Part shown: positions 1-64,000 of the stretch, piece after piece | How positions within the stretch are numbered: the first letter of the stretch is position 1 | Layout: every line of letters starts with the position of its first letter | From: a phage | Sequence record: NC_135731.1 | DNA length: 64,000 nt | Strand: one strand, 5' to 3' | Translations under genes and position numbers: made by a program | The notes under the pieces: generated by a model | What the model saw: only the letters and a program-made list of their open reading frames with translations | Databases searched by the model: none | Told to the model about the DNA's origin: nothing

Positions 1-1
1 T

Positions 2-1042
2 CTATGCATAATTAACAGTGATCCATTGACCATTTACAAGTTTTTGTAAAGGTCCTGCCCAGTAGGTTGAACCACGCATCTCTTTTTTGTCACCGAAATG
101 CCAGCCTGTGACAACGTAGCCGTTGCGAATTGGAGATTCAGAAACGCCGTCAACAAGTCTTGCACCGATTCTGATGTCTTGCACACCTGTCTGCGGGATA
201 GTGATCGTTACATCACCGTTACCGTTAGCCGTCACTCCGTTCACAGAGCGAACCACATTTCTATTACCGACAACACAGTGCTGGCTTCTTACAACCATAC
301 TGTCACAACTTGCACCACCATTAACATACACTGACCCAGCCGTCAACTGACTAGCCACATTACAGTTGGTGAATGTTGCTGTATTGCTGATAGTAAGGTT
401 ATTGCACCTCATGTTATCGACAACTTCAACATTGCCTACCACTTTCAACAGCGCACGATTAGCCGTGATCGCGTTAAGGTACATCAAAGTGAACTCTGGA
501 TTAATATCCGGCTGAGTTGGCTGGAATCTCCAACGAAACGCATCTACTGTAGATGTACCACCATCATCAAACGACCCGGTATTATCACTTAACCCAAAGT
601 CGAGAGTTGTCTTATCTGGGCCAATAGTTGTCTCTATCCAAGCCTTATCTGTCTCGGCAGCTTTAAAGTTGATACGTTGCAACCCCAAGGGGCCTGTCAT
701 TGTATCACCTGTAACTTTTACATACCTGGCGTCTGCCTCTTCCTTAGTGATAATCCCAAGGTTTCTACGGGCAACAGGGATGTTCAAAAGATCGCTCAAG
801 TTATTATCACGTACCAGATAACGACCTTCTTGAGCGGGGATCTGCTCGTCAGCAATGTATTTTGCCCAAGTCCCGAGCATATTGAAAATATAGTTAAGTT
901 CTTCACAGGATGGCTTTTGACCAAGATCCCAACCTTTTCTCCACAAATCATCAATCGGGCGTAGCCTGTTCTGTCTGTGGGTGTTAGGCAGAACCTGATC
1001 CTCCTCTGCCCAAATCTCTAATGGAAAACTAGGTTTTGACAT
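2..1042 (-). CDS. tail fibre protein (C-terminus truncated by window edge)
   Basis: ORF runs off the left edge; N-terminal region carries the widespread phage tail-fibre motif DARYVKVTGDTMTGPL; lies at distal end of tail module. Confidence 0.55.
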   Translation of the reverse strand: MSKPSFPLEIWAEEDQVLPNTHRQNRLRPIDDLWRKGWDLGQKPSCEELNYIFNMLGTWAKYIADEQIPAQEGRYLVRDNNLSDLLNIPVARRNLGIITKEEADARYVKVTGDTMTGPLGLQRINFKAAETDKAWIETTIGPDKTTLDFGLSDNTGSFDDGGTSTVDAFRWRFQPTQPDINPEFTLMYLNAITANRALLKVVGNVEVVDNMRCNNLTISNTATFTNCNVASQLTAGSVYVNGGASCDSMVVRSQHCVVGNRNVVRSVNGVTANGNGDVTITIPQTGVQDIRIGARLVDGVSESPIRNGYVVTGWHFGDKKEMRGSTYWAGPLQKLVNGQWITVNYA

Positions 1043-1054
1043 TTTATCTCCTGA

Positions 1055-3127
1055 TTATGAGAAGTCTGGCGGGACAACATCTTCTACATACCCTTTCAGA
1101 GCAACCTGCCCCATATGAAGCACGGTAGAATCTCTGGCGGTAACAGTGATGCTGTCAGACATTACTTGCGGGTATGCCCACACATACTGTTTTACCTCAG
1201 GGTATCTATACTCTATGGTTGCCATGTTTCCGCAGATACATCTCCATAAAAATTCTTGGTAATTCCTGGTTGGGTCGTAGCCATATACCGGAGCAAGCTC
1301 TTTGCTAGGAACGAACCCTGCAAGGTATTGTATTTCAGACGGTTGCCAACCTAACTTAACGATAGGTATGTTTACAGACTCTTTTGCCTTTTCAATACCT
1401 CCCTGCATCACCCAATCGTAGCACTCGGTGCAGAAGAAATCAAGAGCACCTGCTTCCTTTTTATATTGGTCAGCAAGGTTCAGCTTTTGCGTAAGCTCGG
1501 TTTCCATGATGGTTGGGAAAAACAGCAAAGCTGTCATCTGAGCTGATGCAGCGTGTGCCTTTATTGCCTTTGAAATAGCCGCAATACGAGCGCCAAGCTT
1601 ACCACGACAAAATGCTACATACTTGTCGTAAACACCGCCAGTTTTAGGATCGTCAATAGTCCCAATATCTAATGCATACTCACCTGTCTCATCATAAAAC
1701 GCCTGCTTTGTAGGGTAATCATAAATACAAGGTCTACGAGTATCGGTATTGTACCACCACCACGGTTCACCAACCTGCATAATCACTGGCAGGTTGTTTC
1801 TCATAGCGGCTGATGCAAAATTCTTAAATACTGCAGTAAGGAAATTCATACCCTCTTCAATGGTTGGAGACAGGAGGTAGCTACAGGGTGTATACCCTGT
1901 TTTAGCGTAGTTATCGTTCCAGTCTCTTTGGGTCCATTCCAACGGGCAGGCATCGCTGAAAAGCTCAAAACTTACAGATTGCATAACGTCGAAGTTATGT
2001 CGTTTGGCATTGTACATAAAATCATCATGCCATTTATAAGCTGCAGCGTTTAGCGCCCCTGTTCTGTTTATAGACCATTGGGTTCCTGACCATGTGTAGT
2101 CATAATAATGACTCATACCAACATAATGGTTTATGGTTCCGGTATAGCCCAGACGCTTGATATTGTTCAACACCCTTAAAGGAGATACGTTCCACATATC
2201 GTCATATGCGGTGCAGATCCCAACGTCGTGCTCTTTAACCTGAATATTGTTAAGTTGCATCATTTTCCAACCCGTGTCTGGCTGAAGCAGATCTAGGCGC
2301 AACTCACACTCTACATTTTCCGTTCTCGGGTCTGTGCTATTACTTACCCAGTCTTTAGGCATAAGCGGTATTAAAATCCTTCTCACCTGCCGAGGATCAA
2401 CACCCATCATGTTGTTGTTCTGATCCATCCCGACGCAGTCCTCGAAATCAATATGAATCTCTGCAACATTCTTATCCTCTGAGATGCTGACAGCATATTG
2501 AGCTAAAGGAACATAGATGATTGTGCCATCAACAAGGTCTACAGTCATAATCATCTTTTCAGGAGTGGAGAAGTTGCTGGCATTGGTTATTGACATTCTG
2601 AACCAAAGCTTGGTGTTTCTCATCTCGTAGTGATCATCAAACCCAATACCGAAATGGTCATACTTGTCAACTGTTTCCCAAATGCACCCAGCCATACCTC
2701 CATATGTTCTTGACACTAAACGGTTAATACAACAGTTGTTATCTGCAACAATACAGGTACTTTCAGTCTGCTGAGTAGTTGTAACCCAATATCTTGGGTG
2801 AAACATTCTCTCCTCAACAGTATCCCAAGATATCCTGTCAAGATTCTCATCTGAAACTATTGTACATTTCGACCTTTGTGTTCCAATCATCACCCCTTGA
2901 GATTTTGATGAAAACTCCATAAAGAAGCTTCTTGGCAACCTGTTGGGTAATTTGTCAACAATTTCTACGGGGATCTCAATACTGGTTGCCCCAATTGGGA
3001 TAGTTACATCGCCCTCAACATGATTATAATCCCTACCAGGAACGGCAGTATCCTGAACTGTGCGGTAATGAAACTGTGCAGCCATTGTAGAGTAATCACG
3101 GTAAGGTTTAAAAACAGCTGTTGCCAT
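1055..3127 (-). CDS. large virion structural protein, function unknown
   Basis: 690-aa ORF inside tail/baseplate block; start codon overlaps stop of upstream gene at nt 3127 (translational coupling); no catalytic motif recognised. Confidence 0.35.
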   Translation of the reverse strand: MATAVFKPYRDYSTMAAQFHYRTVQDTAVPGRDYNHVEGDVTIPIGATSIEIPVEIVDKLPNRLPRSFFMEFSSKSQGVMIGTQRSKCTIVSDENLDRISWDTVEERMFHPRYWVTTTQQTESTCIVADNNCCINRLVSRTYGGMAGCIWETVDKYDHFGIGFDDHYEMRNTKLWFRMSITNASNFSTPEKMIMTVDLVDGTIIYVPLAQYAVSISEDKNVAEIHIDFEDCVGMDQNNNMMGVDPRQVRRILIPLMPKDWVSNSTDPRTENVECELRLDLLQPDTGWKMMQLNNIQVKEHDVGICTAYDDMWNVSPLRVLNNIKRLGYTGTINHYVGMSHYYDYTWSGTQWSINRTGALNAAAYKWHDDFMYNAKRHNFDVMQSVSFELFSDACPLEWTQRDWNDNYAKTGYTPCSYLLSPTIEEGMNFLTAVFKNFASAAMRNNLPVIMQVGEPWWWYNTDTRRPCIYDYPTKQAFYDETGEYALDIGTIDDPKTGGVYDKYVAFCRGKLGARIAAISKAIKAHAASAQMTALLFFPTIMETELTQKLNLADQYKKEAGALDFFCTECYDWVMQGGIEKAKESVNIPIVKLGWQPSEIQYLAGFVPSKELAPVYGYDPTRNYQEFLWRCICGNMATIEYRYPEVKQYVWAYPQVMSDSITVTARDSTVLHMGQVALKGYVEDVVPPDFS

Positions 3128-3813
3128 TAACCCTCCTGTCTAGTTGCGTTTACTGTAATACTTTCACAATAAATGGTTGTGGTGTCCCAATCAGGTCTTA
3201 CGTCAGGAACATATAGCAAAGTAGCCAGCCCACCAACTCCAAACTGGTTTTCTTCCCATACTGATCCGAAGCCAAGAGCTGTGGAGTCCCCTTCAAAACC
3301 AAAAGCTTGCCCTTGCGATTCTGTAAGACGCAAATGACAAGGCAATGGTAACATATCTAAGATCTGATCGATAGACTGCAATATGTCAAAGCAAGTTTTT
3401 CTAATATTTATGTCAAACCTGAAGTTGTCTCCTTTCCACGTATCGAAATTGTCTCTTCCGAACAATTGTCGCAAGGTGGAGATGACATCTTCGCGAGTCC
3501 CGCCCCTTGATGCTGCGGCCTGCTGAATAATTAGTGTGGCACGAAAATCAGCATCTGAAAGTCCATTCCTAAGAATACCAAGTTGATTACCAACTTCGTC
3601 AAGGTATCTTCCGCTGGCATTGTTAAGCAATCTTCCTTCAGCCAAACCTACCAGCATCTTATCAACATCCTCCAACCTTTTAAGGTATACGGTTAAGAAT
3701 GTGACTAAATTAACCTTCTCAGCCAGAAAATCTCCAGGTAGGTAGTCAAGACCTCCCTGAACAAAATCTGGCAGAGTGTGGATGTGGTTAACATCCGACT
3801 TAATCTCTGCCAT
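3127..3813 (-). CDS. putative baseplate protein (gpI-like position)
   Basis: 228-aa ORF immediately downstream of baseplate-J-like gene, as in P2/Mu-type baseplate modules; assignment by position only. Confidence 0.3.
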   Translation of the reverse strand: MAEIKSDVNHIHTLPDFVQGGLDYLPGDFLAEKVNLVTFLTVYLKRLEDVDKMLVGLAEGRLLNNASGRYLDEVGNQLGILRNGLSDADFRATLIIQQAAASRGGTREDVISTLRQLFGRDNFDTWKGDNFRFDINIRKTCFDILQSIDQILDMLPLPCHLRLTESQGQAFGFEGDSTALGFGSVWEENQFGVGGLATLLYVPDVRPDWDTTTIYCESITVNATRQEG

Positions 3814-3824
3814 ATCTCGCCGCC

Positions 3825-5315
3825 TTAAATAGTTTGTTGGAAAGTTATATTACTTTCATCGAGGTCAAACACCTCGGTCATGTTTGCAACAATATCGTTT
3901 GCAGTGTAAGCTTCATCGGAAGCCCCCACAGGCTTAACTTGAATTACCAGTCTATTAAATCTACCTATCGACACAGCAGCTGATGCAGCACCAACCAATT
4001 GGATATTGTACAACGTATCTGCAACATCCAGTCCGTTAACAACCTGCAAAAGAGCCTCTACAATGGCATCTTTTTCGGTTGTGGAAAGCGCAGCACCGGA
4101 GTAGGTAATTCTTACATCCAAACGGTAGGTATTTGCCTTGGAATAATAAATTCTTTCAGTTTGACCGTCAGATGTAGTTACATCGTAGAAAATATTACCA
4201 TAAGTCCTGTTCGTACAGGCTATAGTTTGGTAAAGTGCTTGGCAAATGTCCTCCGTTGCACCACCAAACACAACCACTTGGAACTTGTAAGGAGGTATAC
4301 CTTTAGCATCAGTTTTATCGGTATTGTTAGAGAACACTCTCACTTTCTCAACACCTTTCACCTCGCTTACAGCGCTAAGGATTGCAGGACGGGTAGCCTT
4401 AGATGTTAACTGTTTTGTGCTGGAAGCTCTTAAGCGATACTCTGAGTCTTTCTCAACATCCCTGCCCTCATTGAATCTTTCTCTGTTGGTAAGCTTGATA
4501 AATCCACTGGGAGTAGGCGACATTGTTGTCACGGTTTCTGCCTCTCTTGACAGCTCACCAGCCTCGTTAGCTATAACATCTAGGGTGATAGTTCTTTCCC
4601 CTACAATCGGGGATACTCTGAAATCTACCCTACTATTAAGTCCAACTTGATCAAGATTCGAATTGTAACCTATCCACAACGTTCCTGTCAACATATCGAT
4701 CTGAATCAAATCGTCGTTCAACAGGGTTGTATTATCGACAATGAATTGCTTAATCTCTCCGTAAAAGCTTGGCAGATCAGAAGAGTCCAGAGCCTTATCT
4801 GTTAAAACCAAACTTTTTGTTTTGATACTTCCATCTGTCTGGTTGGTAATTTGAAAGTTGTATTTACCAATCCTTAGGTCTGGAGCATTTATTCTGTGGG
4901 CAATAAGATTCCCTGCCACTTGAACATCATTGCTAAGAACAAAGTTGCCACTATCCAGCGTATAAGTTTTGGAATCATAAATCATATTGTACGGCACAGT
5001 TGTGTTGATCGTCAACTGGCAGGTACCTGATGATTTAGAACGGCCTCTTCGGTAAATACCCTGCCTTCCAAGAAGTTCGTCTAGGTAAATACCTTCTGCC
5101 CCATACAGCGTCTGCGATGCGTATACAGATGCTGCCATAAGAATAAGTTGATACTCTCGCTCGTTGAAGATAGTGGTCAGCTTATCTGCAACGGAGTTAC
5201 TCTGTACGTTGAAGTTTTCGCCAAAAGCACGGATCAGGCTTTGCTTAGTTTCAACGATTAGGTCATTTAGGGTTGGTATAACGAAACCAGCCTCTGTCAA
5301 TCCATACTTAGCCAC
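3825..5315 (-). CDS. baseplate J-like wedge protein
   Basis: 496-aa ORF whose N-terminal region resembles the Baseplate_J family pattern (PTLNDLIVETKQSLIRAFGENF...GEGIYLDELLGRQGIYRRG); recognised by eye only. Confidence 0.45.
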   Translation of the reverse strand: MAKYGLTEAGFVIPTLNDLIVETKQSLIRAFGENFNVQSNSVADKLTTIFNEREYQLILMAASVYASQTLYGAEGIYLDELLGRQGIYRRGRSKSSGTCQLTINTTVPYNMIYDSKTYTLDSGNFVLSNDVQVAGNLIAHRINAPDLRIGKYNFQITNQTDGSIKTKSLVLTDKALDSSDLPSFYGEIKQFIVDNTTLLNDDLIQIDMLTGTLWIGYNSNLDQVGLNSRVDFRVSPIVGERTITLDVIANEAGELSREAETVTTMSPTPSGFIKLTNRERFNEGRDVEKDSEYRLRASSTKQLTSKATRPAILSAVSEVKGVEKVRVFSNNTDKTDAKGIPPYKFQVVVFGGATEDICQALYQTIACTNRTYGNIFYDVTTSDGQTERIYYSKANTYRLDVRITYSGAALSTTEKDAIVEALLQVVNGLDVADTLYNIQLVGAASAAVSIGRFNRLVIQVKPVGASDEAYTANDIVANMTEVFDLDESNITFQQTI

Positions 5316-5384
5316 GTCACTCCTCCGGTATGAAAATCTCTACAAGGTATTTTACCAAATTTTGTAACAATAGTCAATCTGAGC

Positions 5385-5413
5385 ATAAAAATAAACCCCG
5401 CCGAAGCGGGGGC
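5385..5413 (-). terminator. intrinsic terminator (minus strand)
   Basis: minus-strand hairpin CCCCGC-UUCG-GCGGGG followed by U-rich tract (plus-strand aaaccccgccgaagcgggggc preceded by ataaaaataaa), just downstream of stop of 5422..9021 gene. Confidence 0.6.
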
Positions 5414-5421
5414 TTTAAAGG

Positions 5422-8400
5422 TTAGTCGTGAGACTCGTTCCAAGGTCCCTGGAAGCTTGAGTTAGAACGACTAACGATCACAGTGGGACAGGAGATTGTG
5501 ACACTTGTCACGTTTGACGTTGACCACGGGGTGTAGATTTCAATAATAATGTCTATAGTTTGTTCACCTAGACCTGTTATCCCAATTGCACACATGCCAT
5601 CGTTGTCGTTTCCGTACTTCTTGCCAGCAAGGAGTTGATGACCAGCTATCCACGCATTTAGTTGGGAGTTGGCACGAGTACCTTTCAGTTTAAAGAAGAA
5701 TGTTACGTTCTTACCTTGACCTGAAACGTTATCTACGTATCTCCACCTCCAACGGCAAACCCTCTGCTGGGAGTTATGCACTGGAGCACAATCTCCGTAA
5801 GTCCTGTGTGCAACAATTGCACCTTCGAACTGGTTAGCACGGATAACAGAAGCTTCTACACGACCACGGAATGTACCTCCGGTTGCATCTATGGTACCTC
5901 TAAAGCTACCATTATTGGCATAAACATCTCCACGGAAGGTACCACTAGTGGCATTAACTGCCCCTGTGAAGTTACCAGAACTGGCGTTGATGTTGCCTTT
6001 CACCCACACATCCATAAATTGGGCATGCCCGTTCTTGTTAATATACCAACCGTATTTATGGTACCCGTTGCCATCGTAGTTGTTTGACGAAATTTCTTGT
6101 GCGATCTTGGCAGAGGAGATCGTGCCATTCTCTATAAAAGCGTCTTTCAAGAACGCTTGGTTGTTCTTGATTGCGAAAGCAAGGGTTGCTGTTCCATTTC
6201 CGGGGTTATATACCGCAAAGTTGTTTGCACTAACCATGAAGTATGATTGAACTTGTCCTCCAGACCCCTCCATGCCCAGCTGGATACCTGCCACATATTT
6301 ATTACCATGGCTGTCAACCTGAATCTTAGCTCCCCACTGAGCATCTATTTTACCCTCAAGTGTTGTTACAGCTTTAGAGGTATTAGATACTGTAGCCCTG
6401 AGCTCATCAATATTACCCATTTCGTCAACAATTTCTTGTTTTGCAGAGGTAAGTTCTTGACGGATCGCTGTGGCTGTATTATTAACAAGATCAACTGTTG
6501 TACTATTAGTTTCTTGAATAGATGCTTGCAGATTGGCAACCTCTTTCTGCACATCATCTTCCAGCTTGGTGATCTTCCCTGTAGCTGCCACCAGATCCTG
6601 CTTAATAGCTTCCGTTGTCTTATTTAGCAGATCGGTTGTTGCCTTGTTGGTTTCTTGAATAGAGGAGTTAAGTTTGCTCTCAGTGTTCTTCAACTCTTCC
6701 CGCAGAGTACCTTGAGTTGCAGTTATTTGCTCACTCAATGCTTGAGTTTTACGATTAACGAGATCAACGGTTGATCTATTTGTTGTCTCGATTAGTGACC
6801 CAAGCCTACCAGACTCTGCTGCAAGTTTATCGTCAAAGGATTGCTGAGCTGCTACCAGCTTACTGTTAAGGGCAGAAATTTCTCCATTAACCCCTGTAAA
6901 TTTTTCTGTCGTCTCTCTGACAACACCCTCTATTGTATCCCCAAGCTCTTCAAAAATGCTAGTAACACGGTCATTGACTGCACCAACATTTTTATCCATT
7001 TCCTTGACTGCATTATCAAGATTGGCGGTAAGCTCTTTATAAGTCTCTGTCTTTTTGAACTCAGCATCAATCTGTGGCATAAGATCTTCTATGGATGTGT
7101 AACAGCGGGCTGCACACTCCACAAAAGCAGATGAACCAAAAGCATTTGTTGTCCTGATATACCAGTAATAAATCTTATCGTTCTGCAGACCTTCAGATGT
7201 CCAAGTTGAACCAACACCCATACGAGTGGCTTTTGAAGTAACTGTTACATCACTGGTATCTGGCAATCTTGTCATCCCAGATGTCCAAAAGTCGTACTGG
7301 GTGCTTACACTAGCCAAGTCTCTGCTGTGCGGGATCAGGGTAATAGCAAAGTATCCCTGTTTAACCTCCACAGAAACAGGAGCTTCAGGTGCCTGAATGT
7401 TGAACTCACAATATGCTTCCGGAGATACGCCACCTTTATAAGATGTTGCAACCACGGTTGCTGTGTATGACCCCTTGGTCAAGCCTTCTACTCTGACAAA
7501 CTGCTCAACTGTTTGTGCTGTCCAAACAATCTCTCCGTTCTTTCTTACCTGCACAATATTTTGAGCGTAGGTCCCAACGTTGTCCCAAGCCAAAACACCG
7601 TGAGTTACTTCTCCAGCTTGGAGAACGGAATATCTGAAGTTTTGCGGTTGAGCTATACCAGATGGAGATATTGGAATATCTACATCACCAGAATCCGGAA
7701 GTTGACCCGTGGCATCATTCCACTCTTTAGCATCTTGACGAAGTTTTACCTTGACGCCACCCTTTTTGGTAAACTCCCATTCAAGAACTCTCATTTCTTG
7801 GCCCACTATACCAATACTTGGGAGGTCCATCGTAACGTAACGACCAGGTTTAAATTTGAAACCTCGCATATTGCAGGTGACTTCAATAATCCTACCAGCT
7901 CTGGCACGTCTTAGGAAGATTGCAGAAACACGCTGAGCTTGATAAGGACTGGTAACAAAACGATAGTCTATATCGATTATCTTTCTTTCTCCATCCTTCT
8001 CTATCCACTCTGGGACAAACACTGATGGAAAATCTGTTTCAGAATATCCTTTGGTCGGACTAGTGAATCTGCCAGTTATTGTGTTGGATCTTTTGTCAAA
8101 TGAGGCTTCCGGATAGATCTTTACCTCACCACAGACACAATCCTCACTCAGTGTCATTGTTGCCGGGCCATAGTATGCACCAACCAGCAAACCATACTTA
8201 CCAGCTACATAGCTGAGATCTGCGCCACAAGCTTTCAGCATTTCTGCCATAATACTTGCTGGTGCCTCATCCATATCGAACTCGCCATTAATTGTGTAAC
8301 GGCGCTCACTGGTTCCGTCTGCGTTTTTTACCTCCTCGTCACATATGTTGGCAGCCTCCTTGAAGGACTCCCAGTTGATGGTTTCGTCAGGACATTTAAG

Positions 8401-9021
8401 GTATGTTCTTAAATAGTCCAGAATCACTAAGGCCGCGTTATTGGTATACACCTCTTTACTGATGCGAGGGTCATAGCATTTTTTACCAACCTTGACCAGT
8501 GTAACGTTTGGCAACCCAAAAGGAAACTTATTAGGGTCAAACTTGAAGCTGGCACGCAGCCAACTGATCCCTCTACCTATCATATCTGGTGACCACGATG
8601 GGCAGTGTGTACCCATGAAAGGATCAGATGTTTTTCTGTCGTTATGTAGCTCCCACGATACCAGATCTCCATACGAGGAAATAGGATTACCGTCGATGAG
8701 TATGTCTTCTATACCTTCCAGAGGATGATTAGCAAGAACAATGGCACAATGGAGGGTTCTGTCTCTGTCCTGCTCCAAAAACGCAAGCAGCCCAGACGTG
8801 CGTGTCTTTCCATACACTACAGAGCAGGGTGCAGCAGAAGATCTGAGAAGCTTTTGTCTATCTTGCTGACTTCTGTAAGATTTGTTGCCCTCAAAAATCT
8901 TATCCAGAGTTCTGGTGGTAACAGTGTTCAGGCTGTCAGCCAGAGCTGCCTTGGATGCGTTCCAGTCATAGCTTGAAGATCTTGCAGAAGCAACGATGTT
9001 ATCAATCATTGCAATTGGCAT
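5422..9021 (-). CDS. large tail fibre / host-specificity protein
   Basis: 1199-aa ORF with central coiled-coil heptad-like repeats (LNSSIQETN..., LQASIQETN...) and C-terminal short repeats (SGNFTGAVNATSGTFRGDVYANNGSFRGTIDATGGTFRG) typical of fibre shafts. Confidence 0.5.
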   Translation of the reverse strand: MPIAMIDNIVASARSSSYDWNASKAALADSLNTVTTRTLDKIFEGNKSYRSQQDRQKLLRSSAAPCSVVYGKTRTSGLLAFLEQDRDRTLHCAIVLANHPLEGIEDILIDGNPISSYGDLVSWELHNDRKTSDPFMGTHCPSWSPDMIGRGISWLRASFKFDPNKFPFGLPNVTLVKVGKKCYDPRISKEVYTNNAALVILDYLRTYLKCPDETINWESFKEAANICDEEVKNADGTSERRYTINGEFDMDEAPASIMAEMLKACGADLSYVAGKYGLLVGAYYGPATMTLSEDCVCGEVKIYPEASFDKRSNTITGRFTSPTKGYSETDFPSVFVPEWIEKDGERKIIDIDYRFVTSPYQAQRVSAIFLRRARAGRIIEVTCNMRGFKFKPGRYVTMDLPSIGIVGQEMRVLEWEFTKKGGVKVKLRQDAKEWNDATGQLPDSGDVDIPISPSGIAQPQNFRYSVLQAGEVTHGVLAWDNVGTYAQNIVQVRKNGEIVWTAQTVEQFVRVEGLTKGSYTATVVATSYKGGVSPEAYCEFNIQAPEAPVSVEVKQGYFAITLIPHSRDLASVSTQYDFWTSGMTRLPDTSDVTVTSKATRMGVGSTWTSEGLQNDKIYYWYIRTTNAFGSSAFVECAARCYTSIEDLMPQIDAEFKKTETYKELTANLDNAVKEMDKNVGAVNDRVTSIFEELGDTIEGVVRETTEKFTGVNGEISALNSKLVAAQQSFDDKLAAESGRLGSLIETTNRSTVDLVNRKTQALSEQITATQGTLREELKNTESKLNSSIQETNKATTDLLNKTTEAIKQDLVAATGKITKLEDDVQKEVANLQASIQETNSTTVDLVNNTATAIRQELTSAKQEIVDEMGNIDELRATVSNTSKAVTTLEGKIDAQWGAKIQVDSHGNKYVAGIQLGMEGSGGQVQSYFMVSANNFAVYNPGNGTATLAFAIKNNQAFLKDAFIENGTISSAKIAQEISSNNYDGNGYHKYGWYINKNGHAQFMDVWVKGNINASSGNFTGAVNATSGTFRGDVYANNGSFRGTIDATGGTFRGRVEASVIRANQFEGAIVAHRTYGDCAPVHNSQQRVCRWRWRYVDNVSGQGKNVTFFFKLKGTRANSQLNAWIAGHQLLAGKKYGNDNDGMCAIGITGLGEQTIDIIIEIYTPWSTSNVTSVTISCPTVIVSRSNSSFQGPWNESHD

Positions 9022-9458
9022 TAATACCTCCAGACATCAACAACGATAGAATCTTTCATGTCGAACATAAAGACCCCTTTATCACCTTTCGCCCAAATCT
9101 GGTTGTTCCAGAACACACCAGCGGTGAGCCCGTTCAGACCCTCGAAGATAACAATATCGCCACGCTGAACCTGTTTAGGAGTATCTAGTCGAGTCATAAA
9201 GAGATCAAAAATAGTAGGTAGGTGTGTGGTTTTGAAACGGAGCATGCACCATCTTTTGCTTTCCAACTCTGTTTTATACGTTCCTTCGAAGTTAGAAAGA
9301 AAATCTGTTCCGTATTGGGCATCAACACACTTGGCTGCAAAGGTGCAACAATCGTGGAATCCCCATTCAAAAGGTATGGTGGCCTCTTCGTCAAACACTT
9401 TCCACAATCTTTCTTGCCAATCTACTAAACGAGGATGTGTGCTCATTAAACCTCCCAA
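9021..9458 (-). CDS. hypothetical tail-associated protein
   Basis: 145-aa ORF, start overlaps downstream gene; Cys/His-containing segment (FHDCCTF) but no secure family assignment. Confidence 0.3.
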   Translation of the reverse strand: MGGLMSTHPRLVDWQERLWKVFDEEATIPFEWGFHDCCTFAAKCVDAQYGTDFLSNFEGTYKTELESKRWCMLRFKTTHLPTIFDLFMTRLDTPKQVQRGDIVIFEGLNGLTAGVFWNNQIWAKGDKGVFMFDMKDSIVVDVWRY

Positions 9459-10012
9459 ATGATCGGGCGGCTCGCCACCTGATCCACATATTTAAAAAAT
9501 CTGTCATTATCGTTTCTTGAGCTGTGGCTTTCCTCCGTGTACCGATAAGGAAAACCTCTTAACCAACTGTTGAAGATGGAAGAGATGGATATGGACAAAG
9601 CACTATTCTCACCTGTCTGAATAGCCATATCTGTTATAAGTCCGTCAAACAAGCCATTGGTTGTAACAGGCAGACCATTCTCCATAGCGGTAATGTACAA
9701 CGTGGCACGACAACCAGAATACTCCGTCTTCAGTAGATCACCAACATACTTAGGATCAAACCCGTTCAATGTTGCTACCACAGATCCGAAGTTGGTGGCA
9801 TCTTTCTCAGACACAGCAGTTAATGTTGCTGATCCACCTATCCCTATAAAATGTTGCCCCTCAATTACTACAACACCAGTGCCTGAGCACACCCTGACAG
9901 TCCCTGTCGGTAGCTCTAGCTTTGCAGCAATTAAGATCTCAACACCATCAAGCTCCAGCTTCTCAAGAAATAAATTATCTAATGGCGCTCTGATCATCTT
10001 AGAAATCCTCAA
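9446..10012 (-). CDS. hypothetical tail-associated protein
   Basis: 188-aa ORF in tail module, overlapping neighbours by a few codons. Confidence 0.3.
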   Translation of the reverse strand: MRISKMIRAPLDNLFLEKLELDGVEILIAAKLELPTGTVRVCSGTGVVVIEGQHFIGIGGSATLTAVSEKDATNFGSVVATLNGFDPKYVGDLLKTEYSGCRATLYITAMENGLPVTTNGLFDGLITDMAIQTGENSALSISISSIFNSWLRGFPYRYTEESHSSRNDNDRFFKYVDQVASRPIIWEV

Positions 10013-10589
10013 AGAAGGTGATAACTATATTATCACCTTTTTGCATAGCATCGACTTTTTGCTTAATTTTATAAATATCTCTGATATGAAACCTACCCTT
10101 TGGGGATTGAGTTATTATCTTCATAGTATCCCCTGCGGCAATAGGTTTTCTAAGTCTTGGAGATATGCTTATAACAGCAGACCCAACACCATCGCTGCGC
10201 ACTGGAGCTGTTACCACTTTCAACTCATCATTGACAGATATTTTATCCCCAGCTCTGGCTATGTCTCTGTTTGGCTCCCACCCAACCGTCTTCAAAAAAT
10301 CGTCGTTACCGGTAGGCCCAAGGGCGATTGGCTCATTAGCTGTAACTGAGTGACCGTAAGTTTTAATAAGAAAGATGTTTCCATCTTTATACACCTGATC
10401 AACAAAACTCTTAAGTTCCAGCAGCTGAGACTCGCTGATATTTGAAACCGTCAGAGTGCCTTTCCAGTTAGGTGTGGCATAGGTTACTTTTTGCGTTTTA
10501 CCTGTAAACGGACTTTTAAACGTAACAATATCTGCCAGCAGCTCCAATCTAATATCTGGAAGATATCTAGGCCTTTCCCATAAAAACAT
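9999..10589 (-). CDS. hypothetical tail-associated protein
   Basis: 196-aa ORF downstream of the long tail fibre gene. Confidence 0.3.
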   Translation of the reverse strand: MFLWERPRYLPDIRLELLADIVTFKSPFTGKTQKVTYATPNWKGTLTVSNISESQLLELKSFVDQVYKDGNIFLIKTYGHSVTANEPIALGPTGNDDFLKTVGWEPNRDIARAGDKISVNDELKVVTAPVRSDGVGSAVISISPRLRKPIAAGDTMKIITQSPKGRFHIRDIYKIKQKVDAMQKGDNIVITFFEDF

Positions 10590-10650
10590 TGTGCCTCCAG
10601 GTTAAACAATCATGATAGTTATTTTACCAGATTTTAAGTTAATACGCAAT

Positions 10651-10682
10651 ACAAACAAAAAGCCCCCGCCGAAGCGAGGGCA
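10651..10682 (-). terminator. intrinsic terminator (minus strand)
   Basis: hairpin with UUCG loop that is fully paired only on the minus strand (a G-U wobble there is a C-A mismatch on plus), followed by UUUUUGUUUGU; directly after stop of 10689..14495. Confidence 0.6.
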
Positions 10683-10688
10683 AAACAG

Positions 10689-13600
10689 TTACTTCAGTTT
10701 CTCTTGCAACCCAGCAACAACCTCTGTCAATTTTTTAACCTGCTCCTCAAGGGCGGTTATTTTATCGTCCTGTTCCCTGCAAACCTGGACAAGCAAGCCT
10801 GTTACAGCTGCGTAATCCACGCTGTAGAATCTTTCCTCTGTTATTAAAGGAGTTCCATCCTGATCAGGGTTTGGGATTTCCTTTCTTTGCACGAAAGAGC
10901 TAACTGCTTCCGGCAGCGCTTCAAGCACTTCTTGTGCTATAACACCTGCATAAGGCATACCGTTCTCTTTAAGAGTGTAAGTATAACCCTTCATCTTCCG
11001 GATAGCTTCTAACGCATCAGGAATAACAGATATGTTATCTTTCAGGTCTCTGTCAGAACTCTGATTGACAGATGTGCAATTCACAGCACCGTTTACAGAA
11101 AGATATCTTGATTTATCCGGCAAGGTACCGCAATGCCATACCCAATTTGCTTGAGACTCGTCACGAACCTTAAACTCTAACACGTTTGGACGATCCCCTG
11201 TGCTGCCGTTACCCCAATAATGGAGTACAGCATCATCCTTGGGTAAGCCATCTGCGTTGGAGGGAAGACCATTAGCACCGATATGAATTTCCAGTTGATT
11301 ACTGGTTTCACCAAAAATGTGATTAGGTCTTAACTGAATGCCCTTACCAGCATCGTGTCTCCATTCTTCCCAAGTAAAGACATCGCCAACGTAGTTACCA
11401 GCACGAGTATATCTGTCACCAAAATAGGTGATATATTCCTGCACACAACCTTGAGGTCTGTTAGCTGTGTTTTTGTAAACAAGCAGTGTACCAGCGTACG
11501 GAGCAGGGTAGTGGCGATCTGTTACAAGTGCGTCAGCGTTTGAACCCTGGTGATAGAAACCTTCACGGCTACCATCGTAGTCATTAAGGTCTTCTGTCCC
11601 TAGACCTTGACCACGGTGCTGAATAACTTTGTTCCACGCCCTGTGGTTTCCCTGCTCTATGGAACGAGTGTACAACTGGTCTAAACGACCTGCCATCTGG
11701 AAAGCGTAGTTTCCAGAAAATGCCACAGACAGTCCGCCAACAACCATTGAACCTTCAGGTCCGTTGACGTTGCCAGCCAGTATTTTGGATGGGTTGTTAG
11801 GCCCAAACTGGTTGTTCCAGTCTGCACCCGTATGACATACAAAACCACCTGGTGCCGAGAAAGTACCATCTTTGTTGAAATTGTAGAATCTGTGAGCAGA
11901 ACCTACAACATCACGAACAATAACTTGACCAGCCTCTGGAGTAGATCTGAACTCTGCCTGACCTTTGAGACCAGCACCATTACCGCATTTGGAGGTAAAC
12001 GTACCGTTAGTCAGATCCTCTGTCCCATCTGATGCACACTGGAAGCCTGCATTAGAGAATAACGCCTTTCTAGGACTGCCGTAGCACAAATAGTCAAGAC
12101 CGTCGGCGCATAGCTCGACTTTTGGCATATTCATTTTGCTCATCACAGCATAGCGTTCAGCAGTGCCTATATAGTGCCACTGTGTGCCGCCACCAGTGTA
12201 GAACCCTGAAGTCCCTTTGAAGTCAACAATAGGTCTGGTGTTGGTATTATTATCTCCAAGAACAGCAAGATTCAAATCTGCTGACTGGAGAGGTGCAACG
12301 AACTTAACACCGTCCTGATTGTCTGTTACAGAGCCAACCTGGTAATCTTGCTCCCTGGTAAACACCTCGACAACATTTCTACTTGCGTATATGCTGACAG
12401 GGAAAGCACGCGCCTCTGCATAGAAAGCAACATATTCTTGTTTACCCCTTGTTGGAGCAACCATCCCAAGAAGTGCTTTTTCATTCTGGTAGAAATTTAC
12501 TACCCCGTAGAAAGAGTCTCCTCTGTCTGTCCAACCACCAGTTCTATAGTGACACTGCAGAGTCGCACAGTTCATAGGGTCACTGCCGGATGACGATCTG
12601 GTAACTATGGTAATATCAGTGCCAGTTGCTGGAGCATAGTACGGATCTGTTCTGACGATAATTGGGTAGTATTTCCCATCTTCCATCCCTGCGGTTCTTG
12701 GCAGTGTTAAGAAGTCTTTTACACCTGCTGCTATAGGAACTTTGAACAGATTCTGAGCATCTGCTAAAGTTGTGGCCCCAGTACCACCTGCGGCGTGAGG
12801 TAAAGGTTCCCACTTGGCCTTCCGGTTGTTATAAACACCCCATTCCAGAGTGCCGTTACCGGATTCATCCATCCCGCCATCCCAGATGACCATCTTGGCG
12901 GCTTTCTTGGATCCCCAGAAGCCTCTTTCTGCTCCTGAACTGCGGATCCACTCTCCAAGTCCCCAGTTTGTCAGCTGACCAGTAAGATCCCCAACCTGCA
13001 TGTATTTAGGACAATCTAAGACCCCATCCTCACGGAATCCTAAATATCTATGAGTTTCAGATCCTTTTGCGCCTTTGTGCAGGTGGATTGTCAACCAAGC
13101 TTTGTTATCGTTCCTTACCTCAGAGTAAATCCTATACCCATGCTCAAGGACACCATCAGCGCTGTATTTGTCTCCGTTAACAATACCTGATGCTGACTTA
13201 ACATCAGCAGAACTTTGAGACAGGTAAAGGTGACCGAAGGTAGGGGAGTTTCTAGACCCGAGACCGATGTGCGCTCTAAAGGTCTCATCGTTACGAGGTC
13301 TGACCATCGGCTGCCATGCAGTCCACTGATTTGTGTCGGCCTGATAGGTTCTCAAATACCAAACATCTACGTTAGAGAATGGATAGTATTCCTGACGACA
13401 ACCTGTACCGCCGTTAGCATTGTTCTGCCAAACAATCAAGTGACCAGCACCAGAACCTGCAGGGTATCCATTTGCCTCAGTTGCATAAGCAGTCATTGGC
13501 TGGTAGTATACACCATCCTGATTACCAGTCAAGTTATTGATATTGAAATTTGGCTCAAGGGCTGCACGTTGCTTATAGAAAGCACCGATATTGATACGGA

Positions 13601-14495
13601 TTCCAGCGGCATCTCTAGCCCCTGTGCCGCCCTGCTCTATAGCAAGAGGCTGCCAAGAAGCTGTTTGTTGGTTCCACATACCCCAACGGCCTGTTGCATC
13701 AAGCTGCAAGTACCCTGCCGTGTTTAAATCATCTCCAGCACGGATAACTGTTCTTGTTGGATTATTTGCCTCTAGGCGTTTAAATTCATCACGAAGTGCT
13801 ATTCTTTTTGTTGTTGCTACACCGTTGGTTACTGCGATGGTATACATTGCTCCGGAGGTAGCTCCACGGAAAATACCATCAACAGTTGTAGTATCACGAC
13901 GAGATACCACACCGTTCAGAAATTTTTCACCAGCTGCTACAGAAGGATAGTTGGTGGTTCTTCCCTCTTCAATAACTGCAGGGCCAACAAAGTTATCAAG
14001 GTGGATAACATCGCCTACAGTGTGCACTGTACCAAAATCTACACGCTGTGCAAGTGCTTTAGCATCGTTAGCTGTCTGAACAGTAACATCCATTACATCC
14101 TGGACAGACTGACCTTCAGCTGTCATAATCATGGATGCGCCAATGGTAGATTCCAGCTCCTCTCTCAATGATGGATCTGTATATACCATCCATGCAGCGT
14201 CAGTAATCCCACCATCGGAGTACGGTGAAGACAATGCAGGAACAGTGTGCGGAAATTCGCCTTTCCAACGCAGGTAGAGGTCTTCCTCTTCGAAGTAGGC
14301 AAAATCCATTGGGCCGTTTAACTTACCACCTTCCTTAAAGGAGATTACATGAGAAACAGTCCCATCCACATGGACAACATCGCCAATTTTTACACGACGG
14401 GTCAGGTCTGGTTGTTGAACAACCAGGTAATCATCCTCTGTCACTGCGGTAGTGGCAGGAAGAGATTCAATTCTGACAACTTTAATATCAGCCAT
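10689..14495 (-). CDS. long tail fibre with C-terminal intramolecular chaperone (peptidase S74-like) domain
   Basis: 1268 aa; C-terminal ~120 aa show the auto-cleaving chaperone signature (SSDRDLKDNISVIPDALEAIRKMKGYTYTLKENG...) followed by a coiled coil; N-terminal ~110 aa homologous to the 222-aa protein at 17130..17798. Confidence 0.8.
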   Translation of the reverse strand: MADIKVVRIESLPATTAVTEDDYLVVQQPDLTRRVKIGDVVHVDGTVSHVISFKEGGKLNGPMDFAYFEEEDLYLRWKGEFPHTVPALSSPYSDGGITDAAWMVYTDPSLREELESTIGASMIMTAEGQSVQDVMDVTVQTANDAKALAQRVDFGTVHTVGDVIHLDNFVGPAVIEEGRTTNYPSVAAGEKFLNGVVSRRDTTTVDGIFRGATSGAMYTIAVTNGVATTKRIALRDEFKRLEANNPTRTVIRAGDDLNTAGYLQLDATGRWGMWNQQTASWQPLAIEQGGTGARDAAGIRINIGAFYKQRAALEPNFNINNLTGNQDGVYYQPMTAYATEANGYPAGSGAGHLIVWQNNANGGTGCRQEYYPFSNVDVWYLRTYQADTNQWTAWQPMVRPRNDETFRAHIGLGSRNSPTFGHLYLSQSSADVKSASGIVNGDKYSADGVLEHGYRIYSEVRNDNKAWLTIHLHKGAKGSETHRYLGFREDGVLDCPKYMQVGDLTGQLTNWGLGEWIRSSGAERGFWGSKKAAKMVIWDGGMDESGNGTLEWGVYNNRKAKWEPLPHAAGGTGATTLADAQNLFKVPIAAGVKDFLTLPRTAGMEDGKYYPIIVRTDPYYAPATGTDITIVTRSSSGSDPMNCATLQCHYRTGGWTDRGDSFYGVVNFYQNEKALLGMVAPTRGKQEYVAFYAEARAFPVSIYASRNVVEVFTREQDYQVGSVTDNQDGVKFVAPLQSADLNLAVLGDNNTNTRPIVDFKGTSGFYTGGGTQWHYIGTAERYAVMSKMNMPKVELCADGLDYLCYGSPRKALFSNAGFQCASDGTEDLTNGTFTSKCGNGAGLKGQAEFRSTPEAGQVIVRDVVGSAHRFYNFNKDGTFSAPGGFVCHTGADWNNQFGPNNPSKILAGNVNGPEGSMVVGGLSVAFSGNYAFQMAGRLDQLYTRSIEQGNHRAWNKVIQHRGQGLGTEDLNDYDGSREGFYHQGSNADALVTDRHYPAPYAGTLLVYKNTANRPQGCVQEYITYFGDRYTRAGNYVGDVFTWEEWRHDAGKGIQLRPNHIFGETSNQLEIHIGANGLPSNADGLPKDDAVLHYWGNGSTGDRPNVLEFKVRDESQANWVWHCGTLPDKSRYLSVNGAVNCTSVNQSSDRDLKDNISVIPDALEAIRKMKGYTYTLKENGMPYAGVIAQEVLEALPEAVSSFVQRKEIPNPDQDGTPLITEERFYSVDYAAVTGLLVQVCREQDDKITALEEQVKKLTEVVAGLQEKLK

Positions 14496-14530
14496 TCTTT
14501 CTCCTGAAAGGGGGCAAACAGCCCCCTATG

Positions 14531-17128
14531 TTAAAGGTACAATCCACGGTATTGAGCATAAAGGCCCAGACCGCGAAGGATTTCGCCAGAGTGATAGCCA
14601 ACCGGATCAGAAACTGCCCAGCAGCCGTTTAAAACATTATCACCATTGATGAAGTGGTGCTTTTGCAGTAGCTTCACACAGGCCTCTACAACAATATCTA
14701 TTTGAGGTATTGTCTCTGAATACCCGCACAGACCTAGCCAGCAGCAACCTGCAAGCCATTCACCTACCACCCACATCCTGTCTCCTCTGTCCTGATAAGA
14801 ATATCCCCCCGAGGTGTTAAAGTCTGTAGGTAGATTTCCTGAATGAGATGACTGGAATCTGTTGAGGAACCATGCCCATTTCTGGCAGAACAGGAATAGT
14901 CTTTCATCAACAGGTTCTTTATGTTTCTTGAGCTCATATATTGTGCGGCACGCAGCAACAAAAGATCTTGACTGGAGCTTAGAGTTATCTACCATCTCCC
15001 ACCAACCAGTCAGCCCTTCATTACCTCTTTGCCATACATAACGTGAGGCAACTGGACCCTCTGTCTTAAATGTATTATTATACCAGACTTGAGCGTCATA
15101 CAGAAAGCCTATTGTATTTGACAATCTATGGCGATCTATGTTTTCTGCACCCATGCAGTATACTGCTGGGTATTGCATGCCTGGGTAGGGCCAATTTGGC
15201 CTTTCCTCTAAGAGATAGTTTTCCTTATCTATCACCTTTCCGGCAGGGAACACACCTGGTGTGTGCCTGTATGCACCTTGCTTGTAGTTTCTGACATAGC
15301 AATCGCCAACCTTAGCGGTTGATTCTGTCTTGCTTGCCATCCACACGCTAAACCAGATTAGATAAGCATCCCTATCTGCAATATAGAATTGCGGCAGCGT
15401 GTTGACGCAATACAGATCAAACAAGCCATTACCTATCTGCCTGTCGCTTAGGCTGAAATCTACAGAGGTGAGTCCCTTAGGATTAGCAAAGAAAGGTTTA
15501 ATCTCTTCTTCAGTGTGATGAGGTTGTGTCGGATCTAGTTTGAAATCTCCTAGAGTAAGAGTTTCTGTTATCCATTGTCCATTAGTGGCATATAGATCAG
15601 CATACCATAACCACCTGTCTTTGTCAAGAAATTTGACCCTTACCATCTCATCATCTGATCGATAAGTTACTGAGTTTAAAGAAATCTCTCTTCCAAAATT
15701 GAAAGTTACTTTGCCTCTTGCTATATTACAACGGGTGAAGTTGTCAGAGTGGTTGTAAATGTCAGTATCGTACTGCATACTAACACTGGCACCACCGCTC
15801 ACGGCAATATTTTCCTCTTTAGGTAAGAGGTACGGATTACCGTCTTTACCAACTACCTCTACGAAATCAGTAACCTTGGCAACTATTTCTGTTACCTCTG
15901 CCCCTCCAAAAGGAACCCCTATCCTGTACTGTTTTTTGTTATTGTTGCCATCATTAAGGATGAAATGTGGCTGGAACAGAACCCCTTCTCCTCCGAAATT
16001 CATAACAATTTCAGCATCTCTGCCTATTTTATATGTAGTCCCTTTTTGAATTATTTCGCAAGGCTGGCGTGCGTTCATCCTAAAATTGATATACCCGTCA
16101 CTGTCCCTACTCATGACAGGAACTGTTCCTGCAACAAGACAAGTACCATCTGTGAACGGTGCCTTAATCAACGTGGTCTTTCTAAACAACTTGTCGTAGG
16201 CGTTTATATCACTGAAATTAAGCAACTTGTTGTAAGACTGTTTAAACGCGGTGTAATACTTTTCCTCACCTGTCAAGGTGTAGAGTTGATAACAAGCGTC
16301 ACACCACATTTCTTCCCCGTCCAACTCTGGGGCCTGATTATCTGCAACCACGTTTATAGGATTTACAATTACAGGGGATCCAGCAGGTATCACCGATCCA
16401 CCCTGCTCTTGAGGTAATCTTACACAATAGGTCACCTTGTGGCTTCCTGTAACACCCTTATCTTGTAATTGGATTGTGCCGAACTCTATAGACGTATGCC
16501 CACTGTCGGCTATGCTCCCGTTAGCCCAATAGCGGTTACCATCCCATGCTATGTACCACTCAACCCACCAACTTAATCCTGATGTTGTCCAATCTGGGTT
16601 AGCATCTGTGCCACCGTAAACATCAGAGTCTACAGTGTTTCTTCCTAACACACCGTTATACGCTTGGAATGCCTTGTCCAGGTATTCCCCCCATGTCGGA
16701 GCTCCCGCTGGGATTTTTCCTCTACCGTTGGTAAAAGACACCACCACATCTTTAAACCCACCGTGTGATGGAACCCCATCTGTGGATAGAGGGTAGTGGG
16801 ACAATCTTTGCATTTTACTTTCTACGGCATATGCACCCAGAAGATGACTATTGTAAGCTTCCCAAGCATCTTTTGCCCTATCCAGATAGAAATCGCTTTT
16901 CGATGCCCTGTATGCTTCAATGTATCCCAGAATCAACACAGCTTGGGACTCATGCATTGCCCAATCGTTATTTATCTTATTACCTGCCCACCCTGCAGCT
17001 ATAAGACCATCAGGGTTTACTAGCTTATTTTGTGTAGGTGTGTTGGTAATACCTGTGTTGTTATCGAGGCACTTCCTGTGCCCCTCAATCATCTGAAATA
17101 CGTTATCAATGTTGTGTTGAATACGCAT
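14531..17128 (-). CDS. large virion protein, possible carbohydrate-active (depolymerase-like) tail protein
   Basis: 865-aa ORF immediately downstream of and overlapping the 222-aa anchor-domain protein (start 17128, upstream stop 17130); helix-rich N-terminal part gives a weak impression of an (alpha/alpha) toroid glycosidase; not verified. Confidence 0.35.
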   Translation of the reverse strand: MRIQHNIDNVFQMIEGHRKCLDNNTGITNTPTQNKLVNPDGLIAAGWAGNKINNDWAMHESQAVLILGYIEAYRASKSDFYLDRAKDAWEAYNSHLLGAYAVESKMQRLSHYPLSTDGVPSHGGFKDVVVSFTNGRGKIPAGAPTWGEYLDKAFQAYNGVLGRNTVDSDVYGGTDANPDWTTSGLSWWVEWYIAWDGNRYWANGSIADSGHTSIEFGTIQLQDKGVTGSHKVTYCVRLPQEQGGSVIPAGSPVIVNPINVVADNQAPELDGEEMWCDACYQLYTLTGEEKYYTAFKQSYNKLLNFSDINAYDKLFRKTTLIKAPFTDGTCLVAGTVPVMSRDSDGYINFRMNARQPCEIIQKGTTYKIGRDAEIVMNFGGEGVLFQPHFILNDGNNNKKQYRIGVPFGGAEVTEIVAKVTDFVEVVGKDGNPYLLPKEENIAVSGGASVSMQYDTDIYNHSDNFTRCNIARGKVTFNFGREISLNSVTYRSDDEMVRVKFLDKDRWLWYADLYATNGQWITETLTLGDFKLDPTQPHHTEEEIKPFFANPKGLTSVDFSLSDRQIGNGLFDLYCVNTLPQFYIADRDAYLIWFSVWMASKTESTAKVGDCYVRNYKQGAYRHTPGVFPAGKVIDKENYLLEERPNWPYPGMQYPAVYCMGAENIDRHRLSNTIGFLYDAQVWYNNTFKTEGPVASRYVWQRGNEGLTGWWEMVDNSKLQSRSFVAACRTIYELKKHKEPVDERLFLFCQKWAWFLNRFQSSHSGNLPTDFNTSGGYSYQDRGDRMWVVGEWLAGCCWLGLCGYSETIPQIDIVVEACVKLLQKHHFINGDNVLNGCWAVSDPVGYHSGEILRGLGLYAQYRGLYL

Positions 17129-17129
17129 C

Positions 17130-17798
17130 TTAGATAGCTCCTGCGATAATCAGTGCCCCGTACCAAGTTAACCCGTTGTCGTAGGTTTCCAACTTGAAAA
17201 TGTCTGTTGCACCAGCTGTAAATGTTAGGATAGGATCTCTTCCGTAGGACCATTTAACATTACCAGGCCAATAGACTTTGTTGCCGCCAGAGGTCTGAGT
17301 AATGCATACGGTTATAGTTCTCGCCACCCCTTCAAGACCTTCTGTTTGATTTTCAAAAGAGATTGTGGTATTTGAAGTTAGTCGAACCTTAAAGGTATCC
17401 GCAACTTCAAGATCCATATCAAGCTGACCACCGATAGATCCGTAATCAACTATTCTGCCAGAAGAAGTTGCAGCAAGCTCACCAAAAACAGACCAGGCGT
17501 TTGCAGACACACCCCCAGCACCCTCTACAGTGGAGTCTGGGAGGATTATTTTAGGATAATCCCCGTTCCACGTGTAGTAGCGCTTAGTTTCTGGATCATA
17601 AGCAAAGTCCTTCTTGCTCTTAAGATAACCACCCTCTGTGAAATAGACTATTTTAGTAATGCTGAGATCGTTGACAACATCATCAATCTTAGCCTTTCTT
17701 GTCCCATCAGTCTGGTTGACAACCAAGAAGTCATCACTCAGGACTGTTTCTGCATCTTCAAGATCTGGAATTGGTATTGTAGGATAAGCTACAGCCAT
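17130..17798 (-). CDS. receptor-binding-protein anchor-domain protein
   Basis: 222 aa; N-terminal ~110 aa align with the N-terminus of the 1268-aa fibre (DDFLVVNQTDGTRKAKIDDVV / DDYLVVQQPDLTRRVKIGDVV; FTEGGYL..DFAY / FKEGGKL..DFAY). Confidence 0.5.
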   Translation of the reverse strand: MAVAYPTIPIPDLEDAETVLSDDFLVVNQTDGTRKAKIDDVVNDLSITKIVYFTEGGYLKSKKDFAYDPETKRYYTWNGDYPKIILPDSTVEGAGGVSANAWSVFGELAATSSGRIVDYGSIGGQLDMDLEVADTFKVRLTSNTTISFENQTEGLEGVARTITVCITQTSGGNKVYWPGNVKWSYGRDPILTFTAGATDIFKLETYDNGLTWYGALIIAGAI

Positions 17799-17807
17799 GA
17801 TTTCTCC

Positions 17808-18524
17808 TTAGTTAACATCAATAGCACGACCAGACTGGTTGGCAATAGCCTCATCATTGGAGGTAGCAATAACACCAGAGTATTCGCGCTCATCTGGAGC
17901 AAGCGTCCAGGTATTGCGGTTAATGGTTTGTTCTGCCTCAGTCATCAGCAGATCTTTATCCTGAGTCAACAGAGAGCCTACAGGGATCGGGTTTTCCATC
18001 TCAGGACCAGCATACTGGTTCCACCATGTGGCATCTCCGGTTCTAGGCAATCTGAAGTTGATCAGGTAGTACAGTTTATTAGCCCACTTAATCCAACCCT
18101 CATCATCACAGAGAGAGGTTGTCCCAGAATCAGGTTGTGGGTAGGTAAACTGATCAAGACCTACGAAAGCCAGCCTTACAATCTCGTTCTCTTTGGTAAC
18201 AACCTCAAAGAACGCTTGGTATGTTCTCGATCTTCGATCCATGGTAGACTGGAAGTTTACGATGTTTAGCACATCCGGCTCTTGTCTTGCCACTTCCATA
18301 ATCTTGTTATCAAGAACAGTCTTCATGACCTTCTTACTGAGAAAGTCCATATAAGGGAAGCCAAACAACTCGTCAAAGTACCAGCTCCCCTTCCACGTAT
18401 TAAACCTCATCCACAAGCGCTGGCGCAGACTTACCTGGTTTGAATCTATCAACTCAAGACCTTTGTCTATCGCCAAATCACCTGTCTGTGGGTCCATCAA
18501 TATATCACTATAAAGCGTAGCCAT
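17808..18524 (-). CDS. baseplate wedge protein (gp25/W-like)
   Basis: 238 aa; N-terminal region resembles gpW/gp25-type baseplate proteins (LRQRLWMRFNTWKGSWYFDELFGFPY); position between spike and fibre genes. Confidence 0.4.
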   Translation of the reverse strand: MATLYSDILMDPQTGDLAIDKGLELIDSNQVSLRQRLWMRFNTWKGSWYFDELFGFPYMDFLSKKVMKTVLDNKIMEVARQEPDVLNIVNFQSTMDRRSRTYQAFFEVVTKENEIVRLAFVGLDQFTYPQPDSGTTSLCDDEGWIKWANKLYYLINFRLPRTGDATWWNQYAGPEMENPIPVGSLLTQDKDLLMTEAEQTINRNTWTLAPDEREYSGVIATSNDEAIANQSGRAIDVN

Positions 18525-18536
18525 GAAAGCCCTCTA

Positions 18537-19214
18537 TTAGTGCGGTCCACTTGTCTCGCCATCAGGGCAAGAGTGGGTATGACCTTTATATTCTGCATAG
18601 AATGAATCCAAATCCACACCAGCAGCAGTTATAATTCTACCAGATGGGTCTATTGTGGCACCATTCATTCTGATATTTCCATCCACAGCAGCTCGCAAAT
18701 TGGCAGCACCGTTAGTGAAAGAAAACTCCCCGCTGCTGTCGCACCGTAATGTCCCACCCGGTGTTTGAAGCTCAAAATCTCCAGAAGGTGTCAGTTTAAA
18801 ATAGACCTTATCATTCCATAACTCTACGTTATCAGGATCGATCTGTAAAGCGTTTGAGTCTGAATGAACAGAGGTTATTGCCCACCCAGGAAACAGGCCG
18901 TGAGTTTGTTGATCGTCGTTATTGTTTTCATTTCTCTCTGAAAACTGCAATCCTACAACATCACCAGCTTTAATAGGAAGTGTTAACCTTGCCTTTCCAC
19001 TGTTTGCAGACATCACCTGAATTGGAACGTCATAGATAAGAGGGTATCTCTCCACATCTCCATCATCAAACGTGGTTTCAGCTATTGGCTGCACGGCTGC
19101 AGAAGGGATACTGTAGTCTACACTGACAACTCTGGCCCTGATACTGGTGTGGTAGTCCCTCATTATTTTTTCTATAAAGGATCTTACAGCAGCATCTTTC
19201 CTATTTATTGCCAT
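18537..19214 (-). CDS. baseplate central spike (gpV-like)
   Basis: 225 aa; C-terminal Gly-rich beta-helix-like segment ending in a His/Cys apex motif (KGHTHSCPDGETSGPH) as in gpV/gp5-type spikes. Confidence 0.5.
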   Translation of the reverse strand: MAINRKDAAVRSFIEKIMRDYHTSIRARVVSVDYSIPSAAVQPIAETTFDDGDVERYPLIYDVPIQVMSANSGKARLTLPIKAGDVVGLQFSERNENNNDDQQTHGLFPGWAITSVHSDSNALQIDPDNVELWNDKVYFKLTPSGDFELQTPGGTLRCDSSGEFSFTNGAANLRAAVDGNIRMNGATIDPSGRIITAAGVDLDSFYAEYKGHTHSCPDGETSGPH

Positions 19215-20218
19215 TATACCTCCTCAGTTTTGTCAACAACTCCACCCACTGTTTCCCCAAGGCCAAGCTCTGTAGTGTAATCACCTCCTTCTATGGTGCC
19301 CTTATGATGCACCGTGATCACCTTATAGAATCCTGTATATTGCTTGCTTTTAAGATAAATAGTGGACTCTGGGAGGATAGCTCCGTTAAGGCATGTGGTT
19401 ACAGTAAGGCCAACATCCTCTCTCGGGTTTTTCTTTTTCTTTTTAGATGTCGAACCACCTTTGGCAGCAGCTTTAGCTTTTCGTTTTTTAGCAGGTTCTG
19501 GATTTTTAGGGGTAGGAGATCCATGCATCCCAGACTCTGCACTTATTTCAAACACAGAGTCTTTGAACCTTTTTCCAACCTTGGTCCAATACAAAGCCCC
19601 ATCCTGAACGCTAAATGTGGAGTTGGTCAGCCTTGCAAACCTGCGGAGGTTCTCTGCAGTGTTTCCAGAGAAAGCCATAGAGTATTGTAAAGTCTGGTTT
19701 CCAAAACCCACAACCCTACCTTTTGGCAAGTTCATATCCTTCAGTAGGTCATTAAGCACAGAGTTCAGAGGTGTGCCTTTCTGATAAGATCTTGTGCTTT
19801 GGCACTTAATGATGTTCTCAGTGCCATCCCCAAAGATGAACTTAGTTTTTCTGGTCGGACCTTCCCATCTGTCTTCAACAAACTCCACAGTTCCGGAGAA
19901 TATCAACTGGTTCTCATTATCATAGCCAGCTTCAAACATAACTGCAAGGGCATCGGCCTGATGCATATCCAAATAGTTAACTGTATCGTCAGACAGGTTG
20001 TAAACTGTCACATAACCTTTGTTTGGCTCTTTGGTATTGTCCTTTTGTATGTCAAACTCTATATTGGCAGCACCAGTGTCCGAGCTAACTTCATAGACTC
20101 CGGAATCACTCTCCCCTTTCTTTTCAACAGATTTTGGGATATTGGTTTTTGATTTACCACCATGTTCTACAGGACGACCAAACAATAATCGCCATGTTCT
20201 ACGTCTGTACTCTGCCAT
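19214..20218 (-). CDS. putative baseplate hub protein
   Basis: 334-aa ORF upstream of spike gene; contains a Lys-rich low-complexity segment; assignment by gene order. Confidence 0.3.
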   Translation of the reverse strand: MAEYRRRTWRLLFGRPVEHGGKSKTNIPKSVEKKGESDSGVYEVSSDTGAANIEFDIQKDNTKEPNKGYVTVYNLSDDTVNYLDMHQADALAVMFEAGYDNENQLIFSGTVEFVEDRWEGPTRKTKFIFGDGTENIIKCQSTRSYQKGTPLNSVLNDLLKDMNLPKGRVVGFGNQTLQYSMAFSGNTAENLRRFARLTNSTFSVQDGALYWTKVGKRFKDSVFEISAESGMHGSPTPKNPEPAKKRKAKAAAKGGSTSKKKKKNPREDVGLTVTTCLNGAILPESTIYLKSKQYTGFYKVITVHHKGTIEGGDYTTELGLGETVGGVVDKTEEV

Positions 20219-20598
20219 TATTCTAACCCTTGCTGTTCCTTGTAAAGATCAACCGGGGTGCCGTATACAAGTTGTAGCTCAGATCTCGCCCCAAGGTTAT
20301 ATCTTCCAACCCTGCCCCAATATTGATCGTCTTTAAACGACAGCGCCATCAGTCTACCTTTCGGTAAATCATCTCTGTAATGCAGTCCGTCTAAAATATC
20401 TTGACAAGCTGTTACTTTTCTGGTTACTAAAGGACTGTCACCTACTGGACCAAGAGATAACCACCAGGACTCATCCCTCTCATTCCATTGCATACGCATT
20501 TCATACGTTTCATTGTCTAAAACAACACGCATGGTTTGATCAGGAAAGCCGTCAATGTCCCACACAAAGGTGATTATGCACCAATCTTTAAGCTCCAT
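20218..20598 (-). CDS. hypothetical protein
   Basis: 126-aa ORF, start/stop overlap with neighbours. Confidence 0.3.
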   Translation of the reverse strand: MELKDWCIITFVWDIDGFPDQTMRVVLDNETYEMRMQWNERDESWWLSLGPVGDSPLVTRKVTACQDILDGLHYRDDLPKGRLMALSFKDDQYWGRVGRYNLGARSELQLVYGTPVDLYKEQQGLE

Positions 20599-20610
20599 TA
20601 TACGCTCCCC

Positions 20611-21495
20611 TTATTTCCCGTTAACTTTGTTGTAGTTTCCCTGCTCAGATGGGACTATGGTAGAAGGTCTTCCATATTCCTGATAATACCAATCCGCAGC
20701 CGATTGGGTAACACCGTTTTCATCTGTCCACATCATAGATTTGTATGGCTGCCACTCCTCTGCAGCGTTTGTGGATGCAGTGTCTGCGAATGCTCCTGTG
20801 TCCCTCTTGTTACCTACGTTACTACCATTCTTACAGTCGTTGACAGCGCCTTTTTGTTGGGTCTTGCCTACTTTCTTAGGATTGCTGTATACAGTTGCAT
20901 TAACAACCTTATTCAAGTAGAATGTGCGGAACTCTGTAAGTTCTACATCAAACACCATTGCAGCGCCTTCACCAACAGACTTGTTGGCAGAAAGACTGGT
21001 TATGATGTAGTTCTCAAGAAGTCTCTCCTCGGTAACCAAAGAAACCAACTGGCGCTTATTAATGATCTCAGTCAAAGCCTCCAGTGCAGCGCCCGGTCGC
21101 ATAGATGCTGCAGGGTTTTTAGAGTCAGTATTCCTGTCAATGTAGTTTTGCTCATAGATTATATGTGGAGATGTATTTACCCTGCCAGTAAAAGAAAATA
21201 CACCATCTTTAATTACAGCGTGGTCTGACAGGGTAGATTTATCTTCCACCGCAAACCCAGTCTTATCAACAGAATGTTTGAAAGAGTAATTCTCAACCTG
21301 ATCGAAGATAATGGCAAGATCGTTAGTAAAGTTTTTACCCTTCATCTCCGTATTGCGACCACCATAGTTAAGACCGCTGACAAACATAGTATACTTTACA
21401 TCGCTTTCAGTTTGCTGCTCTGCCTTTTCAGCCTTTGGAGATTTAACCTCTTGAGGCTTGTACAGGTCTTTTTCATCAACTATATTGCTTGGCAT
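20611..21495 (-). CDS. hypothetical tail protein
   Basis: 294-aa ORF immediately downstream of tape measure gene. Confidence 0.3.
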   Translation of the reverse strand: MPSNIVDEKDLYKPQEVKSPKAEKAEQQTESDVKYTMFVSGLNYGGRNTEMKGKNFTNDLAIIFDQVENYSFKHSVDKTGFAVEDKSTLSDHAVIKDGVFSFTGRVNTSPHIIYEQNYIDRNTDSKNPAASMRPGAALEALTEIINKRQLVSLVTEERLLENYIITSLSANKSVGEGAAMVFDVELTEFRTFYLNKVVNATVYSNPKKVGKTQQKGAVNDCKNGSNVGNKRDTGAFADTASTNAAEEWQPYKSMMWTDENGVTQSAADWYYQEYGRPSTIVPSEQGNYNKVNGK

Positions 21496-21563
21496 AACCT
21501 CTCCAGGACACTCCTATACCATCTAGATATTGTATCATAAAATAGCCGTTTTTACAACACCGA

Positions 21564-21588
21564 TAAAATAAAGGGGGCCGGAGCCCCC
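21564..21588 (-). terminator. intrinsic terminator (minus strand)
   Basis: hairpin GGGGGC-UCCG-GCCCCC followed by UUUAUUUUAU on minus strand, directly after tape measure stop. Confidence 0.6.
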
Positions 21589-21599
21589 TGCACAGTTTA

Positions 21600-23936
21600 T
21601 TACCAAAGGTCGGTAGACATGAAGTTGATATCTTTATTGTTCTCCCACTCAAGTTTTGCATCAAATATTTTGTTAAACTCACCCTCATCTATTGAAATCG
21701 TGATTTTCCCATCACTGATCTCTAAAGGTAGCATTTCCATAGTTCTTAATTGAGAAGCAAAACCAGGGCCACCCGGCAACGGAAGAGTCCCGCCCGGTAA
21801 GGTGTCCAAAGGATTAACAAACCCGTTACCTCCCGATATGATATCTTTGCGAATCATATCGCTGATAGTATCCAGCTGCTGATTTCTTTCACTTAGTGGG
21901 TTGTAACGGTCATTAAATAATTCCCCGGCGCTTAGTATTGTACCGATAATGCCCAGCTTACCGAGCAGACCAACTTTGCCACCAGGTGTCTTGAGGCCAC
22001 CCCCACCTTTTCCTGCCGGAGCTCCACCACCAGATCCTTCTGTAGTAGCGGCACCCGCTGCTCCAGCTGCACCCCTTAGAGAGTTAAGGAATTTAAAGGT
22101 TTTTACAAGCATGGATGCCATGACAAAACCTTTTGTTAGGGCATTGACTACCAGCATGATGGCAGCAGCAAACCCTGCCCATTTAGCATAGCTAAAGGTG
22201 TCATGAAGCTCTTCAGAATATTCCTTCGTCTTAGCTGTTATGAATCCCCATTTAATCCCCCATTCAAGGAAAAACATGCGGATCTTGACTATGGTGTTGT
22301 TTAGTTCACCAACTACCCAGTTAAGGCCTCTCACAAACCCGCTAACAAAATCACCAGAGGCATCCCACACAAATTGCAGAGTCTCACCAGTGCGGATCAG
22401 TGTATAATAGAACTCTGTCAGTTCGTCAGACCAACGGGTGAACAGTTTCTGACGAGTCAGTTCGATGAAGGTTTTCAGTCTGTTTTCTGCCAGCACGTTA
22501 GACTTCTGCATTCTTTCATAACCAGCTGCAGATGCCTCGTTCATGTACTTAGCCACATACTTCATGATCTTGGCTGTTTTAACCTCACCTTTCTTCATCA
22601 TGTCCATGAACTGATCCATGGAGAGTTCAGAAAGACCAAAAGCCTCTTTGGTGGCCTTGATAAAAGGTTCGTATGCACCGGGCAATGCTTCAGCAAGTTG
22701 TTGCTTCAGTTCTTCGGACATTACTTGTCCCTTGCCTAGCATCTGTTGGATAGCCATAATACCACGCTGGTATTTTACCTCATCGGCACCATAAGCAGCA
22801 GCATACTGGGAGTATGCAGAGAACAGCTCATGAACCTCCTGATTTGTCATCTGGTTTTTGGCGTTTACCGACATCTGGGCGTAACCTTGAAGACCAGATT
22901 TGAGATCAAAACCAAGACGCATAGCCTCTTGCTGGACAAACGCAACCTCACTGTTGGCTTTGTTTGGATCTCCAGTAACAGCAGTAAGAGCAGCACTTGC
23001 ACCCTCCATCATGTGACCGGATCTGTTAACAGCAGTAAATCCAGAAAAAGCCGTATACGCAGCTGTTGCATTAATAACAGATCTACGTAAGTCTCTCATG
23101 GCATCGCCTAGTGTAAGCGTTTGGCTGGTGGCGCTTTTAAACCCAGACTGCAGCGCTGACAGGTGGGCGTTAAAGGTTGACTTCTTCATCTCCCCGCGAG
23201 CAAACCTGGACTCTAACTCTGAGTATCCTGGCAAGCTTCCACGGAATCCGGCCCCATACTTGGCAGAAAGTCTTATCGCGGAGTTGTAGAGGTGGGTTCT
23301 CCTTGCCTCACGATCCGACATAAGCTTATTATCCATACCAGCTTTACTGTCTCTTCTTAGCTGTCTATGATAACGATTCATAGCGGCTGTCTGAGCTTTC
23401 ACAAGGTTAGGGTCGGAAGCCACACCACCCATATTAGGGTTACCGGGGATATATTTGAAAGATTTGGCATTAGCCAAAACTCTTGCCTTAGGTGCCTTAT
23501 AACCACCGTAAGACACTGGTGCAGATTTGGCAGCCTTTTTGGCCTCTTTAGCTTGCTGCTGGTAGAACTTACGCATCCTAGCCATTTCTGGATTTTTAGC
23601 GGTAAGATTACCTACAGCTTGTTTACGTCTCGCATTCTCCCTACGTTCTATTGCAGCCCTTACTGCAGCCTCTTTCTTGGCCTGTGCTACGCTCTCTCTG
23701 TGCAGCTTAGCATTTGCCTGAGATTGCTGTCTGGCAACCCGCTGCATTGTCTGCTGGGTTTTAACAGCTACCGCCTGCCATCTACTCATGGGGTTGGCTG
23801 AGTTAAAATCTTCGCCCAGTTTCCTGAACTCCCTCCCAATACTGCGAATTTTCTCTACAGCTTTTTTGTAGGAGGAGTTCTCTATCTCAAAGCCAATCTT
23901 GTTGACTGTTGTGGCAACTATTTTGTTTGTAGCCAT
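21600..23936 (-). CDS. tail tape measure protein
   Basis: 778 aa, follows the G/GT chaperone pair; long helical N-terminal half, Gly-rich segment (GAAGAAGAATTEGSGGGAPAGKGGGG); RBS GAGGAAACC precedes ATG. Confidence 0.7.
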   Translation of the reverse strand: MATNKIVATTVNKIGFEIENSSYKKAVEKIRSIGREFRKLGEDFNSANPMSRWQAVAVKTQQTMQRVARQQSQANAKLHRESVAQAKKEAAVRAAIERRENARRKQAVGNLTAKNPEMARMRKFYQQQAKEAKKAAKSAPVSYGGYKAPKARVLANAKSFKYIPGNPNMGGVASDPNLVKAQTAAMNRYHRQLRRDSKAGMDNKLMSDREARRTHLYNSAIRLSAKYGAGFRGSLPGYSELESRFARGEMKKSTFNAHLSALQSGFKSATSQTLTLGDAMRDLRRSVINATAAYTAFSGFTAVNRSGHMMEGASAALTAVTGDPNKANSEVAFVQQEAMRLGFDLKSGLQGYAQMSVNAKNQMTNQEVHELFSAYSQYAAAYGADEVKYQRGIMAIQQMLGKGQVMSEELKQQLAEALPGAYEPFIKATKEAFGLSELSMDQFMDMMKKGEVKTAKIMKYVAKYMNEASAAGYERMQKSNVLAENRLKTFIELTRQKLFTRWSDELTEFYYTLIRTGETLQFVWDASGDFVSGFVRGLNWVVGELNNTIVKIRMFFLEWGIKWGFITAKTKEYSEELHDTFSYAKWAGFAAAIMLVVNALTKGFVMASMLVKTFKFLNSLRGAAGAAGAATTEGSGGGAPAGKGGGGLKTPGGKVGLLGKLGIIGTILSAGELFNDRYNPLSERNQQLDTISDMIRKDIISGGNGFVNPLDTLPGGTLPLPGGPGFASQLRTMEMLPLEISDGKITISIDEGEFNKIFDAKLEWENNKDINFMSTDLW

Positions 23937-23946
23937 GGTTTCCTCA

Positions 23947-23986
23947 TAATAAAAAGGGCCAGATCCCAGAAAAGGAATCCGGCCCT
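23947..23986 (-). terminator. intrinsic terminator (minus strand)
   Basis: imperfect hairpin that is fully paired on the minus strand only (two G-U wobbles), followed by UUUUUUAUUAU, then RBS and ATG of tape measure gene. Confidence 0.5.
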
Positions 23987-23990
23987 TAGA

Positions 23991-24724
23991 TTATCCTCTC
24001 CTGCGCTTAGCTTTCGCAGCAGCTGCGGCAGCCTTCTGCTCCCGCTCCATTTCCCTGTTTTGGACGGTATCTAGGAATTCTTCGATATCAAGATACTCAC
24101 AGAGCTTCAGGAAATACGCCATATCTGCAAGATTTAGCGATTCAAAATTTTCCCCTTTGAAATTCTTGAGCACCCTGCACCAAAGAAAGTCGAACCAGTT
24201 GAGTGAACTGTTCTTAGCTGCCCACTCGCTGGCCCTCACAACAACCTTGCTTATTCCTGCTCTTCCGGAGTCTGATCCAGGTTGTTCACCTGCTGAATCA
24301 TACCCATCTGCTGTAACATCTCCAGAAGGCTTCCTAAACCGTCTTGTGTGAAAAAACAGCCGTAGTTAACCTCCAGAACCTTACCTGCCAGCTTAATCAT
24401 CTCCAGCAGATGCCCTGCAAACACAACATCTGGGTTAAGCTTATCCACACCATCCACAGTAATATCTTCGAACAAGATTTTAAATAACTCTTCAATGGAG
24501 TTATCATCAAGTTCTTGGAACAGGTAAGCCAGGGCTGTAGGAAGGACCTCTGCCATATTCTGACCACCTGAGAGAATAGATCCACCGATAGCACCTAGCG
24601 GGACAGCCACAATCTTACCGATTTTAGGCATGTTTTTCATTGCTTTCATCGGTCCCCAGTGGGTGATCACAAAGTTGTGCCCTGCTAAATCAATCTCTGT
24701 TGTAGGTCTAAAGTTTATAGCCAT
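23991..24724 (-). CDS. tail assembly chaperone G-T fusion produced by -1 programmed frameshift
   Basis: the -1 frame is open from the slippery heptamer T-TTT-TTC (plus 24350..24356) through the 82-aa ORF ending at 23991; same G/GT arrangement directly upstream of the tape measure gene as in other tailed phages. Confidence 0.55.
24251..24724 (-). CDS. tail assembly chaperone (G-like)
   Basis: 157-aa ORF upstream of tape measure gene, contains the slippery site near its 3' end. Confidence 0.6.
   Translation of the reverse strand: MAINFRPTTEIDLAGHNFVITHWGPMKAMKNMPKIGKIVAVPLGAIGGSILSGGQNMAEVLPTALAYLFQELDDNSIEELFKILFEDITVDGVDKLNPDVVFAGHLLEMIKLAGKVLEVNYGCFFTQDGLGSLLEMLQQMGMIQQVNNLDQTPEEQE
24350..24356 (-). 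other. -1 ribosomal frameshift slippery heptamer U-UUU-UUC
   Basis: canonical X-XXY-YYZ heptamer in the zero frame of the G chaperone (codons TGT TTT TTC = C F F); downstream -1 frame has no stop for about 120 codons. Confidence 0.55.
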
Positions 24725-24767
24725 TTTATAGCATCCTTATTAGTCATGTTGTGCACCATATTTGTGT

Positions 24768-24796
24768 ATTTTACCATGATTATGGTGCATTGTCAA
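24768..24796 (-). promoter_or_regulatory. sigma70-like promoter (minus strand) flanked by inverted repeats
   Basis: minus-strand TTGACA (plus 24791..24796), 17-nt spacer, TAAAAT (plus 24768..24773); inverted repeat GTGCACCATA / TATGGTGCAT brackets the element. Confidence 0.5.
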
Positions 24797-24842
24797 TTTA
24801 ACCTTTCAAGCAATTCAAGAACGTGTGTCAAAACCATAAAAG

Positions 24843-24869
24843 CAAAAAGCCCCACCCGAAGGTGAGGCT
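24843..24869 (-). terminator. intrinsic terminator (minus strand)
   Basis: hairpin GCCUCACC-UUCG-GGUGGGGC followed by UUUUUGCUUUU on minus strand, directly after stop of 24887..25360. Confidence 0.6.
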
Positions 24870-24886
24870 TATGCTAAAGTGTGCCC

Positions 24887-25360
24887 TTAGATAATACCTG
24901 CAAGACCTGCGAGGCCAGTAAGAGCACCAGTGATGTTATCACGGTTGAGCCATGCATCCAGAATACCGATATCCCAGTCAAGTTGGCCCACTTCTGTTCC
25001 GTAAGTCAGGTCAGGCTGTTTCTGGATCCAACCGATTGTGGAAATACCAGGACCCTGGCTACCTTCCAGCAGAACCGGGAAGAATACCAGGCCAGTAATC
25101 GATGCCTGTTTCTGCCAGTCAGAAAGGTAAGCGTTCCATACAGAAGTGTTCTGCAAAGACACAGTCATAACACCGGATTGGTTACGGGACAGAGCCGCAG
25201 ACATTTCACCATCCACACCGACGTGAGGATAAATGTTGTCCTCGTTTCTTGAAACAACAATCTTAGTGTCAGCAGCGAAGCCAGTGACACGCTGCTGCAT
25301 CAGATACAGTTTGACCTTTTTAGGGTCATACGCATAAGGAGTTAAAATTTGAGTTTCCAT
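24887..25360 (-). CDS. putative tail tube protein
   Basis: 157-aa ORF between the 458-aa putative sheath and the chaperone genes, the sheath-tube-chaperone-TMP order of contractile-tail phages; by position only. Confidence 0.45.
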   Translation of the reverse strand: METQILTPYAYDPKKVKLYLMQQRVTGFAADTKIVVSRNEDNIYPHVGVDGEMSAALSRNQSGVMTVSLQNTSVWNAYLSDWQKQASITGLVFFPVLLEGSQGPGISTIGWIQKQPDLTYGTEVGQLDWDIGILDAWLNRDNITGALTGLAGLAGII

Positions 25361-25370
25361 CTAGGCTTCC

Positions 25371-26747
25371 TTATTCAGTCATTGCAACAGCACTGGTGGA
25401 TTTAGAACCAACTTTGTCCAGAAGGACGTTGATCCGGATACGAACGAAGTGCAGGGCGTTATTATACACCAGTTCTACTTTCACACCTTCCAGAACACGA
25501 GCAGCCAACTGATTGGTTGGGATTTCTGCACGTTTAGGAACTGTGATGATCGGGTCGTAGAATACATTATTGTCTTCGTCGAAACCTGTCAGGATCGCAC
25601 CATTCTTAATGCCAGTGTTGATTGGGTTGTTCATCAGGACAGACTTGATAACCGGAAGATCATCATCAGACATCTTCATGCTTAAACCCATATTGGAGCG
25701 ACGATGCATGTACCCAAACATGGATTCTTCAGATCTGAACTTGATCCAGTGTGCAAAACGAATAGCGTCTGCATACTGACCTGAAGCACACTTGCCTTCC
25801 CAGAAAGCACCAACACCGTTAATCATTCTGTAGAAGTTAACGTGGTTTTCCCAAATCGCCATACGCTGAGTTAAAGTCAGAGATGGTGCAATCACACCCG
25901 GCATCTGTTTTAAGTGCAAGCTGTCACCGTAAGACGGATCGTTGGATGCCATAGCGCCTACGATACCACCCTCTGGAAAATCTTTATCAGCACGAGGATC
26001 GTACATGCCAACACTGTCATACTGTGCAGCCATCAGTTTGGTGGCGATGTTATTATCTTTACCAGTCACATCTTCTGCAGTAGAGTAGACATGCAGCTTG
26101 TAGTTAGCCTGAGCCCACTTAGCACATGCTTCAATGTCGGTGTGGTCTTCATGGCACAGGAAGTACCAATTGTCACGCTCAGCATTGATCTTATCAACTA
26201 CTGTAGAAGGTTTTTCAGCATTGGCGATATTTTTGATTGTATAGTTACCAGTATGGTAACCAACAGTGCAGTCACCAGTGATGGTGAGAACACCTTCAGC
26301 AGCCTCTACAGTGATATCGTTCAAGCTATCATCTGCTTCAATTTTAGTCTTCATTGACTCTGCAATCTGAGTTGCACCTGTTCCACCAGAGATAGGCACT
26401 ATCAAAGAAGTATTGTAGCTACCTTTTGCAATAGTCATTACGACATCGGTATCAGCTGCGGCAGCAATACCTTTAAAATCTACAGTGGTCTTTTCTTTGG
26501 CCTGTCTGCCGATCATAACGTATTGTGGAGGGAATACACCACCAAAAGCTTTTGCTGCAAACTCATACGCTGCAGAGCCTTGTGCGAAACCATCTTCCAC
26601 CATCTGATCCAGCTCAGCATACACGCGAGCTCGCTCAGTAAAGTTGTTGTGGATAGCGATGAACAGCGGAGTTTCGAAACCTACAGTGTCAATAGGCTGG
26701 GTTCCGAGGTTAACTGTAACATCTACCACTTTATCTAAATATGGCAT
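25371..26747 (-). CDS. putative tail sheath protein (alternatively a large major tail protein)
   Basis: 458-aa ORF immediately upstream of tube/chaperone/TMP genes; size and position fit a sheath; no motif confirmation. Confidence 0.45.
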   Translation of the reverse strand: MPYLDKVVDVTVNLGTQPIDTVGFETPLFIAIHNNFTERARVYAELDQMVEDGFAQGSAAYEFAAKAFGGVFPPQYVMIGRQAKEKTTVDFKGIAAAADTDVVMTIAKGSYNTSLIVPISGGTGATQIAESMKTKIEADDSLNDITVEAAEGVLTITGDCTVGYHTGNYTIKNIANAEKPSTVVDKINAERDNWYFLCHEDHTDIEACAKWAQANYKLHVYSTAEDVTGKDNNIATKLMAAQYDSVGMYDPRADKDFPEGGIVGAMASNDPSYGDSLHLKQMPGVIAPSLTLTQRMAIWENHVNFYRMINGVGAFWEGKCASGQYADAIRFAHWIKFRSEESMFGYMHRRSNMGLSMKMSDDDLPVIKSVLMNNPINTGIKNGAILTGFDEDNNVFYDPIITVPKRAEIPTNQLAARVLEGVKVELVYNNALHFVRIRINVLLDKVGSKSTSAVAMTE

Positions 26748-26819
26748 TTGTTTCCTCTTAATATCTGTGCACGGATATCAAACACGCAGTGTAATCATTA
26801 CACTACACAATTATAACGA

Positions 26820-27371
26820 TTACTGACCACTGTCTGTAACCGCTTTACCAGAATTGGGTGAAGGGAAGTGTGTGGTTATTTCAGCCTTAATTCCCTGAAG
26901 ATCCTCAAAAGCCCCAATGTCTGTTTCAACAAACCTTACGTTAAATGTCAGCATCACAGTGGCTCTATTTTCATACGTCTGCTTATTCAACGGCACCCTT
27001 TGAGGTGAGATTGTTGAATTGTTAGAGTAGGCAAAGCACGATCCCAGGGGGAAATACTTGTCATAAAACATTGGAAGATTTATTGCTTGCAATACTCTGC
27101 TAAGTGCAGCATGTGCCCTGCCACGATAAGCTGTTAACAGATAGGTAACAGTGTAACTGTGTGTTACGTAAGCATTACCCTCCGCATCTTGAAACTCATT
27201 ATCTTCCCAAGTGGTGGGATTGATCGCCAAGGTTTGTAAAAGTACAAACTCACCTTCCGGCTTTGGTATGGTAGAGCTTTCTGCCAGAACTACAGTTCTT
27301 CCTGTGGCAACCTTGACAAGCTTAGCAATGGTTGTTTCAAGATCAGAAAAAACTTTTTCGAAAGCTTCCAT
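26820..27371 (-). CDS. hypothetical neck / tail-completion protein
   Basis: 183-aa ORF between head and tail modules; stop overlaps next start. Confidence 0.3.
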   Translation of the reverse strand: MEAFEKVFSDLETTIAKLVKVATGRTVVLAESSTIPKPEGEFVLLQTLAINPTTWEDNEFQDAEGNAYVTHSYTVTYLLTAYRGRAHAALSRVLQAINLPMFYDKYFPLGSCFAYSNNSTISPQRVPLNKQTYENRATVMLTFNVRFVETDIGAFEDLQGIKAEITTHFPSPNSGKAVTDSGQ

Positions 27372-27796
27372 TAGTTTTCTCCTTCAGGCTCTTCTACCAC
27401 AAAAAATCTATATCTTCCACCACCAGATGTGACATATGCATCGCATTTTAAAACGGTAAACCATTTCAAGTCACCACGGATGTCAGGCAGCTGAATTTGA
27501 TCAGCCATTGCATATGTTCCTTCATCTGGACTATACAACTTGGTCGAGGAGTAAACTGTAAAAGCCTCGTACTGTCTGTCACCTTCGGGATTTATTTGAG
27601 AGGAGTAATCTTTAGCTGCCCTTCCTGTCAACGGCTGCACAACACACTCTAAGACATCAAACTCTTCATACTCAAGTTCTAACCCCTCGTTAGCAAAAGG
27701 ACCACCAACTGTTTTGTTATACACTCTGTGGCGACCTTTGAATGTTTTACGAGGTATTAGTCTGTTCTTTCCTATCAGCTTATAACCTGCTGCCAC
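27371..27796 (-). CDS. hypothetical neck protein
   Basis: 141-aa ORF in head-tail joining region. Confidence 0.3.
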   Translation of the reverse strand: MAAGYKLIGKNRLIPRKTFKGRHRVYNKTVGGPFANEGLELEYEEFDVLECVVQPLTGRAAKDYSSQINPEGDRQYEAFTVYSSTKLYSPDEGTYAMADQIQLPDIRGDLKWFTVLKCDAYVTSGGGRYRFFVVEEPEGEN

Positions 27797-27811
27797 TCAA
27801 CCCCCCTTATT

Positions 27812-28282
27812 TTACTGTCCGATTTTAAAGGTTGCAGATTCCAGCAGCACATCGTAATGCCGCATAGCCTCGTTGAAGCCCTTCTCTTGTGCCCACTGCT
27901 CGCTAACAGTAGGGTTACTAAACTGACCAGCCTCAATAACAAACTGGATAGCTTTGGCCCCTGTGTCCCCCATCTGCCTAAGAACAGCCTCTGCACTTGA
28001 TCCTCTAGCCATAGCTCTCAACAATTTTTCTGTCAAGGTCTGCAGTTGCGTGCTGTGAAATGCAAAGGCCGTCTCCATGAAATTGCGAACAGGCAGCCCG
28101 TTCCAACCGAAGTTGTGAATAGCTGCCAATGTTGCCATATTTAAGCCTGACGGGTGAGGTTCGTCATAAAAGCCGTAGGTTATTGTTTTACTTTCAAGTC
28201 TCACAAGTTCTTTGTAGAAGCGATCTAAACGCTTTAGGTTGAACCTTGTTTGACATTTAACCTTTAGCATTATATCCCTCAC
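27812..28282 (-). CDS. putative head-tail joining protein
   Basis: 156-aa ORF in the connector region; weak resemblance to HK97 gp10-type proteins. Confidence 0.3.
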   Translation of the reverse strand: MRDIMLKVKCQTRFNLKRLDRFYKELVRLESKTITYGFYDEPHPSGLNMATLAAIHNFGWNGLPVRNFMETAFAFHSTQLQTLTEKLLRAMARGSSAEAVLRQMGDTGAKAIQFVIEAGQFSNPTVSEQWAQEKGFNEAMRHYDVLLESATFKIGQ

Positions 28283-28323
28283 TAATGTATTTTACCACAA
28301 AGATACATCAAAAGCAACAATTT

Positions 28324-29001
28324 TTAAAAACTGCGTTTGCGTCTTGGGTGGCGAGGAGGTTGGTTATTTAGACCACTGATAGGTGTAATCCCCTGGACAT
28401 CGAACGGTCCGTTGCTGTTTTCATTAAATTTAACCCGAATTCCTTCGTCTACACGAACACCACCAATGATAATCATTCTGCTGTAAGCATCTAGCTCAGA
28501 ATCTACATAGTCTGGGTGTGCCAGCAGCCAATCAAGGAAATCTTTCCATTGGGCGTAGGAAGATCCACCACGAATCTCTATGGTCTCATCACCTATTTTT
28601 TCCAGACGGGAAGTTATACTTGCATTACCGCTGGACACTTCCTGCATCATCAGCCACCGCACAAGCTGCACAAGCACATTGTACTTAAGTAGGGGCAGCT
28701 TATCAGGATCTGCCGGATAATTTAGTTTCAACTTCTCCATGTCAAGGAATGTTTTAATTACCCCGTCAGGGAGTGTTTCCTCATCAACATTGCCAAGCAA
28801 TAACCTCATAATATCAATAAGAGGTTGGTCCGGATCAGGTTCCGGAGGTACAGGATCTTCTTTTGGTGGTTCTTCTGGGGTATCAACTACACCATCATGG
28901 TTAGGCGGGGACGGGATAATCTCTTCATCTTCATACCATGCCATTTGAAAATACCTCGTAAAAATAAAGCCCCATTCCTGATTTGGAAGGGGCCTTAACA
29001 A
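28324..29001 (-). CDS. hypothetical head-tail connector protein
   Basis: 225-aa ORF with acidic Pro-rich N-terminal segment; true start may be the internal Met (MAWYEDEE). Confidence 0.3.
   Translation of the reverse strand: MLRPLPNQEWGFIFTRYFQMAWYEDEEIIPSPPNHDGVVDTPEEPPKEDPVPPEPDPDQPLIDIMRLLLGNVDEETLPDGVIKTFLDMEKLKLNYPADPDKLPLLKYNVLVQLVRWLMMQEVSSGNASITSRLEKIGDETIEIRGGSSYAQWKDFLDWLLAHPDYVDSELDAYSRMIIIGGVRVDEGIRVKFNENSNGPFDVQGITPISGLNNQPPRHPRRKRSF
28957..28995 (-). terminator. intrinsic terminator (minus strand)
   Basis: bulged hairpin GCCCCUUCC...GGAAUGGGGC followed by UUUAUUUUUAC on minus strand after stop of 29004..29831. Confidence 0.45.
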
Positions 29002-29003
29002 AA

Positions 29004-29831
29004 TTATGCCAGTGCAGCCTCAAAATCTTTCATCATATTTTGGAAAGTTTTTGCCTTACTTAAGGTAACACCGTACTCTTTAGCGAAGGTTTGGAGTGCA
29101 TCTTTTGAACCACTTTTGTCATCTTCGTTGTTAAGAGCTGCGGCCTGTTTAAGGATTTCATCCTTATTCTCAACAGCTGCAGATGCGAAAGAGGCTACAG
29201 CCACATCTTGTGGATCTGCTACAGGACCTTCACCGTCACCACCAGGTTCAGTAGGACCTACAGGCGGCTCCGGCTCTGGTTCAGGCGGTGGAGCTATCGT
29301 AGAGACCAGCCCAAGATTTACAACCTGAGAACGTTTCTTAGGCCACTCAATGGTGAAAGTTTGGGTATCTTCTTCATAAACAATGTTGCATTGCTCATCG
29401 TTTATGGTCACTTTTTTAGGCATCCCTACAGGGTCCCACAGATGTCCCTCTGCCACGGAAACTTTGAAAGCAGCATCTACCTCTTTAAACACTGACGGAG
29501 TGAGTGTGATATTGACATCCCCGCTTTGCAGTGTTAAAGTGCTTTCATCAAGGTTCTCTGTGAAGAACAGAAGAATAACACCCATACGGATGGTTGAAAT
29601 ACCAGTATCAATTGGCAGGCCTGTGTGTTTTGCAATCTTCTGGAAGAAGTCTACAATCGTTCTACATGGATAGTGAACACTGCCAATAACGAATTCTGTT
29701 GGTGGCAGCAGAGCTGATAAACCAACATTGATTTCTGGATTGTATTGTGCTAAAAATTGATAAAAACTTAATTGATTGTTGAAAACTCTTAATAGAGGAT
29801 CATACTCAACTGGATATACGGCTCTCTTCAC
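29004..29831 (-). CDS. hypothetical virion protein
   Basis: 275-aa ORF downstream of major capsid gene; contains a PEPEPEPP / Gly-Pro-rich linker. Confidence 0.3.
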   Translation of the reverse strand: MKRAVYPVEYDPLLRVFNNQLSFYQFLAQYNPEINVGLSALLPPTEFVIGSVHYPCRTIVDFFQKIAKHTGLPIDTGISTIRMGVILLFFTENLDESTLTLQSGDVNITLTPSVFKEVDAAFKVSVAEGHLWDPVGMPKKVTINDEQCNIVYEEDTQTFTIEWPKKRSQVVNLGLVSTIAPPPEPEPEPPVGPTEPGGDGEGPVADPQDVAVASFASAAVENKDEILKQAAALNNEDDKSGSKDALQTFAKEYGVTLSKAKTFQNMMKDFEAALA

Positions 29832-29852
29832 GGGACACTCCTGTTAAACCCT

Positions 29853-29887
29853 AATAAATAAAAAGGGGAGGGGAGAACCCCCTCCCC
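29853..29887 (-). terminator. intrinsic terminator (minus strand)
   Basis: hairpin GGGGAGGGGG-UUCU-CCCCUCCCC followed by UUUUUAUUUAUU, directly after major capsid gene stop. Confidence 0.6.
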
Positions 29888-29911
29888 ATATGGGATGAAT
29901 CACCTTAGTGA

Positions 29912-30922
29912 TTAGCCACCGTTTTTCAGAGTTACTTTAACAACCAGCTCTGGACGGGTGTTAACTGCCAGCATAGAAGTTTCAGATTCAATCTTCTCTT
30001 CACGCAGGTATGCAGAATGTTTATACCACATATACAGTTCCTGTGCTGGGGTATTTGCTTCGTTAACATCGTCTGCCGGAGCAAAGTGCAGCTGGAACAT
30101 CTGATCAATACCCATCGGCAGAATGCGAGCTTCTTTCTTAGGAATATTGCCAGAGATATCTTCGATAAAGGTGATACCTTTATGCTCAAACACACGGTAT
30201 ACGCTGTCTTGACCGCCAGCACCCAGACGGCGACGCAGAGGTTCCTGAGCAGAGCCGTAATAGGTGTATGCCAGTTCTACCAGCGGGTGATGGGTAATAG
30301 CACTGAAGAACTCTGGTGAGCACAGGGCTACGATGCGATAGCCAGCTGCGTTATCGCCAGCTTGCAGCGCGATGTGCAGACGAGCTTCTTCCAGAACCTC
30401 CATAGGATCCTGATCTGCTTTTGCAGGGTCAATTTCAACAGATTTCTGAGACACACCCCACAGAGTGTAGTAATCATACTGGCAGGTGGTGTCACCAGGT
30501 GCATAGGATTTACCTAGAATAGCCTGGAACAGCGCTTTCTCACGCAGTGCTTCATGAGAAACACGGATACGGCGAACAACGCGGGTTACTACGTCCTGAA
30601 CAGTTTTCGGAGCATCAGGGGTGAAGTAACGACGGAAGTTCTGAACATCTGCTGCGGTAATGCCTTTGTCCAGAGGGAAGAACGGGATGTTCAGGTTTTT
30701 AACCTGAGCACGTTCACTACCAACGTAGTTACGCTCACCACCACGACGGCGTGCCGGAATGTCGGTTACAACTTCATCAACACGTTCGATCTGAGCAATT
30801 GTTGAGGTGCCAAGGCGAGTTTCGAACAGATCCATACCGGTAATCAGGCGAAATTGACGCGGAACAAGGTCCAGAGTAGCACCTAAATCAACAATGCCAA
30901 ATTCATCTTTACGAGTAATCAT
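29912..30922 (-). CDS. major capsid protein
   Basis: 336-aa ORF following scaffold and small decoration-like genes, the same order as Nu3-D-E in lambda-type head modules; followed by a strong terminator; family not verified. Confidence 0.6.
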   Translation of the reverse strand: MITRKDEFGIVDLGATLDLVPRQFRLITGMDLFETRLGTSTIAQIERVDEVVTDIPARRRGGERNYVGSERAQVKNLNIPFFPLDKGITAADVQNFRRYFTPDAPKTVQDVVTRVVRRIRVSHEALREKALFQAILGKSYAPGDTTCQYDYYTLWGVSQKSVEIDPAKADQDPMEVLEEARLHIALQAGDNAAGYRIVALCSPEFFSAITHHPLVELAYTYYGSAQEPLRRRLGAGGQDSVYRVFEHKGITFIEDISGNIPKKEARILPMGIDQMFQLHFAPADDVNEANTPAQELYMWYKHSAYLREEKIESETSMLAVNTRPELVVKVTLKNGG

Positions 30923-30970
30923 TTATTTCTCCAAAGTAAAACTTAAATATTTTCCCGAACAATTTAGGGC

Positions 30971-31360
30971 TTACTCTTCACCAAGAGTCTGGACGTGAAC
31001 TTTGTTACCCAGAGCTTCCAGCTTTTCAAGAACAGCCTGCTTAGCTGCTTCACCGTTAGACCCTAGCAGTTTATCTTTTGCAAAGGTAACACCGTGAACT
31101 GCAACAACCAGTTTATATTTCTGACCTGTTTGCAGAGGCTCAGCGAGATGAACTTTTCCTGCATCTTTTACCAGAGCTCGGTCTACAAGAACACCATAAA
31201 CGTCTGAGCCATCATCGTTAGCGATAGTGCCAGTTTTTGTTACAACAGTACCAGCATGATGGTGCTCTGTCAGTGTAATTTCCATCTCTTTAAAATTGTA
31301 GCCAGCATCGCTAGAATCAACTTTGCCGAGCACGATATCAGAATATTGAGCGGTAATCAT
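30971..31360 (-). CDS. putative head decoration protein
   Basis: 129-aa ORF between scaffold and major capsid genes, the position of gpD in lambda-type head modules; no sequence confirmation. Confidence 0.35.
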   Translation of the reverse strand: MITAQYSDIVLGKVDSSDAGYNFKEMEITLTEHHHAGTVVTKTGTIANDDGSDVYGVLVDRALVKDAGKVHLAEPLQTGQKYKLVVAVHGVTFAKDKLLGSNGEAAKQAVLEKLEALGNKVHVQTLGEE

Positions 31361-31380
31361 TTATTTCCCCCGTTAATGTC

Positions 31381-32358
31381 TTATTTGTTAGATTCTGCAC
31401 GTGCACGAGCAAGTGCTTTTGCAACGTTTTCAGCAAGAATTTCTTCTGCGGATTTTGCAATATCATCCACAACAGGTTCGCCATCATTACCATGTTCAGT
31501 GGTGGCAAACTCTTCTTTAGTTTTATGCACCTCTGCTTCCAGCTCTTCAATTTTTGCTTGAGCTTTCTCCAGCATAGCTACGATAGGTTCGTTAGCTTTT
31601 TCCAGCATGAAGTCAACCAGGGTTGCGTGATCTTCTTCACCAACAAAGCTTAAAGCTTGAGCCTTAGTCAGCATTTTAGCTTTTTCAACTTCAACCTGGG
31701 CCTTGATGATTTCTTCAGCTTTACTCTGGGTTGCTTTCAGCTCTTCTACTTGCTTCAGCAGATCCAGATACTCTTTAGTTTTGGTTACGTCCACCGGATT
31801 CTCCTCGGTATTTGCGGATTTTGCAACATCATCCACCTCGGTAGTTTTATCCACCTCAGCAGGTTCCTGTACCGCCTTGATCAGGTTCCCTTCTTTATCG
31901 AAGAGATCAGCGGTTACTTGTTCAAAAATCTGTTGTGTTTTTAACAGGCTGTACTGATCTACCACACTAAGCTGCTTGCCTTCTTTTGCAGCCTTATGAA
32001 TGGTCACGTTATCACAACGCTCTTCCAGCCATGCAATACAAGACTCTGCGTCAGCTTGCGCCCATTCCCAATCAGGATGCTCTTTAGCCCAAGCCTCCTC
32101 TTCAATCTCAAAACCAAGCATGTGTGCAAGTGCTTTAGCATCATCATACCACATATCGAAGAAACGACGCAGGTATTCTTCAAAACTAAGCTCCACAGTA
32201 ACTTGGCGAAGTGCCTTAACAATATCGTCTGTTAACTGCTCAGGCTTAAGATCACTCTTCATCAAAAGAGATACAGGTCTGTTGTTAGCGCTATAGCCTT
32301 GCGCCTTGTGGCACAGGGCAATCCCCTTCTCTTTAATAGTAATCGTTTTTTCAGACAT
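31381..32358 (-). CDS. head scaffolding protein
   Basis: 325 aa, highly charged (E/K-rich) helical protein between protease/portal and capsid genes. Confidence 0.55.
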   Translation of the reverse strand: MSEKTITIKEKGIALCHKAQGYSANNRPVSLLMKSDLKPEQLTDDIVKALRQVTVELSFEEYLRRFFDMWYDDAKALAHMLGFEIEEEAWAKEHPDWEWAQADAESCIAWLEERCDNVTIHKAAKEGKQLSVVDQYSLLKTQQIFEQVTADLFDKEGNLIKAVQEPAEVDKTTEVDDVAKSANTEENPVDVTKTKEYLDLLKQVEELKATQSKAEEIIKAQVEVEKAKMLTKAQALSFVGEEDHATLVDFMLEKANEPIVAMLEKAQAKIEELEAEVHKTKEEFATTEHGNDGEPVVDDIAKSAEEILAENVAKALARARAESNK

Positions 32359-32933
32359 TATTCATTGCCCTCTTCTACAACACTGATCCCGAAGTTTACG
32401 TTGGTAATTTCACCAGTTTCTTCATCAACATTACCTGTTGCCTGAATGCTTAGGCCACCAACAATGCCAGCCTTCTTAGCTTCCCATAATTCAGGATTAT
32501 TGTATTTAACTTTAGCAACCCAAGAGCCAGCCTTGATGACCTGCTCAGTGCCAATCACTACAACATCAAACTCTTCTTGAATCCACGTCTTTTCAATGGT
32601 GAAAGCATCTGTAGAGGTCAAGTGGAAAAGGTTCTCAGAAACTAGGCCTGCGGCGTATGCTGCGTCCCAGTTATCTTTGGCCTTTTTGATGGTGTCTTTA
32701 CTCATCCACTCACCGTGAGCATCTTTAGTGTCAGGTTCGTAGATGATTTCGTAGGAAATCATTTCTTCCTGTGGCATCTTATTCCCCATGTGGATTATTT
32801 TATCACGCCAAAGGAGGTTTTGCAACCCCCTGTGTTGATAATTTTTAATTTTCCATGTTGGATATGGAATTATCTCTGGTTGATGACATCTTAGAAGTGC
32901 CGTTGCCAGTGGATCCTGCAGCCATTCCATCAC
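32358..32933 (-). CDS. putative prohead protease (XkdF-like)
   Basis: segment YEPDTKDAHGEWMSKDTIKKAKDNWDAAY resembles XkdF-type putative phage proteases; ORF as listed overlaps portal end, so real start is probably an internal Met near 32777. Confidence 0.4.
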   Translation of the reverse strand: MMEWLQDPLATALLRCHQPEIIPYPTWKIKNYQHRGLQNLLWRDKIIHMGNKMPQEEMISYEIIYEPDTKDAHGEWMSKDTIKKAKDNWDAAYAAGLVSENLFHLTSTDAFTIEKTWIQEEFDVVVIGTEQVIKAGSWVAKVKYNNPELWEAKKAGIVGGLSIQATGNVDEETGEITNVNFGISVVEEGNE

Positions 32934-34401
32934 CAGCCCTACTGATGTCCTGGCCCAAAAGCTTCATCAGCTCTTCCTGATCCATGTCCTCGTCAAATCT
33001 TTCATCAAACCCGCCTACTTCAAGAATCTTATTAATTACTGCAGGAGTTTTTGGCAAGTAACCTACAGCACCGATCCTCTGGACAAACTTGGAGAAGCTC
33101 TCCATATCCACTTCTTCAATCAGACCAGGTTTCAGTTTAGGCATATCATCATCTTCGAGGATGATACCATTCAATGCCAGAAGCTGTGGAATAAGATCTT
33201 TATTGAAGGCCTCAGTGATAATATCTATATCACGCTGAACAAAATGACCATGGATAGACTGTTTTGACTCAGACAGAGAGAAAGATCCGACGTTATCGTT
33301 ACCGAGGTTAATAAAGCCAGCACCGAAACGGTCAAGAATCGCCTTCTTACGGGCATCAATCAAATCTTTAGTGGAATACTGCTTACCCATACCGTCAACC
33401 CCTTTCAGGGTCATGGAGTAAAGCTCTTTACCAGACTTATCTCTATCAGACGGGAGTATAAAGAAACTTTGCTCACCACTATGGGCGTTTGCTGCGTCAA
33501 GCATAAGGTCTGCAACCATTCTCCCTTCCATTGAATTCGGGTCAATGCTGGCCTTGTTCAAAATATTGGAAGGAATTTTCAGCTCAAGCACACCACCAAG
33601 GTCTTTGGAACAGCCAACAACCTCAAGGTTTTCAATCAGAACTTTCTCACGGAAAGATCTGTAGCAACCTATCATCGGTGACACACCCGCAGGGTTAGAT
33701 TCTGTTCCTGACAGGGTCATGAGCATAAGCTTTTTAGCAGGGATGAAAATTTCAGGCTCATTAAAGCCTTTTGAAGGCATTGCAGCAAGAGGTCCAGCCC
33801 AGCGTGCATTCTGAGTGTTTAGAAATGCATTAGGTGACTGATAAATACCTGTCAGTGTTCTACTATTCTTGTCAAAGACAAACGGCTCTGATCTGGACAG
33901 ACTGGCCTGAGGTCGGAATGCAATTTTATCAATAAGAAGCATCCCGGCATATTTACCTTCTTTCTCTCTGCGGTATACTTTCTCAAACAGTGAAAAACCA
34001 TACTCGTTAAAGGTAGCTGCGCTTCTTGCAATATCCCGAAGGGTTTGTTGGTTTGCCAAATTACGCAAAGAATACTCTATAAGCTCGGCAGCTTTCTTAG
34101 AGTCTTCACTTTTAACATTATAAAGGATCTTAAAATCATTGAACGCTTTCGTGATGAAAACATATTTTGTATCTAAGGCAGTAGCAACTGTGGAATCACA
34201 TTTCATAGTCTCCACTGTGGCAATCAGCTGAGGCCAACGCAATTCCTCAACCATCATAGATTGCGATTCTGCCATAATTTGGGAAAGTGCGCCAGAACCG
34301 ATCTCACTCATACGAACATTATGAGTTGGTGCGCCTGCGTTCCCAGATTTATTCACAGTTTTGGCTGTGGCGTTGTGTTTCCTGCGGTTCTTTTTGGACA
34401 C
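32845..34401 (-). CDS. portal protein
   Basis: 518-aa ORF directly downstream of large terminase and upstream of protease/scaffold; assignment by size and conserved head-module order. Confidence 0.6.
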   Translation of the reverse strand: MSKKNRRKHNATAKTVNKSGNAGAPTHNVRMSEIGSGALSQIMAESQSMMVEELRWPQLIATVETMKCDSTVATALDTKYVFITKAFNDFKILYNVKSEDSKKAAELIEYSLRNLANQQTLRDIARSAATFNEYGFSLFEKVYRREKEGKYAGMLLIDKIAFRPQASLSRSEPFVFDKNSRTLTGIYQSPNAFLNTQNARWAGPLAAMPSKGFNEPEIFIPAKKLMLMTLSGTESNPAGVSPMIGCYRSFREKVLIENLEVVGCSKDLGGVLELKIPSNILNKASIDPNSMEGRMVADLMLDAANAHSGEQSFFILPSDRDKSGKELYSMTLKGVDGMGKQYSTKDLIDARKKAILDRFGAGFINLGNDNVGSFSLSESKQSIHGHFVQRDIDIITEAFNKDLIPQLLALNGIILEDDDMPKLKPGLIEEVDMESFSKFVQRIGAVGYLPKTPAVINKILEVGGFDERFDEDMDQEELMKLLGQDISRAGDGMAAGSTGNGTSKMSSTRDNSISNMEN

Positions 34402-34503
34402 AAGCTTTACCCCTCAAAACAGTATAACAAAATAGCCCTCGTGTTAGAGGGCTAGTATCTCCGATTACTCTATTCTACCACATCTAATTAAGATTGGCAA
34501 CAC

Positions 34504-35289
34504 TTAGATAAAACGCTTGAACATAGAAGGTGATGAGATTGATGGAATCACACAAGGAAGTGCTACCTCCTCTTTCTCCAGGAAATTAATCGCAGAAGCT
34601 ACACAGTCGGCCCAGTCGTCTTTTCTGTTAAATGTTGATCTTTCCCCGTTGAATTTTTCAAGTTCAGTCAGAAATGCTTCCAGAGTATCAGGATGGAAAC
34701 TGGATTTTACAATCCTCACCATTCCTTGTTGGGCAAGATTGGCAAAAGGTGAGAACCTTGTCAGTTTAGATTTGTTGGAAGGCATCGGGTCTTCTTCAAC
34801 CCTGAACCCTTCGGCGAGCAAGGATCTGGAGGAGGTTAAGAACTCACTCTTACCTGCCTGACCGGGGTCCACAGAGAATACGATTATACAATCATCACCA
34901 TCAAACTGCGCCTGTTTCCTGATGATCACATCTCGTTCACCAGCCTTTTTACAAAACTTACCTTCCAGACCTGTGGAATACCTCCCGTCATCCACGTTCT
35001 CAGGACAATAATCACCGGACAGGTAATAAAAGCCGTCACTATCTTTACTTACCTTAACACTGGCGGTAAAGTCAGGAAATTTATTACCGGAAGTTCTCTC
35101 GGTTCCTGCCTTATCCCATGCCCTGCAAGATACTGATCCAAGAGGTACTCTATCGGCATCACGAAGGAAAGATCTTTGAAAATAGTTTGCACCCTCAGGC
35201 TTTGCAAACCAGTTACCATGGAGAAGCTGAGCTTTTTCCAGCTCTGGTAGACCTTCGAGGAAAGCAAGGTATTCTGGGTTGTCTCTCAA
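34504..35289 (-). CDS. terminase large subunit, exon 3 (C-terminal nuclease domain)
   Basis: begins RDNPEYL..., continuing the terminase sequence that stops at ...FIGATI in the 36281..36571 fragment; acidic residues consistent with RNase-H-like nuclease domain. Confidence 0.7.
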   Translation of the reverse strand: MRDNPEYLAFLEGLPELEKAQLLHGNWFAKPEGANYFQRSFLRDADRVPLGSVSCRAWDKAGTERTSGNKFPDFTASVKVSKDSDGFYYLSGDYCPENVDDGRYSTGLEGKFCKKAGERDVIIRKQAQFDGDDCIIVFSVDPGQAGKSEFLTSSRSLLAEGFRVEEDPMPSNKSKLTRFSPFANLAQQGMVRIVKSSFHPDTLEAFLTELEKFNGERSTFNRKDDWADCVASAINFLEKEEVALPCVIPSISSPSMFKRFI

Positions 35290-36286
35290 ACAGACAGGAT
35301 TATCGAATCCTTATATTCAAAGGTGGTCGCAACACCACCCTCCGCACCATTACGTGCTGCTGCATGTTACCATGCAGAGTAGACTATATCACCACCCATC
35401 TCAGGGTGCTTCGCTTTTCGAGCGCCATAAGCTTGCGCCCTACTCCCTCTCGGGATAGTCGTTGAACTACATTACCAATCGTAATTGTTTGAAATATAGG
35501 TGTAAGTCTTACGGTCTTTTATTCCTTTAACAACACTAAAACTTACTCCCCACTTCTTAGCTATTTTATTTACACACAAAACCCTATCACTAAGATCCTC
35601 GCAGATACCTATTATCTTGTGCTCACTTATCCTATTAGAGGTTGGCACTTTTCTAAAGTTAAACTCTTTAGAAATATCTGGGTATACTGAGCCATTCTTT
35701 ATACCACTTACAAGTGGTTGATTGACACCAAACATTTCACAAATGTCTTTTACCCTTGCACCTTGCTCTAACAGCCTACATATTTCAAGAGCAGTGGCAT
35801 CATCTAGGGACCTGTATTTATTGACATAGTCCTTTTTAAGTCCCATTTCATGAGCGTGATGTGTGTTTTCCTCAGGCGTTGTCCACTCAAGGTTCCATGC
35901 GGCGTTATTCAACTTATTACCATCCAGGTGGTTTACTTGAGTTTTCACGCTGGGATTATCATTATCAACAAAAGCCATAGCGATAACTCTATGGACTAGC
36001 ACTTGGAACTTTTTCCCGCCCTCGCACAAAGTGACCATAGCATAGCCAGTCTTTTTCTGCACATTAGGATGGAGGAATTTATTAGAATACAGACTGTAAA
36101 TTCTGCCATCGTATGTAGCACAATAATGATTGTAGCCTAAAAAGCCTAAATTTCTCATTTCAAACATCTCCCTACTACAGGTTCGGAAGGGTAATTATAG
36201 CTGCTGATTGTCCGTTTAGCAATCGGATTTTCCAGCAATTAACGAAGTTATTCGACGTGCATTTCTGCACGAAGCCACTATCATTT
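35287..36286 (-). mobile_element. group I intron 2 in terminase large subunit gene (bounds approximate) carrying an HNH homing endonuclease ORF
   Basis: minus strand contains group I core elements in order: P-like UAAUUGCUGGAAAAUC (plus 36226..36241), Q AAUCAGCAGC (36200..36209), HNH ORF, R GUUCAACGACUAU (35455..35467), S GAUAUAGUCUAC (35379..35390); interrupts a gene that is contiguous in other phages. Confidence 0.65.
35472..36167 (-). CDS. HNH homing endonuclease (intron-encoded)
   Basis: HNH motif NHLDGNKLNNAAWNLEWTTPEEN plus C-terminal helix-turn-helix-like DNA-binding region; located inside intron 2. Confidence 0.75.
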   Translation of the reverse strand: MFEMRNLGFLGYNHYCATYDGRIYSLYSNKFLHPNVQKKTGYAMVTLCEGGKKFQVLVHRVIAMAFVDNDNPSVKTQVNHLDGNKLNNAAWNLEWTTPEENTHHAHEMGLKKDYVNKYRSLDDATALEICRLLEQGARVKDICEMFGVNQPLVSGIKNGSVYPDISKEFNFRKVPTSNRISEHKIIGICEDLSDRVLCVNKIAKKWGVSFSVVKGIKDRKTYTYISNNYDW

Positions 36287-36571
36287 AATGGTTGCGCCTA
36301 TGAACGAGAATGACAACGGTCTTGGCTTGATCTCTACACCCAGTCCGTTAACCGTGGTGTATTTCTCTATCAACTCTTCCTTAGAGTCTCCCCAAATAAA
36401 TTCACCGTCGCGTCGGATAAAATATCTTTTCTTACCGCATTTTTCCGGATCTGGATACCCTTCATCGTCCAACCACCATCTAACCAGTTTGGCAAGCATG
36501 TGTTCTGAATCGGGGTTACAGCTGATAACCATTCTTGATGGATACTTTGACTGAGATCGCAGACGAGACAT
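36281..36571 (-). CDS. terminase large subunit, exon 2 (middle fragment; ORF track includes intron-derived flanks)
   Basis: contains ATPase C-motif region RMVISCNPDSEHM and ends ...SFSFIGATI; open frame bounded by intron sequences on both sides. Confidence 0.65.
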   Translation of the reverse strand: MSRLRSQSKYPSRMVISCNPDSEHMLAKLVRWWLDDEGYPDPEKCGKKRYFIRRDGEFIWGDSKEELIEKYTTVNGLGVEIKPRPLSFSFIGATIK

Positions 36572-37487
36572 CAGGTAGTCTATCTGCTCCCATTCGAATT
36601 GTGTCGTTTATGTTCAGGCAAGGTCGCTAGTCTTGCCCCGCCATTTTCAGGCAGCTGCATGTCTCCATGCAGACCAGACTATATCTTATGAATGTGTAAA
36701 TACTCTGCCGCTCTAAGAATAGTTTCCTCATCTTCTTGGAAGAAACCTAAAGCTCTGTTGCATTTATCACAAAGCAACCCTCTTACAGCACCAGTTTTAT
36801 GGTCATGATCAACACAAAAGAAATCTCTGTACCCTTGCGTCCTATACTCATCGAGAGATATTCTACAAATGGCACACTTATGATCTTGATCTGAGAGTAG
36901 ACGATAGTATTCATCTTTTGTTATGTGAAATTTCTTCTCAATCTGATAAAACTTTTCACACATCTTACACCTGTTCGTAACCAGATATACTTTACCATAG
37001 TCACGTTTTGTGTAAAAACTATCAGCGAGCATACTTTCATGACAAGATTTGCATTCAAAAAGTTCACCTTTCTTCAGCAAGTCTTGAATAAATAATGCTG
37101 CGTCATCTCTCTTAACCATATTTTTGTTTTTACGAGATCCACCCTTCCTGTAGTACATATAGCATTCCTTGCATGTACCTGAGTATCCATCCTTGCTCTT
37201 AGATGATAAAAAGAAATCATCAATAGGTAGAACTCTTTGGCAATCCATACATTTTTTAGTATTACACATTCATCCTCCCGTTTCGAATCGCTTGATTCTA
37301 CGTCTTTCGACTAGTCGTTGAACGTTCATCCTCTCGGATGCTTCGCTGCGGATTATCTAAATTAACACACTGTTACCATACCTTCGATCTCTCTTCGAAG
37401 CCTCTATTATGTTACCATAGCAGGTTGGTGGTGTCAATAATAAAGATTTCCCCGCAATTAGGGAGGTTTTACGAGAGCTACAAATTA
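36572..37487 (-). mobile_element. group I intron 1 in terminase large subunit gene (bounds approximate) carrying an endonuclease-VII-like HNH ORF
   Basis: minus strand has P-like UAAUUGCGGGGAAAUC (plus 37445..37460), Q AAUCCGCAGC (37345..37354), R GUUCAACGACUAG (37311..37323), then the ORF, then S AAGAUAUAGUC (36677..36687). Confidence 0.65.
36679..37269 (-). CDS. endonuclease VII-like (HNH-superfamily) homing endonuclease, intron-encoded
   Basis: Cys-rich zinc-binding N-terminus and endonuclease VII signature VDHDHKTGAVRGLLCDKCN; lies inside intron 1. Confidence 0.7.
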   Translation of the reverse strand: MCNTKKCMDCQRVLPIDDFFLSSKSKDGYSGTCKECYMYYRKGGSRKNKNMVKRDDAALFIQDLLKKGELFECKSCHESMLADSFYTKRDYGKVYLVTNRCKMCEKFYQIEKKFHITKDEYYRLLSDQDHKCAICRISLDEYRTQGYRDFFCVDHDHKTGAVRGLLCDKCNRALGFFQEDEETILRAAEYLHIHKI

Positions 37488-37913
37488 ACCCTCATCGAAG
37501 CAAACCATGGTATACTCAAGCCCCTGGTGGTTAAGCTTATCTTGTACATACTCCATATGGCAGTATTTTACAACAGCTCCCTTTTTGCTTCTATCCCACT
37601 TACCAGTGTTCGGATCAAACCGTGGAAAAATGAACTTATGATCCTTCTCTCTGAACTTTGGCTTAATGTTTTCAGGCAGATCACTATAAATAGCTACTGC
37701 TTTAGGCCATAGTCCACCCTCACCTTCCAACTGTGGGGTTGTTCTTCGGAACATAACCACAGAACTATGGGGGTCATCAATAATTTTAAGTGGCATCAAC
37801 TGCAAGAGGAACGACTTGCCAGACCCTGCGGCACCGCCGATTACCAAAATATCTGCATCGTTTTCTAGGATCATCTTCTGCTTTTCAGAACACGGTCCGT
37901 AAATCTTAGACAT
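37485..37913 (-). CDS. terminase large subunit, exon 1 (N-terminal ATPase fragment)
   Basis: Walker A GGAAGSGKS and Walker B-like VCFDE; frame terminates 2 codons after DE where intron 1 begins. Confidence 0.8.
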   Translation of the reverse strand: MSKIYGPCSEKQKMILENDADILVIGGAAGSGKSFLLQLMPLKIIDDPHSSVVMFRRTTPQLEGEGGLWPKAVAIYSDLPENIKPKFREKDHKFIFPRFDPNTGKWDRSKKGAVVKYCHMEYVQDKLNHQGLEYTMVCFDEG

Positions 37914-38200
37914 TAACCTCTCTCCTTTGGAAACAGTGTTCTAATATAGTCTTGCAAAATGATCAATTTAGCTCTATCATTGCTACAAGACAGATTATTA
38001 TCCCTCATAATGCCAGAATTCACTGCATCTGGAGCACCTTTCTTCAAAGGCATAGCTTTAGCAGGTGGTTTCATGGCACCTTCCGGGGGTTTAACAATCA
38101 ACCTTCCTACATCCGGAGGGTCAATCTTGTATTCTCTCTCAACGCTGGTTGCACACCCACATAATAACAAGCACACAATAAACAGTGTAGCAACTCTCAT
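37913..38200 (-). CDS. putative o-spanin (outer-membrane lipoprotein, Rz1-like)
   Basis: signal peptide with lipobox-like LLLCGC, Pro-rich mature region (PPDVGRLIVKPPEGAMKPPAKAMP); start overlaps i-spanin stop. Confidence 0.5.
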   Translation of the reverse strand: MRVATLFIVCLLLCGCATSVEREYKIDPPDVGRLIVKPPEGAMKPPAKAMPLKKGAPDAVNSGIMRDNNLSCSNDRAKLIILQDYIRTLFPKERG

Positions 38201-38595
38201 CTATCCCCCTGATTGATACTCTCATTATAAATATCTATAAGCTGATCAGGAAGTGTTGACTTCTTACCTTCAGGTGATTGGAGGTAGATAATCTGCTTTT
38301 CTCTACCTGCCCTCTCAGCTATATTTAATTTATCCTGCAGATCAGAAAGAGATTTTTCAAGGTTTTTAACCTCCTCTGCGTGGCCCATTTTAATTTTGTC
38401 GGCCTGCTTTTGTTGCTGATCAAGGATCCGTTCCCACTTTAACTCTGTTGCTGACACACCATCTTGGTAGGCATCATTAAGCTTAGAGTTAAACCAATAC
38501 ACGGCCCCAAGATAAGCTGCACCTATAGCCGCTGCAAAAACTAAACCTTTTATGATCCCTCTATACCTACTCAGCCATGTTAAACCTGAAATCAT
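38197..38595 (-). CDS. putative i-spanin (Rz-like)
   Basis: single N-terminal transmembrane helix (GLVFAAAIGAAYLGAVYWF) followed by a coiled-coil periplasmic domain; o-spanin immediately downstream. Confidence 0.55.
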   Translation of the reverse strand: MISGLTWLSRYRGIIKGLVFAAAIGAAYLGAVYWFNSKLNDAYQDGVSATELKWERILDQQQKQADKIKMGHAEEVKNLEKSLSDLQDKLNIAERAGREKQIIYLQSPEGKKSTLPDQLIDIYNESINQGDR

Positions 38596-38613
38596 TTTAA
38601 GGCTCCAGAAACG

Positions 38614-38645
38614 AAAAAACCCCGCAGCTATACAGCTAACGGGGC
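38614..38645 (-). terminator. intrinsic terminator (minus strand)
   Basis: GC-rich hairpin (plus ccccgcagctatacagctaacgggg) followed on minus strand by UUUUUU; between 38701..38970 and the spanin genes. Confidence 0.55.
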
Positions 38646-38700
38646 GGGTTAAAATTGAGTAACCTAAATAGATCGAAACTAACTAAAAGGAGACTAATAC

Positions 38701-38970
38701 TTATCGAGGCACTCGGTGGATGATTCTAACAGTAACTGCATTTTCATTCATCAAGTATGCATCTACATCTCTGTAAATATAAAACTTCTGCTCACTATCA
38801 ACAACACAAGCTACCGCCCCTTCAGAGTTGTCTTCAAAAAAGACCACCACTGCATCGCAGCTGAGTTCATGATATGACTCTCGAAGATTTACAGCCAGAG
38901 GATTGAAATCGTCACGAAAATCTACAGTATGGGTTGGATTTACACGCTCTACAATTTTAAGTGTATACAT
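38701..38970 (-). CDS. hypothetical protein
   Basis: 89-aa ORF directly downstream of the tRNA cluster on the same strand. Confidence 0.3.
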   Translation of the reverse strand: MYTLKIVERVNPTHTVDFRDDFNPLAVNLRESYHELSCDAVVVFFEDNSEGAVACVVDSEQKFYIYRDVDAYLMNENAVTVRIIHRVPR

Positions 38971-39016
38971 TTTAAAGGTTCCTTTCGTTTGTATATGTTT
39001 AAAGTATAACTAAAGG

Positions 39017-39093
39017 TGGTCTCCACGGAGTGATTCGAACACTCGACCTCCTGATCCCAAATCAGGCGCTCTACCAAGCTGAGCTACGCGGAG
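39017..39093 (-). tRNA. tRNA-Pro (anticodon UGG)
   Basis: manual cloverleaf: acceptor CUCCGCG/CGUGGAG, D arm GCUC-AGCUUGGUA-GAGC, anticodon loop UUUGGGA, T loop UUCGAAU, encoded CCA. Confidence 0.8.
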
Positions 39094-39104
39094 TATTTAT
39101 AATT

Positions 39105-39179
39105 TGGTGGCCCTGGGTGGAATTGAACCACCGTCTGGCGATTATGAGTCGCTTGCTTGAACCTTCCAGCTACAGGGCC
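39105..39179 (-). tRNA. tRNA-Met (anticodon CAU; could be a lysidine-modified Ile2 type)
   Basis: acceptor GGCCCUG/CAGGGCC, anticodon loop CUCAUAA, T arm GGUGG-UUCAAUU-CCACC, encoded CCA. Confidence 0.75.
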
Positions 39180-39180
39180 A

Positions 39181-39256
39181 TGGTGCTGATGGCAGGACTT
39201 GAACCTGCAACCTATTGATTACAAATCAATTGCACTACCAATTGTGCTACATCAGC
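39181..39256 (-). tRNA. tRNA-Thr (anticodon UGU)
   Basis: acceptor GCUGAUG/CAUCAGC, D arm GCAC-AAUUGGUA-GUGC, anticodon stem-loop AUUGA-UUUGUAA-UCAAU, T arm GCAGG-UUCAAGU-CCUGC, CCA encoded. Confidence 0.8.
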
Positions 39257-39261
39257 AAAAA

Positions 39262-47243: not shown

Positions 47244-48526
47244 TGCATCAGATCAAAACAACACTGTACGCACTGAATAAAGATGGCAGCTACCAACAGT
47301 GGAAAGTATTCACGGATGGTGATAAGGTTATCGTAGAGTTTGGCAAGCTTGATGGTAAACTGCAATACAAAGAGACGATCTGCACACCTAAGAACGTGGG
47401 TCGTGCCAATGAAACTACAGCTGAGCAACAGGCCGAGCTGGAAGCGATCAGTAAGTGGGAAAAACAAGTCCGTCTGGGGTATGTTGAAAACATGGAAGAT
47501 TGCGAGCAGGGTGTTGATCTTTTACCCATGCTGGTGCATGACTACCTGAAGCGTGGCAAGGCACTTAAATTACCTTGCTGGATCTTGCGTAAGTTAGATG
47601 GCCTTCGTCTGCTTGTTGTTTTCCAAAATGGTGAGCCTAAATTTATTTCCCGTGGTAATAAGTCCTACCCTATTCAAGGAAAGCTTTTAGAGCAACTTCG
47701 TTCTTTCCATTCTACCACTGGGATTAAACAACTTGATGGGGAACTATACATTCATGGTCTTCCTTTGCAGAAAATAGTGTCTCTTGCTAAACGGTGGCGC
47801 ACACAGGAAGAGATTCAGGCCGAGATCGATAAAGACTATGAGGCAGATAAAAAACGCCGTCATGCCGCAATTAAGGCAGGCTTATCAACATACAAAAACT
47901 TCAACAAGGTAGATATTCCTGTCGATGTTGAGCCTGTTCGTGATGATTTGCGTTACGGTGGGTACTGTAGCTACGATCTGGAGTATCACATTTTTGATAT
48001 TCCTAGCGACAAGGTGTGGTGGGATCCAGAAACAGAGTCTGGACGCTGCAAGGATCTTATGGATGCAGGGGATACCGTTACCACTCTGATGCTTGACCAT
48101 ATCAAGGTTGTTGACGCAGAGCTTGCGTACACAGTTGATCATTGTGAAGAATCTGTTGGTATATTCATGTCCGAAGGATATGAAGGTACTATCATGCGTA
48201 ATTTCTGCGGTAAATACGAGTACGGTCAGCGAACATCTGAAGCATTGAAATGGAAAAAGTTCAACGACGCAGAGGTGAAAGTTATTGACGTTGAGAAAGA
48301 TAAGAATGACGAAGGTGTTCTTATCTGTGTTGACAAGGAAGGTGTTATTGTTAAAATGAAGATGAAAGGCACGCACGAGGAGCGTAGCTATGACAGGATG
48401 CAGGAAATGATCGGCAAGTTTGTCACCTTCAAATATCAATCAAGGACAGAAGACAACAACTACCAATTCCCTGTCGGTATCTGCGTCCGAAATGTTAACC
48501 CAGATACTTGGGAGGTGCTTGAATGA
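47243..48526 (+). CDS. putative ATP-dependent DNA ligase
   Basis: motif I KLDG (ILRKLDGLRL), candidate motif IV EGTIMR and motif V KWKKF; 427 aa. Confidence 0.55.
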   Translation: MHQIKTTLYALNKDGSYQQWKVFTDGDKVIVEFGKLDGKLQYKETICTPKNVGRANETTAEQQAELEAISKWEKQVRLGYVENMEDCEQGVDLLPMLVHDYLKRGKALKLPCWILRKLDGLRLLVVFQNGEPKFISRGNKSYPIQGKLLEQLRSFHSTTGIKQLDGELYIHGLPLQKIVSLAKRWRTQEEIQAEIDKDYEADKKRRHAAIKAGLSTYKNFNKVDIPVDVEPVRDDLRYGGYCSYDLEYHIFDIPSDKVWWDPETESGRCKDLMDAGDTVTTLMLDHIKVVDAELAYTVDHCEESVGIFMSEGYEGTIMRNFCGKYEYGQRTSEALKWKKFNDAEVKVIDVEKDKNDEGVLICVDKEGVIVKMKMKGTHEERSYDRMQEMIGKFVTFKYQSRTEDNNYQFPVGICVRNVNPDTWEVLE

Positions 48527-48650
48527 TGTAGGAAGGTTCAGTAGGTAACGGTAGCCAATCGAATGATGGTTTTTCAATTGGCACCTACATAACCACACTG
48601 TGTAGTGTTGTTGATCTGGTTAGTTATGAGTAAACTGGAGAGTATGAAAA

Positions 48651-49148
48651 ATGAAACTTGATAAAAATGTTCAACGAAAAGCTTTCTTGGATCTTATTGG
48701 CTGGGCAGAGGGAACAACAACCCACCCTGCCACCAAATGTGGAGGATACGATGTTGTAGCATACGGGATGGACGGAAAACCTGAAATCTTTACAGATTTT
48801 TCTACGCACCCTTTTGCAAACGGTCGCCCTGGTAAAGTGTTTAACTCAAAAGGGCAAAGAACTACAGCCTGCGGTAAATATCAATTTCTTGTCAAATACT
48901 GGGAACACTACAAAAAACAGCTTAAGTTGCCGGATTTTGGACCAGACAGTCAGGATAAGTGGGCGATCCAGTTGATCAGGGAACGTAAAGCACTTGAAGA
49001 TATAGATAACGGTCATATTAAATCTGCTATACGTAAGACCTCAAATATTTGGGCTTCGTTCCCCTACAACCAGTACGACCAAAATCCAAAAACCATTGAC
49101 AAGTTGCTTAAGAAATTTGTAGAGTTTGGAGGTGTTGTTCTGGATTAA
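48651..49148 (+). CDS. endolysin, lambda R-like lytic transglycosylase
   Basis: strong resemblance to phage lambda R from memory (QRKAFLDLIGWAEGT, GKYQFL, IWASFPY); 165 aa. Confidence 0.85.
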   Translation: MKLDKNVQRKAFLDLIGWAEGTTTHPATKCGGYDVVAYGMDGKPEIFTDFSTHPFANGRPGKVFNSKGQRTTACGKYQFLVKYWEHYKKQLKLPDFGPDSQDKWAIQLIRERKALEDIDNGHIKSAIRKTSNIWASFPYNQYDQNPKTIDKLLKKFVEFGGVVLD

Positions 49149-49202
49149 TGATTAAAAGGTAGGCCACTCGCCTACCTTGCTACACCAGAGGTGTGTTGAG
49201 AT

Positions 49203-49964
49203 ATGACGATACATTTCTTTTTTAATGATCACTACCCTTATTGGTACAAGGATGGTGATCTAATCTTTTGGAAACCTGGCTGCAGTAGGAATGGAAATAG
49301 GGCTGGACACTACAACAAAAAGACTGGATATTTCCAAGTGTACAATAAGCTGACAAATGTTAAACGTGGCAGACATAGGGAAATTTTTGACATGTTTTAC
49401 GGATGTGTCACAGATACTTGGCATATTGATCATATTATCTCTAAGAAAAATTCTACTAACGGAGTGCCTGTAGACAAGATAGAAAACCTTCAAATGTTGA
49501 AGCCTTGGGATAACTACTGTAAGAGAGCCTTGGAAAATGTGCAAAGCAATAACACCTCTACAGTGACTGGTGTGGTATGGCTGAAAAGAGAGGGTAAGTG
49601 GAGGGCAAGTAGAAGGATAAATAGGGTAAATGTTAGGTTGGGAGATTTTGACACTTTCGAAGAGGCTAAGTCTAGGGTTGAATGGTCAATAGCCAACCCG
49701 GAAGAGGCTTTAAAGATAGTTCCAAACCCGCACAAGAATAATATCCTGCCAGGTATTGATTGGTCTAAGAAAGATACCTGTTGGAGGGCACGAGATAACA
49801 AAGGAAGAAACTTAAGGTGCTTCAACGACAGGAAGTGGCTAAACCCCTGGTGGGAGGCAGTTTGTGCAAGAAAGTCTTGGGAAGTAAACTGTCTCTACGG
49901 AGGAATGTCACTAACTGAGTGGAAGTTATCCAGAGGCTATCCAAGACCTTGTGTTGAGGATTGA
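49203..49964 (+). CDS. HNH homing endonuclease with AP2-type DNA-binding domain
   Basis: HNH-like segment WHIDHIISKKNSTNGVPVDKIENLQ and AP2-like segment GVVWLKREGKWRASRRINRVNVRLGDFDTFEEA; free-standing between endolysin and downstream genes. Confidence 0.65.
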   Translation: MTIHFFFNDHYPYWYKDGDLIFWKPGCSRNGNRAGHYNKKTGYFQVYNKLTNVKRGRHREIFDMFYGCVTDTWHIDHIISKKNSTNGVPVDKIENLQMLKPWDNYCKRALENVQSNNTSTVTGVVWLKREGKWRASRRINRVNVRLGDFDTFEEAKSRVEWSIANPEEALKIVPNPHKNNILPGIDWSKKDTCWRARDNKGRNLRCFNDRKWLNPWWEAVCARKSWEVNCLYGGMSLTEWKLSRGYPRPCVED

Positions 49965-50027
49965 TCATTGACATAACCACACGGACGTGGTATTGTTGCC
50001 TCATAGAATGTTCGAGAGGGTTTAACC

Positions 50028-50234
50028 ATGAAAGATTTTCTGTTGGCAATTTTGTTCATGGCAGCATGTCTGGCCTGTGGTGTCGTGTTTGCAGGTGAAA
50101 CAGCGTATCTTGTCGATGTATATCGGGACAATGGTAAACGTATTTGCCTTTATGAGACAAGCCAAGGTGAGCTCTACGAGCTTGTGAAACAAGGCGAGGC
50201 TGGATCTTGTCCTCGCACCCATTTCTTTGAATGA
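50028..50234 (+). CDS. small membrane or secreted protein
   Basis: 68 aa with N-terminal hydrophobic segment FLLAILFMAACLACGVVFAG; function unknown. Confidence 0.3.
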   Translation: MKDFLLAILFMAACLACGVVFAGETAYLVDVYRDNGKRICLYETSQGELYELVKQGEAGSCPRTHFFE

Positions 50235-50243
50235 GGAGAATAC

Positions 50244-50708
50244 GTGGAAGACGGACGTTTAATGAAGTCTGAACGCAGGCTTATTGTGCAACTGATCCCA
50301 GAAACAGCTTGGTATAATAACCTCCGAAACGCTGTGAAGAAGAGTGAGTGGGATAAGATCCGTAAGAAGTGCTACAGAGAAGCCAACTACACTTGTGAGG
50401 TGTGCGGAGGTAAAGGCAGCAAACATCCAGTGGAGTGTCATGAACTTTACACTTTCGAAGAGGGAGTGATCCGGCTTGTCGGACTGATAGCGTTGTGCCC
50501 AGATTGTCACACATCTGTGCATCCTGGGTTAGCAAATATCCGTGGAAAGTATGCTCAGGCAGTTAATCAGTTGGCTAAGGTGAATAAGATCACCAAGGGT
50601 ATGGCAGAGGCCTATTACCGAGACTGCTTTGCAGAGTGGCGTGAGCTTAGTAAAGTTCCAGAATGGAAGACTGACTTTTCGTGGATAGAGGGTTACCTTG
50701 ATGGCTAA
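50244..50708 (+). CDS. zinc-finger protein, possibly HNH-like
   Basis: CEVCGG...ECHE...CPDCH spacing suggestive of a zinc-binding nuclease fold; weak. Confidence 0.3.
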   Translation: MEDGRLMKSERRLIVQLIPETAWYNNLRNAVKKSEWDKIRKKCYREANYTCEVCGGKGSKHPVECHELYTFEEGVIRLVGLIALCPDCHTSVHPGLANIRGKYAQAVNQLAKVNKITKGMAEAYYRDCFAEWRELSKVPEWKTDFSWIEGYLDG

Positions 50709-50997
50709 GAAACCTGCAAAAGAGAAATTTGATAAGACAGCTTTTGTATTCGATACACCTCTGGACGATATCATCAGAGGTATGCAAGCCTTGTATAGGA
50801 AGTCTGAATCTGAGCAGTTGTCGGAATCAGAGCTTTACTGGTTGGGTTGGTGGGAGCTTAATCTACCTAAAGCTGAAAGCTCTAATCTAAAAACCGTTAA
50901 AACTTGTGCCCAAGAAAATGCTGCACTTGGAATTTACCACAAAAGAAAAAGATCAACAAAAAGCTCTCCAAGAAAGACTAAAAGTCTTGACAAATGA
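50698..50997 (+). CDS. hypothetical protein
   Basis: 99-aa ORF with basic C-terminus. Confidence 0.25.
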   Translation: MMAKKPAKEKFDKTAFVFDTPLDDIIRGMQALYRKSESEQLSESELYWLGWWELNLPKAESSNLKTVKTCAQENAALGIYHKRKRSTKSSPRKTKSLDK

Positions 50998-51049
50998 GTC
51001 TATGATCTGATATTATCAGTTAACTATTTATTAACTAGGAGAACTAGGT

Positions 51050-51358
51050 ATGCTTAAAATTTTTATTGTTGAAGATAAAGATATCGTCCAGTTGTATGCA
51101 AATGAGAATCACAAAGGTATGATTCTGAAGAAGGCAAGCAACCTTCATGAAAACACAATTCAACCTGGCGATGTAATTAAGATCTGTGGCTATCTGATAC
51201 CAGACTCCTTGATGAAAATAACCCACCACTGGGGGTCTAATCTGTTCCTTTTTGAAAAGTATTGGGATGTTGAGTCACTTATTGCAGAAAGTGATGATGC
51301 ATTTCATTACAGCATCCAACCATCTTGCAGAATAACTAACAGGAGGGGCTTTGAGTAA
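51050..51358 (+). CDS. hypothetical protein
   Basis: 102-aa ORF preceded by AGGAGAA RBS. Confidence 0.3.
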   Translation: MLKIFIVEDKDIVQLYANENHKGMILKKASNLHENTIQPGDVIKICGYLIPDSLMKITHHWGSNLFLFEKYWDVESLIAESDDAFHYSIQPSCRITNRRGFE

Positions 51359-52490
51359 AGAATATCCACTTATTGAATCTGTAGATTGTCTTGCTGATCT
51401 TCTCGAACCTGACGCTATAGTTTATTATGACTTCGACCAGGTTGCATATCAAGCTGCGGCAAGTTGTGAAAAAAGGACAATTGAGGTAACACACAAAGCC
51501 TCCGGACGCAAGAAGATGTTTAAAACACGAACAGAGTTCTGGGGGCGGCAGAAAAACACCGTTGGTGGTTGGTTAAAAGCTGAGAATACCAACCGTGAAG
51601 CCGCATGTAAAAAGGCTGGAAAGGAGTTTATTCCGTGGACACGCGAAGATTTCGATGTCTTGGATATCCAAACCCCTGATCCTGTAGAGAACTGCTTACA
51701 CACAATTAAGTGTAAAGCTAATGCAGTTCTTAACTATCTTGGTATTCCGGAAGAGCGATGTGTCGGGGTGTTGGGAGGCACAGGTAACTTCAGACTAGAT
51801 CTTCCAATGCCGGAAAGATACAAAGCCAACCGTAACAATACTCTTCGACCACTGCTGCTTGGAGATGCAAGACAGTATCTCCAAAAGCAGTATAATGCTC
51901 AAGTGATCAACGGTATCGAGGCTGACGACTGGTTAGCTATCCAGCAATTTGAAGGTTGGAACCACTACCAAAAAACAGGTAAGTTCAACAAGTTTATTAT
52001 CTCTATTGATAAGGACCAAAGAACACTACCTGGACTTGTGTTCGATCCCATGCGAAACGATAAGGGAGATTTTGTAAGGGAAACCCCTATGCTGATCGAT
52101 AACGGCATGGGAAACATCTTCATGAAGCCTAATGGAGAGGTTGGTGGTTACGGAATGCTGTTCTTCGGATACCAAATGCTGTGTGGTGACTCTGCTGACA
52201 ACATCAAGCCGTATCAAGGACTTATCGGTAAGGGTAAGTTCGGGGATGCCTCAGCATTCTACCTGCTGTCTCAGTGCAGCACTCCAAAGGAGATGTGGGT
52301 GGCTATTATTGATCAGTACAAGAAGTGGTTCCCGAAAGGTGTTGTTAAGTATACTGACTTCAATGGCATTGATCGTAGAATTTCCGTAGGTCAATGGATG
52401 AGTATAATTTTTGACTGTTTGTATATGAAGCGAACATTCAATGATCAAACAAAACTTGTTAACGTTCTTAGAAATGTTGGAGCAATTTGA
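51351..52490 (+). CDS. 5'-3' exonuclease / flap endonuclease (FEN family)
   Basis: GIEADDW and helix-3-turn-helix segment LCGDSADNIKPYQGLIGKGKFGDA, matching the GDxSDNIPGV signature of 5'-nucleases. Confidence 0.55.
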   Translation: MSKEYPLIESVDCLADLLEPDAIVYYDFDQVAYQAAASCEKRTIEVTHKASGRKKMFKTRTEFWGRQKNTVGGWLKAENTNREAACKKAGKEFIPWTREDFDVLDIQTPDPVENCLHTIKCKANAVLNYLGIPEERCVGVLGGTGNFRLDLPMPERYKANRNNTLRPLLLGDARQYLQKQYNAQVINGIEADDWLAIQQFEGWNHYQKTGKFNKFIISIDKDQRTLPGLVFDPMRNDKGDFVRETPMLIDNGMGNIFMKPNGEVGGYGMLFFGYQMLCGDSADNIKPYQGLIGKGKFGDASAFYLLSQCSTPKEMWVAIIDQYKKWFPKGVVKYTDFNGIDRRISVGQWMSIIFDCLYMKRTFNDQTKLVNVLRNVGAI

Positions 52491-52822
52491 TGACTAAAAA
52501 TGCTGTAGATAATGCAATTATGGAAGCTGTTTTTGAGGATGATCATACAACAGGGACACTTAAAACAAAAAACACATTTATTGTTGCCACAGGTATGTGG
52601 CGGTTGTACGAAGATGACACTATTGCATACATCTTGTATACTGATGATTACGCAGATGACCGTGTATGGTCTGCTGTTTTAAAAGAGGATTGTGAGCTGA
52701 TTGAGGGCGAGCGGTTATGCATGTTCACCAGTGTGGAAACAGATGTTAAGCTTTGCTCTCTCGTCTTGTTCAAAGATAAGGCTTATGCTCCTGATGAAGG
52801 AGAGGAGGATGAGAGAGCATGA
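52487..52822 (+). CDS. hypothetical acidic protein
   Basis: 111-aa ORF with Glu/Asp-rich C-terminus. Confidence 0.3.
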   Translation: MMTKNAVDNAIMEAVFEDDHTTGTLKTKNTFIVATGMWRLYEDDTIAYILYTDDYADDRVWSAVLKEDCELIEGERLCMFTSVETDVKLCSLVLFKDKAYAPDEGEEDERA

Positions 52823-53448
52823 GAGAGCGTCTATTATCCATAGACCAGTCGTTGACACACACAGCTTGCGTTGTATGGGACGATGGAAAGCCTGTTCATA
52901 AGGTTGTGTTACGAACTCAAAGCTCATCTGCAAAAGAGAAGAAACCAGGGACGGTTTCTTTTGCAACAGCTGCTGAGCGCATTGACTGGATCTGCAAACA
53001 GGTCAGATATTATATCCACACGCACGGAGTTGACACCGTGGTTATGGAAGGGCTTTCCTTTGGATCACGCGGTGATGCCACACGTGAGCTGGCTGGGCTG
53101 TTTTACGGTCTTGAAATTATGCTTTGGGATGCCTTAGCTGATTGTGAAAATGACGGCCTGTTTAAGGTCCACACAGTGACACCAACAACTGCCAAAAAGT
53201 TTGCTCGTAGTCATCTTCCTGAAGAACTTGCTTTTGAGGAGAAGAAAAAGCTTGACAAAAAGACAGGTAAAGAGCATACTGTGAAGAAACCTGTTACAAT
53301 GGATAAAAAGTTGATGGTTAAGGCCTGCGAAGTATCTGAACCTGGGTTCCTAGATGGGATCAATTTGGTACAAGGTAAGGCCGATCTCGCAGATGCTTAT
53401 TGGATAGGCAGGGCTCATCTGGAGGGATTATCGCAAAGCGTAAAATAA
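52819..53448 (+). CDS. putative RuvC-like Holliday-junction resolvase / RNase H-fold nuclease
   Basis: N-terminal LSIDQSLTHTACVV resembles the first catalytic strand of RuvC-type resolvases; remainder unverified. Confidence 0.35.
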   Translation: MRERLLSIDQSLTHTACVVWDDGKPVHKVVLRTQSSSAKEKKPGTVSFATAAERIDWICKQVRYYIHTHGVDTVVMEGLSFGSRGDATRELAGLFYGLEIMLWDALADCENDGLFKVHTVTPTTAKKFARSHLPEELAFEEKKKLDKKTGKEHTVKKPVTMDKKLMVKACEVSEPGFLDGINLVQGKADLADAYWIGRAHLEGLSQSVK

Positions 53449-54005
53449 GAAAGAAAGCTGTCAAAGCCCCAGTTCATAACGGGTGGTTAAAAGATTCTAA
53501 GGACATAGCCAACTTTCGAAAAGAATTGTCAGAGGAGCAGGATGGTCTTGATCCGATCTTGTGCGAGCCACTTCGTAAGCCTTGTTTAGATCATGATCAT
53601 CTGACTGGTCGTTGCAGGGGTGTTTTGTCTCAATGCACTAATACCTTTGAGGGATATGTGCTTAAATACTGGATGAAATACTGTAACGAGTATACAGATT
53701 GCAGTTTATCAGAGGCGTTGCGCCGGATGGCTGACTATTTGGAGAAAGATTACAGCGACTTCCCGCTCCACAAAAACTACAGAGATGATATGACAAAGTT
53801 CTTGAGGAGATGCTCTAAAGCTACGATTATTGCACGAGCAGAATCAGATCTAAATCTTGTCATTAATCCGGAGTGCACCAAGCATGAGGCTATTGAGTTC
53901 TACATGCAGGAGTTTATAAAGAAAACTGAGGAGAGAGATTTCTATGGGGATGAAAAAGGTATTCAATCCTTGCGACTCAGTCCTGATCAGGATGAAATAC
54001 CGTAA
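53400..54005 (+). CDS. endonuclease VII-like HNH nuclease
   Basis: signature LDHDHLTGRCRGVLSQCTN, same family as the intron-encoded ORF at 36679..37269; listed start overlaps upstream gene so true start may be internal. Confidence 0.55.
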   Translation: MDRQGSSGGIIAKRKIRKKAVKAPVHNGWLKDSKDIANFRKELSEEQDGLDPILCEPLRKPCLDHDHLTGRCRGVLSQCTNTFEGYVLKYWMKYCNEYTDCSLSEALRRMADYLEKDYSDFPLHKNYRDDMTKFLRRCSKATIIARAESDLNLVINPECTKHEAIEFYMQEFIKKTEERDFYGDEKGIQSLRLSPDQDEIP

Positions 54006-54165
54006 CTGGAAAGGTGTTGTTGCAGATCGCTGCGTTACTGAGCCTAATTTATGGTTTGGCTCTACAGAGTATCATAAAGAAGAGCAGTGGTTGATGCGTG
54101 CCTTCGATGTAGACAAGGGCGAATATCGTGACTTCGCTTTAAAAGACATTCTTCAGTTTTACTAA
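53944..54165 (+). CDS. hypothetical protein
   Basis: 73-aa ORF. Confidence 0.25.
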   Translation: MGMKKVFNPCDSVLIRMKYRNWKGVVADRCVTEPNLWFGSTEYHKEEQWLMRAFDVDKGEYRDFALKDILQFY

Positions 54166-54177
54166 GGAATCTTAACG

Positions 54178-55161
54178 ATGATGACAAAGTTAACTCTTGA
54201 GCAAATTTTAACACTAAAGCAACAGGGATACACTAATAGACAAATTGCTCGTGAATTTTTAGGCCGTGAGTCACGTGAGAGCTGGATCCGACTACAGCTT
54301 AAACGTGCACAAGAGAATATGTCAGAGATTGTAGGAGAAGCAACGGAGCGCTTCCTTGAAGAACACAAAGGTGCTAAAGTTTGGGTGTATGATACAGAGA
54401 CATCCCCAACAAACGGCTGGTTCTTTGGGCACTATAAGACCAACATTCAAACCTGTGGTATTGAAGTTATGCCCTATATGCTAACTTTCGCAGGTAAGTG
54501 GTTAGACAGCCCTAGTGTAGTTGACTGCGCTCTTCCCGATTACAAAATGTGGGATGAGGATATTCACAATGATCTCGAATTGATTCAGGATTTGTGGTAT
54601 TATCTGGATAAATGCGATGTCGCAGTAGCCCACAATTCAGGTTTTGACTGCGGGTGGGCCAACCAACGATTTGCATTTCACGGGTTGCCTCCAACAAGCC
54701 CCTACAAAGAGGTTGATACCCTTAAAATGATCAAGAAGGCATTCCGTTTGAATGCAAACACTTTGGAGTATGCATGCAAATACTTCCAACTGGCCCGACA
54801 GAAACTGATTGATCACACATTTGAAATGTGGATCAAGTGTGTCCATGGCGATCTTGAGGCATTTAAACAGATGCGGGAGTATAATGTTGGTGATATCCTG
54901 TCTCTGGAAGGACTGTATTTGCTGGCTCGCCCGTTTGCTAAGCAGCACCCAAACATGTCATTGTACTACCAGGACGAGGAGCCAAAGGTTCGTTGCCCAC
55001 GCTGTGGTGGAGAACACTTTCACGAGGAAGAAGCTTTGGCATATACTCAGCTGAGTGCATTTAAAACATACCGCTGCGAAGGTTGTGGATCTGTTGTTCG
55101 TGACCGTAACAACATCCGTACCAGAGAAGAAATGAAAAACACCCTGATTCAGATAATCTAA
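54178..55161 (+). CDS. DEDD-family 3'-5' exonuclease with N-terminal HTH and C-terminal zinc ribbon
   Basis: Exo I VWVYDTETS, Exo II AHNSGFD, Exo III YNVGD; N-terminal LKQQGYTNRQIAREF; C-terminal CPRCGG...CEGCG. Confidence 0.5.
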   Translation: MMTKLTLEQILTLKQQGYTNRQIAREFLGRESRESWIRLQLKRAQENMSEIVGEATERFLEEHKGAKVWVYDTETSPTNGWFFGHYKTNIQTCGIEVMPYMLTFAGKWLDSPSVVDCALPDYKMWDEDIHNDLELIQDLWYYLDKCDVAVAHNSGFDCGWANQRFAFHGLPPTSPYKEVDTLKMIKKAFRLNANTLEYACKYFQLARQKLIDHTFEMWIKCVHGDLEAFKQMREYNVGDILSLEGLYLLARPFAKQHPNMSLYYQDEEPKVRCPRCGGEHFHEEEALAYTQLSAFKTYRCEGCGSVVRDRNNIRTREEMKNTLIQII

Positions 55162-55169
55162 CAATTATA

Positions 55170-55198
55170 GGGAGGCTTGCGCCTCCCTTTTCCTTTTG
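55170..55198 (+). terminator. intrinsic terminator (plus strand)
   Basis: hairpin GGGAGGC-UUGC-GCCUCCC followed by UUUUCCUUUUGG, directly after stop of 54178..55161. Confidence 0.6.
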
Positions 55199-55206
55199 GA
55201 GGCACT

Positions 55207-56025
55207 TTGAGCAAGAAAGAGTCCAACGACAAATATTACACAAACCCTGAGTATGCAGAATATCTTGTTGGTAAAGTAAAAGACAAGTATGGGAATTGTG
55301 CATACGTTGAGCCTTCTGCTGGAAGGGGTTCTTTTTCAAAACTATTTTCAGAAATACTGTCGTACGATTTAGTACCAGATCCTGAATTTGAAGGGCCAAC
55401 ACCGTGCATTCAGGCAAACTTCTTGGAGGTGCACCCCAAGGCAGATGTCTTCATAGGTAACCCACCATTTGGAAAGAATTCATCTTTGGCTTGCAAATTC
55501 TTCAACCATTGTGCATCATTGCTAGAGCTTGGAGGGGCCATAGCCTTCATCTTGCCACGGACATTTGAAAAAATATTTTTTGCAAACAAATTGGACATGT
55601 CGATGCACCTTGTCTACAGCGAAAGGTGCCCTAAGAATTCGTTTTTACTTAATGGCAAACCTTATGACGTGCCGTGTGTTTTCCAAATTTGGGAGAAAAA
55701 GGCGTGTAATAGGGATCCTGTAGAGATTGGAGAGAATAAGTTATTTTCTTTTAGCACTCCAGATGACTACGACTTCTGTGTAAGACGTGTTGGGTATAAT
55801 GCTGGAAAAGTATTGGTGGATGATGACCCAAAATCTGAAGAATCTACATATTTCATAAAATCTTTAGTTGACGGTGTTGACAGAGTGTTTGCTGAATGCT
55901 ATTCTTCTTTTCAAGAAGAAGCAGGTAAGACTGCTGGAATGAAGAGTATAGGCAAGAAAGAACTACAATACATTTTGGAGACCCGGTATGATCAAAAGCA
56001 TAGACTTGACCAAAGAACTTACTGA
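55207..56025 (+). CDS. DNA methyltransferase (N6-adenine or N4-cytosine type)
   Basis: AdoMet motif VEPSAGRGSF followed by catalytic FIGNPPFG; start placed at TTG 55207 after GGAGG RBS because the listed ATG (55177) lies inside the upstream terminator hairpin. Confidence 0.6.
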   Translation: MSKKESNDKYYTNPEYAEYLVGKVKDKYGNCAYVEPSAGRGSFSKLFSEILSYDLVPDPEFEGPTPCIQANFLEVHPKADVFIGNPPFGKNSSLACKFFNHCASLLELGGAIAFILPRTFEKIFFANKLDMSMHLVYSERCPKNSFLLNGKPYDVPCVFQIWEKKACNRDPVEIGENKLFSFSTPDDYDFCVRRVGYNAGKVLVDDDPKSEESTYFIKSLVDGVDRVFAECYSSFQEEAGKTAGMKSIGKKELQYILETRYDQKHRLDQRTY

Positions 56026-56446
56026 TGCAAAAGCTTTTGGTGAGACAGCGGTACAAAGAGGCCAGGCGATGGGACTGGCACTACCTTTCGTCTTAAAAGA
56101 GCACTTTACAGATTTTCAACTTATCAAAGGTGATAAGGGAATGCTTATCCTGGAGCATAGGTTGAGTAAGAAACGCTACAAAGTTGTTTTTAATTCTAAA
56201 GCCCCAACAAAACTTGGATTCAGAACTTACAATCTCAACCCATCCTATACTAAGGGTGTTGGAAGGGTAGAACAACAGCATTTCAGTGCTAGAGCTTCTT
56301 TAGCCCCTTTGATGCTAAATTTCTCAGGTGTGGCTTTAGGATACCTTGATAAGAAAAGAGTTCTTCATGTCCGTTTCACAGACTTTGTAACGCTTTTAGC
56401 TAACAACGAAGTTGATGAAAAGGGACGTGTAAAAACAAACTTCTAA
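55988..56446 (+). CDS. hypothetical protein
   Basis: 152-aa ORF. Confidence 0.3.
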   Translation: MIKSIDLTKELTDAKAFGETAVQRGQAMGLALPFVLKEHFTDFQLIKGDKGMLILEHRLSKKRYKVVFNSKAPTKLGFRTYNLNPSYTKGVGRVEQQHFSARASLAPLMLNFSGVALGYLDKKRVLHVRFTDFVTLLANNEVDEKGRVKTNF

Positions 56447-56461
56447 TAACGCATAGTATGA

Positions 56462-56665
56462 TTGGAGACCGCAATGGCACTAAAGTTAACAATTCCAGAC
56501 AGCTTTTCAGAAAACTTTATCCCAGAAATGATGGGTAAGATGCGATCATTGCTTGATCAGATTGAGGAAGCTGTTTGGGAAGACGATGCTGTAGTGGCTA
56601 ACGAACTGGTAGATAAGTGTAAAAGTATTATTGATGCAGTTGAAGAATACCACGGAGGTTTTTGA
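56462..56665 (+). CDS. hypothetical protein
   Basis: 67-aa acidic ORF. Confidence 0.3.
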   Translation: METAMALKLTIPDSFSENFIPEMMGKMRSLLDQIEEAVWEDDAVVANELVDKCKSIIDAVEEYHGGF

Positions 56666-57279
56666 TGGATATTATTGTTCTTAACGCCCCACCCAGCAGT
56701 GGTAAGGATCACATTGCAGATCTCTTGTTGGAAGCTATTCCTAACTCACACCACCGTGAGGTTAAGGAGATGCTCTTCAGCGTGGCAATTAAGGCAGCTG
56801 GTGTAACTCCTCAACTCTGGAATGCACTTTATGACCGCCACTACAAAGAAGAGCCTTGCCCTTTCTTAATGATAGACGGCAAGCATGTTTCTCCGCGAGA
56901 ATGGATGATCCATTGTAGTGAAAATCTGATTAAACCTATCTTTGGTGAAGATGCTTTCGGTAAAGCCGCAGTCGCATCTTTGAAGAAAGATTTCCCTAAA
57001 GGTAAAGGGGTTGTTGTTTACTCTGATGGTGGATTCAAAGAGGAGCTGGCATGCCTTAGCGAGTACGCATACAGCACAGGTGGAGATCTGTTGTTGTTCC
57101 GTATTCACCGTGTCGGATATGACTGGGGAAATGATTCCAGAACCTATCTAAGTCTGGAAAAGAACGGAATAAAAGGGATTGAGTTCGATGTTGTAAATCC
57201 TGAAGGTGCACCTTGGGAATGTGCATCGGAGATTGTGTGCAAGTATATTGATGCTAAAGAGGCCCAAGAAGAATGTTAA
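56662..57279 (+). CDS. putative deoxynucleoside monophosphate kinase
   Basis: N-terminal P-loop-like IIVLNAPPSSGKDHIADLL, the same pattern as phage dNMP kinases (SGKD..AD). Confidence 0.5.
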   Translation: MMDIIVLNAPPSSGKDHIADLLLEAIPNSHHREVKEMLFSVAIKAAGVTPQLWNALYDRHYKEEPCPFLMIDGKHVSPREWMIHCSENLIKPIFGEDAFGKAAVASLKKDFPKGKGVVVYSDGGFKEELACLSEYAYSTGGDLLLFRIHRVGYDWGNDSRTYLSLEKNGIKGIEFDVVNPEGAPWECASEIVCKYIDAKEAQEEC

Positions 57280-57866
57280 TTGGAATTGATGTAGATTTGA
57301 CACTGGTAGATTCAGGAACAGCATGGTGGGAGTGGCTGGAGCGTTTGTATGGTCCAGCCAGTAAGACAGTCGTTAAACCTTCTAATGGGCTGATGTATTA
57401 CGATCTGTCAAAGTATTGGCCTGATCGCCCCAAAGAAAACATCATAGGACCTTTTGATTTCTGGAGTGATCCGTTCCTCTACGACTTTCTTAAGCCTGAA
57501 GAGGGGGCTATTGAGGTTATGAAAGATTTGGTGGCTCGCGGTCACAAGCTCGCATTTATCTCGGTATGCAAGAAAGGTCACCTTGCATCTAAATCAAGGT
57601 TCTTAAAGCGTTGGACCAGTGATTTTATGGATCTGGATGATCACACCCAGGGCCACGGCTTCTACGCCACACATTTCAAAGGAAATGTGGCTGTAGATGT
57701 TATAATTGACGACAGGCATGAATACCTAAACCAATTCGCTTCACGACCTGAAGTTATTAAAATCCTAAAAGATACGCCTTATGAGCAATTCGAGGAGTTA
57801 AAGGTCAGTGTTGACTATACCGCTAATAGCTGGTATAAAATAGGAAAGTTTTTAGAAGGTATTTGA
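57273..57866 (+). CDS. HAD-superfamily hydrolase, putative 5'(3')-deoxyribonucleotidase
   Basis: N-terminal HAD motif I IGIDVDLTLVD and downstream VIIDD. Confidence 0.45.
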   Translation: MLIGIDVDLTLVDSGTAWWEWLERLYGPASKTVVKPSNGLMYYDLSKYWPDRPKENIIGPFDFWSDPFLYDFLKPEEGAIEVMKDLVARGHKLAFISVCKKGHLASKSRFLKRWTSDFMDLDDHTQGHGFYATHFKGNVAVDVIIDDRHEYLNQFASRPEVIKILKDTPYEQFEELKVSVDYTANSWYKIGKFLEGI

Positions 57867-57867
57867 A

Positions 57868-58068
57868 ATGGGTAGATGTTCTAAAGGTGGCGATCCTGTA
57901 GTCAGATACGGTGACTGGCTAGAGGTATATGATCTGGGAGGTAAGCTAGTGTATGCCTCCAGGATCACCCAAGACATGTGCTCTGATATGCTTAACAGAT
58001 ACCTTGCATTTAAGGCTAACATAAACCCAGACGAAATTTCCAAAATTAAAACAAGGAGAGCTAAATAA
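57868..58068 (+). CDS. hypothetical protein
   Basis: 66-aa ORF. Confidence 0.25.
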   Translation: MGRCSKGGDPVVRYGDWLEVYDLGGKLVYASRITQDMCSDMLNRYLAFKANINPDEISKIKTRRAK

Positions 58069-59051
58069 TGCTAAAACTGTGCACTGCAAAGATCATTGCT
58101 GACAGTATTTCCGAGAAAGGTAAGCGTATCACCACTTTTGAGCTAGAGTATCCTCGAATTATTCACTCAGAGCTTATGACACATCGAGTGTTCAGCCGAA
58201 ACGCCATGTCTTCCCGTGCAGTGCCTGTCGGCAAGATGCTACAACAGATTGTGGAGAATCCGGCAATGCCAGTTCGCTTCGGTGTAAATAAGCGTGGGAT
58301 GGAAGATGGTGGGGAACACGATCAAAAGATCCGTGTAGAGTACACTGACATGGAGTTAACTCCTGAAGAGTTTTGGAAAGAAGCTGCAAAAAACGCCGCT
58401 TGGCATGCAGAGAAGTTCGCCCTTGCTGGTTACCATAAGCAAGTATGTAACCGCTTGGTGGAGCCGTTTCAGCGCATGAAAACAGTTGTAACAAGCACAG
58501 AGTGGAATAATTTCTTCCATCTCCGTTGCTGGCACGATGCTGACCCTACTATTCAGATGTTGGCTAATTGCATGTGGGAGGCTCTTATGAATAGCACTCC
58601 TGAAATCCTTAAACCTGGTCAATGGCACACACCATATGTAGAGCACGTTTATTTGGACGGCGAGTTTAACTATGCTGTACGTGACACAGAAGGAAAGCTT
58701 TGCATTCTCGATACTGGAGAAGCTCTGTCTATTAGTGCTAGTTGCTGTGCACAAGTATCTTATCGAAATATTGACAGCACGTTTGAAAAGGCAGACAGTG
58801 TGGCTAAAAAATTGATTGGTGGGGATCGTATTCATGCAAGCCCTTACGAGCACCAGGCAACACCTATGGATCACGATAACGCAATGGAACGTTTAAACTA
58901 CTATCTATCTTCATGTGAAATCACACAAGACAGCTGTGTTTGGCAGGAAGGTGTAACCCATCAAGACCGTGATGGTAAATTCTGGTCTGCCAACTTTTGT
59001 GGGTGGGTTCAGCACAGACAACTGCTTAATAACCACTTCGTGAAAGGTTAA
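58068..59051 (+). CDS. thyX: ThyX-like flavin-dependent thymidylate synthase homologue (motif variant)
   Basis: segment THRVFSRNAMSSRA aligns to the ThyX signature RHRxxxxxxxSxRY with first Arg replaced by Thr; 327 aa with Cys-rich C-terminal extension. Confidence 0.5.
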   Translation: MLKLCTAKIIADSISEKGKRITTFELEYPRIIHSELMTHRVFSRNAMSSRAVPVGKMLQQIVENPAMPVRFGVNKRGMEDGGEHDQKIRVEYTDMELTPEEFWKEAAKNAAWHAEKFALAGYHKQVCNRLVEPFQRMKTVVTSTEWNNFFHLRCWHDADPTIQMLANCMWEALMNSTPEILKPGQWHTPYVEHVYLDGEFNYAVRDTEGKLCILDTGEALSISASCCAQVSYRNIDSTFEKADSVAKKLIGGDRIHASPYEHQATPMDHDNAMERLNYYLSSCEITQDSCVWQEGVTHQDRDGKFWSANFCGWVQHRQLLNNHFVKG

Positions 59052-59080
59052 TCCTATCACAGCGATAGGTAACTTCTGTG

Positions 59081-59109
59081 TTGACTAATAGTATTAGATA
59101 GTCTATAAT
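59081..59109 (+). promoter_or_regulatory. sigma70 consensus promoter (plus strand)
   Basis: TTGACT (59081..59086), 17-nt spacer, TATAAT (59104..59109), upstream of 59142..59615 and the nrd genes. Confidence 0.6.
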
Positions 59110-59141
59110 AATGGCTCACTTTCTTTGTTGGTGAGCCAGAA

Positions 59142-59615
59142 ATGGAGACAGATATGAGTAATGTTATGATTCCTAAAAAGACATTTATTTCAGTTACTTT
59201 AGATTTCCTAGCTACCGTCCCTGGGTTTAACGTTCGCACACGAAACGGTCTCCGAGCTGCACTTTTCGCCGTAGGGTTTGATTTAAAAAATATTGACGTT
59301 CTTCGTGGAAAAAACGTTAGATGCAAAAATAAGCCAACCCATTATCGAAAGGCAGATGTATTTGCTGGTGTCATGCGTGCAGACTTTAGATACCCACAAA
59401 TGTATAACGGTGTGGATATTTTAGATGTAGATAAAGCACCCGGTGAGGCAATGCTTGTTCAAGATCTTCCGTATGATATCCCTGTAGAGGATCGTGTTAA
59501 TGTAAGAAAGTATACAAAACAATCTGAAAAGGCTGAAGATATTCATATTGTTGATGAACCTTTCAATTTTGAAGATCTGCATCGCCTGGAAAAATTATTC
59601 GGTATTGAAAGCTAA
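59142..59615 (+). CDS. hypothetical protein
   Basis: 157-aa ORF downstream of the consensus promoter. Confidence 0.3.
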   Translation: METDMSNVMIPKKTFISVTLDFLATVPGFNVRTRNGLRAALFAVGFDLKNIDVLRGKNVRCKNKPTHYRKADVFAGVMRADFRYPQMYNGVDILDVDKAPGEAMLVQDLPYDIPVEDRVNVRKYTKQSEKAEDIHIVDEPFNFEDLHRLEKLFGIES

Positions 59616-59625
59616 GGTGGTGAAG

Positions 59626-59856
59626 ATGAGTCATAACTCCAAGTGGAAGGATCTTGGTTTTGCAAGTCGGGCAGAGTATGTTGGTTGGCTTTGGTTCAAC
59701 GGCCTGACAAACGATATTAAAATGTATGATGATGTTTATTATGACGAGTATACAGGTAAAATTATAAATATCTCTGTAGAAGAGGATACCTTTATCCAGC
59801 AAGATACTGATACCTGCCTTGATAAATACGTTAATGAAGTGGAGGAAGCAAATTGA
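59626..59856 (+). CDS. hypothetical protein
   Basis: start placed at ATG 59626 after AAGGTGG RBS (track lists a longer overlapping frame from 59548). Confidence 0.3.
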   Translation: MSHNSKWKDLGFASRAEYVGWLWFNGLTNDIKMYDDVYYDEYTGKIINISVEEDTFIQQDTDTCLDKYVNEVEEAN

Positions 59857-62168
59857 TCACTAAGGTAATTAAAAGCAACGGATGTGAAGTGGCATTCGAT
59901 CCAGAACGTTTAAATAAGGCAGCTATTTTCGGTGACGACGGTAACGGCAATTGGTCACACATTGCACTGGATGCATACAAACGACTGTATGATGGATGTA
60001 CGACCAAAGAAGTTAACCAAGCTATCATAGACTCCTGTGTTAGCCGTAAAGACGAAGCACATTCCCGTATGGCTGGTCGTGTTCTTATTGGTCAGATTTA
60101 TAAAGAGGCTTTTGGAGGGTTTACAAAGATCCCTTCCTTACCATCATTTTACAATACCATGGTTGAGAAAGGGTATTGGGAGGATATGGGTTATAGCTTT
60201 ACCGAGCTAAATACTTTAGGCGCTGTTATTGACCACAGTAAAGATCTCGGTTACGGCTATGCAGTCCTTAAACAGTTTCGCGACAAATACGGGATCAAGG
60301 ATACTCTTAAAGACACCCTGTTTGAATCTCCCCAGATGATGTTTATGGGGATAGCAATGGCTGTCATGAAGAATATGCCGAAAGAACGTCGTATCGACGA
60401 TGTTGTAAAACTATACAATTATCTGTCCGACTTAAAGATCAATGCTCCGACACCGTACTTAAACGGGCTGCGCACAGGTAAGACAGGGTATGCATCTTGT
60501 TGTGTAATAAAAGCTGACGATACAGCAAAATCTATTGGTGTGGCACGTGAAGTTGCGTACACGATGACGGTTAACCAAGCAGGCATCGGCTACTACTTAT
60601 CCTCAAGATCTGCAGGCGATGGTGTTCGTGGTAACACTATTAAACATATGGGTAAGATTCCGTATTATCGAGGTATTGATGCTGGTGTTAAGGAGAACAG
60701 ACAACAATCACGTGGCGGTTCTGCAACAGTATCATTCCTTGCACTGGACCCGCAGATTGATGAGCTAATCCGTTTGAGAAACCCTATGACTGTTGCTTCA
60801 AAAAGAATCAACACCATGGACTATTCCATCGGTATTAATAGGTCGTTTATCAACCGTGTGGCTAAGAATTTAGATTGGATGCTTGTTTCTTATAAGCACG
60901 CTCCTCAACTGCATGAGGGTATCTTCACCATGTCTATGGAGGAGTTTGATGCAGAGGTTGATCGTATTGCTAAAGATGACAGTATTCCTAAAACATGGAT
61001 CCGAGCCAGAGATCTTGCTGTTGAACTGATCACGCAGCGTACTGAGGTGGGTAGGCTGTATGTATACTGGACAGATGAGATGAATAGACATACACCTTTT
61101 AAAGATGTGATCTATTCAAGTAACCTGTGTGCAGAAATAGCCCTCCCGACAAAAGGCTATTCAGATATGCGTAATATCTTCAAGTACGATGCTGATGATG
61201 GAGAGGTTGCATTGTGCTTCCTGTCATCCCTTGTAGCTGGAAGGGTTACTCCAGAGGAGTATGAGGATGTTGCATACTACACGGTGCTTATGATTGACAA
61301 TGTTATGGAAATCATGACATATCCGTATGAAAATATGGAAAGCACAGTTAAAAAACGCAGATCCATCGGGGTTGGCCTTACCAATGTTGCACATTTTATT
61401 GCCAGCCACAAGATTACTTACGGATCTCCTGAAAGTAAACAGCTCGTTCACGATCTTGCAGAACTTCACAGCTACAGCTTGCATAAGGCAAGTTTACGGT
61501 TGGCAAAAGAGCGTGGTGTCTGCGAGTGGATGCATAAAACAAAATATCCAGAAGGTTGGTTACCAATAGACACCTATAACAAAGAGGTCGATAGCGTGGT
61601 GAAAGATCCTTCTCTTAAACAGGATTGGGAAGGGTTACGTAAAGAAATCATTGAAAATGGTGGGATACGTAATAGCGTTCTTGAAGCATATATGCCTAAT
61701 GAAAGCTCTTCGCTGGCAACAAACACCACTAACGGGGTTTATCCTGTCCGTGAGCACATTATCTTTAAAAAGTCGCCACAAGGGCAGGTGCTGTTTATCG
61801 TTCCTGACTATGATGAGTTGAAAGAGTATTACACTTCGGCTTGGGACGTTGATACTAACGACATGATCGATATGTATGCTGTGATTCAAAAATTCACAGG
61901 TCAGGCAATCAGCGCGGATTTATACATCGACTACACCAAGTTGAAAGATGGTAAAATTTCAATGAAGGAGCAGCTAGGGTACCTTATCCGTGCCACTAAA
62001 TTCGGGATGAAGACATGGTATTATTTAAACTCCAGGGTTGGTGCTGGTGACTCCTTGGCAGAGGAACTTCATGCCAAGAAACAAGCTGAAGATGAAACCA
62101 GAAAGAAATATCCTTTGATTGCAGATAGTTCAGTTGAAGATCCATATTGCGAAAGTTGTGCACTATAA
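59853..62168 (+). CDS. nrdA: ribonucleoside-diphosphate reductase alpha subunit (class Ia)
   Basis: 771 aa, N-terminal ATP-cone-like region, active-site motif SNLCAEI, size equal to bacterial NrdA; followed by nrdB. Confidence 0.85.
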   Translation: MITKVIKSNGCEVAFDPERLNKAAIFGDDGNGNWSHIALDAYKRLYDGCTTKEVNQAIIDSCVSRKDEAHSRMAGRVLIGQIYKEAFGGFTKIPSLPSFYNTMVEKGYWEDMGYSFTELNTLGAVIDHSKDLGYGYAVLKQFRDKYGIKDTLKDTLFESPQMMFMGIAMAVMKNMPKERRIDDVVKLYNYLSDLKINAPTPYLNGLRTGKTGYASCCVIKADDTAKSIGVAREVAYTMTVNQAGIGYYLSSRSAGDGVRGNTIKHMGKIPYYRGIDAGVKENRQQSRGGSATVSFLALDPQIDELIRLRNPMTVASKRINTMDYSIGINRSFINRVAKNLDWMLVSYKHAPQLHEGIFTMSMEEFDAEVDRIAKDDSIPKTWIRARDLAVELITQRTEVGRLYVYWTDEMNRHTPFKDVIYSSNLCAEIALPTKGYSDMRNIFKYDADDGEVALCFLSSLVAGRVTPEEYEDVAYYTVLMIDNVMEIMTYPYENMESTVKKRRSIGVGLTNVAHFIASHKITYGSPESKQLVHDLAELHSYSLHKASLRLAKERGVCEWMHKTKYPEGWLPIDTYNKEVDSVVKDPSLKQDWEGLRKEIIENGGIRNSVLEAYMPNESSSLATNTTNGVYPVREHIIFKKSPQGQVLFIVPDYDELKEYYTSAWDVDTNDMIDMYAVIQKFTGQAISADLYIDYTKLKDGKISMKEQLGYLIRATKFGMKTWYYLNSRVGAGDSLAEELHAKKQAEDETRKKYPLIADSSVEDPYCESCAL

Positions 62169-62175
62169 TTTTAAA

Positions 62176-62189
62176 GGGGCTTCGGCCCC
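62176..62189 (+). other. intergenic stem-loop GGGGC-UUCG-GCCCC between nrdA and nrdB
   Basis: perfect 5-bp GC stem with UUCG tetraloop and no U-tract; likely mRNA stability or processing element rather than a full terminator. Confidence 0.4.
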
Positions 62190-62207
62190 TGTCTTAGAGG
62201 TAGAATA

Positions 62208-63296
62208 ATGGCTGTATTTAATGCTGAGAACACCGCTCATAAAACTGGTGACTATCCGCTGTTTCTAGGACAGCAAATGGGTATGTACGACTCTATTAAC
62301 AAAAAATATCCACAACTGTTCGAACTGTACAAAAAACAAAAAGAACAAGACTGGGCAGAGGATGAAGTGGATTTGTCGCAATCTATTTCAGATTTTGTAA
62401 CATGCTCCAAGTCAACTTATGACGTGATGGTGCAAACCTTGATGTGGCAATGGGAGGCTGATAGCGTTGCGGCAAGATCGATCATCTGCCTCTTTTCACC
62501 ATTCATCACTAATAGTGAGCTTTTCACTCTATTGATGAAACAGTCGGAGATTGAAGTTCTTCACGCACTAACTTACTCAGAGATTGTTAGACAATGCCTC
62601 CCCAATGCCCGTGAGATTATAGAAGAGATTCAGGAAAACCAAAACGTTCTGAGCAGATCCGGCGTTATTGTCAAATACATGCAAGAGCTTGAGGTTATTG
62701 GTGCAAAATATCGATTGGATCCTTCTAGTGTTGAAGAAGATACTGTGCGGAAATGCATTCTTAGAGCGCTTTTTGCACTTTTAGCTCTAGAAAGTATTGA
62801 GTTTATTGCAAGTTTTGCATGCACTTTCGCAGTAGCTGAGCAAGGTATTTTTGTTCAAGTGGCACAACTTGTTCAAAAAATTATGCTTGATGAAATGCTG
62901 CATTCGAAAGGTGATTTTGCTATCATCGATATCCTGCTTGATGATCCTGCATGGGAGCAAAGCTTCCTTGAGATTAAGGGTGAGTTAAAAGAAATTCTTG
63001 ACGAAGTGCGGACCAAGGAGTACGGTTGGAGTGACTATATTTTCAGCGAAGGAAGAGCGATTATAGGTCTTAATTCACCGTTGCTTAAAGAATGGGTTGA
63101 CTATAACTGCTCACCGATTTATGATTATTACGACATCGACAAAGACTTTGTGCCGCCAACAAAAGACCCGCTACCGTTTATGCAGGTGTGGATGAAACCC
63201 TCACTGCAACAGACGGCTAACCAGGAAATGTCTAACACAGACTACCGCGTCAACACAACCGTTAACGACGCTGAAGAAGAAATTTGGGAGTTTTAA
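62208..63296 (+). CDS. nrdB: ribonucleoside-diphosphate reductase beta subunit (class Ia)
   Basis: 362 aa with ferritin-like di-iron helices (ALESIEFIASFACTFAVAEQG, EMLHSKGDF). Confidence 0.85.
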   Translation: MAVFNAENTAHKTGDYPLFLGQQMGMYDSINKKYPQLFELYKKQKEQDWAEDEVDLSQSISDFVTCSKSTYDVMVQTLMWQWEADSVAARSIICLFSPFITNSELFTLLMKQSEIEVLHALTYSEIVRQCLPNAREIIEEIQENQNVLSRSGVIVKYMQELEVIGAKYRLDPSSVEEDTVRKCILRALFALLALESIEFIASFACTFAVAEQGIFVQVAQLVQKIMLDEMLHSKGDFAIIDILLDDPAWEQSFLEIKGELKEILDEVRTKEYGWSDYIFSEGRAIIGLNSPLLKEWVDYNCSPIYDYYDIDKDFVPPTKDPLPFMQVWMKPSLQQTANQEMSNTDYRVNTTVNDAEEEIWEF

Positions 63297-63299
63297 TAT

Positions 63300-63578
63300 A
63301 TGAGCTGCGAAAAATCTTTTTTCATCATCATTTACGGTAAGGATAACTGCCCACATTGTGTAAGAGCAAAAGAATTTGCAGTCAGCAAAGGCATACCTTT
63401 CGTATACAAGACGCTAGGTGAAGGATATACAAAAGAAGAGCTTATCGAGAAGTGTAGCCCATTTGTTCCCAGAACGTTGCCTCAGATTTTCTTAGAAAGC
63501 GACCTTGACAGTGTCCATATCGGAGGTGCTGACGATTTCATCTCTTTTGTTAAGAATGGTTTTGGAGAGAAAAAGTGA
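63300..63578 (+). CDS. glutaredoxin-like protein
   Basis: 92 aa with CPHC active site (IIIYGKDNCPHCVRAKEF) in the nrd cluster. Confidence 0.7.
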   Translation: MSCEKSFFIIIYGKDNCPHCVRAKEFAVSKGIPFVYKTLGEGYTKEELIEKCSPFVPRTLPQIFLESDLDSVHIGGADDFISFVKNGFGEKK

Positions 63579-64000
63579 AAGTTGTAAAACGGGACGGTAG
63601 AGAAGAGTTTTATAACGGAATTAAGGTGATCAAGGCGGCAGAGTCCGCCTTACTTGAGTCTGGACATACTGAAGAAGAAGCTTACCGGATTGCCTGCGCG
63701 GTTAATGAAGTTGTTGCCAATAATCTGCCAACCGACCAGTGCACGATTTCTGTAAAAAATATCCATATCCTTGTTGAAGATGCTCTTATGGATATGGGTT
63801 TAAAATGTGCAGCCCGAGAATACATCCAGTATAGACAGACAAGAGATAATAACAGAGAGGCAGGTGGAAAGCTGCTTGCAGATATTAGTGGCTTCTTGGA
63901 TCGTACTTGTGATGAATTTACAAAAGAAAACGCAAATAAGCCTACTAATCATGTACACACTCATCGTGACCTGCTTGCAGGCATCCTTAGCAAACACCTT
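63576..64000 (+). CDS. nrdD: anaerobic ribonucleoside-triphosphate reductase (N-terminal part; continues beyond window)
   Basis: GTG start overlapping glutaredoxin stop; ATP-cone VVKRDGREEFY and the NrdD motif ENANK...RDLLAGILSKH, matching E. coli NrdD (LNENANKDS...QRDLLAGIVAKHY) as recalled. Confidence 0.75.

Follow-up and report, generated by a model that had tools for sequence, protein, structure and literature searches.

A Vequintavirus (rV5-like) phage of E. coli probably carries two baseplate-attached receptor-binding devices built on one docking module, and in the second of them a 222-aa adaptor would mount an 865-aa glycosidase-type protein, the two forming a portable cassette. We give this reading a probability of roughly two in three. 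The DNA analysed, hereafter the window, is a stretch of 64,000 nucleotides from record NC_135731.1 and is 100% identical to Escherichia phage phiWec196.

In the mechanism that we propose, the docking module common to both devices would consist of an N-terminal peptide of ~45 aa (N-peptide) and, after it, a Tail_spike_N domain. Device 2 would be made of two proteins, the adaptor being fixed to the baseplate by its docking module and holding the 865-aa protein by its C-terminal domain of ~95 aa (C-domain). The 865-aa protein, which lacks an attachment domain, would bring a predicted (α/α)6 glycosidase-type barrel with β-sandwich insertions, parts that would attach to a conserved surface glycan and probably cleave it. 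The C-domain and the barrel protein would represent an old portable cassette in which phage types change only the N-terminus of the adaptor to fit their tails.

Organization of the Locus

The open reading frames of the 222-, 865-, and 1268-aa proteins have exactly the coordinates first given to them in an earlier sequence-only reading, and all three lie on the minus strand (Table 1). The 865-aa gene is located in the baseplate gene block, with the sheath initiator on one side and wedge genes on the other. At the position matching the hairpin that ends the gene block, a terminator is annotated in phage Murica. The apparatus had been described as a dual-receptor one, which is too low a count, as vequintaviruses have about seven fibre or spike proteins each.

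An ATGA overlap had also been read at 17128..17130, where none exists. The minus strand reads ...GCAGGAGCTATC TAA G ATG CGT..., in which the stop codon occupies 17132..17130 and is separated from the ATG (17128..17126) by one spacer base, 17129. The 222-aa and 865-aa genes thus abut without overlap, and they would probably be translated together.

Table 1. Features of the receptor-binding locus; positions are those of the window.
Feature	Position	Strand	Evidence
222-aa adaptor protein	17130..17798	-	ORF; PHROG 7760 'tail fiber protein', E=8e-120; equivalent of rV5 gp43 / PVP-SE1 gp51 / phi92 gp140
N-peptide of adaptor, aa 1-45	17664..17798	-	17/36 residues identical to fibre N-terminus
Tail_spike_N (PF18668) sub-domain of adaptor, aa 46-105	17484..17663	-	Pfam match; PDB sequence matches
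Conserved C-terminal ~95-aa domain of adaptor, aa 125-220	17139..17426	-	tblastn; distant-locus comparison; Asp-box-like motif
AGGAG ribosome-binding site of 865-aa gene	17138..17142	-	Sequence read; within 3' end of adaptor gene
865-aa protein without anchor	14531..17128	-	ORF; equivalent of rV5 gp42 / phi92 gp141
1268-aa mosaic lateral tail fibre	10689..14495	-	ORF; PHROG 6578; rV5 gp41 equivalent
N-peptide + Tail_spike_N docking module of fibre, aa 1-105	14181..14495	-	BLASTP vs adaptor; Pfam PF18668
C-terminal intramolecular chaperone domain Peptidase_S74 of fibre, aa 1147-1268	10692..11057	-	Pfam; S-D-R-D-L-K motif at start
Terminator-like hairpin at end of gene block	10662..10681	-	8-bp stem, 7 G-C pairs, then T-run

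A Proposed Docking Module Common to the Adaptor and the Fibre

The proposed homology between the N-termini of the 222-aa and 1268-aa proteins was confirmed over ~105 residues by BLASTP (E=4e-18; 38/99 identical residues, 38%; aa 8-105 of the former against aa 7-105 of the latter), and no further alignment was found between them. Both N-termini contain the Tail_spike_N family PF18668 above its curated gathering cut-off of 25 bits, with 41 bits in the 222-aa protein (E=2.1e-10, aa 51-105) and 40.5 bits in the 1268-aa protein (E=2.9e-10, aa 46-103). In the PDB, the adaptor sub-domain matches N-terminal segments of CBA120 TSP1, TSP3, and TSP4 and G7C gp63.1 in sequence. Among the window's ORFs of 50 aa or longer, no other protein carries the Tail_spike_N module; the 865-aa protein matches it neither in Pfam nor in this search, in line with the earlier description of it as anchorless.

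The docking module is also swappable, as had been supposed, since the adaptor-type N-terminus heads the colanidase of PVP-SE1 and the endosialidase of phi92. The adaptor N-terminus matches the colanidase tailspike gp49 of PVP-SE1, which occupies the syntenic position, with E=2e-24, and the GenBank annotation of gp49 already records an N-terminal similarity to rV5 gp43. The N-peptide is kept without Tail_spike_N in the 157-aa phi92-like adaptor (muut gp023) and in phi92 EndoN92 gp143 (E about 2e-6 to 2e-8). Judged from these alignments, the N-peptide of the adaptor is most likely the baseplate-docking element, and it may be the true anchor, rather than Tail_spike_N, because the phi92-like adaptor retains it without that sub-domain. 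The variety of distal domains found on one N-terminus at syntenic positions in PVP-SE1 and phi92 is indirect evidence for a putative role of Tail_spike_N as a virion-attachment or branching domain.

Device 1 would be the 1268-aa mosaic fibre, whose C-terminal chaperone domain, as called in the sequence-only reading, is detected by Pfam as Peptidase_S74 (aa 1147-1198 of 1268; 51.1 bits, E=1.7e-13; curated cut-off 22 bits) and should first direct folding of the trimer and then release itself by cleavage. In this family, a Ser...Lys motif (S-D-x-x-x-K) defines the cleavage site, and S-S-D-R-D-L-K at aa 1146-1152 of the fibre fits this motif at the start of the domain. The corresponding domain of phi92 EndoN92 is annotated as a cleaved chaperone. 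Among vequintaviruses, the fibre is only 87-94% identical and has alternative C-termini, and its central and distal parts show 35-37% identity to siphovirus lateral fibres.

Genomic Pairing of the Adaptor C-Domain with the 865-aa Protein

A tblastn search of phage records found the C-domain in ~523 of them and the 865-aa protein in ~524. Grouped by the first word of the record's name, the numbers for C-domain and large protein were 239/242 for Escherichia, 101/101 for Salmonella, 33/33 for Erwinia, 23/23 for Campylobacter, 12/12 for Cronobacter, and 58/62 for Vibrio. The distant loci examined, 14 in number and with myo-, sipho-, and podoviruses among them, all had the C-domain (E 1e-29 to 1e-41) at the extreme C-terminus of the protein encoded directly upstream of the large protein, with intergenic gaps of -56 to +9 nt. 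The N-terminus of the adaptor was observed to change with the virion type: Phage_T7_tail in an autographivirus, phage_tail_N in a siphovirus, a collagen-like sequence in a Vibrio phage, and Tail_spike_N here. In the T7-like phages Atoyac13 and ISAO8, the adaptor of ~270 aa alone has the T7 tail-fibre N-domain within the part of the tail genes that was fetched, and the large protein thus has no other obvious anchor there. The 865-aa protein starts with a conserved helix of its own. An anchorless protein is in this way encoded beside a small anchor-bearing one, with anchors specific to the lineage, which is the arrangement of an adaptor-mounted complex, and the C-domain is put forward as the putative docking site for the 865-aa protein. 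We infer the physical binding of the two proteins and its stoichiometry.

The pair had been interpreted as a tailspike split into two polypeptides, a wording that implies a recent division. A receptor-binding protein made of two polypeptides is strongly supported by comparison of phages, through the strict co-occurrence of the pair and its adjacency in the 14 distant loci, and agrees with the presence of both proteins in rV5 virions. A recent split is not supported, since in almost all of the best 150 of 286 representative clusters the large protein opens at its own residue ~1-20 and carries no anchor. The two-gene layout, being found in myo-, sipho-, and podoviruses, is rather ancestral, and the wide pairing together with an adaptor N-terminus that varies with the virion type points to an old portable cassette.

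The pairwise identities of the C-domain vary together with those of the large protein (Mantel r=0.49, p about 4e-4); a correlation with the large protein also exists for the N-terminal parts of the adaptors (r=0.37), so that part of this co-variation reflects shared phage ancestry. Three homologues of the large protein (P0037, P0038, and P0044) have an N-terminal extension of ~270 aa and may be natural fusions, because the extension ends in a weak C-domain-like motif; the support for fusion is slight (hmmsearch E=3e-4 in P0038; hhalign E=0.03 over only 17 columns). In P0037, the large-protein family is joined to a deacetylase receptor-binding module of the N4 gp65 type.

The BASEL label of the 222-aa homologue, 'sialidase domain protein', would imply a BNR β-propeller or sialidase. 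This assignment was rejected: one Asp-box-like motif is present (aa ~205-212) instead of the repeated Asp-boxes of a multi-bladed propeller, the ~95-aa C-domain is too small for a propeller, BNR reached 13.6 bits in a homologue against a cut-off of 27, and the sialidase matches in the PDB had E about 3.

Predicted Fold of the 865-aa Protein

The predicted model of the 865-aa protein contains a glycosidase-type (α/α)6 barrel, a six-hairpin α/α barrel interrupted by two β-rich insertions, which span aa ~100-265 and aa ~330-613. The earlier description of a helix-rich, possibly glycosidase-like N-terminal part is imprecise, as N-terminal, middle, and C-terminal segments are predicted to build the barrel together. 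No Pfam or NCBIfam family reached threshold with the 865-aa protein, including any GH family, the best GH match being Glyco_hydro_76 in the homologue P0003 (16.8 bits, cut-off 25.9), and phmmer returned no match in the PDB. Identity to (α/α)6-barrel glycoside hydrolases and epimerases (GH8, GH76, GH88, GH105, cellobiose 2-epimerase) is only 10-13%, and the predicted barrel differs from theirs in being broken by the two large β-rich insertions. Conservation in 32-37 of 37 homologues was observed for five acidic residues (E60, D270, D502, D678, and E849), of which the model places E60 and D270 at helix starts. We infer a catalytic activity, with a glycan as the putative substrate. A review table lists phi92 gp141 as a 'glycosidase'; of the phage depolymerase candidates in the DepoScope survey, only about 1% had the α/α-barrel fold.

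Virion Data and Alternative Explanations

Mass spectrometry found rV5 gp41, gp42, and gp43 in virions (PMC3606486). The 2026 cryo-EM study of phi92 left fibre II, which was seen to join fibre I at its base, without a gene; only gp140 alone was tried, and it fitted no fibre density.

The authors of that study judged the AlphaFold3 model of gp140 to be fibre-like, and the 222-aa protein could be a complete miniature tail fibre with the C-domain as its receptor-binding tip, the 865-aa protein being attached elsewhere or a free enzyme that is merely co-transcribed. The C-domain indeed always lies at the extreme C-terminus, the usual place of fibre tips, and several PHROG 'tail fiber' families end in it. 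We nevertheless consider this explanation unlikely. In phages of unrelated virion types, either protein is nearly always accompanied by the other in the adjoining gene, no attachment domain can be recognised in the 865-aa protein, whose first element is a conserved helix of its own, the large protein of Atoyac13 and ISAO8 lacks another obvious anchor in the tail genes fetched, and rV5 gp42 is a virion protein. A gene directly downstream of a fibre gene is typical of fibre chaperones, and strict pairing with the C-domain would also be expected of a dedicated one; the 865-aa protein might thus be an assembly factor or a transient cap for a small fibre rather than a working part of adsorption. 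No known fibre chaperone resembles its family, which has lengths of 865-1157 aa, a full predicted (α/α)6 glycosidase-type barrel, and acidic residues that are conserved; its rV5 homologue is found in purified virions (PMC3606486), and the family is sometimes fused to a receptor-binding module, as in P0037, which makes such a role improbable. Least of all do we expect a purely structural baseplate component, as the location between the sheath initiator and wedge genes might suggest: the family also occurs in podoviruses and siphoviruses, both without a contractile-tail baseplate, the predicted fold is that of glycoside hydrolases, and the atomic model of the phi92 baseplate is complete without gp141.

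Taken together, the adaptor and the 865-aa protein might constitute a so far unrecognised and widely portable plug-in receptor-binding cassette, the ~95-aa domain being a docking platform for a glycan-processing protein that is not a β-helix and is probably monomeric, with phi92 gp140 and gp141 forming fibre II; we advance this combined reading only tentatively. The position of a gp140-gp141 fibre II at the base of fibre I would fit with the N-terminal docking peptide common to gp140 and the fibre I protein gp143.

Significance

Vequintaviruses and their phi92 and PVP-SE1 relatives owe their use in phage cocktails to a broad host range, and the proposed adaptor-plus-enzyme pair is a concrete candidate for the phi92 fibre that lacks a gene in the latest structure. 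The pairing also offers an annotation rule for about 500 phage genomes, in which the current labels are 'hypothetical', 'tail protein', or the misleading 'sialidase domain protein'. The anchor peptide, C-domain, and enzyme would form a natural modular interface that could serve to re-target phages across tail types, and the pair would add the rarely considered α/α barrel fold to the virion-borne glycan-processing proteins.

Comparison with Known Systems

The present locus is the rV5-type version of the 'Swiss army knife' apparatus of phi92, PVP-SE1, and rV5, gp41, gp42, and gp43 of rV5 corresponding to the 1268-, 865-, and 222-aa proteins. The published work covered here assigns gp42 and gp43 (phi92 gp141 and gp140) to no fibre, and they are proposed here to act as a pair.

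Shared or reused N-terminal attachment domains and the mounting of one protein on another are also known from TSP1-4 of CBA120 (Ackermannviridae) and from G7C, in which gp66 carries gp63.1, and the N-terminal domain described here is homologous in sequence to Tail_spike_N, which is named after TSP1 and Gp66. The carried proteins of CBA120 and G7C are trimeric β-helix or esterase spikes with N-terminal attachment domains of their own, whereas the protein carried here has none and is predicted to be an (α/α)6 barrel; the mount is an XD or gp10-like domain in those phages and would be a dedicated C-terminal domain of ~95 aa here. Binding between receptor-binding proteins has been established by experiment in CBA120 and G7C, while that between the adaptor and its carried protein is proposed here from gene and domain content.

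The podoviruses K1E, K1-5, and SP6-like phages likewise have a small tail-attached adaptor that bears a separately encoded enzymatic spike, and the phi92 cryo-EM paper describes the K1E and K1-5 fibres as an arm-like scaffold with an endosialidase bound at its end. The adaptor domains and the enzyme fold differ from those found here, and the cassette described in this work spans myo-, sipho-, and podoviruses, with the N-terminus of its adaptor matched to the type of tail.

Organization of the Locus

The genes of the 222-aa protein (adaptor), the 865-aa protein (barrel protein), and the 1268-aa fibre were all recovered as minus-strand ORFs where the sequence-only reading had placed them. Their rV5 counterparts, judged from synteny and the published numbering, are gp43 for the 222-aa, gp42 for the 865-aa, and gp41 for the 1268-aa protein, all of which were detected in rV5 virions by mass spectrometry (PMC3606486). 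The 7.1-kb region matched Escherichia phage phiWec196 (LC739542.1) at 100% identity and over 100 Vequintavirus (rV5-like) genomes at 90–98%. About 23–25 GenBank records of the MG0656xx series, named "Campylobacter phage" with Campylobacter jejuni as host, were also ~96–97% identical to 10689..17798, which probably reflects mislabelled hosts or contaminant records.

The ATGA overlap previously proposed for the adaptor and barrel protein genes was absent. The junction reads TAA-G-ATG, with an AGGAG nine bases 5' of the ATG of the 865-aa gene, within the adaptor gene, and a close coupling of the two genes without overlap is plausible. To one side of the three-gene block are the sheath-initiator, spike, and hub genes; to the other, a lambda-like tail-tip cluster and the wedge genes. 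This contractile-tail baseplate locus harbours a lambda-like tail-tip gene set between the fibre and wedge genes. A switch in the sign of the GC skew, with the cumulative-skew minimum, was observed near 44 kb and probably marks a change of gene orientation from the structural block to the next module.

Coordinates of the features of the window discussed in the text
Feature	Position	Strand	Remark
Adaptor (222 aa)	17130..17798	-	rV5 gp43
Adaptor C-domain	17139..17426	-	aa 125-220
Barrel protein (865 aa)	14531..17128	-	rV5 gp42
Fibre (1268 aa)	10689..14495	-	rV5 gp41
Distal-tail/gpM-like protein	9999..10589		lambda-like tail-tip set
gpL-like protein	9446..10012		lambda-like tail-tip set
DUF6950 protein	9021..9458		lambda-like tail-tip set
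1199-aa gpJ-like protein	5422..9021		lambda-like tail-tip set; Phage_Tail_Tip + Ig_J domains
Whole tail-tip set	5422..10589
690-aa deacetylase-type protein	1055..3127		NCTSP_N + TIM-barrel_NCTSP
GC skew switch	~43000..45000

A Shared N-Terminal Module, Probably for Docking

The proposed homology between the N-termini of the adaptor and the fibre was borne out by alignment (aa 8-105 versus aa 7-105, 38/99 identical, E = 4e-18), and the remainders of the two proteins gave no further alignment, as had been claimed. Both proteins passed the cut-off of Pfam Tail_spike_N (PF18668); the 865-aa protein lacks an anchor module of this type, in agreement with the earlier observation, and no other ORF of the window carries the shared module.

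This N-terminus consists of two separable parts, an N-peptide (~1-45, 17/36 identical between adaptor and fibre) followed by Tail_spike_N (~46-105, 21/62 identical). The phi92-like phage muut has a shorter adaptor of 157 aa, which lacks Tail_spike_N and in which the N-peptide runs straight into the C-domain. The N-peptide also heads the phi92 endosialidase gp143 (E about 2e-6), and phi92 gp151 contains Tail_spike_N but no N-peptide. PVP-SE1 has the full module on both its adaptor, gp51, and its colanidase tailspike, gp49 (E = 2e-24); gp49 occupies the position of the rV5 fibre gene, and its N-terminal similarity is already recorded in the GenBank note. In the three genera compared (Vequintavirus, Seunavirus, and Justusliebigvirus), the N-peptide was found on the adaptor and on one variable receptor-binding protein, and not on the other fibre or spike proteins compared. 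This distribution speaks for a shared docking element that can be exchanged, and these sequence comparisons suggest that the N-peptide is the actual anchor.

The fibre itself is a mosaic. Spikes of Ackermannviridae and podoviruses also contain its N-terminal domain, lateral fibres of unrelated siphoviruses share its central and distal parts at 35–37% identity, and the expected C-terminal chaperone domain was confirmed as Peptidase_S74 (51 bits), starting from an S-D-R-D-L-K motif at aa 1146-1152. No internal repeats were detected by self-BLAST. Fibre identity among vequintaviruses is only 87–94%, some alleles parting ways beyond aa 1047, whereas for the 865-aa protein identity is at least 97% in 119 records.

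A Conserved Two-Gene Cassette

Each query of the word-indexed homologue searches gave no more than 4-5 clusters, to which searching again with an alignment added none, so that an exhaustive HMM search was required; it yielded 286 representative clusters of the barrel protein family. In two distant clusters (~28% identity to the 865-aa protein), the gene directly upstream encodes a small protein whose last ~80 residues are 42–44% identical to the adaptor C-terminus and whose N-terminus is unrelated. A tblastn search of 50,697 phage records found the C-domain in 523 of them and the 865-aa protein in 524; the counts of organism names were nearly equal. Compared with these ~524 genomes, adjacency was inspected at 14 distant loci and in three additional records whose hits in the two tblastn searches could be paired by their coordinates. 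The 14 loci come from Rosemountvirus, Kolesnikvirus, two Melnykvirinae podoviruses, two Grimontviridae (Salmonella 7-11 and Vibrio Vp_R1), two siphoviruses with lambda-like tail tips, a further Vibrio phage, Justusliebigvirus, Seunavirus, a Pantoea phage, and two metagenomic contigs. At all 14, the C-domain forms the extreme end of the gene immediately 5' of the barrel protein gene (gaps of -56 to +9 nt), and the adaptor N-termini match the tail type (Phage_T7_tail, phage_tail_N, collagen-like, coiled-coil-like, or Tail_spike_N).

The sequence-only reading had interpreted the two genes as one tailspike split into two polypeptides. A recent split is not supported, since the large protein is anchor-free, starting at its own residue 1-20 in almost all of the best 150 of the 286 clusters, and the two-gene layout is recurrent. 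Taken together, the adjacency, the tail-type-matched N-termini, and these anchor-free starts argue for an ancient, mobile pair. A Mantel co-variation test was only a weak discriminator, because the adaptor N-termini correlate with the large protein too. Apart from the overlap, the earlier observation largely stood, and its interpretation was upheld in part and sharpened by the comparative evidence.

In the BASEL annotation, the adaptor is labelled "sialidase domain protein", apparently on account of a single Asp-box-like motif (T-Y-D-N-G-L-T-W) in its C-domain. The BNR profile scored only 13.6 bits on a homologue of the adaptor, against a cut-off of 27, and with this lone motif the sialidase reading was rejected; we consider the label misleading. 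No relatives of the C-domain were found in PDB or Pfam.

Predicted Fold of the 865-aa Protein

AlphaFold2 gave a poor model from a 5-sequence alignment (pLDDT 59) and a model with pLDDT 88.8 and pTM 0.84 from 37 sequences. The latter displays barrel helices at aa ~59-96, ~269-311, and ~655-862, with β-rich insertions at aa ~100-265 and ~330-613. No family-level match was found in Pfam, NCBIfam, or PDB searches, and in a profile search the family touched one hairpin of cellobiose 2-epimerase (E about 1e-3). The conserved acidic residues E60, D270, D502, D678, and E849 are compatible with catalysis but prove nothing. In one survey (DepoScope), α/α toroids accounted for about 1% of the phage depolymerase candidates. 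As to structural precedents, no such protein is among the fibres described in the cryo-EM papers on the Ounavirinae Sf14 and Bas63, and an Alteromonas fibre/chaperone paper was set aside as it concerns another module.

Several homologues were inspected for fusions or other anchors. The closest, P0004 and P0005, were rejected as adaptor-enzyme fusions, their insertions being internal and not N-terminal anchors. P0037, P0038, and P0044 carry ~270-aa N-extensions that are weakly C-domain-like (hmmsearch E = 3e-4; hhalign E = 0.03 over 17 columns) and may be natural fusions, the similarity being suggestive only. The metagenomic P0067 (293 aa) combines the first ~195 residues of the family with a following adaptor C-domain (E = 3e-18), a permuted or chimeric layout that is possibly an assembly artefact. 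The remote members P0084 and P0112 have ~120-175-aa N-extensions resembling, by eye, small tail-tip (gpM/distal-tail-type) domains, and some lineages may anchor their barrel protein directly. In the distant contig L004, the cassette is flanked by DUF7941 proteins (7010-7573 and 17075-17590), and P0038 has a weak DUF7941 match at its N-terminus (aa 36-146); DUF7941 may represent another type of anchor for the cassette.

Proposed Mechanism and Comparison with Known Systems

In the proposed mechanism, the adaptor, which is presumably a trimer, as are other proteins bearing such N-terminal modules, would dock at the baseplate periphery through its N-peptide and carry the barrel protein on its C-domain. 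The barrel protein would bind, and possibly cleave, a conserved glycan, and the neighbouring fibre would use the same docking solution to display variable tips. A metagenomic member of the barrel protein family, P0037 (1795 aa), continues at its C-terminal end into NCTSP_N and TIM-barrel_NCTSP, the N4 gp65-type deacetylase domains borne by a separate 690-aa protein in the window, and in phi92 the barrel protein and deacetylase genes are adjacent (gp141-gp142; L019:1-3756). This fusion and this adjacency hint at a common glycan target of the barrel protein and the deacetylase.

The assignment of genes to the individual fibres was described as unclear in the BASEL paper. In the 2026 structure of phi92, fibre I is gp143, fibre III is gp147, and fibre II, which joins the base of fibre I, could not be fitted by gp15, gp140, gp150, or gp151, each taken singly. 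Since gp140 (the adaptor equivalent) has its docking peptide in common with gp143 and is paired with gp141 (the barrel protein), a gp140+gp141 complex is a reasonable candidate for fibre II.

As far as our literature search reached, the conserved adaptor-plus-barrel cassette is undescribed. The shared anchor is already known and not new: the idea of a shared docking element was established in CBA120 and G7C, and the N-terminal domains of those phages show sequence-level matches to the ones described here.

Follow-up and report, generated by a model that had tools for sequence, protein, structure and literature searches.

The large terminase (TerL) gene of this phage is, with high confidence, a single gene that carries two mobile group I introns, each with a gene for a homing-type nuclease. 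The window (the whole 64,000-nucleotide stretch analysed here) comes from a Vequintavirus, an rV5-like coliphage, and is 100% identical at the TerL locus to Escherichia phage phiWec196. The original prediction had read this locus as a TerL gene in three exons separated by two group I introns, and it is borne out by the restoration of a 1548-nt open reading frame (ORF) of 515 amino acids upon precise excision of both segments, and by ORF-less alleles of both introns scoring above the Rfam gathering threshold.

Three terminase-like ORFs are found in the window, all on the minus strand: 37913-37485 (..MVCFDEG, then a stop), 36571-36281 (..RMVISCNPDSE...FIGATIK, then a stop) and 35289-34504 (starting ..RDNPEYL). 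The true exon and intron boundaries (Table 1) are given by relatives in which the missing sequence amounts to exactly 883 nt (PDX), exactly 979 nt (DrSchubert) or the ORFs alone (rV5 and RudolfGeigy), the exon 1/intron 1 boundary being set by comparison with PDX. Intron 1 is precisely missing from PDX, AlexBoehm and VB-EcoM-WM, and intron 2 from DrSchubert, AlexBoehm and LL12. The end of exon 1 had been predicted correctly, but the starts of exons 2 and 3 had been put at about 36560 and 35286 rather than at 36604 and 35308, as they were placed at the first visible ORF residues and not at the true splice sites.

Table 1. Features of the TerL locus, in window coordinates
Feature	Position	Strand	Description
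TerL exon 1	37488..37913	(-)	426 nt, 142 codons; Terminase_6N
Group I intron 1	36605..37487	(-)	883 nt; 5' UAAUUUGUAGCUCUC, 3' ..CAUAAACG
Intron 1 core		(-)	P 37460-37445, Q 37354-37345, R 37323-37312, S 36685-36677
Intron 1 ORF (ORF1)	36679..37269	(-)	196 aa; endonuclease-VII-type ββα-Me nuclease
TerL exon 2	36288..36604	(-)	317 nt; TQFEWEQIDYLMSRLRSQSKYPSRMVISCNPD...FIGAT(I); Terminase_6N, middle part
Group I intron 2	35309..36287	(-)	979 nt; 5' UAAAUGAUAGUGG, 3' ..AAUAUAAGG
Intron 2 core		(-)	P 36241-36226, Q 36209-36200, R 35467-35456, S 35390-35382
Intron 2 ORF (ORF2)	35472..36167	(-)	231 aa, or 228 aa from second ATG at 36158
TerL exon 3	34504..35308	(-)	805 nt including stop; (I)FDNPVCLRDNPEYL...
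Intrinsic terminator 3' of TerL	34426..34454	(-)	stem TAGCCCTC/GAGGGCTA, then T-run

The first exon spans the gene from Walker A (GAAGSGKS) to Walker B and the catalytic Glu (VCFDE-G) and finishes with GGU, intron 1 being inserted in phase 0, while exon 2 ends with AU and intron 2 is therefore in phase 2. Within the protein, the insertions fall at VCFDEG^TQF and GATI^FDNP (the caret marks the insertion point), the predicted junctions of the joined exons being GATGAGGGT^ACACAATTC and GCAACCAT^ATTCGATAA. The uninterrupted TerL of AlexBoehm has the same length as the conceptual splice product, is identical to it at 514 of 515 residues (99.8%) and matches it fully across both junctions. The splice product aligns end to end (residues 1-513) with the TerL profile phrog_979 (E 1.7e-208), and it combines Terminase_6N (exons 1 and 2) with the RNaseH-like nuclease domain of Terminase_6C (exon 3; Pfam E 4e-7) in a single polypeptide, as in T4-like large terminases. 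These Pfam and PHROG profiles were used because a phmmer search of PDB sequences with spliced TerL gave no match at E<=0.01. The counterpart of the intrinsic terminator downstream of the gene is annotated in the rV5 record as a Rho-independent terminator.

Inteins, frameshifts and assembly errors are next to impossible as sources of the interruptions. An apparent intein does lie at Walker A of TerL in a relative, Avunavirus 18-1-2, but each segment described here opens with a stop codon in frame and shifts the reading frame, both contain ribozyme cores, and phages sequenced independently carry these segments without a base difference. All three explanations are ruled out on these grounds.

Both introns possess the U.G-wobble P1 and the terminal G (omega-G) of group I introns, with 3' boundaries set by empty-site relatives. 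The internal guide sequence (IGS) of intron 1, GCUCUC, pairs with exon GAGGGU (-10.5 kcal/mol; U.G at 37488), and the intron terminates in ..AUAAACG. The P1 of intron 2 is CCAU(UA)/(UA)GUGG, in which IGS GUGG pairs with exon CCAU (-9.9 kcal/mol; U at -1 in the U.G wobble), and its 3' terminus is ..AUAUAAGG. The four core elements P, Q, R and S had been predicted on the minus strand of both introns; each is found there once per intron, and they follow one another in that sequence. In the Rfam alignments, both introns also show a 29-38-nt insertion after R with two small hairpins before P3', resembling P7.1/P7.2. Additional hairpins of this kind, placed between P7 and P3', reportedly mark subgroup IA (T4 td/nrdB/sunY type; Michel & Westhof 1990), to which the two introns may belong.

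At the gathering threshold (50 bits for the group I model RF00028), an Rfam scan of the whole window returned tRNAs only, and a permissive scan of the whole window revealed no introns other than these two. At the permissive threshold, intron 1 of the window gives a full-length match of 47.6 bits (E 3e-10) and intron 2 is matched in two separate halves, at 24.3 and 34.9 bits, these ORF-bearing introns falling under the gathering score because their 560-700-nt loop insertions are penalised. The case for group I therefore leans on natural ORF-less alleles, which are near-identical to the window cores at aligned boundaries and score well above 50 bits: 84-85 bits for intron 1 (rV5 and RudolfGeigy) and 95.6 bits (E 2.6e-24) for intron 2 (RudolfGeigy). 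Such core matches are far beyond chance, the ORF-less alleles having E values between 1e-21 and 1e-24.

Empty sites were counted by BLAST of 60-nt synthetic junctions against isolate phages, as pattern scans of IMG/VR yielded too few empty-type contigs (two for site 1 and five for site 2, with intron-type flanks in none at either site). The BLAST counted 64 records with an empty site 1 and 95 with an empty site 2, and intron-type flanking bases are absent from all of them. In nine sequenced loci, the bases at the insertion points are GGT^ACA (site 1) and ACC AT^ (site 2) where the intron is present, and GG(A/C)^ACG and ACA AT^ where the site is empty. The synonymous flanking bases thus follow intron presence strictly, the exon bases that pair in P1 being always found with the intron and absent from empty sites. 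These linked markers may have a source other than recent co-conversion, namely the need for P1 pairing together with common ancestry.

Insertions with HNH genes that do not splice exist in phages; Aeh1 nrdA and CB7_245 are examples cited in PMC7344957. The TerL segments could by analogy be degenerate or non-splicing elements, TerL being made as three polypeptides that assemble after translation like the mobE-split NrdA of Aeromonas phage Aeh1, and an internal ATG in exon 2 (36571) and TTG in exon 3 (35289) do allow both exons to show up as ORFs. This is nevertheless extremely unlikely here. Starting at those codons would cost 11 and 7 conserved TerL residues, and the protein would be cut right after Walker B and the catalytic Glu and inside the conserved GATI^FDNP segment. 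Both ribozyme cores are conserved in full and, without the ORF, exceed the Rfam threshold by a wide margin, and P1 pairs with the exon ends. Relatives, in which the three pieces might have been genuinely separate genes, have instead seamless sites (64 of them at site 1 and 95 at site 2), and AlexBoehm has an uninterrupted TerL. Splicing of both introns in vivo is thus the expected outcome, judging from homology and structure.

The two intron ORFs occupy different positions, again as originally predicted: ORF1 lies between the R and S elements and ORF2 between Q and R. ORF1 is looped out of P8 and ORF2 out of P6. The start codon and last codons of ORF1 form the 16-bp P8 stem (flank duplex -20.9 kcal/mol) and its stop region overlaps the S element, while the stop codon of ORF2 lies 4 nt upstream of R. 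Both had been called HNH-type endonucleases, which holds for ORF2, an HNH_3 protein, but not strictly for ORF1, a ββα-Me (His-Me) nuclease of the Endonuclease_7 family (PF02945) rather than a canonical Pfam HNH protein. ORF1 has a Cys-rich, zinc-ribbon-like N-terminal region and matches PF02945 with 76.1 bits (cut-off 23.6; E 2e-21), the endonuclease VII phrog (E 3e-33) and, among PDB sequences, Hpy99I (E 1e-5) and T4 endonuclease VII (E 6e-4). Its CVDHDHKTGAVRGLLCDKCNRALG motif aligns with both of these enzymes, with which it shares the CxxC...DHxH...N ββα-Me core at low sequence identity. ORF2 encodes an I-HmuI-type nuclease with an HTH DNA-binding domain; it matches HNH_3 (29.6 bits, cut-off 24.8; E 5e-7), phrog_59 (E 3.5e-51) and, slightly under its cut-off of 24.6, HTH_23 (24.1 bits). 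Over residues 11-154, it aligns with I-HmuI (PDB 1U3E; E 4e-12), from the DNA polymerase intron of Bacillus phage SPO1, across the HNH and DNA-binding regions and with low identity. The Avunavirus copy of ORF2 is 81% identical in amino acids. Promoter-like sites lie upstream of ORF1 and ORF2, in a sigma-70 promoter scan that was not significant overall (13 sites vs 8.8±3.2).

A P9 hairpin, CUGCAUGGUAACAUGCAG in intron 2, has a nearly identical counterpart in intron 1. The likeness of the two introns is stated here by this hairpin and the shared P, Q, R and S elements only, since aligning their ORF-less cores globally with MAFFT (58% identity) clearly misaligned the 5' halves and its value is unreliable. 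The proposal that the two introns are related but were invaded independently by their endonuclease genes is supported by these sequence comparisons, as ORF1 and ORF2 belong to different families, sit in different helices (P8 and P6) and are replaced in ORF-less alleles by intact short hairpins, not truncated remnants.

Among about 120 close relatives, all eight presence/absence states (coverage classes) were found. Most Vequintavirus genomes lack both ORFs, the class of 48% coverage being the largest, and ORF-less introns are common. Six database records, namely phiWec196, HdK5 and the 'Campylobacter phage' entries A13b and A140-A142, have the doubly loaded allele, in which each of the two introns contains its ORF.

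Both ORFs are under purifying selection: ORF1 differs from the DrSchubert copy by 6 synonymous and 0 non-synonymous changes, and ORF2 has a dN/dS of 0.05-0.07 relative to rV5 and PDX. Selection of this kind indicates a function but leaves unspecified which one, and HNH proteins whose genes neighbour a terminase gene can act as cofactors in packaging (Kala et al. 2014, as cited in PMC7344957). The introns might then splice while ORF1 and ORF2 are domesticated packaging helpers, comparable to HK97 gp74, or inactive relics. We consider this highly unlikely, as the two proteins are dispensable for packaging given how many genomes lack both ORFs and how common ORF-less introns are. They lie in peripheral intron loops like classical intron homing endonucleases, the closest solved relative of ORF2 is the intron homing nickase I-HmuI, and the patchy distribution and linked exon markers fit mobility. 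Together with purifying selection, this distribution and these markers are indirect evidence that ORF2 would nick or cut the intron-less allele at a specific site and favour inheritance of its intron. ORF1 and ORF2 are putative homing nucleases, and their homing may be ongoing.

The locus would then work as follows. Each transcribed intron would fold into a group I ribozyme core and excise itself by the standard guanosine-initiated two-step transesterification, P1 being formed by the last exon bases and the internal guide sequence, and the joining of 37913-37488, 36604-36288 and 35308-34504 would give the 515-aa TerL. ORF1 and ORF2 would be free-loading nuclease genes in peripheral loops. In mixed infections, their enzymes most likely cut or nick the intron-less TerL of co-infecting relatives, and repair off the intron-bearing genome would fill the empty site with a copy of the intron and adjacent exon bases, which is homing with co-conversion.

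The three-segment TerL of rV5-like phages is already known. It was described for rV5 as 'ORF64ABC' under 'Introns in terminase' (Kropinski et al. 2013, Virol J 10:76; PMC3606486), and the rV5 record (DQ832317) annotates TerL as a join of three pieces. The rV5 locus shares with the window the gene, both insertion sites, about 98% nucleotide identity and an intron 2 with the same HNH ORF, but its intron 1 is ORF-less, with 319 nt and a short P8 hairpin replacing the 564-nt ORF module. TerL annotations from the BASEL collection (Maffei et al. 2021) and other Vequintavirus records agree with this: DrSchubert, in which the endonuclease-VII-type ORF of intron 1 is a 'putative homing endonuclease' in a joined TerL CDS, and RudolfGeigy, with both introns ORF-less in a three-piece join. 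LL12 TerL is annotated as an 'intron-containing gene'. Unlike the window, none of these three has both introns with both ORFs. The records of HdK5 and of phiWec196, the latter being the one identical to the window here, list the parts of TerL as 'hypothetical protein' or as genes of their own, so that trees built on TerL, or packaging types predicted from it, can go wrong for such records.

No splicing data at the RNA level turned up for any Vequintavirus in our literature search. In the same subfamily (Vequintavirinae), Pectobacterium phage CB7 (Certrevirus) has a TerL intron whose splicing was proven by RT-PCR and Sanger sequencing (PMC7344957). This intron is group I-like (Rfam 35 bits), lies at Walker B, carries an HNH_3-type ORF and has a similar 3' architecture; it is, however, the only one in its gene, is inserted at GVD^EG, 6 nt upstream of site 1, and belongs to another genus with another host. 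The rarity that the original prediction implied for a twin-intron TerL does not hold, given the 2013 report for rV5 and the two or three group I introns found in TerL of Bastillevirinae, where splicing has been shown both in vitro and in vivo and exon skipping was seen in SIOphi (NAR 2025, PMC11878797). Lactobacillus phage LL-H also has a TerL intron (Mikkonen & Alatossava 1995, as cited in PMC3606486). [quoted passage not shown]

The twin-intron TerL is thus nothing new in kind. It is a clear example of selfish elements hitting an essential gene in its most highly conserved motifs, and its eight-state polymorphism in easily grown coliphages, some of them in the public BASEL collection, makes it a convenient system for testing homing, co-conversion and phage competition mediated by introns. 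Whether the doubly loaded allele represents two independent, currently active gene drives, with an edge over intron-less Vequintavirus in mixed infections, is close to an even question, and we lean slightly against it. If it does, the P8 endonuclease-VII-type enzyme would be a homing endonuclease, and we know of no biochemically characterised intron homing enzyme of that type. The genus, with its eight occupancy states and strictly linked exon markers, would then capture every stage of the homing cycle as it occurs in nature (empty site, intron with its homing endonuclease gene, and intron without it), all in one essential gene.

In megablast searches of isolate phage genomes, positions 34400-38000 are matched at 100% over their full length by Escherichia phage phiWec196 (LC739542), and at 95-99% by about 125 other rV5-like Vequintavirus phages. 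The gene for the large terminase subunit (TerL) lies here between spanin genes on one side and the portal gene on the other, the same arrangement as in rV5. The original prediction had this gene split by twin group I introns, and ORFs and Pfam matches confirm three terminase-like pieces on the minus strand with the protein motifs it had named. The same Vequintavirus locus is matched by 18 GenBank records without annotation entitled 'Campylobacter phage', with C. jejuni as host (within MG065635-MG065690, including A13b, A140-A142, A147, C2, C9, C11, C12 and D1). The matches listed are 96.6-98.3% identical and the records of roughly full genome size; these phages are probably coliphages with a mislabelled host or organism.

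Coordinates of the exons, introns and open reading frames of the TerL locus
Feature	Position	Strand	Description
Terminase-like ORF, exon-1 part	37913-37485	minus	ends MVCFDEG, then stop; Terminase_6N profile positions 2-104
Terminase-like ORF, exon-2 part	36571-36281	minus	contains RMVISCNPDSE, ends FIGATIK, then stop; Terminase_6N 117-163
Terminase-like ORF, exon-3 part	35289-34504	minus	begins RDNPEYL; Terminase_6C
TerL exons	37913-37488, 36604-36288, 35308-34504	minus	edges from relatives without introns
Intron 1	37487-36605	minus	883 nt, comparative boundaries
ORF1	37269-36679	minus	196 aa; Endonuclease_7, E 2e-21; in intron 1
Intron 2	36287-35309	minus	979 nt, comparative boundaries
ORF2	36167-35472	minus	231 aa; HNH_3 plus HTH; in intron 2

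The edges of both introns are fixed by relatives lacking the insertions or their ORFs, in an alignment of the window with five relatives that was later widened to nine loci. Exactly 883 nt are absent from PDX, AlexBoehm and VB-EcoM-WM at site 1 (the insertion point of intron 1), and exactly 979 nt from DrSchubert, AlexBoehm and LL12 at site 2 (that of intron 2). ORF-less introns occupy site 1 in rV5, RudolfGeigy and LL12 (319 nt) and site 2 in RudolfGeigy and VB-EcoM-WM (266-268 nt). The predicted ends of exons 1 and 2 proved exact, but the starts of exons 2 and 3, placed near 36560 and 35286, were 44 and 22 nt too far downstream of those at 36604 and 35308 indicated by the relatives. Conceptual splicing, with predicted junctions TTCGATGAGGGT/ACACAATTCGAA (intron 1 removed) and GGCGCAACCAT/ATTCGATAATCC (intron 2 removed), joins the exons in frame into 1548 nt, the length of the uninterrupted AlexBoehm CDS. 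The product aligns with this intact TerL, 514 of 515 residues being identical, including those across both junctions, and the PHROG terminase family phrog_979 covers residues 1-513 in a single stretch (E 1.7e-208).

The predicted group I core elements P, Q, R and S were each found once per intervening segment in a motif scan, on the minus strand and in P-Q-R-S order. The U preceding each intron forms a U.G wobble with the internal guide sequence in helix P1 (GAGGGU/GCUCUC, -10.5 kcal/mol, in intron 1; CCAU/GUGG, -9.9 kcal/mol, in intron 2), and the last base of both introns is G. The expected Rfam group I matches were obtained for the ORF-less alleles, which score above the 50-bit gathering score of RF00028 (84-85 bits for intron 1 of rV5 and RudolfGeigy, 95.6 bits for intron 2 of RudolfGeigy), but not for the window, where only tRNAs and no group I match were found at gathering threshold. 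At a permissive threshold, its intron 1 matches RF00028 full-length (47.6 bits, E 3e-10) and its intron 2 in two halves (24.3 and 34.9 bits), these scores being lowered by large loop insertions; the permissive scan found no further group I candidates in the 64-kb window. In the Rfam alignments, each intron has a pair of small hairpins after the R element and ahead of helix P3', a feature typical of subgroup IA, to which the introns may belong.

The Rfam tRNA matches above gathering score include a 99-nt tRNA-like element (39262-39360, minus strand, 37.5 bits) between tRNA-Thr and tRNA-Ser. ARAGORN reports it as 'tRNA-???' with a 4-base anticodon, and the rV5 RefSeq annotation, with six tRNAs in this region, omits it; the element seems to contain an insertion or a long variable arm.

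[quoted passage not shown] If the insertions did not splice, TerL would be made as three pieces, which is unlikely because the ribozyme cores of both introns are intact, P1 pairing is present, and conserved residues would be lost if the fragments used their own start codons. Inteins and sequencing artefacts are excluded as the source of the interruptions. Short segments of both introns are also found elsewhere: 37 nt of the R/P7.1 region of intron 2 (35431-35467) match Pseudomonas phages SPA01, PseuPha1 and SW_PA2862 at 97%, and 53 nt of the intron 1 core (37275-37327) match Vibrio phage D181 at 89%, which suggests that related group I introns may occur in unrelated phage groups.

The label 'HNH-type', originally given to both intron-borne endonucleases, is exact for ORF2, whose closest solved relative is I-HmuI (1U3E, E 4e-12), the HNH nickase encoded by an intron of Bacillus phage SPO1. 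It is loose for ORF1, of the same fold superfamily but another family, which among solved structures comes closest to Hpy99I and T4 endonuclease VII, both ββα-Me nucleases. The Cys-rich N-terminal part of ORF1 (residues 3-62, window 37269-37080) matches phrog_5558 (E 5e-11), labelled 'Lar-like restriction alleviation protein' and resembling a zinc ribbon; the likeness probably reflects just a common zinc-ribbon DNA-binding module. Both genes look functional from their substitution patterns: ORF1 differs from the DrSchubert copy by 6 synonymous and 0 non-synonymous changes, and ORF2 from those of rV5 and PDX by 14 synonymous and 3-4 non-synonymous ones (dN/dS 0.05-0.07). The ORF2 protein is 81% identical to its Avunavirus homologue, with synonymous sites saturated, whereas TerL exon 3 is less conserved in the same comparison (74%).

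Motif positions bear out the prediction that the ORF is flanked by R and S in intron 1 and by Q and R in intron 2. ORF1 occupies the P8 loop; its opening codons (AUGUGUAAUACU) pair with its closing ones over 16 bp (-20.9 kcal/mol), and the ORF runs at its end into the S element. ORF2 occupies the P6 loop, its stop codon 4 nt ahead of R. ORF-less alleles carry short, perfect, unrelated hairpins in place of the ORF modules, within a nearly identical core. These unrelated hairpins, the different enzyme families and the different loops support the earlier view that the two introns were independently invaded. The two best sigma-70-like promoter matches of the region (37437-37409 and 36222-36194, minus strand, each with 10 of 12 positions) fall within the intron cores, a short way upstream of ORF1 and ORF2; as the scan overall was not above shuffled expectation, they offer no more than a hint of possible separate promoters for the endonuclease genes.

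Every combination of intron and ORF occurs among close relatives, in eight classes of coverage.

Intron and ORF states by share of the 3.6-kb query matched among close relatives (the 63%, 57%, 55% and 48% counts are estimates, the ranking having been sampled at even intervals)
Coverage	Site 1	Site 2	Records
100%	intron + ORF	intron + ORF	6
84%	intron without ORF	intron + ORF	4
75%	no intron	intron + ORF	3
73%	intron + ORF	no intron	23
63%	intron without ORF	intron without ORF	about 5
57%	intron without ORF	no intron	about 13
55%	no intron	intron without ORF	about 5
48%	no intron	no intron	about 55 (largest class)

A role of the ORF1 and ORF2 nucleases in packaging rather than homing is unlikely, since most relatives lack them. 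Searches with synthetic 60-nt spliced junctions found site 1 empty in 64 records and site 2 in 95, none of these junctions being identical to the window's (best 94.9% and 98.3%, respectively). Read base by base at nine loci, intron-bearing alleles always have GGT before and ACA after site 1 and ACC AT before site 2, and empty alleles have GG(A/C) and ACG, and ACA AT. None of these differences changes an amino acid, and flanking bases in a few IMG/VR contigs point in the same direction. Such linked markers are as homing with co-conversion would predict, P1 pairing being equally satisfied, and do not prove ongoing homing.

Twin introns in TerL are not novel in kind. The rV5 GenBank record has a three-piece join, 'terminase large subunit ORF64ABC', with an 'HNH homing endonuclease' inside, and the rV5 paper, under 'Introns in terminase', describes the gene in three segments with a homing endonuclease in one, crediting D. 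Shub with finding the intron's location (PMC3606486). The window differs from published rV5 solely in that its intron 1 also bears its endonuclease gene, and the state with both introns and both ORFs is found in six database records, one identical to the window. TerL joins are likewise annotated in BASEL phage records, where 'putative homing endonuclease' is the name given to the endonuclease-VII-type ORF, and LL12 has the label 'intron-containing gene'. For Bastillevirinae, splicing of TerL genes with two or three group I introns is described both in vitro and in vivo (PMC11878797), with skipping of an exon observed in SIOphi. [quoted passage not shown] The CB7 insertion falls between GVD and EG, a position 6 nt upstream of the window's site 1, and is thus related to, but distinct from, intron 1.

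In the more distantly related Escherichia phage 18-1-2 (Avunavirus, OK136180; about 975-1960, 2167-2417 and 2885-3809), TerL has an apparent intein in the Walker A loop (..IIGGAAG/CLSKDHEV...CVVVTGN/SGKSYLL..). Some 11 codons upstream of site 1, which is itself empty, a third site is occupied by a group I-like intron with no ORF (Rfam 34 bits), and the window's site 2 by intron 2 with its HNH gene. Counting that of CB7, TerL of Vequintavirinae has at least four sites for introns and one for an intein, grouped near the Walker motifs.

In phiWec196 and HdK5 (MK373780), whose records come closest to the window, the three exons and both endonuclease genes are separate CDSs with no join, labelled 'hypothetical protein' or 'terminase-like family protein' at this locus, so that TerL is effectively unannotated. 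The residual value of the finding lies in correcting such annotation and in offering a natural system in which homing can conveniently be studied by experiment.

What the first reader, a model, noticed from the sequence alone, without database searches (positions are those of the whole stretch)
58068..59051. ThyX-like enzyme with a non-canonical signature and a Cys-rich C-terminal extension
The region aligning to the ThyX signature reads THRVFSRNAMSSRA (canonical RHRxxxxxxxSxRY), replacing a substrate-binding Arg and the Tyr. The protein is about 80 residues longer than typical ThyX, with several C-terminal cysteines. It sits with dNMP kinase, deoxyribonucleotidase and nrd genes, so it may be a divergent thymidylate synthase or a neofunctionalised paralogue, for example making a modified pyrimidine.
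Basis: partly seen in the sequence, partly recalled or inferred. Interest (0 to 1): 0.45.

Follow-up and report, generated by a model that had tools for sequence, protein, structure and literature searches.

The report
Circularly permuted phage ThyX thymidylate synthase
This phage gene is the virus's only candidate enzyme for making the DNA base thymine: it has the known ThyX fold with its parts in a different order and lacks two residues thought essential in ThyX, a variant shared by over a thousand phages and one bacterial phylum.

Summary
The ORF (58068-59051, +, 327 aa) is real and the motif MTHRVFSRNAMSSRA is there. The window is a Vequintavirus (rV5-like coliphage), and this gene is rV5 gp106, usually annotated 'thymidylate synthase'.

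The motif change is not an alignment artefact. Among 131 diverse relatives, Thr replaces T. maritima Arg78 in 96% and Ala replaces Tyr91 in 100%. Thr also replaces Arg165 in 98%.

The 'Cys-rich C-terminal extension' is misread. Residues ~213-270 are the relocated N-terminal module of ThyX (SAVRAARVSF...HETPFEH becomes SASCCAQVSYR...HASPYEH). The family is therefore a circular permutant of ThyX, with an added ~57-aa tail. Only Cys227 is conserved, so there is no metal-site pattern.

The dUMP-binding arginines, Ser88, His53, Ser30 and His79/Arg80 equivalents are kept. The phage genome searched has no ThyA, DHFR or canonical ThyX. The gene sits in a tight dNMP kinase / nucleotidase / ThyX-like cluster next to nrdAB.

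The same family lies in a conserved housekeeping locus in 26 Eremiobacterota genomes, and inteins target its catalytic motifs.

Best reading (0.7): a working flavin-dependent thymidylate synthase with a rewired active site. A new product such as 5-hmdUMP is not excluded (~0.1). I found no paper describing the permutation.

The parts
58068..59051 (+). CDS of the ThyX-like protein (327 aa + stop). It is rV5 gp106 / N4 gp30 / ICP1 gp193 family, PHROG 85.
58053..58058 (+). Shine-Dalgarno AAGGAG, 9 nt before the ATG. The ATG overlaps the upstream ORF's stop (TAATG).
   Evidence: Sequence read directly.
58113..58622 (+). ThyX core module (aa 16-185), equivalent to T. maritima ThyX residues ~55-211: beta3, helix 3, active-site loop, helices 4-7.
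   Evidence: hhalign q15-193 vs Tm55-211, E 1.4e-5. Pfam Thy1 positions 60-191.
58176..58220 (+). Signature / active-site loop MTHRVFSRNAMSSRA (aa 37-51), aligned to Tm F77-Y91. T38 replaces R78 and A51 replaces Y91; H39, R40, S43, N45, S48 and R50 are kept.
58227..58361 (+). Family-specific insertion after the signature loop (aa 54-98): a helix plus a beta-meander in the model, carrying the invariant G77-M78 motif.
   Evidence: AF2 secondary structure. G77 and M78 are 100% conserved.
58434..58466 (+). H123-K124-Q125 (family-specific invariants) and N128-R129, where R129 = Tm R147, a dUMP phosphate-binding Arg.
   Evidence: R129 99%, K124 99%, H123 96%.
58521..58556 (+). LRCWHDADPTIQ, equivalent to Tm LRADSHAQWEIQ. 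R153 = Tm R174 (uracil-binding Arg), 100% conserved.
58704..58877 (+). Relocated N-terminal ThyX module (aa 213-270): helix 1 SASCCAQVSYR (= Tm SAVRAARVSF, S231 = S30), helix 2, and HASPYEH (= Tm HETPFEH, H256 = H53).
   Evidence: HMMER piece q225-266 vs Tm 34-73 in tagged numbering. hhalign q217-272 vs Tm16-69, E 1.7e-4. Alignment runs through the junction of a doubled Tm sequence, prob 94.9%, E 4.6e-8. Shuffle control: score 36.6 vs mean 9.1, sd 1.9, max 17.8.
58833..58853 (+). HASPYEH motif (aa 256-262), the counterpart of the flavin/folate-stacking His53 motif of ThyX.
   Evidence: H256 100%, E261 97%, H262 99% conserved. It is an intein insertion site in relatives.
58878..59048 (+). Family-specific C-terminal tail (aa 271-327) with conserved WSGNFxGWxQxRQ (N309 95%, Q315 97%, R317 100%). 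It has no counterpart in canonical ThyX.
   Evidence: No significant internal repeat with the N-terminal loop.
56662..57279 (+). Deoxynucleoside monophosphate kinase, first gene of the tightly packed cluster.
   Evidence: phrog_139 E 9.3e-45.
57273..57866 (+). NT5C-family 5'(3')-deoxyribonucleotidase. It overlaps the kinase gene by 7 nt.
   Evidence: Pfam PF06941, 27.2 bits vs cut-off 24.8.
57868..58068 (+). Small ORF (66 aa, phrog_4903, unknown function), overlapping the ThyX-like start by one base (TAATG).
59081..59109 (+). Near-consensus sigma-70-type promoter-like site (TTGACT-17-TATAAT, 11/12) just after the gene. It suggests the ThyX-like gene ends one transcription unit and the nrd block begins another.
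   Evidence: This is a consensus match only; the total count in the region is not above shuffles.
59853..62168 (+). NrdA, ribonucleoside-diphosphate reductase large subunit (context).
   Evidence: phrog_84 E 5.8e-276.

Best explanation
The gene encodes the phage's own flavin-dependent thymidylate synthase (dUMP + CH2-THF + NAD(P)H -> dTMP + THF). It belongs to a large, distinct lineage of the ThyX superfamily that is circularly permuted. The ThyX core comes first: beta3, helix 3, active-site loop, helices 4-7. The module that is N-terminal in canonical ThyX (helix 1 with Ser30, helix 2, the His53 HETPFEH motif) follows it, and a family-specific ~57-aa tail ends the protein.

Shown: the ThyX fold; the non-colinear homology; conservation of the nucleotide-binding set (R30, S48, R50, R129, R153) and of flavin/folate contacts (H39, R40, N45, S231, H256, S258); and family-wide loss of Arg78, Tyr91 and Arg165.

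Inferred: the enzyme still binds flavin and dUMP and still makes dTMP. The roles of Arg78 (stabilising FADH-) and Tyr91 (lid / general acid) are inferred to be taken over by family-specific invariant residues. Candidates are K124, H123, Q125, H187, G77-M78, W103, N309, Q315 and R317. In the phage, the dTMP would feed the adjacent dNMP kinase, with the nrd genes supplying deoxyribonucleotides. No DHFR is needed, because ThyX chemistry yields THF.
For: Fold:
- Foldseek PDB top hits are all ThyX. The AF2 model has pLDDT 86.5.

Permutation:
- Non-colinear HMMER pieces.
- Two separate hhalign hits against Tm ThyX. Against a doubled Tm sequence they merge into one alignment across the junction, with score rising from 42 to 62 and E 4.6e-8.
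- Shuffle control z ~14.

Catalytic residues kept in 131 diverse members:
- H39 100%, S48 99%, R50 100%, R129 99%, N148 99%, R153 100%, S231 100%, H256 100%, E261 97%, H262 99%, R30 98%.

Sole thymidylate synthase:
- No ThyA, FolA, Dut or canonical ThyX by tblastn in the window or in a related Vequintavirus genome record.
- The rV5 paper lists gp106 as the only thymidylate synthase (PMC3606486).

Context:
- Overlapping dNMP kinase / NT5C / small ORF / ThyX-like genes, followed by nrdA.
- nrdAB nearby in ICP1. dCTP deaminase 1.5 kb upstream in an N4-like phage. dCMP deaminase co-occurs in N4-like roseophages (PMC2784036, PMC11934525).

Physiology (correlative):
- PaP1 infection raises thymidine while its highly expressed gp110 'thymidylate synthase' is on (PMC5377924). 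I did not verify that gp110 belongs to this family; other Pakpunavirus phages (K8, PAK_P2, PaoP5) did hit.

Cellular copy:
- 26 Eremiobacterota genomes carry the same variant, with all family signatures, in a conserved chromosomal neighbourhood: M48 peptidase in 25/25, plus a prs / ribosomal protein L25 cluster.

Selection:
- Inteins are inserted at five or more sites, all inside the catalytic motifs.
- dN/dS is 0.18 for roseophage thyX (PMC11934525).
Against: - No member of this permuted lineage has, to my knowledge or in the library searched, been assayed.
- Tyr91 is called strictly conserved and critical in canonical ThyX (1000-fold effect when mutated). Arg78 stabilises the reduced flavin. 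Both are absent, as is the FAD-phosphate ligand Arg165, so canonical chemistry cannot be assumed.
- TIGR02170 (thyX equivalog) scores 39.1 against a cut-off of 87.9.
- I could not inspect model coordinates, so the proposed compensating residues are guesses based on conservation.
- I could not check whether Eremiobacterota genomes lack ThyA or canonical ThyX.
- The PaP1 thymidine rise is correlative.
Confidence: 0.7

Rival explanations
1. Neofunctionalised ThyX-fold enzyme. It still transfers a one-carbon unit to C5 of a pyrimidine nucleotide but releases a different product, for example 5-hydroxymethyl-dUMP because water reaches the exocyclic methylene when the Tyr91 'lid' is missing. Alternatively it acts on another substrate (dCMP, UMP).
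For: - Family-wide loss of Tyr91, which shields dUMP C5 and flavin N5 from solvent (PMC6514825) and whose mutation slows the methylation step ~1000-fold.
- Loss of Arg78 and Arg165.
- Gln75 is replaced by an invariant Glu.
- A T4-type dNMP kinase sits in the same cluster. From general knowledge, such kinases also phosphorylate hydroxymethylated dNMPs.
Against: - The uracil- and phosphate-binding arginines and Ser88 are kept.
- The gene is the only thymidylate synthase candidate in the phage. If it made something else, all dTMP would have to come from the host.
- The same variant lies in a housekeeping locus in a bacterial phylum.
- Known thymidine hypermodification pathways use ThyA-family hydroxymethylases.
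- No hypermodification genes were seen among the neighbours.
- Thymidine rises in PaP1 infection.
- The family is paired with dCMP or dCTP deaminases, as expected for dTMP synthesis.
Confidence: 0.1
2. It is a thymidylate synthase, but with a changed cofactor or electron-donor system: for example FMN or a loosely bound flavin instead of tightly bound FAD, or a different reductant or methylene donor. This would follow from the loss of the FAD-contacting arginines.
For: - Arg78 (isoalloxazine N1/C2=O) and Arg165 (FAD phosphates; Mtb Arg190) are both replaced by Thr in >=96% of members.
- New invariant polar residues appear (H123, K124, Q125, H187, N309, Q315, R317), along with a new C-terminal tail.
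Against: - His79/Arg80, Thr55/Ser, Asn169, His53 and Ser30 equivalents, all flavin or folate contacts, are retained.
- There is no direct evidence for another cofactor.
- No conserved partner gene lies next to it across lineages.
Confidence: 0.15
3. It is a catalytically dead ThyX-fold protein with a regulatory or nucleotide-binding role, for example sequestering dUMP or acting as a scaffold in a dNTP-synthesis complex.
For: Three residues important in canonical ThyX are missing. TIGR02170 scores below its cut-off.
Against: - About twenty active-site-equivalent positions are 95-100% conserved over >5000 clusters at 50% identity.
- Inteins target exactly these motifs.
- It is a chromosomal housekeeping-context gene in Eremiobacterota.
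- It is the sole thymidylate synthase candidate in phages that also carry dCMP/dCTP deaminase.
Confidence: 0.03

Closest known systems
Canonical flavin-dependent thymidylate synthase ThyX/FDTS (T. maritima TM0449, M. tuberculosis Rv2754c, H. pylori, PBCV-1 A674R; Pfam PF02511, TIGR02170)
   Different: The order of modules is circularly permuted: the N-terminal ~55 residues of ThyX now follow the core. Arg78->Thr, Tyr91->Ala, Arg165->Thr, Gln75->Glu and His178->Asp hold family-wide. There is an extra beta-meander with an invariant G-M motif and a ~57-aa conserved C-terminal tail. Median length is 319 aa against ~220-250. It scores below the TIGR02170 cut-off. phmmer finds no PDB hit.
Annotated but uncharacterised phage 'thymidylate synthases' of the same family: rV5 gp106, N4 gp30, ICP1 gp193, Pakpunavirus K8_127; PaP1 gp110 is probable but not checked here (PHROG 85)
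   Same: Same protein family. tblastn finds it in 1035 phage records, 982 of them covering >=80% of the query, at 28-100% identity. The signature residues are the same.
   Different: Nothing of substance; the window's protein is an ordinary member. These proteins are named by homology only. I found no assay and no description of the permutation.
PolB, the ThyX-like UMP/dUMP C5-methylase of polyoxin biosynthesis (PDB 4P5A)
   Different: From general knowledge, PolB is colinear with ThyX and keeps the canonical motif, and its specificity comes from extra loops. The family here is permuted and lacks Tyr91/Arg78. No sequence-level affinity specific to PolB was seen.
ThyA-family enzymes (classical thymidylate synthase, dUMP and dCMP hydroxymethylases of phages)
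   Same: They carry out the same overall step in phage nucleotide metabolism, and they are the enzymes that start known pyrimidine hypermodification pathways.
   Different: Unrelated fold and mechanism. No ThyA-like sequence is present in the window or in the related phage genome.

Membership tests
ThyX / FDTS superfamily (Pfam PF02511 Thy1) | Match to the Pfam Thy1 model above its gathering score | tested here: met
   37.8 bits vs 24.8, E 2.2e-9. Only model positions 60-191 are matched, by residues 23-179.
ThyX / FDTS superfamily | ThyX three-dimensional fold | tested here: met
ThyX equivalog (NCBIfam TIGR02170) | Score at or above the curated equivalog cut-off | tested here: not met
   39.1 bits vs cut-off 87.9.
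Canonical ThyX | Full signature motif RHRxxxxxxxSxRY | tested here: not met
   The motif reads THRxxSxNxxSSRA. The first Arg is Thr in 96% and the Tyr is Ala in 100% of 131 relatives; His, the second Arg, Ser and the last Arg are kept.
Canonical ThyX | Colinear module order: helix 1, helix 2 and the His53 motif before beta3 and the RHR loop | tested here: not met
   The His53 module lies at aa 213-270, after the core. The alignment is continuous only against a doubled ThyX sequence. Shuffle control z ~14.
Canonical ThyX | dUMP-binding residues (Tm R90, R147, R174, S88; Mtb R87 equivalent) | tested here: met
   R50 100%, R129 99%, R153 100%, S48 99%, R30 98%. This rests on alignment only, not on structure.
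Canonical ThyX | Flavin contacts: Arg78 (N1/C2=O), Arg165 (phosphates), His79/Arg80, His53, Ser30, Asn85 | tested here: inconclusive
   His79, Arg80, His53, Ser30 and Asn85 equivalents are conserved. Arg78 and Arg165 equivalents are Thr. The roles are taken from PMC11940539 and PMC6514825.
Canonical ThyX | FAD-containing homotetramer that converts dUMP to dTMP with CH2-THF and NAD(P)H | not testable with these tools
   Needs biochemistry. No assay of any family member was found in the papers searched.
Canonical ThyX (genomic signature) | Genome lacks ThyA and DHFR | tested here: met
   tblastn with E. coli ThyA, FolA and Dut and with Tm ThyX found nothing below E ~2 in the window or in the Vequintavirus BP9 record. 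The BP9 record looks partly chimeric.
ThyA family (including dUMP/dCMP hydroxymethylases) | Sequence similarity to ThyA | tested here: not met
   No Pfam, NCBIfam or PHROG hit of that kind, and no tblastn hit.
   Only C227 (85%) and C226 (60%) are conserved. C283, C290 and C311 are not. There is no CxxC. In Eremiobacterota C226 is Arg.

The most novel reading that the evidence does not exclude
The permuted lineage does not make dTMP. Without the Tyr91 lid and the Arg78 that stabilises reduced flavin, it may hand the flavin-borne methylene to dUMP but release a non-reduced product such as 5-hydroxymethyl-dUMP, or it may act on another pyrimidine nucleotide. That would be the first ThyX-derived route to a modified DNA base, and it would imply unnoticed base modification in rV5-like, N4-like, ICP1-like and other phages.
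Probability: 0.1. Interest if true: 0.85.

Novelty: new variant of a known kind. Interest (0 to 1): 0.5.

Why it matters
ThyX is a drug target and a model for flavin-mediated methylene transfer. Current mechanisms give central roles to Tyr91 (lid / general acid) and Arg78 (stabilising FADH-).

A very large natural lineage lacks both residues yet keeps every other active-site residue. It comprises more than 5000 clusters at 50% identity, over 1000 sequenced phages including N4, rV5 and ICP1, and chromosomal copies in Eremiobacterota. It also has its modules in permuted order. This is a ready-made natural experiment on which parts of the ThyX mechanism are dispensable and on how the oligomeric active site tolerates re-wiring.

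For annotation, it explains why equivalog models fail and why Pfam covers only part of these proteins. If the enzyme makes something other than dTMP, many well-studied phages would carry an unrecognised DNA modification.

For this window itself the gene is an ordinary member of the family.

Tried and rejected
1. Tandem duplication. About 16 of 150 representatives are 520-680 aa and gave two HMM stretches. They are not doubled enzymes but carry inteins (Intein_splicing, HNH, LAGLIDADG).

2. C-terminal tail as a degenerate second copy of the signature loop. The TH...SGNF spacing matches RH...SGRY in the doubled alignment. However, profile-profile comparison of the N-terminal loop with the tail is not significant (E 0.2-0.28), so I dropped this idea.

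3. Conserved small partner gene next to the enzyme. The flanking small ORFs in the window, ICP1, SP5M and K8 share no similarity.

4. Cys-rich metal site. Rejected.

5. phmmer against PDB sequences found nothing. Only a profile search revealed the pieces.

6. The afdb50 fold library was not available.

7. The diverse alignment A2 was too variable for the genome scan, so A1 was used instead.

8. Literature searches for a described ThyX circular permutation, for distinctive ThyX motifs in phages, or for assays of phage members returned nothing relevant.

9. Residue-level 3D analysis of what replaces Arg78/Tyr91 was not possible, because model coordinates are not exposed.

Full report
**What is there**

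The window is part of a Vequintavirus (rV5-like coliphage) genome. The 984-bp region is 100% identical to Escherichia phage phiWec196 and 95-99% identical to about 100 other records.

The ORF at 58068-59051 (+) encodes 327 aa. An AAGGAG ribosome-binding site lies 9 nt upstream, and the ATG overlaps the stop of the preceding small ORF (TAATG). It is the last gene of a tightly packed set:
- a dNMP kinase at 56662-57279 (phrog_139, E 9e-45);
- an NT5C-type deoxyribonucleotidase at 57273-57866 (Pfam PF06941);
- a 66-aa ORF;
- the ThyX-like gene.

A near-consensus sigma-70-like site (TTGACT-17-TATAAT) follows at 59081-59109. After two small ORFs come nrdA, nrdB, a glutaredoxin and nrdD/nrdG.

**Family assignment**

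- Pfam Thy1 is matched above its gathering score (37.8 vs 24.8 bits), but only model positions 60-191 align, to residues 23-179.
- The NCBIfam thyX equivalog TIGR02170 scores 39.1 against a cut-off of 87.9.
- PHROG 85 'thymidylate synthase' matches at 1e-112.
- phmmer finds nothing in the PDB.

**The motif**

HMMER and hhalign both align MTHRVFSRNAMSSRA (aa 37-51) with T. maritima FRHRIASYNELSGRY (residues 77-91).

I measured conservation in 131 representatives, each from a different 50%-identity cluster.

Positions that differ from canonical ThyX:

| Position here | T. maritima residue | Conservation |
|---|---|---|
| T38 | R78 | Thr 96% |
| A51 | Y91 | Ala 100% |
| T144 | R165 | Thr 98% |
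| E35 | Q75 | Glu 95% |

Positions that are kept:

| Position here | T. maritima residue | Conservation |
|---|---|---|
| H39 | H79 | 100% |
| R40 | R80 | 83% |
| S43 | S83 | 93% |
| N45 | N85 | 94% |
| S48 | S88 | 99% |
| R50 | R90 | 100% |
| R129 | R147 | 99% |
| N148 | N169 | 99% |
| R153 | R174 | 100% |
| R30 | (M. tuberculosis R87 position) | 98% |

The change is thus a property of a whole lineage. It is neither an alignment artefact nor a quirk of this phage.

It is not trivial either. Tyr91 is described as strictly conserved and critical: its mutation slows flavin oxidation about 1000-fold, and it hydrogen-bonds His53 and may act as a general acid. Arg78 points at N1/C2=O of the reduced flavin (PMC11940539). 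The equivalent Tyr108 in M. tuberculosis forms a lid over dUMP C5 and flavin N5. Arg190, the Tm Arg165 equivalent, binds the FAD phosphates (PMC6514825).

**The 'extension' is a circular permutation**

A profile of the close relatives, searched against PDB sequences, aligned to T. maritima ThyX in three pieces that are out of order. Chain positions below are in the numbering of the 232-residue PDB construct (native +12):
- query 225-266 (SASCCAQVSYR...HASPFEHQA) with Tm SAVRAARVSF...GHETPFEHIV, chain positions 34-73, which is the N-terminal module carrying Ser30 and His53;
- query 21-50 with chain positions 73-102;
- query 129-173 with chain positions 167-211.

With a profile of the 131 diverse members, hhalign gave two separate hits in native numbering: q15-193 to Tm 55-211 (E 1.4e-5) and q217-272 to Tm 16-69 (E 1.7e-4). 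Against a head-to-tail doubled Tm sequence these merge into one alignment that runs through the junction (q10-325 to positions 49-338). The score rises from 42 to 62, with probability 94.9% and E 4.6e-8. That is the standard test for circular permutation.

As a control, family columns 186-275 scored 36.6 against Tm 1-70. Two hundred shuffles of that segment gave a mean of 9.1, sd 1.9 and a maximum of 17.8. The rest of Tm scored 14.1.

The relocated module keeps its functional residues: S231 (= Ser30) 100%, H256 (= His53) 100%, S258 96%, E261 97% and H262 99%.

The exact breakpoints are less certain. The N-terminal strand at aa 6-15 and the strands at aa 192-214 could not be placed confidently.

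After aa 270 comes a ~57-aa tail with no canonical counterpart. It is well conserved (WSGNFxGWxQxRQ; N309 95%, Q315 97%, R317 100%). A further family-specific insertion at aa 54-98 carries an invariant Gly77-Met78. These additions explain the extra ~80-100 residues.

Cysteines are not a feature of the family. Only C227 (85%) and C226 (60%) are conserved, both within helix 1, and there is no CxxC pattern.

**How widespread it is**

- tblastn finds the family in 1035 of 50,697 phage records. These include rV5-like and related myoviruses, ICP1, Pakpunavirus (the PAK_P1/PaP1 group), many N4-like Schitoviridae, Caulobacter, Xanthomonas, Flavobacterium and Cellulophaga phages.
- An exhaustive HMMER search of 1.84 billion cluster representatives gives 5028 clusters at E<=1e-3 and 1982 at E<=1e-30.
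- N4 gp30, rV5 gp106 and ICP1 gp193 are members or are annotated as such.
- Everywhere the family is simply called thymidylate synthase or ThyX.

I found no paper that assays a member or mentions the permutation. No NCBIfam model reaches its cut-off.

**Evidence bearing on function**

1. It is the only candidate thymidylate synthase. tblastn with E. coli ThyA, FolA and Dut and with Tm ThyX found nothing in the window or in a related Vequintavirus genome record. The rV5 genome paper lists gp106 as the only thymidylate synthase. Lack of DHFR fits ThyX chemistry, which yields THF rather than DHF.

2. The context fits dTMP synthesis. Here the gene sits with a dNMP kinase and the nrd genes. In an N4-like coliphage a dCTP deaminase lies 1.5 kb upstream. 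In N4-like roseophages the gene co-occurs with dCMP deaminase and is under purifying selection (dN/dS 0.18).

3. In P. aeruginosa infected with PaP1, a Pakpunavirus, thymidine rises while the phage 'thymidylate synthase' gp110 is highly expressed (PMC5377924). This is correlative. I did not check that gp110 itself belongs to the family, although other Pakpunavirus phages hit.

4. A scan of one genome per GTDB species found 78 loci, 26 of them in Eremiobacterota/Vulcanimicrobiota, often on megabase-scale contigs.
   - These loci share synteny. The gene is followed by an M48 peptidase in all 25 other Eremiobacterota loci.
   - It lies near hydantoinase/oxoprolinase genes, an amino-acid kinase family gene, and a phosphoribosyl-pyrophosphate synthetase / ribosomal protein L25 cluster.
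   - This is a housekeeping neighbourhood, not a prophage.
   - Their proteins carry every family signature, including Thr38, Ala51, Thr144 and the relocated His motif.
   - A vertically inherited cellular copy argues for a core function.

5. About a tenth of the representatives (16 of 150) are 520-680 aa long because of inteins (Intein_splicing, HNH and LAGLIDADG domains). The inteins sit at five or more sites: before MTHR, after THR, within the Ser-rich loop, in LRxH/DAQPE, and right after His256. All sites lie inside the catalytic motifs. From general knowledge, inteins typically sit at conserved active-site motifs of replication and nucleotide-metabolism enzymes, so this marks both the old and the relocated motifs as functionally central.

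6. Known thymidine hypermodification pathways begin with ThyA-family dUMP hydroxymethylases, not ThyX (PMC8989533). I saw no hypermodification genes nearby.

**Interpretation**

The most likely reading (about 0.7) is that this is a working flavin-dependent thymidylate synthase of a circularly permuted ThyX lineage.

In this reading the jobs of Arg78, Tyr91 and Arg165 have been taken over by other residues. Candidates from conservation alone are K124, H123, Q125, H187, G77-M78, W103, N309, Q315 and R317. That step is inferred, because I could not examine model coordinates.

A variant of the same idea is that the flavin or the reductant is handled differently.

It remains chemically reasonable, because the missing Tyr is the solvent lid. 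The distribution, the housekeeping copy and the sole-synthase status argue against it, and I put it near 0.1. A dead enzyme is very unlikely.

**Verdict**

The gene itself is an ordinary member of a very common phage family already labelled thymidylate synthase.

What appears to be new:
- the family is a circular permutant of ThyX;
- it lacks residues regarded as essential;
- it is also chromosomal in one bacterial phylum.

I rate it a new variant of a known kind, with interest 0.5.

Noticed in passing
Relatives P0124, P0134, P0136, P0148, P0149, P0157, P0165, P0175, P0201, P0211, P0214, P0216, P0224, P0236, P0251, P0256 (not in the window): Family members of 520-680 aa carry inteins (Intein_splicing, HNH or LAGLIDADG domains). 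The inteins sit at five or more distinct sites, all inside catalytic motifs: H33^C, R40^C, F42^S, S48^S, LRxH^C-DAQPE and H256^S.
   Followed up: partly
L020-L063, L082 (Eremiobacterota genomes, e.g. L034 = OY969579.1 1470495-1487226): The permuted ThyX is a chromosomal gene in a conserved housekeeping neighbourhood in 26 Eremiobacterota/Vulcanimicrobiota genomes. An M48 peptidase lies downstream and a prs / ribosomal protein L25 cluster is nearby. Whether these genomes lack thyA or canonical thyX could not be checked.
   Followed up: partly
window 59081-59109 (+): Near-consensus sigma-70-type promoter-like site TTGACT-17-TATAAT (11/12), between the ThyX-like gene and the next ORF. An inverted repeat CCTATC-ACAGC-GATAGG at 59054-59070 lies just after the stop codon.
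   Followed up: no
window 56662-58068 (+): The dNMP kinase, NT5C-type deoxyribonucleotidase, a 66-aa ORF and the ThyX-like gene overlap or abut (7-nt overlap, 1-nt gap, TAATG). This suggests one translationally coupled unit. It is curious to find a deoxyribonucleotidase between a kinase and a thymidylate synthase.
   Followed up: partly
L007 8956-9300 (Pseudomonas phage K8, K8_128): A 114-aa ORF directly downstream of the family member is also annotated 'thymidylate synthase'. It has no similarity to the ORFs flanking the gene in the window, ICP1 or SP5M.
   Followed up: partly
L004 (PP488543.1 Escherichia phage BP9, 127972-138295): The end of this Vequintavirus record carries lambdoid genes (integrase, exodeoxyribonuclease VIII, ea22, replication proteins), so the deposited assembly looks chimeric.
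   Followed up: no
BFVD hits A0A4Y5TVX3 (245 aa) and A0A4Y5TVY4 (97 aa), Escherichia phage vB_EcoM-ECP26: In this close relative the gene is annotated as two pieces (245 + 97 aa, 96-98% identical to the query). This is probably a frameshift or a sequencing error.
   Followed up: no
BFVD hit A0A127AWA5, Bacillus phage SP-15 (413 aa 'thymidylate synthetase'): A weak ThyX-fold match (E 0.07). From general knowledge, this phage's DNA carries a hypermodified thymine (5-dihydroxypentyluracil). It could be a lead for ThyX-fold enzymes in base modification.
   Followed up: no
window 54178-55161 (+): A 327-aa protein with a weak RNase_T-type exonuclease match and a C-terminal CxxC...CxxC zinc-ribbon. 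It is annotated in relatives as 'DNA polymerase exonuclease subunit'.
   Followed up: no
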